Assembly (NCBI RefSeq): GCF_033153115.1
Contig: NW_026889765.1
Coordinates: 11,222,001-11,286,000, forward strand
Length of the DNA stretch: 64,000 bases
Direction of reading: 5' to 3'
From: Saccostrea echinata
Lineage: Eukaryota
The position numbers were made by a program, and so were the translations under genes. Positions 1 to 64,000 of the stretch are shown here, in pieces; position 1 is the stretch's first letter; each line of letters begins with the position of its first letter. The notes under the pieces are model-generated. The model saw only the letters and a program-made list of their open reading frames with translations. It was not told the origin of the DNA and did no database searches.

Positions 1-3000
1 ACAACTAGTAGATGCTGCCCAACTGTTGGCAAAGTCAGCGGCGGTTCCCTCGCTGCCATCGACCTTTTTATACTCATTGACAGAGTCTCCATCATAGTTA
101 CCACATAACCCTTCCACTCTTCCTTGCCAGATGGGTTTCAGGAACACATATACACGGGTACCTGTTATTTAGAAGGAAATTTGAAAAAAATGCAAAATAA
201 AAATTGTTAAAAAGCAATTCTTTCTACCCTTATAGAAAACGTAGTTGCATCCTGGCAACAAGAATATTAAAGAAAATAGGTTTGATGACTAACCGCTGTC
301 CCAGAGGATGGTGAGATTGTCACTGGGAGCGTGGATAGATGTCCAGAAACTCTGTTTAGTGATGACAATGTCATTAACTTTATATGTATTGTCTGTTGTA
401 CTATTCACGTCGTCTTTTCCTCGGACAAGGTTTATTTCCTGACCTCTGATAGAGATCTGGATAGATTTCGTACAGGACACATCAGTACTACCGCATTTTA
501 CGTTTTCCGTGATGATCTGAAAACTTTTGTCTTTGGCTCTAGAGAGTATGTACGAACAAACTCCTTGGAAGGAATAGGCAAGTCCATCAAATGTAGTGTA
601 GTGGGGGTCTCCTGAAGCCCTGCAGACAGCTAAAAAGAGATCGAATTGAACAATTAGAGTTTTCCTATGGTCAAAAGATTCCTAAAATTACATTATCAGG
701 CTTTATGGTAATTTACCTGGACAGTTCTTGTCTTCAATCTTTCTCCAGTTCTGGTTCTCACAACGACTGTGAATTAATTGTATAAAGTATTGAGTATAAA
801 TCTAATGTAGATTTAGATGTATTCAATGTTTGATTTTTTAAGATATTTCATAAAGTCTGAATTTTAAAAAAAGAAATTAAATATGTTATAGAGAACAACT
901 CACAAAACTTTACATCCGTATGTGACGCTCTCACCGGGTTTATACCAATTAGTACCAAAGAGACATGGACATTGGTCGGAGGACACACATGTTCCCTATG
1001 GAAAGAATAGTTTTAGTGAAAACATATTCTTAAAAATATCATACTGATATTCCCAATCTAAACACTTTAAATTTTTTTTTGCATTTAACTTGGTTTTGAA
1101 ACATCTCCAATCTCTAACAAGTTTCCAAAATATAAAATTTCATTCTTAGGCTTACATCAGGCGCCATGTAGGTAGTTTGGTTGTTATTTTCGTCGCAAAC
1201 ACAGCCGTCCATTAGTACGTCGTTGTCACAAATCATCTCTCGGCCGTACATCTCGCACGTCTTTCGGCAAGCTGAAACACCCTTTCGGTACACTTGATTC
1301 TTCGGACAGATTATTTGCTCCTCACAGCTCTCTTTTCCACACGCAAATGTACCGTTTGTACACGTACTAGAAAAGGTATAGCAATGCATATGTATGTTGA
1401 GGAGTGAAAAGTTTTCATTTTAAATGTGCAAACAGAAACTCAGGCATTATAATTTTAAGTGTTTAGCAATTCAAGCTTAATAAAGGGCAAATATATACAA
1501 CTGCCTTACCAGTCTGTACACTTTCTGGTAACTACATCTCCTGCCTTCTTTATTCTGCTTTCTTTCGGTGAGTACTGATCGTAACATGTACACTGCTGAA
1601 TGTTGACACAGGTACCGTAATCGTCTTGGACCTGACCATTAGGACACATGCACCCGGGTACGCACTCTTCCTCACAGTTGGAATCTGCTAACTGCTGGTC
1701 ACGACACGTTCCGTGGCAAATTTTTGCACAATCTGTATATACTGACCCGGCTGATCCGTCTTGACTACAGCTTAAATAATTTTCTATTTTGAAATTAAAA
1801 AAAAAAACTTTAGAACACTTACCTAAAATCTGTGATTTTGTAAGTGAAAATACAGACGGCATTCTTAACACTATTGCCGATATCCATTCTCGTAAATGCT
1901 ATGATGCTTTAAATATTTTATCTACAATTATAGGACATTGTACATACCACACCGATTGATATAAGCGCTGTGGTTGTACCATGGTACAAATAAACCACTA
2001 AATGTACAATGGCGGGAGAAGGCCGACACAGTGTCACACAAAGCCTCCATGTTAAGCTGGGTGGTCCGCTTCATCATATCGTAATTACATTGTGTGTAAT
2101 AGAATTTGGACAACTCCTCGTGTTTCAGAATACATTCTGCAAAGAGGGCTCCACTAGCAGTGTCCATCAGAGGTTTACATGCTTCGTGTTTAGCCTCCAT
2201 CTCTAAATTGTAGCTGTAAGTTCCCGTCTGACAGGTCGAATCACCGTACGCATTTGCAAAGTTCTGAATTAATGCCTGTTCTCCACCATTGGGCACTTTG
2301 AAGTCATCAGTGATGTCGTAATTGAATTGTCCACACATTCCCCTTACCTAAAAGCCATGTAGTTTTATATTATTGAGGCTGCTTTAAAGGCTTAGCATAG
2401 AAAAAAATTGTTTGAAAGGTACATCATTCATCCCTCCATTTTTCTCAATTACAGACCAAAAATGGAACAGAAACCCTATATCATGTTTCAGAGGGTCTAG
2501 ATAAAAGTTGGTTTGTGGAGAACATTTTACTTTATCGTAAAAAGATGCTAGCTGCCAAATGCTTAATTTGTTCAAGCACATTCTTAACTTAAAACAACGA
2601 TATATCAATATATAGCTTATATAGCAATGTAAATAACCAGTTATATTTCTTTTTTCTTACCTTGTTAGCATAAAATGGTTTAAGGTCTATGTAAAGAGTT
2701 CTTCTTTTATCGTAAAGAATCTTCAAGCCAAATGCTTTAACGACTCTAAACTTATTGGTGACGTCTTTAACATAGATTCCTCCGAAAGAGTAAGGTGTGT
2801 TTCGAATTGTGTCACTGTAGTCCACGTGATTAATGAATATTTTGTCTTTCTCCATCTTAACAATAGCACTTTGATATGTCAGTGTGATGCCACTGATACA
2901 ATTCACGTCTTGGAAGTCAGTACACTTGTCCATTTTTACTTTGATCGTCATGTTAGCGCGTTCATTCTCTTGTGCAATATTAGAATCCGGCTATATAAGA

Positions 3001-4145
3001 AAAAAAAAACAACATACCATCCAAATTCGAGAGAAGTCAAACATAGTCAAAATAGCTTAATTTTTCTGAAAACATTTCAAGGAAAATATTTCTATTCATA
3101 TCAATACATGTAGTTTCTTTTTTAATTCTTCAAATAGTTTCCATGCCAATCAAAAGGTTCCTTTTTTAACTTCATTTCAATAATTTGCTAAAAACTTTTG
3201 TAAGAAATGTTATCTTTTTGCATATCAATACCTCAACTAATGTATATGAGCAGGAGTCTGGAGCAAAACTGTAACGATTTCCATCAAATGTGGCGACGTG
3301 ATTCAATCCTGTCATTTCACAGCTAGACGAACATCGGTCTTCTTCACAGGTCCATCTTCCTCTATCACAGGTGCTGAAAAATAGGACTTGAACGGTATAC
3401 TAACAATTACCAAATTATTGAATGATTTTAGGAACCACACACAATTAAAGGTTGGCTTTTATGATAGAAAATTATTCTTTACAATAAACAATAACTTTCT
3501 ATGTGGAATACTTTGAAACACTCTAGATCTTACCAAAGATTACAGCGTTGTTTAATGGTATCGCCATGCTTGTACTGCTTCTTGTTAAATTCACACATGC
3601 AGTCCTCTGCCTTGACACATTTTCCGTCCTGAAGGAAGGTCCCCACTGGACACTGACATCCGCTGATACACATCTTACACTCATCTGGCTCCACTAGGTA
3701 AAGTGTCCTGCAGGTCCGGGGGCAGGAGGAGGTACACTCAGAATATTCCAAGGGTGTGGGACACTCTCGTGCTGTAGTAAAATATAGTGGATTTGACATC
3801 TTTTTAACAATGTATTTCTTTATTTATTCCTATTATTGAATAAAAAGTATCATGTAATTTTTTTATATATCTTTAAAACGAGGTTTGATAAAAATGCCAG
3901 TCCCTACTTGCATTACTCATAGTCATACTCACGACATAAATATTTGGACCTCCATTTCATGACGATGTTGATAGCGGCACATTCCTGGGAATAAGCATTG
4001 GCATATTGGCATCGCACGTCGTTTCTGTCTTTTTCTGTCGTGGCTTTACAGTGCATATTCTTACACATTGTGTAGTACATCTTTGGGTTAATCTGTGGAT
4101 AAGTGTGTAAAATGAGGTATCCTTACTTGGTAGTACAAACAAATT

Positions 4146-4197
<52 letters not shown>

Positions 4198-7100
4198 GGT
4201 TTCATTTTCATAAATTAGTTTTGTTTAATTGAAATCTTATATGGTACCAATTTTGATACACCAGATGCGCATTTTGACAAATTATGTCTCTTCAGTGATG
4301 CTCATGCCGAATCTATTACTTAATTTGATTAAATCTGAAATACAGTATTTTTCAAACATAGGTTTTACAACTCAATATAGGATTGCATTGGGTAATCTTT
4401 CTCTAGTGTAATTTCAATAGTTCTTTAATTTGAATGGCTATTTCCGAGATCCGTATCCAATGATATCCTTCTTCTGTTTGTATACATGTTATTCATTCAC
4501 TAGGACAAAGCAGTATTAGTTTATAATATTATGCCTATTTTGTATCATCCTCATCTTTCAGGTATTCAATTTTCATGTTATTTATATTTTTTATTACTTC
4601 AACTTTTGATTAAATGCTATTCTGCTGATAAATACATCATCAATGTATCTATTATAACTATTATAAACTTCGTCATCGTACATGGTTATACATCGTATAT
4701 CATAACTGAACGATTTGAATTTCTCAAATGTTTAACATATAGCGAGTTTACTTATTGAAATGGGAATATCTTTTTCATTATACATTTCATATTACTTGCA
4801 ACATAATGTGTATTTTCATTGTTGGTCAATACCTTCAGTTAATATTTCTTCGGAAAAAAGGATTTTTTTATGTTACTCCGCTGTTAATGACATTAAACTG
4901 ATAGTTATGATGTTAATTATATGAAACACGTCATCAGCAAATTTGATGTTAAAATTTCTCATACATTATTCTCTTGTTTGATTCAGAGCTGCTCTATTTC
5001 ATGTACGTTTCTCCTTTGTAAAATATTTTTATACTTCTTTTTATCTCCCAATTACCCTTGCATATAGAACTTGAATTTCCTTTTTTTTTTTACTATTTGC
5101 TCTTTTGGAAGAGTCGTGCTATTTTCCTTTATTGTTTGTTTGTATAACCTCGAGAATTTTTCGCTCATATTGAGACGCCACCACTTGCCGGAGGAGGGCT
5201 GCAAATTTAGACCTGTACTCGCCCGCACTTAGAACTGCACTTACGGCTTTCGAACAGAGAGGGATCTTTTTCGTGCCAGCACCTAATGTGACACTGGACC
5301 TCGGTTTATACAGTCTCACCTGCGACGTAAGGATCAACTCCTTAGTCCGTGACACTAGAGTAAACGCTCTTACCACTGGGCGACCTTTTTTCTTTTATAA
5401 TCTATTACTCAAAACTGTAATATTTAATTTAAACAAAGTCCCCAATGTACAAAATAACTTTAACAAATTGCAAATTACAGCAACTAGTTTTCCTTCAAAT
5501 ATTGGTAAAAAGCTAGCAATTGACAATGTTGACAAGATTATCTTCAGACACAGTTCATTGCATGCAAATGACAAGAAGAATATTTTGAAATGTGTTTCTT
5601 TGATTATCTTAATCTAACGGATATTATTTGTGTTTAAATGTAAGTTGTTTTTTTAAACAAAGGATCGATTCCATCCAATGTTTAAATAAATGGATTTAAT
5701 AATATAATTTTGAACTTAGTTATGGCGTCATATTATTGGTAATAAGATTTCGTGTGCCTCCGTGTATACATATAAATAAGGAATCATACTTGACAATCAT
5801 ATTCATAATATATGTAATACATGTATTACATTGTAGGTTTTCAGACTCAAAAGCGTTTTTATAATCTTCTTTACAGATCATAAATCTCATACGTTACTTA
5901 CAGCTGTATGACAGGGGTGAAGCAATGAGTTTATTAGGGCGCATGCGTCATTCGCAGCCTTTTCATCTTCTGGTGTACGGCAGTAATTTGGCATATAACC
6001 GGCTGGACTGCACTGTTAACATAAAAAGAAGGTGTTACACAGAACTGTAATGTTTGGATCAAATGCTTAAGTATAAATCTGTATAAACTTTATTGGCTGC
6101 CATATTGTCATAGAAATCTATTTTCTACGCCAATATCTACAATCTTCACAATATTTCAATTATGCCTTATTGTGATAAATCAGACTTTATTGTAAATTTA
6201 GACACGTCCTCATATCATTATATATTTATTCATGTCCTCTTTTTTTACTTTCTCAAAGATTTATCCAATTCCCTATGTTCAATTAATATATCTCCAAAGT
6301 GGCACAGAGGGAACAGCGATTTGTAATGGTGCCCTTTCTCCAAGGAGGGTCTTATGTAACATTTCGTGAAGTGATATTTGGGAAGATGTGAGCCATACAC
6401 AGGATGGGATTGATTCCTTTAAAGGATGTTGGTAATGGATATTGGTGAAGTAGGTATTGCAGAAAAGATATCCAATCCCTCATTAGGACAATATTCTATT
6501 TAGTTCTATTGACTTATCCTTCAACGGTTTTAATAAGTTCTTCTTTAGCTAGAAGAGACATTTCTTAGATTTCGTACGTTTGTATAGAAGAATTAAACAG
6601 GTTAAGAAAGTCATGTCATGAATAAAAGCATTCAGGGGGATTTCAATATTAATTGAAGCATTCGACACCAGTTTCCCTTTAAATTAAGCAGATCACATTA
6701 GTCTTCAAAACTTACTTCTGCAACATCCCTTCTCTAACACGTAAAAAGATTTAATGATTTATAGATTAATGATGGTCAGCTTTACAAAAGTTAATATATT
6801 CATTTACATTTAAGGATTAATAACACAAAGCAAAAAAGAAAGATGATGCATGGATTGGTATATATATATTTTTTTTTTTTACAGATTTTCAAAAGAAATG
6901 ACACAAATTAATTCCTAAAACATAAAGAAATTGTAAGTATTCTTTATTTTTTTAAAAAATGAGACTGTGTGCCATATGTATTAATCTATACAATTTTTTG
7001 CACATATTTCATTACAATATTACAAAATCGTACAAGATTTTTCAATTCAGTCTGACAAACATTATCCAAGTTATCTATATGAACATAAATCTATTAGACT

Positions 7101-10100
7101 TATTGCTGATTTCCGAAAAAAAGGGTGTGTGTGTCATTTATACTAAATTAAGTAATATATCAATGTGCTTCGTAAGATTACCGTGCCATAACCAATATAT
7201 TTTTCCTCTTGATACCTAAGGTACATTGAAATCTAAATCATTATGACATCACAATCAAAACAACATTATTTTTAACAAGAGTAAAGACATAACAATAGAT
7301 ATTTATAATTTCATTTTTAGAAGATAAGACTTACCCCGTCGATAGAGTTGACCACCTGCCAGGAATTAGCAAAATGAACTGCACTGCTGGACAGAGTTCC
7401 GGAGGATGTTTTGAACTCATCTACGAGAAAGAGCATCATTCTTTTTTATCAAACTTTTAGCAGAAAGATGGGTAAAGCCAATTGATAAAAAACGAACACG
7501 CAGGATCTACACCTACTTTTTTGCTGCATTAATCAACTCACCGCTAGGATCACGGTTCAAATTCCCACAGAGACCTTGGAATTTGACGTCCCCCTGAACT
7601 TTGTCGCTGTGTATGGTGAGGGCCACGGTCGACTCACTGTCCACTTTTAAGCTGACACCTTTGGCAGAATCCACAAATATCCACCCACTCATGTTACGTA
7701 CAGTAAATGCTGAAAGAAACCACAGAGGGACAAAGAACAATGTAAACGAAGATATGGCCTCAATGTATCCAAAGTATACTTATATATCAGCAGATTTAGT
7801 GATTATTGTTTAATTTTTTATATTGGAGGGATCTCAATTCCATGTATCAGTAAATTCAAGTAAGTGGACAAGAAAAAATAACACATTTATATCCAAACAT
7901 TCGTTAAAATGTCCCGGAATTACATTATCACCTCTATACATATATAGATATATGTGATATGGTAATCAAAAATATTTTTGGTGATCAATTTTATTTTTAG
8001 GTAAATTATGAAATTGTTATAATTGTAAAAAACAATCATTTATATTAAATAATTACATAGTACCCCACTACTTCCTATATTGATGAATTTCTGCTTTTGT
8101 TATATAAGCTGTTATTTTTAGTATGAGTAGTATGTTGAATTCAGGCATTACCATCCTGGATCACACTATCCTATATAGAAACTATCGAACAACCAGGTAG
8201 AACGAATTTAATAATTACCATTCTAACCTAATATCCACTGATAATATTATGCAATGTGTAACAAAACTAGAATACTTTTCTTCCATTATTTATATATGTA
8301 TTATTTCTTATAATTCGTAAATGAATTTAATCTAATTGAAATCATAATTTACATCATTAGCTAACAACAGCACTATACATTATACATGTTTATATCATTT
8401 TGGATGGTGACATTACCCTCTGATGATACATGCTAATATCATATCATGGTTATTATCATTATCCATAATATCTTATATACATATATCATAAGTGGATAAT
8501 ATCACTATCCATAATGATATATTATATACATGTATCATTAGTGGGTAAAATTACTGTCCATAATGGTATGATATACACATCTATCATTAGTGGACGATGC
8601 AGTGTAGGTAAAACTGGTTGTGGATTCAATATTATCATTAATGTGTACAAATGATTCCACTAAAACTACAAACCTGAAATCATAGTGGAATTTACTTTAT
8701 AAAAGAGTCTAGCTATTATGTATAATTATATTTTTGACACCATTCCCTTATTGGGTAATATTTATACACACTGTTATCTGGTGTAGATTTCGGTGTCTCC
8801 CCTGTCAGAATGAAGTCCACATCATTCACCTTCACCTGTCCTGCCTCGACAGAAATAGTCTCTCCGCTTCCAAGGAATATGGTTACTTTCTAAAACCCAA
8901 TGCAAAAAGGGTGATCTTCAGAGCAGGTATTTATTCTTTTTGACTTTTTAAGCAAGTTTTTAGCATTGTCTCAGCTTAAGGACATACGCAAGGTACCTTA
9001 CCTACCGATAATTTTTCAAGATATTCTCAATTTAAGATTATAGTGCCATCAGATGTTCTTAGACAAAAAAATCAGCATGCATTACCAGGGTTTTTGAAAA
9101 TATATCAATTGATAAAAATTCTTGTATAATTCAACGAAAGATATTCAAAAATTTCTTTACATATATTCTAGATGTTTTGTTTATCCAAACTTTTTTAGAA
9201 GAAGTGTACAACAGCATATATAGACATTAAAATATAGCCCACAGTTCCTTTAAGTATTGGAACTCTTCAACTCCAAGGAAAAAGACAATAAAGTTCAAAG
9301 TGTGTTGCATATGTCCTTAACTTGTGAGTTCTTTCCTAAATGCTGCTTATTGAGTAAGTCGTACCTTTGTACATTCGCTTATTCTTGCACAGTTCTTCGG
9401 TGTCACCTCGACATTCCAGCCCTTGTCTGCGTCTTTAAGCATAGTGTACGTACACATTCCTCCGAACTCATACTCCAGTCCATCAAATGTTCGGTAATAG
9501 CTTGGTCCAAAGTTCAGACACGTTTGGAACGGAAGTTCATTGGTCTGTACTATAACCGAAGTATCCGCTACAATTTAATAAAATAACAAAGGTTATACCC
9601 GAAATAATCAAATCTCAAAGAAGCCCTTTAAGGCAACACTAAATTAAGAAAAGTACCACATAGAACTTAGAGCAATGCTTATTTATATTATCCATAATGT
9701 TTCTACTGAAACAACTAACTTGTAGTGTTTGCGACTGCGCACTTGCTGCAGTCGTTTGAGCCAACACCCCATCCTCTGCCACCATTAGTGCAGCAGTCGG
9801 CCTCTGTTACTATCTGGTTATAATATTTCTCCACTTTAGCTTTGGAGCATAGGGAGTCTGTGTAACAAAACTTGTTGGTGCTCGAAGCATCTGGAAATCG
9901 AAAAGATGATTGATTTTTTTTTTTTACTTCAATGGTCAATTACTATTTTCCCAAGCAGACCCCAAAAACCAAAAACAGTAATAAAAACCTCTTTCTTGAA
10001 ATATGTATATTTCGTTTAGGAATCACTGTTTTCTGGGACCTTAATTGATGTGGATATCAAAATAAGGTTGAGAAGTCTGTTCATTTTCCTTTTTTTTTTC

Positions 10101-12345
10101 TTTAGGGGTCATGAATATTTTTCACAAGTTAAATTTGACAAATGACAAACATCAAACACAGTCACAATATTGTCAAGTGTCATTGTGAGCACGCACCTGA
10201 TATTTTATCCTCACACCGGTATCCTGTATATTCGGGGGGACAAGTACAAACATCAGTTGGACTCGTACATTGTCCACCATTTTGACAACTCGGGGTACAG
10301 TGCGCTGAAAATAAATGCAGGAATATTGATTTTAAGATACCTTTCAGTAGTATTTTTCGAGTTCTGTTTAAATCAAATGCATTTTTTATTTAAGCATGCT
10401 AATTTTTCGAAACATTAAACTTCCCTTATAAATAGCCTGGGGAATAACTGGATTTGTATGATATGCTTTTTAAAATAAATTTTAAACTTTAACTTAATAT
10501 TGGATTAACATGAAGTAAAAATTAACTTTTCATCATATATGTAAATGGAGCTGTTTTCAAGGGGTTTTTTTTTTATAATCGTTTAATATGCTATGCTAAC
10601 GATATATCATTGGTTCTTATTCCTCGGTGTCCACTTACCAATGTCACATAACAGAGTGCCTTCTTGTGAGCTGATCCACCCATTACAGCAGCCCTGGGAA
10701 GTCGCATGTGTGACCCTAAAAATAGATTCAATCACTCTGAATACTACTAGAATCTAAACTTTTTCGGACTGTGTTGACATGAAGAATGATTATGTTGCCC
10801 TGTGTCATTTTTTAACAAACAGCATAAATAATGGCATTTAACTTTGAAAAGCAGATCTTATTGTTTTCACAAGAGACATTTTGCTGAGTACCTCTTGGTG
10901 TCAAAAGGGACAGAAATGTCACTATACAATTATTGTTCAAAATATGCAAAAGATGTTATTTGGTGAAATATACAACATATCAATGTCAGCAGGCAAACAG
11001 TTACAGGATACGTCCTGTACGACAAAGAATTGTCATGTATGAAGAATCTTTTATTTGATTGAGTTGTACCCTTTTCATGAGATATGTCACTTTTAATATT
11101 GTTTCAAACATTAAACTATCATCGATTTGTTTCACTCTCTGTTTCTATAACAACAACATCGTTTTAAACCACGGTCGGTAGTCCGCGTATATATTTCTCT
11201 CCTACCCGTGGCTACTGATCAATACATGAAACCTAAAACTGCGACTGGGAATTGAAAGGTTGCCTCAAAGGTCAGATTCCAACTATGCTTTACCCGCATT
11301 GGTCAATATTTTAATGAGCTACGAAATATTCTCTTCTCATTCAACCATGACCGAAAGGGAGAGGATCAGACATTTTGGCCTTGGCTTGAGTCGATGAAAT
11401 ATGACGATAACGAACAGTATTCAATCTCGAAAGTGCAATGAAACGATACAAATTTGGAGCAGAGCAAATACGGACCTCAAATTTTAGAGGTGGGGTCAGG
11501 TGCCATGGAGGAGTGAGCATCCCCTGCCGACCGGTCACACCCGCTGTGTGCTCCTTGTCATAATCGGGAAAAAACCCCGGAAAAATCCGTAGACAGTTCA
11601 GTGTAACAACGGATACATATGAGGCTCGTAAGATATTTCTGTTTTCAAATGTTTTTGTGATGCTTTTGTTTATTAAAAACAGAAAGGACGAAGTCCAGTA
11701 ATATCTGATACTTAAGTTGTAAAGTACTTTGTAGAGACGCCTTTTTGTACAAATAACAGCGTCCTAAATATTTATAGGAATTACATTGAAATATTGCCAA
11801 AGATGGTTGACATGAGAACATAGATATATATATACGTCATGAACTTAAAAAATTGTGTAGAGGGCTTTTCTAAGAAAGCATCATTTAATAAAATTATGAG
11901 TGCAAGATAGTTTCCGGCATATATAAAACTTCATGTGGCTATTTCCTCATCACTTATTTTTGTATCCGTCTGTCCAAAATTATAACAAAGAATGACACAT
12001 CAGCAAAACTTTTCATCATTTTTTAATTTAGAAGTACATATATTCGAATTGCAGAGACTGGGATTTGTATCCCAAATTTCATGCTTGCGTTTTAATGTCG
12101 TTTGTTCGGTGTTATGTGTATCTTTGAAATGTACTCAGTATCTAATACATGAATCTTACTTGAAGAAGAAGCAGTCTAAGTCACCAGGGTTTCTGACGAT
12201 ATCGTTGATTTGTTTGGGTGTTTTTCCTGGAAAGGACTTGGTCTGGTTTAACGTCCATCCCGTTACCACCTTGTCTATGAATTTGGCACATTTTTCCTCT
12301 GATTCTTGACTTATCGTCCGTGTAAAATTACATACATGACTGAGG
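1..12345 (-). CDS. Gel-forming mucin / von Willebrand factor / SCO-spondin / hemolectin-like protein, partial (EMI-like, EGF, TB-like, VWD1-C8-TIL-E, VWD2-C8-TIL-TIL-E, VWD3...)
   Basis: 20 phase-compatible GT-AG exons in transcription order: 12345-12160, 10715-10639 (GCCNGW), 10304-10197 (EGF: CTPSCQNGGQCTSPTDVCTCPPEYTGYRC), 9890-9720 (CCTNGGRGWG, TB-like), 9567-9365 (VWD1: YYRTFDGLEYEFGGMCTY), 8889-8772, 7709-7542 (QGLCGNLN), 7420-7335, 6012-5902, 4092-3933 (C8), 3771-3534 (TIL), 3373-3232 (VWD2: HVATFDGNRYSF), 2990-2661, 2347-1948, 1783-1510, 1366-1156, 995-904, 766-717, 629-294 (VWD3: GDPHYTTFDG), 161-1 (EGLCGNYDG). The signal-peptide exon was not resolved, and the gene runs off the left edge. 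Confidence 0.9.
4147..4191. repeat. Compound (TA)n(GA)n microsatellite
   Basis: Directly visible, in a mucin intron. Confidence 0.95.
5130..5385 (-). mobile_element. tRNA-derived SINE-like interspersed repeat
   Basis: The minus strand begins GGTCGCCCAGTGGTAAGAGCG (A-box-like) with a degenerate B-box (GAGTTGATCC), has a GC-rich body, and ends in an (AAAC)n-type tail near 5130-5140. Confidence 0.6.
8400..8600. repeat. Degenerate ~45-bp minisatellite
   Basis: Recurring atcattagtgg...atcc/gtccataat...tatacat units. Confidence 0.55.
8980..9316. mobile_element. Kolobok-like MITE (TTAA TSD)
   Basis: ttaa|GGACATACGCAA ... TTGCATATGTCC|ttaa: short imperfect TIRs flanked by TTAA. Confidence 0.55.
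11385..11600 (-). repeat. High-copy interspersed repeat fragment (spurious 'GRQGMLTPPWHL' ORF)
   Basis: GC-rich block gggatgctcactcctccatggcacctgaccccacctct, recalled as a common oyster interspersed repeat; intronic. Confidence 0.5.
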
Positions 12346-12869
12346 CTAAAAGTAGAGAAAAAACATTTATTTAAAAGCAAAGCAAAAACCAATGAATCTT
12401 ATTTCTACAAATTTGTTTATTATTTTCATATTTTATTGGTCGACTGTGAACCTCCAAATGTTTAGTTAACTTTTGTTATGTGAACTTCAATTATATACGC
12501 AGGTTTGAAATTGTTGTTTGTTATTTTATTTCTTAATTTTATTTAGTTTCTTTTTTTTCGGATAACAGAGCTCTCTTACATTGTTATTACTCTTACTAAA
12601 ATTTCATGTCACTGACAAACAACTTAACCAGCGCTCTTCGAAATCATTATAATATAGAAAGTATACACGGGGATGTGTTTTCGCCATGTTTGAGATCAAC
12701 TTTTCTATCGCAAATTTTGGACTTATGATAGGAAGTTATATGAATAACCATATACCATATGAGTAACTTCCCTCTTAAACTTTTACATATCATGCTCGTG
12801 CTGAACGCCAGGTTGAAACTTGCGTTTTTGATGCTGTAAATTTTACCCCTTTAGAAGTAAAAAAAAAAA

Positions 12870-13010
12870 AGGTCTCGAAAGATGAGGAGTTCGAGAAATC
12901 AAGAGTAAATTTGCTTAGTTATATAGGGGAAAAATTCGGGACCGGAGACTCACTTCGAGCGATCAAGAACTTCGAGAGATCGAAGTTCGAACCATCAAGA
13001 GTTACCTGTA
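12870..13010. mobile_element. Tc1/mariner-type MITE, right half
   Basis: Repeated ttcgag-a motifs ending ...gagttacCTG|TA; same family as the complete copy at 55244-55419. Confidence 0.5.
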
Positions 13011-13171
13011 TCTTTAAGCGAACAGTTTTAACGGTCCGTAGATAAGATATGTACAAACTATGAATCACCCAAGATTAATTTTAATTAAATAACTAAATTA
13101 CGTTTAGATTTCATCAAACTTTTTTCCTTCCTTTTTTCAATCTTACATTGTACGGTACCTATTTATTAAGA

Positions 13172-13174
<3 letters not shown>

Positions 13175-13232
<58 letters not shown>
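13175..13232. repeat. (CT)n microsatellite
   Basis: Directly visible. Confidence 0.95.
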
Positions 13233-13236
<4 letters not shown>

Positions 13237-25500: not shown

Positions 25501-28500
25501 AGAGGGCAAGTAAAGTAACATGACATAAACTCTAGCAGAACTCCCAGAGGGCAGGTAAAGTAACATGACATAAACTCTAGTAGAACTCCCAGAGGGCAGG
25601 TAAAGTAACATGACATAAACTCTAGCCGAACTCCCAGAGAGCAGGTAAAGTAACAGACACAAACTATAGAAGAACTTCCAGAGGGCAGGTAAAGTAACAT
25701 GACAAGCTCTAGCCGAACTCCCAGAGGGCAGGTAAAGTAACATGACAAACTCTAGCCAAACTCCCGGAGGGCAAGTAAAGTAACATGACAAACTCTAGCC
25801 GAACTCCCAGAGGGCAGGTAAAGTAACATGACATAAACTCTAGTAGAACTTCCAGAGGGCAGGTAAAGTAACATGACAAACTCTAGCCGAACTCCCAGAG
25901 GGCAGGTAAAGTAATATGACATAACTCTAGTAGAACTCCCAGAGGGCAGGTAAAGTAACATGACATAACTCTAGTAGAACTCCCAGAGGGCAGGTAAAGT
26001 AACATGACAAACTCTAGTCGAACTCCCAGAGGGCAGGTAAAGTAACAGACACAAACTATAGAAGAACTCCCAGAGGGCAGGTAAACTAACATGACAAACT
26101 CTAGCCGAACTCCCAGAGGGCAGGTAAAGTAACATGACAAACTCTAGCCGAACTCCCGAAGGGCAAGTAAAGTAACATGACAAACTCTAGCCGAACTCCC
26201 AGAGGGCAGGTAAAGTAACATGACATAAACTCTAGTAGAACTTCCAAAGGGTAGGTAAAGTAACATGACATAAACTCTAGTAGAACTTCCAAAGGGCAGG
26301 TAAAGTAACATGACATAAACTCTAGTAGAACTTCCAAAGGGCAGGTAAAGTAACATGACATAAACTCTAGTAGAACTCCCAGAGGGCAGGTTAAAAAAAA
26401 CATGTCATAAACTCTGGCCGAACTCTCAGAGGGCAGGTAAAAAAAACGTCATAAACTCTAGCCGAACTCCCAGAGGGCAGGTAAAAAACATGTCATAAAC
26501 TCTAGCCGAACTCTCAGAGGGCAGGTAAAATTTTGATAAATGACTATTACGTGAAAAGCTTTACAAGAATTATTCCATTCTTTCTCTTTTCCAGTGTGGT
26601 GGGGACGAGCTCTCTGCGACGTGTTGCACAAGTCTCACGAATACATCCTCATCTAAAGTTTGAGAGCATTGTAAGTGCCAGATATATTGTATGTCTTCTC
26701 TTCTCCAAGGGGCGGGTTTAAAAAATACTAGTAATTGATTTAAAGAAAAATAATTAATAATGATGCTTAAACATGTTTTAATATAGTTTAAACAGGCACA
26801 GTCCTTTAATTTTAAAGTTATATATTGGGGGGGGGGGGATATGTGGTTTAGTTTGAATATGGTCAAACACATTTCTTTGTATTGTATACCTAAATCTTTG
26901 CACGGAACCCCTAACCATGTTATTTTTAAAATTCAAAAGTATACCGTAATTCTAGTTTTATATAATTAAAACTACTTGTTTAAATGTGTATTTATTTGCT
27001 ATTCTTTGTTAATAAGAGAGGGAGTTTGAACTCTCGCCTTGAGAAGCTTGATGAAGGAGATAAATATGCTGCACTGATCCTAGCTGAGGCCGGACTCTCC
27101 AGAATGGGGTGGGAGAACAGACTGTCTGAGGTAAAAGATTGCCCTACTGGAGTAACAAATATTAATGTTGTATGTTAATCTGTGAAATATGTTGTTACTT
27201 TTCAAATAATTTATCTTCGGCAGTTGCATCTTGTGTCGGATTAAAAAAAGTAACAAGATTTTTTTCCTGAGACAGCTCTCCCATTTAACAATATGACTTA
27301 AAAGCAATTTTCTAGAATATTCATGTTTGTAAATAATCACGCTCACTTTGATAATTACAAATACTAATCAGGCCCGTAGAACGCCCCTTTTTCTGTTGTA
27401 TAGTATTTTGCTATATTGAATTTTCATTCAGATGCTGTTTACCTCCACCCCCACCCCATCCCCAACACACACTTTTTGTTGCTGTAAGGTCGAGCACATT
27501 ATCTAACAAAATTCCAGAATTTTGGCAGTTACGGATTATGTTAGGAAGTCGTCCCCCACCCCATTTTTTGGACAATTTATATTTTTTTTTTAGCTTGTCA
27601 GATTTTGGGAGGTTGAAACCCTCCCAACCCCCACCCCCACGTTTCAAACCGTTGCTATGGGCCTGCTAATAGAAACTTATCATAAGTTACATGTATATAT
27701 ATATATATTAATCTGTAGAGACTGGCAGATAGTGGATGCTTGTATGCAGTAAGCCAAGGAGCCATTGGGGTAGAATGCCGAGCAGACGACAAAGTAACGT
27801 TGTCTTTGCTGGACTCCATCGCTGATAGAGAGACAACACTGCAGTGTGTCGCAGAAAGGTCCTTTATTAGGAACTTGGTACATGTCTTTCTGATTGCTTA
27901 AAGTTGACTTTCTGACATTATTTATTTCGTATTTGTTCGAGATAAAATTAATTCTGATCAGAAATGTTTATTTGTTTTAGGGCGTAGGCTACAAGGCACC
28001 CGTGTGCGTTCACTGTGAAATCACACGTGATGAGGTATGGTTTGGTGATAGCACCATTTTTTTTTTCATTTAATGGAAGTACATAAGAATGAAAATTCTA
28101 GGATTATACATAACTCATTTTGACGATAAAAAAATCATTCTGAGAAAACACAAAATGGACTTTTCAGCATAATCTACGAACAACCTAAATATTGTAAACC
28201 AGCATTTCTTTATAAAGGACGAATCGGAATTTCGAAGTTTTTTATTAATAAAAAATACAAATTATATTGAATATCTCAATCATGCTTGCAATACAACAAA
28301 TCCTTCTGGACTAGACATTGTTTTATGTCTTTGAGCTATATATTCAACAGAAATGATAAGAAGCCAATATTATTATTTACAATCGGTAGGTACACACTTA
28401 TTTACAATTAGTAGGTACACTTTTATTTACAATCGGTAGATACATTTACGTGGTGCGGTTTACAGTCTGGACGGACATGAAACACAGGTACTGGACACAA

Positions 28501-29593
28501 GAGCTCTTCTCCACCCGGACGGACAGAGAACTGCGGTATGTCTTTATATAAACTATTCAACATTGTCAGAAACTACAAATAAATTATATTTCAGGTCATT
28601 GAAAACATTTCAGCAGACTTTTTAAAATTATATCTGACTTTACAAAGATTTTTGTTGTTGAAAATATGTTTCAATCCCCTAAATCCTGTAAATAGTGATC
28701 AATGTTATAAATCCTGTAAACAGTGATCATTCTCCTATTCCTGTATACAGTGATCGATCTCTCCTAAATCCTTTAAACAGTGATCAATCTCCTAAATCCT
28801 GTAAACAGTGATTAAGCTCCTAAATCCTGTAAACAGTGGTCGATCTCTCCTAAACCCTGTAAACTGTGATCAATCTTATAAATCCTGTAAACAAGATACG
28901 AATCTCGGAACAGGGAAAAGTTGTTGCTTGTTTCTATGGTAAAGATTTCTGAAATTTAATAAGAAATATTGACCTTTACAACAATTTTTTAAATAATTAT
29001 AAACATGAGACAATAATTTGATGTGTTATATTTCTTATATAACTTTTTAAGTAATTTAAATAATAAAATTGCCATCATTTTTGACAATTTCTTTATTTTC
29101 GAATAGCTTTAATCGTTTTTTTTTTTTTTTATTTTTTAGAGGTGATAATGGGGGGGGGGGGGGAGTGTTATACAAGATTACTATATAATGTTTCACAAAC
29201 GTGAACTTTTCATTGTTCGGTATAGAGTGGTTTAGTGTTTTTGCTTTTTATCAAATTTATTGAAAATTAGTACATGTACATACAATTTTTTGAGCATTTT
29301 TTTTAATTTAATTCAGTAGCTGATATATCACTAAAAAAAATTCATTAGATTTTTTAATACTTTCATTTTCTTTAAAGAAAGGGGAGCAGATGCCCGCTAA
29401 CAGTTCCTCCTTCATGTCGATAGCAGTGGGCAATACCGCCACGAGAGAGGAGATGTCTGTAGCTCAGCGTATAGGACTCAAACTGGCTGAAGAATTTCTA
29501 AAATCTAATGCCAAAGATGTATTGATGACCGCCAAAGTTTCCACCGAAAATTCTATACTGCAGGAGCGATCCCGGCGTGAGCTTGTGGCCTAG
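22203..29593 (+). CDS. HMBS: Porphobilinogen deaminase / hydroxymethylbilane synthase homologue, 363 aa, lacking the cofactor-binding Cys
   Basis: 11 phase-compatible exons: 22203-22244 ([14 protein letters not shown]), 23260-23332 (LAMIQTNTV), 24946-24995 ([14 protein letters not shown]), 25107-25240 ([20 protein letters not shown]), 25387-25464, 26595-26670 (VVGTSSLRR), 27017-27130 ([25 protein letters not shown]), 27719-27877 ([18 protein letters not shown]), 27981-28034 (GVGYKAPV), 28440-28535 (GAVYSLDG), 29378-29593. Total 1092 nt with no stop or frameshift. An upstream UTR exon is possible because an AG directly precedes the ATG. Confidence 0.93.
25437..26530 (+). repeat. Minisatellite of 25 x 43-46 bp built from the HMBS exon-5 3' end plus its splice donor
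   Basis: Unit AAACTCTAGCCGAACTCCCAGAGGGCAG|GTAAAGTAACATGAC(AT); the first copy encodes KTLAELPEG(S) of exon 5. Confidence 0.95.
27369..27665. mobile_element. Non-autonomous DNA transposon with 5-bp TSD (hAT5-like), HMBS intron 7
   Basis: CTAAT|CAGGCCCGTAG ... CTATGGGCCTG|CTAAT. Confidence 0.75.
28371..28446 (+). repeat. Triplicated splice-acceptor region of HMBS exon 10
   Basis: Three ~25-bp copies of ttatttacaat(cg/ta)gtag|(g/a)taca; the last AG (28438-28439) gives the in-frame exon. Confidence 0.8.
28678..28893. repeat. ~28-bp minisatellite, about 8 copies, HMBS intron 10
   Basis: Unit taaatcctgtaaacagtgatcaatctcc. Confidence 0.85.
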
Positions 29594-29791
29594 TCTCTCC
29601 GAGACTCGATTGTCCGTACGACTTGTGTGAACATCATTTACAATCTAAATGCGTGATATCAGATCTTATATTAAACTGTAATATATAACATATTTGTAAA
29701 TCAAAATTTGCATGCATTATTATTAATAGTGTTTAAAGTTTTTTTGTGAAAATATATTGACTTTATCAAATATAGACTTGTATTATTAGTA

Positions 29792-29797
29792 AATAAA
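29792..29797 (+). terminator. Candidate polyadenylation signal of the HMBS-like gene
   Basis: AATAAA about 200 nt downstream of the stop codon. Confidence 0.4.
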
Positions 29798-32529
29798 TGT
29801 TGAAAATGTCCTTAGTTTTAAGTTATAATGCATGAATTAACATTTTTTTTCAGTTAAGGACAGATAGCTGATTATACAAAAATTATAAGAACCAGTAAAT
29901 ATTGCCACATGTAAATATGTGTATCGTCGGTACAGAAATTTATCTTGATTGAATAGCAAAGAAAGAAATTGAGAGAAAAAAAGAACATCTGGGATATCAC
30001 TGATCAAATCGAATCGATCTGCGAATCTCGTCTGCAAATCACTAAATTTTTCACAATTTGTTTTAATTTCTCAGATATTAGGCCTTATAGTGTAAATGAA
30101 AATAAATATATGTGCATGTAACTAGACATGCCTAATATTAACATTTTCAACTCTGCAGTAATATATTAAACTCTGCAAAGAGAAATGCTACACTGAAGAA
30201 CATTGAACGAAATGGCAGCGTAAACAAAGTGCGATAAACTTATAGTACAGACATCTGTAGTATCATTTTAAATGTTTTTCCAATGTTTGCACAAAAGTTT
30301 TAGTTAGATAAATGATACTTAATATTTGACGAATGAGAAAAATGCACGCAAATACTTTGCTGATAATCAATTACTGTAAATATTAGTTATAAATTTAACT
30401 CTGGCTCGACTTTTTGTGATGTTTATCCAATGACTAAAATTTTAAGCCAAAATCATGGCGTAGAGTTAATTAAACTCAAATTCGTGAGGAATAAGACGGT
30501 TTTTCTGTTTGAAAACATCAGATATAATCCTCGACGATTTTGGAATTTAACCAAAATCGAAATTTTGTAAAAAGAAAATCTAGAAGCAGCCTAGCCATCT
30601 GTCACATAAAATCTATTAAGTAAAGCATTATATGGCGTGTTTGGGAAGGAAGAGATATTGATGGATTTTCCATCAGAATCACGACCCTACAAAACATCGT
30701 GTTATCTGACAGTTGTGTATTGAATGTACAACGTACAAACACTTATCATCGTGTCGACAGCTTGTCTCTCCATTATCTGATAGGCACATATCAAATGTAA
30801 GGATTCCATTCTTATCAAAAGAAATGCATAATTACGTAAGTCCGAGGGGGATTTATTATTTATGCGTTTGAAATCTGTTTTGTTTTCTTTCAAAAACATA
30901 TTGAAGGACAAAAGTTTTTTAAGCTTTTCTTAAACAAATTATATATTCCGATTGATTATTCAAGTTGCGGGAAATTTATTTTAACTTTCCGTTACTGAGC
31001 ACGTGTCTGATATTTTAATTTGAAATATTAATATTTTGACCCTTGGCAATGACTGGCTTTTATTACCCCACATACAGCTGTACATGTATATTATGAAACC
31101 AAAATTCTAAAAGCTCCTTTAAAAAGATTCTCCGGTACATATAAGATGCTCTAAACACAGCATATTCGTGGAAAAAACATAGTAGTGATATAGCTGTCAT
31201 TTGTTTTTCTTTTGGATATATTTAACAATAACAATTTGTATATTTTCTTTAAAAATCCGAGAAATATCCATTCCCCTACAGGCATCTTGAAACATAAACG
31301 CAAAAATATACTCAGAAATCAAAGATATCTAATCAAGTAAAAATTCAGTTAACTATATACATTTTTGCTAAGCACGTTTGCAACATTGCAGTTCAAAAAA
31401 CGTTTTAACATGCTTTTGTGAACTAATTAAATGCACATTTTGGAAAAAATATTACTAATAAACAAATGCGCAAACAAAAAATATGGCGATTTTTTCAATT
31501 TGATTTTTTATATTCATAGTTGACAATTTACTTCGTAGTGTTTACTTAATCCCCGTATAATAGCATTAATCAATTACACATCTAATAAACCGTTTTCACA
31601 AAACCTTTTTTTCTTTCGGAATTGAGTTCCGTTTTCGTTATCTAAAGTGTTTTCCACATATCTTTTGATTTATAAGTTGTTCGTATGTTTTGAGTAAGGC
31701 ACGGTATTTTTTTTTATTTGACTCCAAGTGTTTTTATTTGGGTTTGAATCAGAACTGTTCTAGAACAACAAATGTCTATAAAAACTTCATTTCTTCTGAG
31801 AATTTCTTTTGAGCTTTGTAAATAATGGAATGCTGCTTCATAATACATGCAAATCGTTTTCAGGGCATTACTTAACGAACACACTCATATGGTACTCATA
31901 TACATATACCTTGCAGATTCTTCTGATGGGAACAAGAGAGATTTTCAAACGCAATTCATTTTCTATATTAACGCAACCGGGAAGCAACCCCGATAGAAAC
32001 TCAGTTTAAAGCAATACAGGAGAAATTTTGAGTGGAATAGGAAAAAAAATGATTTAAAATAAAAAGAAAGAAAAGAAAAGAAAACGTGCCAAGGGGTTAA
32101 AATGAAAAAGGAAGATACTTCGGCGGAAATTGTACTCAATTCAATAAAAGTTCTATGAGAACTTAGTTCACGACATAATTGCATGTAGGCTGTTACTCGT
32201 GCAATCAAGTGGGCAACTACAAGTACAACAGAGTAATTATCAATCAGGAATATAAAAACTTTACTAAAATTGCAAATTACAATAAATTTATTTTCTTTAC
32301 GCATTTGCTTAACAGCAATATATTTATTTCCGAAATATGCATTTATTTACTAGCAGTTCATAAAAGCATGTTAGGTTAGAAAGTTTGTGAGCTGTTTATT
32401 TGATTCTGAATTAAATTTTAATTGATCGATTGCTGTCATTAATTTACAGTGCAAGTGTATACTATTCAAAAACTACACGTATTGTGAACTCTGAGCTCAC
32501 AAAATGATACCTCCGTCTCCCATATGTTT

Positions 32530-32765
32530 AAAATGGTGAAGTCCATGTTTTGCTATGGGAATCCCGAAGTAAGTGTCTAATCAAAAAGTAAAAAAGATGG
32601 TGCACAATGGCACTATGTAATAAATATTCCATGAAAGTATCATTAAATTTTATTGAGTTGTAAAGGAGAAGTTGCGGATAAAAGATGTGCACCCCAATGC
32701 GTAACAGACAGACGGACATCCCCATCACTATGTACTTCACGCTTTTCAAGCGGGGGCATAAAAAT
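32530..32765 (-). mobile_element. Helentron-associated (CvA-like) element fragment
   Basis: The minus strand starts ttttatgcccccgcttgaaaag, followed by a gtccgtctgtctgt microsatellite. Confidence 0.5.
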
Positions 32766-33714
32766 ATGAAAGCTGAGACTTTTAAAATGTTTTGAGCAAA
32801 ATGTTTCCCATATGAACATCTTGGCTTCCAAGTCAAATTACTGCAGGAGTAAAGTTCATTCTGATGATTTGTATTGAGTTTACGACATGGAGAAGAGAAC
32901 ATACAACGGGACATTGATTAACGTTACTCATATTTATATATCTCCCTTATTTGTTGAAATTATATCAATTTTATTCATATTATTAATTCCAAAGCATTTT
33001 AGGGAATCGGTTTTTTTTATCATATCCTATTATTATAAAAAAAATCGTAGGATTTTGGTTTTGACACCAGAAAATCCAGTTGATTTCTGGATGTCAAAAA
33101 ATCGACGTTTTGATGCAAGAAATCATTTCCTAATGTCACAAAATATTAATACTAAAAAATATATGTATATATGATTTGATCTGCTATCATGTTCGCTGGT
33201 CGGAGATAAAAAAAAAATAATAATAACGTCAGTTACACCATTACATTGAAAGGGTAAATAGGACAACTTTATTCTGTCGGATGGGAACATTAATTCAGGA
33301 CTTCAGGCTGGGGAAGTTTGGGTGGGAGTTGTGATAAGATAACCAAGTAGTTTTTAAAAGAGTCAGAATGAACTTAATTAGCCATTTTTATGTGCATCTT
33401 TGAACATCTGTGTATCTATCATCAATATCTTTTGACATTTACCCAAACAATGAATATGATAAATAGATTTCCAATTTTTGTAACAGATTATTATGCAAAA
33501 TTCTGCAAAATGTTCATTTCCATAAAATTGATAAATTACATAGTTGTCTTACTAAACAAATATTCTCGACATGGGGTGCATGACGTAACAGGCATTCTAA
33601 ACTCTGCATTCTAGTCTACGCCGAGGGTAATGAATTAGCATGTTTAGTTTCAATTTAATCATTAAGTTAAGCTAAGACAATAGGCAATTAAACCGCTCTC
33701 TCGATCCTATACTT

Positions 33715-33790
33715 CCTCTCTCTCTCTCTCTCTCTCTCTCTTATCAAAACACTAACTTTTCTCTACCTCCCTCCACCCTCCCTCCCTCAC

Positions 33791-33821
<31 letters not shown>

Positions 33822-34095
33822 CGGGGCATAGGTTGAGAGGAGAGAAGGGGTGGATAAAGAGAGAGGGGAGAGGCGGTAGAGGAAGAGAGAGGGGAGATGG
33901 GGGATTCTCTCTCTCCCCTCTCCCTCCCCTCCCTCTCCCTTACGCTCTCCCTTCCTCTCTCACTCTACCCCTCTGTCTCTCTCCCTCCCTCTCTATCCCC
34001 CTCTCCCTTCCTCTCTCATTCTACCTCCCTCTCTCACTCCACCTCCCTCTTTCTCTCTCACTCCCTCTCACTCTCTGTCTCTCACTCCCTCCTCA
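33715..34095. repeat. CT/GA-rich low-complexity polypurine/polypyrimidine tract
   Basis: (CT)n, (GA)n and degenerate CCCTCT runs. Confidence 0.9.
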
Positions 34096-34799
34096 CTATA
34101 TACATAAATGTTTTTTTTTTTAAAGAATTTCATTGTTTAGCGTGTATGATTCTAGATCCTTTTATTGCGATGATGCTCCTGGTCACACAGGGTTTGATAC
34201 AATGCTATTTAATACATCTTTATACTCTATTGACCCTATATTTCCACTTAATCACCCGTGGTATAACACTGGCGACTGTACGAGTCTTTAATACTGATCA
34301 CGGGTCTCTTTGAATGAGAAGTGTAAATAGATTAATTTACTGGAACAATCACTTGCCCTATGGGTTAAACAAAAATAGCATTATAGCCCAGAATGACTTT
34401 TGAAANNNNNNNNNNNNNNNNNNNNNNNNNNNNNNNNNNNNNNNNNNNNNNNNNNNNNNNNNNNNNNNNNNNNNNNNNNNNNNNNNNNNNNNNNNNNNNN
34501 NNNNNNNNNNNNNNNNNNNNNNNNNNNNNNNNNNNNNNNNNNNNNNNNNNNNNNNNNNNNNNNNNNNNNNNNNNNNNNNNNNNNNNNNNNNNNNNNNNNN
34601 NNNNNNNNNNNNNNNNNNNNNNNNNNNNNNNNNNNNNNNNNNNNNNNNNNTATACCGGTATCATATCATGCCATCATACATAAAACAAATACACATAACT
34701 ATACATAATCATTCGAAAGACAATATTTGGGAATCCATAAATTTTAAATAGATTTATAAATATATTAAATGAATATTCAGGAAACCATATTTTTAGAAA

Positions 34800-35335
34800 T
34801 ATAATGCCATTGTGAATAGTTGATACATGTACCAGGATAGCCTATTAAAGCTCGAGAGCTTATTTCCAATGGGGTCCTATCATAAATAAGATAACAATAC
34901 AATGTTTCATCATTAAAGCACTATAACGATTGTTTGGCACTATAGTTTTAGCACTGTGTTGTAACACATTAAATTTAATTTAAGTATGACAACATTGATA
35001 GGATCAATAAAATAATAAAATATGTTTTATAAATTAATATTGAAACATTGAATAAATTAATATTGAAACATATCACTTTCATGTTCTAAAATGCCATTTC
35101 GTAAGATTAAACTCTTAACTTGTTTCTTAAAAGTACTCTTTCCTTTAATAGAAGCTGGTAAAAAATTCCAGTCCTTAATGCCATTATAGTAAAAAGTATC
35201 TTTCACATGGGGTATAGAAAAATCTTCATTAGAGGATGCTCTGGTGTTGCGTGAAGACACAGCTGATCTTAAAGTAAAATTTTCACTTAGATAGGATGGC
35301 GCACAACCATGGTAGATGTTATACACATGATACTA
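34800..35335 (-). mobile_element. 5'-truncated CR1/L2-clade LINE fragment (ORF2 C-terminus and 3' UTR)
   Basis: ORF 35057-35326 (MYNIYHGCAPSYLSENF..RNTR..TFYYNGIKDWNFLPASIK..TFKKQVK) has the typical 'aP.YL...F / ynTR / tF.y.g...WN.LP..ik / FK..lk' LINE ORF2 tail. Confidence 0.8.
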
Positions 35336-35745
35336 CGTGTCTTCTTCTTTCAGATAAGTATAACTTAAGGGGATACAGATACATTATACATTTCTTGATT
35401 AAATGATAACTAAATTCCTAGAGTAGCAAGAAATCATAACTTTACACCACAGCTACTAAGTACATGTATGTTGCTTCCATTGTTACACTATACCTATGTA
35501 CACGTAGCAATAATTTGTCTTTATTTATTCTTTATGCATGCTATCTGTTTTATTTCCTAATATTTACATTTCCAATGTCTTTGTCCGAGATAAAATTACA
35601 AATTGTAAAAATACTTTATTTCTACATAAATCTACTGGTTCATCGATAGGCGCGGTTAAAAAAAAATCACGTGCGGGGCGGGACAAATAGAGACAGAAGT
35701 GGGGCTATTAGCACGGGAATTTGCAGAATCAGGAGCATGTAAATA

Positions 35746-35906
35746 TAAGGAATAACTGTCAGATTTTTTGGATTCATGACGATGATCAATCGATTGGCTT
35801 GCGTGATAATTTTATGCATAAACGCCTTCGGCGTTTATGCAAATTATCACGCAAGCCACTCGATTGATCACATCATGAATACAAAAAATTAGACAGTTAT
35901 TCCTTA
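35746..35906. mobile_element. Palindromic (hairpin) MITE
   Basis: taaggaataactgtc...gcataaacgcc-ttc-ggcgtttatgc...gacagttattcctta: ~80-bp arms around a 3-nt loop. Confidence 0.8.
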
Positions 35907-36723
35907 ATTACATTGACGGTATATTAACCTTTGGATTCTGTGTTTTTCATTTTTAAATAGACTACATTGCAATGATGATCTCCATATATGTATAATCTTG
36001 TTTAAATTTTCACTGTTAATTCAGATCATCTTACAGATTGATAAAAATTTTCGAAACTGTTCGATACTGATGCAGTTACATGTAGTTTCCATTTTGACGG
36101 ACAATTTTATGAAGTGACTGCATCACCATGAATATTAATGCTAGACAGGAAAACAAAGTTAAAAATGGGTGGGGGGGGGGGGGATAAAGAAAAAAAACAC
36201 ACGTAACAGATTGCAGATATTTTGTTTATTTAGAAATAATTAACAAGAAATACAGACTTTTGAAAAGAGAGAACAACGGAGCTTTTGGACACCTCTAAAT
36301 GGATGTTTCATTTACAATTTAGAATTTTTTTGACAAGGAACCCCCATCCCTGATCACTGACGGGATGGGTGTTCCAAGGTAATACCCATTCCTGATTACT
36401 GACGGAATGGGTATTTAAAGGACCGAAAGTTCCGAGAGATGTGAAAATTTTTGAAAAGCTGAATTTTGTCCGCCATGCTAGCGCTTCAGATCTGTCTCCG
36501 AGGCCAACATTTTGGAAATTCAAATTCCACCCTCCACCCCACCCCCACCACCACCCCCCAATGAGCCGAAAGAAGAAAGAAAATCAATTATTAGCCAAAA
36601 CAATGATTGCAGCAAAAGAGCTCGGGTGTTCCCTCTTTGGTTCCAATCGTTTTTGAAATTAAAGATTTTAGAATAAATTGTCCAGATCGTTAACAACTAA
36701 ATTATCAGTAGCTTGAATTAAAT

Positions 36724-37356
36724 TTATTCTGCAGTAAGGTTGACGTATTTCTCGAGCCTCTCCATCTCCTTGTGGGCGACATCGATCTCTTTCTGGATAC
36801 GGGCTTCCTCTCTGTTCTGTTGAGCCCGCTCCTGCTTTTCGGCTTGTGCCTTCTCTTGAGACTCTGTAAAACAATAAACAGGGAAATGTTTATTAACTTT
36901 TGGATGATACATGTATAATGGTAAACATTAGTGACAACTACAACCAACATGAACAATGGGGCCTTAACCTTACTAATCATTGGTAGCCAGGAAGACAAGT
37001 TTGAAAGGGGGGAATTATTCCTTGTTTTCTTGCATGGTCATATTTAGGCACACAAGTAGCATTACCCGCTTTAGAGTAATTTAAGGAAAAAGCGTGTTTG
37101 AAAGCATAACATTAATGAATAGTATAAACATACCTCTCCATTTTTCAAAATCCTCCTTTTTATTTTCAAGCAATCTTGGTGGGGGCATCTTTGGGGTTTC
37201 CTCGGAGACAAATGTAAGATCAAAGGCCACACCACCTTTCCTTTCTGTCACTTCCTCTGTGACCATTGTTTTCCGTACTTTTTCGTACGCCTCCATCTCT
37301 TCTTTTGCGACACCCACTTTGTTATTTCTGACAAAACAGCTCTGAAGGAGACCCAT
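36724..37356 (-). CDS. Stathmin-domain-like small protein, 120 aa
   Basis: Exons 37356-37134 and 36863-36724 (phase 1, GT-AG) give [15 protein letters not shown]...[44 protein letters not shown].... The 'G.aFeL', Pro-rich linker and 'EKQ.RA..nR' helix resemble the stathmin family. Confidence 0.7.
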
Positions 37357-37443
37357 TTTTTTCAGAGCAGAAATGACTGTATCTAACAACAAAAAGGCTT
37401 CCAGTGTTTGACTGTTTGTGATGTCATAATAATGTATTGATTA

Positions 37444-37451
37444 TGACGTCA
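37444..37451. promoter_or_regulatory. Palindromic CRE (TGACGTCA) upstream of the stathmin-like gene
   Basis: Perfect CRE 88 bp upstream of the ATG; a variant TGATGTCA lies at about 37419. Confidence 0.45.
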
Positions 37452-37506
37452 TAAAGTCCCGTGTTCTTTTGTGGCGGTAAAATTTTTGTTTCAGATAGAC
37501 TATAGT

Positions 37507-49387: not shown

Positions 49388-50773
49388 AACAACATAACCC
49401 AGTCACTGTTTAACATAACCCAGTCACTGAGGAACATAACCCAGTCACTGAGGAACATAACCCAGTCACTGTCAACATAACCCAGTCACTGTTCAACATA
49501 ACCCAGTCATTGTTTAACATAACCCAGTCACTGAGGAACATAACCCAGTCACTGTTCAACATAACCCAGTCACTGTTTAACATAACCCAGTCACTGTTCA
49601 ACATAAGCCAGTCACTGAACAACATAACCCAGTCACTGAGGAACATAACCCAGTCACTGTTTAGCATAACCCAGTCACTACACAACATAAGCCAGTCACT
49701 GTTTAACACAACCCAATCACTTTACATCATAACCCAGTCACTGAACAACATAACCCAGTCACTGTTCAACATAACCCAGTCACTGTTTATCATAACCCAG
49801 TCACTGAGGAACATGACCCAGTCACTGTTCAACATAACCCAATCACTGTTTAATATAACCCAGTCTCTGTTCAACATAACCCAGTCACCTTTCAACATAA
49901 CCCAGTCACTGTTCAACATAACCCAGTCACTGAACAACATAACCCAGTCACTGAACATCATAACCATGTCACTGAGGAACATACCCAGTCACAGAGAAAC
50001 ATAACTAAGTCACCGAACAACATAACCCAGTCACTGAGGAACATAACCCAGTCACTGTTCAACATAACCAAGTCACTGAACAACATAAGCCAGTCACTGT
50101 TTAACACAACCCAATCACTTTACAACATAACCCAGTCACTGAACAACATAACCCAGTCACTGTTCAACATAACCCAATCACTGTTTAATATAACCCAGTC
50201 ACTGTTCAACATAACCTAGTCACCTTTCAACATAACCCAGTCACTGTTCAACATAACCCAGTCACTGAGGAACATAACCCAGTCACTGTTCAACATAACC
50301 CAGTCACTGAACAACATAACCCAGTCACTGAGGAACATAACCCAGTCACTGTTCAACATAACCCAGTCACTGAGGAACATAACCCAGTCACTGTCAACAT
50401 AACCCAGTCACTGAACAACATAACCCAGACACTGTTTAACATAACCCAGTCACTGTTCAACATAAGCCAGTCACTGAACAACATAAGCCAGTCACTGTTT
50501 AACATAACCCAGTCACTGTTTAACATAACGCAGTCACTACACAACATAAGCCAGTCACTGTTTAACACAACCCAATCACTTTACAACATAACCCAGTCAC
50601 TGAACATCATAATCATGTCACTGAGGAACATACCCAGTCACAGAGAAACATAACTAAGTCACTGAACAACATAACCAAGTCACTGAGGAACATAACCCAG
50701 TCACTGTATAACATAACCCAGTCACTGAACAACATAACCCAGTCATTGTTCAACATAACCCAGTCACTGAACA
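49388..50773 (+). repeat. 21-bp tandem array, ~65 copies (left foldback arm, in intron 3 of the element gene)
   Basis: Unit AACATAACCCAGTCACTG + TTC/TTT/AAC/AGG. Confidence 0.97.
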
Positions 50774-53049
50774 TTGTATATTGTAAGTTACTTGGAAATG
50801 GTAAATTGGATCTGAAAGAGATATTCTTGAGAAAATGTTTTCTTTATATATCACACATATATTTCTGTACTCAAATTCACAATATATTTATTAACTTGAC
50901 ATGCTAAATGATTTCAGATCTCTGTAGAATATAATTTGAGGAAAGACCCCAAAAAGGTAAAAATATTTTAACAATTTTGGGGTAAAATCACAATTTTTTT
51001 TTTAACAGCTTTTTTCTGTTGTCAATGAGATGTTAAACTAATTTATTTCTGTAGAACTTACGTATGAATACCTAAGTGTGCATGTTCATCTTTGTCATTA
51101 ATTAATCAACAATTACAGTTGTCCTGCAAAGCCAATATTCTTCAATTAAATATCGGTTTTATTGACAGTTATAAAATGGTTAGGTAATAATGAAGGCCAG
51201 TACACAAAAAGTTCATCTTTGATCAATTACTTTTCAGAAAAGAAAGAGAACATCTTTCTTGTACTCAGATATTAGAGGAAGGTACACAAAAGTTTCAGCA
51301 TGGGCATTGAAATAGAAAAGTTCTTAGTTTAGACTTCTTTATAAGCAATTGCAATAAGTCCAGCAGTTTGAGTTACAGAGTAGTTGTAGCAAACAACCAT
51401 TGCAAAGATTCCCTCATCCTTTTATGTTTATAAATGGGAATCTTTGAGATGTTCCAAATTCAATCATATACATGTACATGAAAGTTTCATACTAAATATT
51501 ATTGCATGTTATTAGTACTAATAATGATATTTAGTAAACATACAAGCATGTAACTTATAAAAAGCACCCTTTTTGGAATTTATTGAATTCAGCACCAGGC
51601 ACAAAATTCAGTATGCTCATTAACTATATTTGTTGTGATTATATGCAATGTATTTACTTTTTATTTTCATAAACCATTTTATGTAAACCTTATGTGTATG
51701 ATTTGTATTAATGATCGGTAATATGTTGTTTGTGTGTAGGGTGTATGTGTGTGTGTGTTTTTGGTTGATTTCACTCAATTAGCTTAATTTATTATTAGAC
51801 ACTGGTTAAATGTTAACTTGCATATACACAGAATTATTAGAAGCATGTGTACATACAGTTTTATTTTGTCATTTCATTTTTGTAGGTAAATATGTTTTTC
51901 TTTTATTTTAGATATGTGCCTTGTTCAAAGGTGAGGCATTTGGGAGAGAGTTCTACAGTTCTTACAGTAAGTATACACAGTTATAAGAGAAAGCAATTCC
52001 CTTTGATTATGTAGAGCTAGGTTTGATAAATTTTTTTTAAATTGATAAACAAATCTGTGTTTTAGGAGGGAAATGAGGTTTACCCATTATAATATCTTTC
52101 ATCCAAATATTTTTTTTTTTCATCAAAAACTGCCAAAAATGTTTTCTTCAGACCTTTTAACAATATAAGCAGAGGGGAAAAAATAGAATATTATTTGATC
52201 TTTGATATAAAAATGGCCTATGAACTTTTTAAGCAGAACTTTGGACTTATAGTCACAGACCAAAACATATATGAGTAAACAGTTGTAGTAACTCAGGCAG
52301 TAATGAAAGATGCTGTCAACACATACTATCAGAAAATGGCCGGTTTGTCAGATTGCTTCTTTAGTTAAATTTTGTAAGTACATCGATAACAGGCTAATGC
52401 AAAACTTCAAGAGAGATTAATCCCTTGCATATCTAATGAATGAAAATCCAGTGTATTGATGCAAGCAGATCCACTTTTTTTTTAAGCAGATTATCAAAAT
52501 TAATGAAACTTGAGGTTGTTAAGACATTTTGACGATATGATCCATGTTCTGTAAGGTGATACCATATATATGACATATAATGCCATATTTACACATATAT
52601 CTTTATAAAAATTGCTACAGTTGTGTATGTATATTTAAGAAATTATTGTGTTAATGAGTGTAGTGTAAATTTAAGAGTGCAGTGCTGATTTTTTATATTT
52701 TTTTTTTTTTTTTTTTTTTTTACATCTAGTCATTTTATTATTTTACTGGACAACCCTTGTATTTTGGTCATAGCAATATAGATGATACAAATGAAAATTC
52801 TTATTAAATGTACTAGTCATTAATTCATCGTATTTTTTCCACTAAACAGAAAGCTTCAGAACAGATATCAGAATGCAATGCCTTGTTGCACAAGAGTGTA
52901 AAAGCTGAAGTGAGTATAATAATAATAATTAATATACATGCAATTCACACCTTTAGTATATAAATGCATTCCAATGTCTTTCTGGTTACTTTCCATGTCA
53001 CCTGACCCATTAAATATTCCTATGAGCATTTCTAATGAAACAAATTCTT

Positions 53050-53228
53050 CTGGTGTCCATCATACTATCTTTAAACTATTTACATTATAAAAATAAAACA
53101 TGTATGATGTTTTAGGGTAACACATTAAATTGATATCCTTTGAAAACCATTGCTGACTGATGCAAAGCTGAGGTCATCAATGGTTTTCAAGGGATAACAA
53201 TTTCACATGTTACCCTAAAAACGTATTA

Positions 53229-53273
<45 letters not shown>

Positions 53274-53866
53274 CGTTGTCCGTCTGTTAATTTTTCACAT
53301 TTTCATCTTCTTTTCAAGAACCACTAGGCCAATTTTAACCAAAGTTGGTACAAAGCATCCTTTGGTGAAGGGGAAATTAAATTGTTAAAATAAGGGGCAA
53401 ACCCCCTTACAAGGGGAGATAATCAAGAAAAGGCAAAAATAGGGTGGGGTCATTAAAAAATCTTCTTCTTAAGAACCGCTGGGCCAGAAAAGCTTAAACT
53501 CGTGGAATCATGCTGGAGTAGTGTAGATTCTAAATTGTTAAAATCATGATCCCCAGGGATAGAGTGGGGCCACAACAGGAATCAAATTTTTACATTGAAA
53601 TATATATGAAAAAATCCTTGGAGATCTCCTTTTTAAGAACCACTGGGCCAGATATGCTGAAATTTATGTGGAAGCAACCTGGAGTAGTGAAGATTACAAA
53701 TTGTTAAAATCATACTCCTTGGGGTAGGGTGGGGCCACAATAGGTATAACATTGGGGAAAGTCTGGTGAAGAACAGCATGGCCAAAGTTACTCAGGTGAG
53801 TGTTGTAGCCCATGGGCCTCTAGTTTTTATAATGTAAATAGTTTAAAGATAGCATGATGGACACCA
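53050..53866. mobile_element. Palindromic MITE interrupted by a HINE (53228-53826), inside the foldback element
   Basis: Outer arms ctggtgtccatcat.ctatctttaaactatttacattataaaa / ttttataatgtaaatagtttaaagatag.atgatggacaccag; inner hairpin 53111-53220; HINE ends ttagctcacctgagctgaaagctcaagtgagc and ctcaggtgag..gcccatgggcctctagtt. Confidence 0.7.
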
Positions 53867-55243
53867 GGAAGCAATGGTTTTCAAGGGATAACCTTAAAAA
53901 TGTAAATATTTTCCTTTGTTATACCAAATCTATTTAGAATAAAGCATTTTAAAAAAAGAACCCACAGTAAACGGTACGGGCATACATTCTGCCCAATTTT
54001 GCACTGTAACCTGTCGTCATGCAATGTCACCGTTGCTATGTAATGTTACGTGGAGGGTAGCAGTACTTTTTAACAAATGTTTTTAAACCAATCAAATTTG
54101 ACTTAACATAAAAGTTAAACAATAAGGTTTGTCTATATTGTTCATGAAAAATTAACATTTTTTTGTTTATATATAGACTGAACAGTCCATGAAACTGGTT
54201 TACATTTTGTGCGAATGGCCAAGGATGGATCTTCCCATAAACAAGGGAACAGGAAACATACAAGGCTACAATATAGCAACTCTGGTAATTTTTAGTATCA
54301 GAGCTGTTGCATGCATGGTTATCTAACAGCCCTGGGTTCAGAATTTAATTCTGTCTTATTTATCACTCAATTTTACTGTTTATTTCACACAATCATATGG
54401 TGTGATCTGACTTTCTGATCAGTTTTCTGAATCCCTATCAACACTTTTTGAAACTGACTCAATCTTCAGGTCAAGTTAGAGAAATTTATTAAGAATTGAT
54501 GTTTAGATATATAAACAGCATGATATATATATAAAAGCTCAACAATGAAGATTAGAGTGAAAAAGGGGATAGTATAGCCTGCTCTAAGTGATTAGTAATA
54601 GTTCTATAACACTACCTGTTTATGGCAGAGAGATTTTCAGGAGAAAAAATTCCTGTAATTATTTAAAAATTTTAACAGTTTGCAAAAGACATCAAAACAA
54701 AGCTGAAGGAAATATTGGAATTAGAAGAGGGTGATAAGAGGTAAATAATAAACATTGAAAGCAGCCATTTACTTTTAAATTGTCTTCATTGAATTTATGG
54801 GCAATAAAATGAGATTCCAGTCATTGGAAATTAAAGAGAATTTATGGTATGTCTTTTGTAGTTTAACACTGTTTTATGCACTTTGGTTTACAAGATGTAC
54901 CGTAACAACTGGTTAAAATTAAATTAACTTGATCGAGTGTTATAATATTCCTTTTACAGGTGTTATGAACCACACTGGAGACATATGCGATGGATTGACA
55001 GGAATGACTTGACCGACCATAATGTGATGAATAACTCTGTGAAAGGAATGGAAGAAAGAAATAAACTTTTTCATAAAGAGGTAACATCCATATGTATTCT
55101 CTGTAGATTTTAATGTATAAGCATACAATGTATTTTACAAGGCTAGTCCTGCATATTCTTGCTCATGTGCAGGTGTTGTTATGGATACTGATTTATAACA
55201 TGATTGTTTTCTTTTTTATTGAACAGAGTCTTTCTCATATATA

Positions 55244-55419
55244 CAGTTGAACTTCGGTATCTCGAACACGGATATCTCAAATCTTATGGATATGTCGAAG
55301 TGATTTGGAAGTCCCAAGCACTTAATATTTTAAGTATTTTACCCCCAATATCTCGAACCCTCAGATATCTCGAAGTTTATTCTCGGTCCCATTGAGTTGG
55401 AGATAACGAGGTTTGACTG
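55244..55419. mobile_element. Tc1/mariner-type MITE (TA TSD) in intron 9 of the element gene
   Basis: TA|CAGTTGAACTTCGGTATCTCGAA ... GAGATAACGAGGTTTGACTG|TA. Confidence 0.8.
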
Positions 55420-57242
55420 TATATATATATATATATGAGCGTGTGTGTGTGTGTGTGTGTTAGAGAAGGAAACAAGTTTATTTGCCTATTTTTTTTCCCT
55501 TCCAATAGAGATGGGCTGAAATGAGTGCTCTTGTTTTAAAAGAATTTGGCTTGTTTAAACCAAAAACACTCATGTAAGTTTATACCTCAATTTAATTTGC
55601 TATTCTATAGCTATATAAACTTACCACGGAAGATGAATCTTAACCTATCACCTTTAGAGCTTTGTGAATATTTAACTCTTGGAGTTAAGAAAATTGTCGT
55701 CAAGACTTCATATAAGTCCGACTAAGATTTATAAATAAATTTCTAGACATATATCATCAGTACATCTGCTTACTAAGGATTGATTTCAAGAGGTAGACAT
55801 AATGTACCCATTAAAGAATATTGTATGTACTGTAAATAATTTTTTTTTTGGTGATAACTTTATTTTTGCATATTAGCGAGACTGTTTGTAGGGGAAAATT
55901 TCATTCACACATAATATTCCTCTTATAAAGATTATATAGGGCAGATATCAAAAGTTGTGAAAATTTTATTTTGTTTATAAATATCAAATAAAAGAAGCAC
56001 ACATTTTGCACCAAGGTAATTCCACTCCCCCTTTTCAACAAATTAAAGACAACTAAGTCATGTTCAGCATTCTTCATTGTACTTTTTTAATTAAAAAAAT
56101 TTGTCGATTTTAGTGGTCTCTTCAGTCCTCCAGGATATTACCTTAGTTTGAAAAACTGCAATAATGGAAAGCTTATGGCAACACTGGAAGATGAGTATGA
56201 TATTTTTTTTATTCATCCTTGTTGAAGAAAATGGAGAGGCATATTGTGTAAAGTCAGTCAGGGGTTATCTTTGTAACTAAATTGTTAACTTTTAAAGTAA
56301 ACCATATGTCTCTTCATATCCATAATTTAATCATAATTCACGTCTGATTTTTTCTTGATTTGATTGATCTCCATAGACAACTTTATTCTTAATTATTTTC
56401 ATTCTCTTTTAGGACAGGACAGAGATTGAATGAAGGAGTTAGATACTTTAAGGATGTATTGCTTGTAGAAGCAAGAATCATTATCGCTTCTGTTGTCAAG
56501 AACATAACATATAGAGAAGCTGAAGAACTTCTCTATCCATTGAAATAACAAATTTATGTTTCAGTTGATTGAGTTTGCAAATTTGTTATATTGGAATATT
56601 TCGATTGTGATAGCATTGCAAAAGATGTTCTACATCAATTGCTATATGACAACAATGTTGAACTTACAATATTTGTCAGGGCTGATCAATTGTATTTGGT
56701 TACTCTAGATGAACTCATAAACTCTAATAATTGTGATTTCATTCAAATCAAATCCACACCAGTCCCAGACTGTTTTATCATTAATTCCTACTAGAAACAT
56801 TAGTTTAAATGTAGGAAGAATTTGATAAAATTTGATGTATTTGACTTTGAAAATATCTAATAAAGTTTTGTTTTTCTGACAAGTGAAATGAATTTCACAT
56901 GCAGAATTCATACCATTGGATTTGGGTGTATAATTTAAAAGGAACACTTGTGCAACCATGCATTATTTCTTAAACAGTACCTGTAATACATTTGTATGGT
57001 CTTAATATTGTGTGGCAATTTTTTTCCCCTAGGATTAATTGATCTATGTTATTTTTATCTTTAGGTTCCTCAGTGACTAAACCCAATTTGTATAAAAATT
57101 GGGAGCAGAGCTCTAGAAAAAGGCTTAACATTAGTTTATGTTCCAAATAATGATTGTGTCAAATAAATTATTTTCCTTACCACTTTTGTATATATGCCTT
57201 ATATATGGAGACCAAATTATGCACATTAATTCATATTCAATG

Positions 57243-60200
57243 CTTGGGTTATGTTTCTCAGTGACTGGGTTATGTTGTTCAGTGACTGGGTTATGCTGTT
57301 GAGAGACTGGGTTATGCTGAACAGTGACTGGGTTATGTTCCTCAGTGACTGGGTTATGTTGAACAGTGACTGGGTTATGTTAAACTGTGATTTGGTTATG
57401 TTGTTCTGTGACTGGGTTATGTTGTTCTGTGACTGGGTTATGCTGTTCTGTGACTGGGTTATGTTGAAGAGTGACCGGGTAATGTTAAACAGTGACTGGG
57501 TTATGTTGTTCAGTGACTGCGTTATGTTCCTCAGTGACTGGGTTATGTTAAACGGTGACTGGGTTATGTTAAACAGTGACTGGGTTATGTTGAACTGTGA
57601 CTGGGTTAGGTTTCCCAATGATGGGTTTTGTTGTACAGTAACTGGGTTATGTTTCTTAGTGACTGGGTTATGTTCCTCTGTGACTGGGTTATGTTGCGCA
57701 GAGACTGGATTATGTTGCTTGGAGACTGAATTATGTTGTTCAGTGACTGGGTTATATATCTCTGTGACTAGGTTTTGTTGTTGAGTGACTGGATTATGTT
57801 TCTCTGTGACTGGGTAATGTTGTTCAAAAACTACGTTATGTTTCTCAGTGACTGGGTTATGTTAAACAGTGACTGGGTTATGTTAAACAGTGACTGGGTT
57901 ATGTTGTTCAGTGAGTGGGTTATGATGTACAGTGACTGGGTATGTTAAGTAGTGACTGGGTTATGTTAAACAGTGACTGGGTTATGTTGTATAGTGACTG
58001 GGTTATGTTCCTCAGTGACTGGGTTATGATAGACAGTGAGTGGGTTATGTTAAACAGTGACTGGGTTATGTTGTTCAGTGACTGGGTTATGTTGAACAGT
58101 GACTGGGTTATGTTGTGTAGTGACTGGGTTATGTTCCTCAGTGACTGGGTTATGATAAACAGTGACTGGGTTATGTTAAACAGTGACTGGGTTATGTTGT
58201 TCAGTGACTGGGTTATGTTAAACAGTGACATGGTTATGTTGTTCAGGGACTGGGTTATGATGTACAGTGACTGGGTATGTGAAGTAGTGACTGGGTTATG
58301 TTGAACAGTGACTGGGTTATGTTGTTTAGTGACTGGGTTATGTTCCTCAGTGACTGGGTTATGTTCCTCAGTGACTGGGTTATGTTGTTCAGTGACTGGG
58401 TTATGTTGTTCAGTGACTGGATTATGTTCCTCAGTGACTGGGTTATGTTGTTCAGTGACTTGGTTATGTTGAACAGTGACTCTGTTATGTTAAACAGTGA
58501 CTGGGTAATGTTGTTCAGTGACTGCATTATGTTCCTCAGTGACTGGGTTATTCTAAACGGTGACTGGGGTATGTTAAACAGTGACTGGGTTATGTTCCTC
58601 AGTGACTGGGTTATGTTCCTCAGTGACTGGGTTATGTTGTATAGTGACTGGGTTATGTTAAACAGTGACTGGGTTATGTTGTTCAGTGACTGGGTTATGT
58701 TCCTCAGTGACTGGTTTATGTTGAACAGTGACTGGGTTTTGTTGTTCATTCATTGGGTATGTTGAACTGTGACTGGGTTATGTTGAACTGTAACTGGGTT
58801 AGGTTTCCCAATGATGGGTTTTGTTGTACAGTAACTGGGTTATGTTTCTTAGTGACTGGGTTATGTTCCTCTGTGACTGGGTTTTGTTGCGCAGAGACTG
58901 GTTTATGTTGCTTGGAGACTAAATTATGTTGTTCAGTGACTGGGTTATATATCTCTGTGTCTAGGTTTTGTTGTTGAGTGACTGGATTATGTTTCTCTGT
59001 GACTGGGTAATGTTGTTCAAAAACTACGTTATGTTTCTCAGTGACTGGGTTATGTTAAACAGTGACTGGGTTATGTTAAACTGTGACTGGTTTATGTTGT
59101 TCAGTGACTGGGTTATGTTCCTCAGTGACTGGGTTATATTAAACAGTGACTGGGTTTTGTTGTTTAGTGAATGGGTTATGTTAAGCAGTGACTGGGTTAT
59201 GTTAAACAGTGACTGGGTTATGTTGTTCAGTGACTGGGTTATGTTAAACAGTGACATGGTTATGTTGTTCAGGGACTGGGTTATGATGTACAGTGACTGG
59301 GTATGTGAAGTAGTGACTGGGTTATGTTGAACAGTGACTGGGTTATGTTGTTTAGTGACTGGGTTATGTTCCTCAGTGACTGGGTTATGTTCCTCAGTGA
59401 CTGGGTTATGTTGTTCAGTGACTGGGTTATGTTGTTCAGTGACTGGATTATGTTCCTCAGTGACTGGGTTATGTTGTTCAGTGACTTGGTTATGTTGAAC
59501 AGTGACTCTGTTATGTTAAACAGTGACTGGGTAATGTTGTTCAGTGACTGCATTATGTTCCTCAGTGACTGGGTTATTCTAAACGGTGACTGGGGTATGT
59601 TAAACAGTGACTGGGTTATGTTCCTCAGTGACTGGGTTATGTTCCTCAGTGACTGGGTTATGTTGTATAGTGACTGGGTTATGTTAAACAGTGACTGGGT
59701 TATGTTGTTCAGTGACTGGGTTATGTTCCTCAGTGACTGGTTTATGTTGAACAGTGACTGGGTTTTGTTGTTCATTCATTGGGTATGTTGAACTGTGACT
59801 GGGTTATGTTGAACTGTAACTGGGTTAGGTTTCCCAATGATGGGTTTTGTTGTACAGTAACTGGGTTATGTTTCTTAGTGACTGGGTTATGTTCCTCTGT
59901 GACTGGGTTTTGTTGCGCAGAGACTGGTTTATGTTGCTTGGAGACTAAATTATGTTGTTCAGTGACTGGGTTATATATCTCTGTGTCTAGGTTTTGTTGT
60001 TGAGTGACTGGATTATGTTTCTCTGTGACTGGGTAATGTTGTTCAAAAACTACGTTATGTTTCTCAGTGACTGGGTTATGTTAAACAGTGACTGGGTTAT
60101 GTTAAACTGTGACTGGTTTATGTTGTTCAGTGACTGGGTTATGTTCCTCAGTGACTGGGTTATATTAAACAGTGACTGGGTTTTGTTGTTTAGTGAATGG

Positions 60201-61265
60201 GTTATGTTAAGCAGTGACTGGGTTATGTTAAACAGTGACTGGGTTATGTTGTTCAGTGACTGGGTTATGTTGTATAGTGACTGGGTCATGTTCCTCAGTG
60301 ACTGGGTTATGTTAAACAGTGACTGGGTATGTTGTTCAGTGACTGGGTTATGTTGTTCAGTGACTGGGTTATGTTGAACAGTGACTGGGTTATGTTGTTC
60401 AGTGACTGGGTTATGTTGAACAGTGACTGGGTTATGTTATACAGTGACTGGGTTATGTTAAACAATGACTGGGTTATGTTAAACAGTGACTGGGTTATGT
60501 TCCTCAGTGACTGGGTTATGTTCCTCAGTGACTGGGTTATGTTGTTCAGTGACTGGGTATGTTGAACAGTGACTCTGTTATGTTAAACAGTGACTGGGTT
60601 ATGTTGTTCAGTGACTGCATTATGTTCCTCAGTGACTGGGTTATGTTGAACAGTGACTGGGTTATGTTGTTTAGTGACTGGGTTATGTTCCTCAGTGACT
60701 GGGTTATGTTCCTCAGTGACTTAGTTATGTTCCTCAGTGACTGGGTTATGTTGAACAGTGACTGGGTTATGTTAAACAGTGACTGGGTTATGTTGTTCAG
60801 TGACTGGGTTATGTTCCTCAGTGACAGGGTTATGTTGTATAGTGACTGGGTTATGTTCCTCAGTGACTGGGTTATGTTGAACAGTGACTGGGTTATGTTA
60901 AACAGTGACTGGGTTATGTTTCTCTCTGGGTTATGTTGTTGAGAGACAGGGTTATGTTGCTCGGTGACTGGGTAATGATTTTCAGTGACTGGTTTATGTT
61001 ATTCAGGGACTGGGATTTGGTTCTCAGTAACTGGGTTATATTTTTCAGTGACTGGGTTATGCTATTGAGAGACTGGGTTATGTTGAACTGTGACTGGGTT
61101 AGGTTTCCCAGTGTATGTGTGTTCATTATCTCACAGTTGAACAGTGAATTGGTTATGTTATTGATTGAGTATAATATGTTGAACAGTGACTAGGTTAGGT
61201 TTTCCAGTGACTGAGTCAAGTTTCACAGTGACTAGGTTATGTTGTTCAAAGACTAGATTATGTTG
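57243..61265 (-). repeat. 21-bp tandem array, ~190 copies (right foldback arm), with a 1026-bp higher-order duplication
   Basis: Unit CAGTGACTGGGTTATGTT+NNN, the reverse complement of the left array; identical pseudo-ORFs recur at an offset of 1026. Confidence 0.97.
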
Positions 61266-63350
61266 GTTTGTAACTGGGAAATTTTTTTCTGTGACCTAAT
61301 GGGTCATATTTAAGAATGATCACTTCTTGTAAAACTGCAGGTCAACAAGTTAGGGATTATTGTTTTTTCACTGTACGTGATTGTCTTTATGGGCGGGATT
61401 CCTTTTACCCTTGGAAGATTACCGTAAAAAATAATTATTGAGAAATTCAAGTCTTTTCTGCTGTGTATACACACATACTAACTATAGGTCACTAGTTCTA
61501 CCAGTGGCTAACAGGCCATGAAAACGCAATCTATTAATTTATCATGTTATACACTGTAACTATTTAATACCCTAACCTTCGTGAAAATCGTTCATTCGCC
61601 TGAATGTCCTAATATTAAGACTCCGATTATGGCTATTGATCGTATTATTTACCACACACCATAGTGTTTACAAAACTATATTGCATCGGGATCGAATATG
61701 CGTTATATTACAAAAAACCATACCGGAAATAATTTTCCCGGAAACCGTGACTGGGTTATGTTATAGACTCTACCGTCAAATAAGGGTTTTTTAGTTGTGT
61801 ATGAATAAAATTTGGTACTGAAAGAAGTTGGAACCTCCCCCCCCCCCCCAACCCCGAAATATTTTCAATTTTCATTTTTACTTTTTTTTTTGGCTTGACA
61901 AGTTTTTTTTCAGGTAAGTTGATTTTTTTTTCTCTGGCTGCCCCCCCCCCCACTTTTAAAAACGATGCTACGTCACTGCATATAACAAACATACTATGTA
62001 GAAAACTGAAATTCATTCTCTCTCTCTCTCTCTCTCTCTCAATTCAAATCGGAAATAAAAAATACACATATGAAGGTTTTAACCTTTAGATATATAGACG
62101 CTTTACAAGTTTCTGAATGACTATGATTATTCCTACAGTAATATCCAATCAGAGTAGGTTTAACATGGAAATTACACGTAAACAAATCGCACATCTGAAG
62201 AGACTTTTTATTGGGCAATTCCACAGGTTGCAAGGTTCACCAACATGGACGTGAGTAGGAGGAAAACCTCCAAGTTGAAATAAACCAGAATGTATATCGT
62301 GTTTCTTGAAGGGATAATTTAGTAAAAGGTAGAAATATTTCTTTATAATTTTTTATGTGTAACAATCATTTCGCACAGTCTAAAAGACAAGGAAAGAAGT
62401 TGACCTGCGAGTGTCACGTTACTGAATTTACTTGTTAACATATTGAAATCAATGTAAAATTTAACAACATACTGCGAAAATACTGATAGGTTTTATGGTT
62501 TTGAAGATATGAATTAAACTCTGGTTAAATTTCTACGGCTACAGAAGATAATGCACTGGACACGGGCACAGTACACATTAAATAGGTTTATACAGAATAT
62601 TGCAGAAATCAATATCTCAAATCTGCTGTGAAATTTATAAAAAAAAAAAAAAATATGTGTGATTTAAAATTATTTGTTAAACTGTACTTAAGTTTGTGTA
62701 TCTGCAATGAAGAGCCTACTGCCTGCAGACGACATATATACATGTACTGATCACAAAGTTAGCCAAGAAATCAATAAACATCAGGGCCAATAGCACATGT
62801 GAGAATATTCAGAAGTAGAAACTCAGTAGATCACAGTGAGAGTGTTGATTAATGACCATTAAGCATCCACACAAAGAAATCCATTATTGAACTTAATTCA
62901 GAACTTGTAAAGTAGAATTAGACAGTTTTTCTTTTTCCTATTACTATTTTATTCACTGCAGAACTTTGAGTAGTGTTCTCATTTAAAAAACAAACATACA
63001 AACAAACACAGCAGGTTCATTACAGGTACTGGCTGCTATCCTTGACTATCCTGCAGATTAATGGATTACAGGAATTGTTGTATATATATGTGACTTTCAA
63101 AAAAAATGTCAAAGTGGAGCTATGATTAAATTTTCTCTTGTTTGAATGATGTATTCTAGCTGACCAATATTTTTCAGGGTCTTATGTGGGTGGGTATGTA
63201 TTATCAGATACTGATAAATGTAGGTTTTAAATAAGATATGGACAATTTGGTAAAAAACAAAACAAAAAAAAGAATTTAAACATGATAGCACTGAAAAAGG
63301 ATTCGGTAGGGGCAATTTTGATGGGTTGGTCAGAGCACTTCAAACATAAT

Positions 63351-63693
63351 TTTTAGCTCACCTGACCTCAAATGAGCTTTTCTGATCACATGTTGTCCAT
63401 CTGTCCAGCTTCTTCTTGTTTCAACTTCTTCTCAAGAACCACTGGGCCAATTTTAACCAAAGTTGGTTCAAAGCATCCTTCTTTTTTAACATCTTCTTCT
63501 CAAGAACCACTGGGCCAGAGAAGATGGAACTTATTTGGAAGCTTCCTGAGGTAGTGTAGATTATAAATTGTTCAAATCATGACCCCTGGAGGAAGGATGG
63601 GGCCAAAATACATATTACAAGGGGGAAAATCTGATGAAGTAAGGCAGGGCCAAAGTTACTCAGGTGAGCATTGTGGCCCGTGGACCTCTTCTG
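63351..63693 (+). mobile_element. Helentron-associated element (HINE), short copy
   Basis: ttttagctcacctga...gagcttttctgatcac start and ctcaggtgagcattgtggcccgtggacctctt end; same family as 53228-53826. Confidence 0.7.
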
Positions 63694-64000
63694 ATAAGAT
63701 TTTTTTTTTTAAAGTTGCNNNNNNNNNNNNNNNNNNNNNNNNNNNNNNNNNNNNNNNNNNNNNNNNNNNNNNNNNNNNNNNNNNNNNNNNNNNNNNNNNN
63801 NNNNNNNNNNNNNNNNNNNNNNNNNNNNNNNNNNNNNNNNNNNNNNNNNNNNNNNNNNNNNNNNNNNNNNNNNNNNNNNNNNNNNNNNNNNNNNNNNNNN
63901 NNNNNNNNNNNNNNNNNNTAGAACAACCTCAGAAATATATAAGACTTACTGATATTTTAATGTCACCAATTATGATGTAAATCCTAAAATACAGTAACCT

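Follow-up and report, generated by a model that had tools for sequence, protein, structure and literature searches.

The window analysed here, a stretch of 64,000 nucleotides of Saccostrea echinata DNA, contains an intact HMBS gene in which the Cys of the cofactor loop has been replaced by Tyr, a replacement that our analysis confirmed as real. Judging by sequence and phylogeny, the gene is the Saccostrea orthologue of an old HMBS/PBGD paralogue of oysters and pearl oysters (Ostreida), and almost certainly a functional and conserved one. HMBS is a textbook example of an enzyme assembling a covalent primer for itself on a single invariant Cys. The prevailing view in the field is that the Cys thioether is essential and universally conserved in HMBS, and a 2026 review still describes the cofactor Cys as conserved. 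A Tyr-for-Cys paralogue that has otherwise been constrained since before the divergence of oysters and pearl oysters offers a natural experiment on the indispensability of the thioether. If true, a Cys-independent polymerase would give the HMBS family its first known exception to a Cys considered universal.

The gene model spans 22203-29593 on the forward strand and comprises 11 exons (1092 nt) encoding 363 aa, with a single, terminal stop codon. Its introns are all GT-AG, and the ten canonical introns lie at positions matching those of a canonical paralogue on contig C57 of the same genome. GC content is 0.50 in the exons of the model versus 0.32 in its introns. Exon 1 matches the opening exons of the C57 paralogue and of the S. 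cucullata protein P0152, which is 95.9% identical to the window protein. For database searches, single exons or database proteins such as P0152 served as queries. The features of the locus are as follows, with residue equivalents in human numbering.

22203..22244, forward strand: exon 1, with ATG at 22203 and a GT donor after 22244; equivalents of R26 and S28
23260..23332, forward strand: exon 2, with AG/GT boundaries and a frame that runs on into exon 3; equivalent of Q34
24946..24995, forward strand: exon 3, in which the lid loop begins (TIGDKIQD)
25107..25240, forward strand: exon 4, with the catalytic Asp in HSMKDCP; PF01379 at 46.7 bits from this exon alone
25387..25464, forward strand: exon 5, whose 3' end together with the donor forms the repeat unit of the tandem array in intron 5
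25437..26529, forward strand: tandem array of intron 5, TRF score 1608, 90% matches
26595..26670, forward strand: exon 6, GTSSLRR, with the equivalents of S146, S147, R149 and R150
27017..27130, forward strand: exon 7, RGSLNSR...LSRMGW, with the equivalents of R167, R173 and R195 and Ser at N169; PF01379 at 38.8 bits alone
27719..27877, forward strand: exon 8, SQGAIGVE with the equivalent of Q217; 3' end ERSFIRNL at 27877
27981..28034, forward strand: exon 9, the remodelled cofactor loop, with Tyr (TAC) at 27990-27992 and Lys (AAG) at 27993-27995
28440..28535, forward strand: exon 10, from the gene model
29378..29593, forward strand: exon 11, with the stop codon TAG at 29591-29593

The array in intron 5 consists of 24.7 copies of 45 bp, every one of which reproduces the end of exon 5 together with its GT donor.

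The lost Cys maps to exon 9, which has its AG acceptor at 27979-27980 and its GT donor at 28035-28036. The initial annotation had numbered this exon correctly and had placed a TAC codon at its cofactor position, and both the translation and the splice sites bear this out: the codon at 27990-27992 encodes Y246 of the window protein, equivalent to human C261 and E. coli C242, and the AAG that follows encodes K247, equivalent to human S262. In the second genomic copy the homologous exon (C57:473366-473419) reads EGGCSVPVSAYTEVKDGK and is identical in length and phase, so the loop can be aligned position by position: from the canonical copy to the window E becomes G, G becomes V, the second G is kept, C becomes Y, S becomes K and V becomes A. 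The canonical EGGCS is x-x-G-Y-K in the Tyr-type proteins, and the invariant thioether Cys of the HMBS family is absent from the window protein.

Across all the HMBS proteins fetched, the C261 position is occupied by Cys in 254 and by Tyr in 26, with no other residue found; the 26 (among 280 motif-bearing sequences) come exclusively from oysters or Pinctada, and every gastropod HMBS in this set has the canonical Cys. The 12-residue motif of exon 9 is identical in the proteins of four other oyster species, while G-Y-K is present in C. gigas, C. virginica, S. cucullata, Ostrea edulis and two Pinctada imbricata copies, and altogether in 7/7 Tyr-type sequences from five genera, so that every oyster and pearl oyster covered shares the Tyr; EGGC stands in 40 other metazoan HMBS of that alignment. 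Because the motif recurs in other oyster species, sequencing error, already judged unlikely in the initial annotation, and chance can both be excluded. A regex search of all six frames of the window for an alternative exon with the canonical motif, which the same annotation had named as grounds for abandoning its reading, returned the known exon 9 alone, and a PF03900 search of the whole genome returned the C57 exon alone.

Two Cys codons (28005-28007 and 28014-28016), five and eight residues beyond the Tyr, encode C251 and C254. It had been suggested that they might act as alternative anchors, so that ordinary HMBS chemistry would proceed with the dipyrromethane on one of them, and both are indeed found in 5/5 oyster sequences. 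We consider this very improbable and rejected it on comparative evidence: Ser and Thr occupy +5 and +8 in both Pinctada Tyr-type copies, and the +5 Cys is common in canonical proteins that also bear C261 (Mya, Argopecten, Ylistrum, Lottia and the canonical P. imbricata copy). Moreover, the AF2 model places C251/C254 in beta-strand E250-256, which follows the cleft-entering loop and is not part of it. The invariant Tyr and its adjacent Lys are better candidates for an anchor than these two Cys.

The genome also contains the second, canonical HMBS that the initial annotation had proposed to look for, located on C57 with EGGCSVP intact. A genome search with exon 8 recovered two loci only, that of the window on C16 (100%) and that on C57 (59%), and no third HMBS locus. 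The two copies have identical boundaries exon for exon, which shows that the canonical HMBS was duplicated at the DNA level to give the Tyr-type gene. In the phylogeny, likewise suggested beforehand, the Tyr-type clade (support 100/99) stands apart from the canonical copies, with canonical oyster and Pinctada sequences forming a separate clade (98/99). The window protein groups with S. cucullata P0152 as its sister sequence (100/100), and the P. imbricata Tyr-type copies are sister to the oyster Tyr-type genes. The branching pattern indicates a duplication older than the oyster/pearl-oyster split; the Tyr-type clade attaches to an unresolved bivalve polytomy.

Constraint was judged from the protein-level identities of both paralogues. 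Within Ostreidae, Tyr-type proteins are 79-88% identical in pairwise comparison and canonical ones 85-89%, and between the two Saccostrea species compared both paralogues are ~95-96% identical, which indicates that the Tyr-type gene has been constrained since its remodelling about as strongly as the housekeeping copy. The proposal of a non-housekeeping paralogue is thus upheld, with an intact Cys-bearing HMBS on C57 and a Cys-less copy that is old, conserved and constrained. The stem branches of the Tyr-type clade are long (0.42 + 0.88 substitutions per site); together with the remodelled lid loop, they show that function changed after the duplication, and count against the reading of retained catalysis that we favour below.

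Outside the loop much of the active site is preserved. The window protein retains (human numbering) R26, S28, Q34, D61, F77, K98, D99, S146, S147, R149, R150, R167, R173, R195, Q217 and G218; all of these except D61, F77, S146, S147, Q217 and G218 had been listed in the initial annotation, whose intact reading frame and RGN-to-RGS change hold as well, the latter because N169 is Ser. The acetate/propionate-binding set (the list from R26 to Q217 without D61, F77 and D99) is kept throughout the oyster members of the Tyr-type clade, and the catalytic Asp (human D99, E. coli D84; codon 25191-25193, D84 of the window protein) is invariant in alignment A1. Canonical HMBS has 97 columns that are at least 95% conserved, and 65 of the 97 are kept in all seven Tyr-type sequences; the clade-wide changes comprise positions 258, 259, 261 and 262 of the cofactor loop and 64, 74 and 76 of the lid loop. 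The orthologue P0152 scores 252.7 bits against PF01379 and 40.5 bits against PF03900, and the match to human HMBS chains of the PDB has E = 6e-94 at ~47% identity. In the AF2 model of P0152 (pLDDT 88.7, pTM 0.89) we find the three-domain arrangement, in which domains 1 and 2 enclose the active-site cleft and domain 3 contributes a loop, and the best 32 Foldseek matches are all HMBS, with TM 0.74-0.96 (0.82-0.96 for human HMBS). As modelled, the three-domain HMBS fold is entirely kept in the Tyr-type protein.

The full Tyr-type ORF of C. gigas is found on dozens of assembled contigs, each only 1.2-2.0 kb and therefore derived from spliced mRNA, which shows that this orthologue is expressed as a spliced transcript. 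The ~20 transcript-derived C. gigas proteins all have Tyr, which bears on a further scenario, A-to-I RNA editing of TAC to TGC that would restore Cys in some transcripts and yield a conditionally canonical enzyme. A single A-to-G change at the second codon base is enough to produce Cys, and ADAR editing is known in molluscs. Nevertheless, besides the uniform Tyr of these proteins, the clade-wide neighbouring changes S262K and G259V are beyond repair by editing, and no inverted repeat able to pair with exon 9 was found within 400 nt on either side, which leaves the scenario scarcely credible. Assembled contigs lose rare variants, and low-level editing is compatible with the all-Tyr C. gigas contigs.

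Transcription bears equally on the notion of a young pseudogene, or of an error of assembly or sequencing, for which the loss of the Cys itself speaks and nothing further. The probability of such an origin is negligible: the frame of 363 codons is open across ten canonical introns with a strong exon/intron GC contrast, the motif is identical in four other oyster species and retains G-Y-K in Pinctada, constraint resembles that of the canonical copy, the clade is separate and supported, and C. gigas transcripts are spliced. The intact model, the shared motif, the constraint and the tree had in fact already refuted it.

Published work on shell colour involves this same gene. In C. gigas, RNAi of CgPBGD with 97% knock-down gave whiter new shell (Hu et al. 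2021, PMC8201132), a phenotype parallel to that of RNAi of ALAS, a flux-supplying step; the authors did not rule out that the canonical copy was silenced as well (PMC8201132). On hand translation, 5/5 of the CgPBGD primers of that study encode Tyr-type peptides, and on sequence grounds its RNAi target is the Tyr-type paralogue. In P. margaritifera, PBGD_A, B and D have Tyr at the C261 position (Y206/Y31/Y108 in Table 1) and show differential expression in the red morph, PBGD_C is recorded as carrying R26H and Q34L, and low PBGD expression accompanies the red, uroporphyrin-rich morph (Stenger et al. 2021, PMC7998362). The Tyr is tabulated there without comment, a precedent that the initial annotation had missed; the literature touches the Tyr-type gene without drawing any conclusion on the loss of the Cys. 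Production of uroporphyrin I in the C. gigas tissue that forms the shell has also been described.

The C. gigas RNAi target and the P. margaritifera PBGDs linked to colour lend independent published support, from relatives, to the link with shell pigmentation proposed in the initial annotation, and we consider a role in shell porphyrin pigmentation fairly probable. The physiological role would lie in mantle porphyrin metabolism supplying shell pigments, with housekeeping haem synthesis left to the C57 copy. Published work has to be read differently as a result, since the "PBGD" of the C. gigas RNAi and P. margaritifera colour work is the Cys-less paralogue and not the housekeeping enzyme. Porphyria-style explanations of shell colour rest on an assumption of normal activity, because the PBGDs studied are the Cys-less paralogue. 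A paralogue-specific marker or target would be of practical value, because shell and pearl colour are commercial traits. The signs of the relationship between expression and colour are opposite, knock-down whitening the shell in C. gigas and low expression going with red in P. margaritifera, and both also fit a non-catalytic binder.

As to mechanism, the Tyr-type protein would still bind oligopyrroles or porphobilinogen in the old HMBS cleft and most likely still catalyse pyrrole condensation, while the usual thioether to the dipyrromethane primer would be impossible. The primer might be non-covalent, or anchored on the phenol of the invariant Tyr or the amine of the neighbouring invariant Lys, a link that would be less stable than a thioether and might alter the released product. 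An analogue for Tyr as a transient aryl-ether nucleophile is the Tyr nucleophile of trans-sialidases. We place the chance that the protein is still catalytic just short of even, and regard the full statement, a functional paralogue with retained catalysis, as evenly balanced. More specifically, we tentatively put forward an HMBS-type polymerase without thioether-linked dipyrromethane, using a labile Tyr/Lys anchor or a non-covalent primer, that might supply or shape the oligopyrrole pool behind the shell uroporphyrins of oysters and pearl oysters. The E. coli C242S protein is reportedly inactive, a piece of background that is given no weight as evidence here; a literature search found no usable reports on C242 or C261 mutants.

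In an alternative scenario catalysis was lost with the Cys, and the protein is a pseudo-enzyme of the cytosol that binds, buffers or regulates porphobilinogen, hydroxymethylbilane or uroporphyrinogen in the mantle; ligand held in the old active-site cleft would tune the amount of spontaneous uroporphyrinogen I. The lost residue is the one considered indispensable for holoenzyme formation, and the loop changes suggest that the bulky Tyr, G259V and the Lys could occupy the place of cofactor ring C1 or give it a new lining. The Arg set that binds the acidic side chains, which a binder would need too, is still present, and a buffer reconciles the opposite signs of C. gigas and P. margaritifera more easily. 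Additionally, further residues close to the active site are altered in P0020, the more divergent Pinctada copy, and R26H and Q34L are listed for P. margaritifera PBGD_C (PMC7998362). However, the catalytic Asp and R26, Q34 and R167, which serve the incoming substrate and chain elongation, have been retained in all oysters for the whole lifetime of the clade, the rate of change is near that of the housekeeping enzyme, and the RNAi phenotype is like that of the flux-supplying ALAS. We hold this scenario to be doubtful. A search for papers combining "porphobilinogen deaminase" with "pseudoenzyme" found none.

The functional paralogue that we favour can be set beside several known systems. Canonical HMBS/PBGD (EC 2.5.1.61; human 3ECR, 7AAJ, 7CCX; E. 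coli HemC 1PDA) has the same fold and Pfam domains, shares the catalytic Asp and all carboxylate-binding residues with the window protein and, in the S. echinata C57 copy, has the same exon structure as the Tyr-type gene; the window protein differs in the change of C261 to Tyr, in the x-x-G-Y-K loop and at lid-loop positions 64, 74 and 76. The snail Clanculus, compared by description only, has two divergent transcripts, PBGD-1/PBGD-2, in its pigment-producing mantle (Williams et al. 2017, PMC5723588). C. gigas CgPBGD (LOC105326792 / XP_011425272) is a direct orthologue from another genus, with 82% identity, an identical motif and a place in the same clade; Hu et al. (PMC8201132) took it as an ordinary pathway enzyme and are silent on both the missing Cys and the canonical paralogue XP_011444315. 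P. margaritifera PBGD_A-D (PMC7998362, PMC9923487) share with the Tyr-type oyster gene the link with shell colour and, in A, B and D, the Tyr at the C261 position, and P. imbricata P0156/P0020 have G-Y-K like the window protein. In contrast, the Pinctada Tyr-type copies are only 45-49% identical to the window protein and lack the downstream Cys, and in Pinctada the Tyr-type genes have multiplied, with four to five gene fragments reported (Stenger et al., PMC7998362, PMC9923487).

Translation of the window places exon 9 at 27981-28034 (+), preceded by an AG acceptor and followed by a GT donor, with exon 8 ending in ...AERSFIRNL at 27877. Aligned with human C261 and E. coli C242, the codon at 27990-27992 reads directly as TAC (Tyr), and the loss of the cofactor Cys from this exon, as claimed in the initial annotation, is real. 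The residue-by-residue alignment given there was also right, since the homologous exon of a second gene on contig C57, reading EGGCSVPVSAYTEVKDGK, is equal in length and phase. By pairing open-frame pieces of the window with pieces of C57 and then reading the junctions, we obtained a model for the HMBS (porphobilinogen deaminase, PBGD) gene of the window.

Exons of the Tyr-type HMBS gene in the window (gene model)
22203-22244, + strand, exon 1
23260-23332, + strand, exon 2
24946-24995, + strand, exon 3
25107-25240, + strand, exon 4
25387-25464, + strand, exon 5
26595-26670, + strand, exon 6
27017-27130, + strand, exon 7
27719-27877, + strand, exon 8
27981-28034, + strand, exon 9, cofactor loop
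28440-28535, + strand, exon 10
29378-29593, + strand, exon 11

The 11 exons span 7.4 kb, all ten introns are GT-AG, and the joined frame of 1092 nt has a single, terminal stop and encodes 363 aa; GC content is 0.50 in exons versus 0.32 in introns. Most of intron 5 is taken up by 24.7 copies of a 45-bp tandem unit (25437-26529), composed of the ~28 bases that close exon 5, the GT donor and the bases that follow; the true exon-5 donor is the first among about 25 near-identical donors, and splicing at a later one would put in-frame stops into the mRNA. Intron 10 also holds a tandem array (28671-28893), whose nested periods measure 28, 58 and 86 bp at 79-87% matches. N runs at 13598-13731, 20137-20293, 34406-34650 and 63719-63918 total 736 bases, none of them inside the HMBS gene. 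At 1506-2951 (-), three consecutive open pieces match VWD, C8 and TIL domains and are evidently exons; their gene, for a mucin/zonadhesin-like secreted protein, leaves the window at the left.

Searched as a whole with Pfam, the assembly yields HMBS exons at two loci only, C16 (the contig of the window gene) and C57, a count confirmed by a protein search with exon 8, which found exactly two genomic loci. The C57 locus (C57:467001-474087) is canonical, with EGGCSVP at C57:473366-473419; every exon is open, and the product is ~95% identical to P0158, the canonical protein of Saccostrea cucullata. The second, Cys-bearing HMBS that the initial annotation had proposed to look for in the same genome is thus present and intact, and no alternative EGGC exon was found in the window. 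Exon boundaries are common to both copies, exon for exon, so that the duplication was DNA-based and did not go through a retrocopy.

Database searches, with single window exons or database proteins as queries, provided the relatives. Exon 8, searched against the full library, retrieved P0003, a 364-aa protein with the exon-9 motif of the window, whose cluster includes C. gigas XP_011425272 and a C. angulata protein. With P0003 as query, a word-index search returned "porphobilinogen deaminase-like" proteins from three further oysters, C. virginica (P0151, 88% identity to P0003), S. cucullata (P0152, 83%) and Ostrea edulis (P0153, 80%), all with the identical motif. The two Tyr-type proteins of Pinctada imbricata, P0156 and P0020, have the cofactor loops DVGYKVPVSVHT and DCGYKVPVSVLT, respectively, and their genes lie on one and the same 65-Mb chromosome record. 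Both deposited models start with unrelated sequence in place of the RVGSRKSQ exon; their first exons look mispredicted, and the seeming loss of R26 and S28 in these entries is evidently due to this. Behind its cofactor loop, P0020 further has 16 inserted residues, which look like a retained intron, and P0156 contains a DNDKVMS repeat ahead of the last domain. The same alignment shows EGGC in 40 other metazoan HMBS (GGGC in Sinanodonta), including the canonical copies of S. cucullata, O. edulis, C. gigas, C. virginica and P. imbricata. Among 280 fetched motif-bearing proteins, the Cys position holds Cys in 254, Tyr in 26 and no other residue, and all 26 Tyr sequences come from oysters or Pinctada.

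Maximum-likelihood analysis (LG+C20+F+G4 PMSF; ultrafast bootstrap/SH-aLRT) unites the seven Tyr-type sequences in one clade (100/99), separate from a clade of canonical oyster and Pinctada sequences (98/99). This branching pattern indicates that the duplication and the Cys-to-Tyr change predate the oyster/pearl-oyster split; the attachment point of the clade among bivalves is left unplaced by the tree. The Tyr-type clade sits on long stem branches (0.42, followed by 0.88 leading to the oysters) and its crown is slow. For the same species pairs in Ostreidae, identity is 79-88% in the Tyr-type and 85-89% in the canonical proteins; between the two Saccostrea species it is 95.9% (window protein against P0152) and about 95%, respectively. 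The former figure suggests that the genome belongs to a Saccostrea near to, yet distinct from, S. cucullata. Neutral sequence would lose both its frame and such identity across genera, and the pseudogene reading is therefore rejected.

Using human numbering (window protein numbering + 15), the window protein keeps R26, S28, Q34, D61, F77, K98, D99, S146, S147, R149, R150, R167, R173, R195, Q217 and G218, while N169 has become Ser. All seven Tyr-type proteins share the conserved residue at 65 of the 97 columns that are >=95% conserved in the 40 canonical sequences. Clade-wide changes affect the cofactor loop (E258G/D, G259V/C, C261Y, S262K) and the active-site lid loop (L64Q/M, K74S/T, L76V), Tyr261 and Lys262 being invariant within the clade. 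Thus, as read from the alignment, catalytic and pyrrole-binding residues are intact and the anchoring loop and lid remodelled. Pfam, a PDB sequence search and an AF2 model agree on a complete HMBS fold; the model of P0152 (pLDDT 88.7, pTM 0.89) matches human HMBS in Foldseek with TM 0.82-0.96, and its low confidence is confined to the lid loop, as is usual for HMBS.

Dozens of assembled contigs, each just 1.2-2.0 kb long, carry the whole C. gigas 364-aa ORF and, against 7.4 kb and ten introns for the window gene, must be spliced transcripts. All read Tyr. A-to-I editing of TAC to TGC has low odds: assembled contigs would miss low-level editing, but no duplex partner for exon 9 was found and the transcripts read Tyr. 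A constrained, expressed paralogue exists alongside an intact canonical copy, in keeping with the paralogue reading of the initial annotation, and the link to shell pigment proposed there agrees with published work. Feeding dsRNA against "CgPBGD" (LOC105326792) lowered the transcript by 97% and left the new shell whiter, with weaker red and yellow tones (Hu et al. 2021, PMC8201132). Hand-translated with the standard code, all five PBGD primers of that study (Table 2) encode P0003 peptides, one being LITAKVST; four sit where the aligned canonical sequences of oysters other than C. gigas differ. The RNAi and qPCR target is, by this match, the Cys-less XP_011425272 and not canonical XP_011444315, which was not assayed, so the phenotype is not assignable to housekeeping PBGD activity. 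In Pinctada margaritifera, four PBGD transcripts are lower in the red, uroporphyrin-bearing morph; Y206, Y31 and Y108 are set against human C261, and PBGD_A is judged probably active nonetheless (Stenger et al. 2021, PMC7998362, Table 1). Red-specific SNPs surround five PBGD genes in the same group's 2022 pool-seq (PMC9923487), two divergent PBGD transcripts occur in Clanculus mantle (Williams et al. 2017, PMC5723588), and both the shell of C. gigas and its shell-forming tissue contain uroporphyrin I (Bonnard et al. 2020, PMC7376061).

The Cys residues five and eight positions downstream, suggested earlier as alternative anchors of the cofactor, are poor candidates: present in all oyster Tyr-type sequences, they are Ser and Thr in both Pinctada copies, many canonical enzymes still having C261 also carry the +5 Cys, and the AF2 model places both in the strand following the cofactor loop. 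The invariant Tyr and adjacent Lys would be better candidates. Attack on the azafulvene electrophile by a Tyr phenolate or Lys amine is chemically plausible; such a link would be more labile than the thioether, and the released product might differ. R26, Q34 and R167, tied to incoming substrate and elongation, are, like the catalytic Asp, under the same tight constraint as in the housekeeping copy, which favours retained condensation. We put the chance that this chemistry is kept, with the covalent anchor altered or absent, at close to even. The protein presumably still binds porphobilinogen (PBG) or oligopyrroles, and the main rival, at a lower likelihood, is that it binds or buffers PBG, hydroxymethylbilane or uroporphyrinogen without catalysis. 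Expression and colour are related with opposite signs in the two published cases, neither of which tells catalysis from binding. A secreted shell-matrix role is unlikely, as the N-terminus (MEQKIIRVG...) reads without a signal peptide.

Databases and papers already contain this gene, to which the window adds a further orthologue. Our literature search found no paper that sets the Cys-less proteins apart as a clade or takes up the lost thioether; the substitution has been printed once, without interpretation, and the gene manipulated as if an ordinary enzyme. A conserved HMBS form without the anchoring Cys is thus so far not described as such. Reviews present this Cys as the conserved covalent anchor, which also pulls the growing chain through the active site. 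The canonical C57 copy carries, in addition, a Lys/Glu-rich C-terminal tail, whereas the Tyr-type copy has no such tail.
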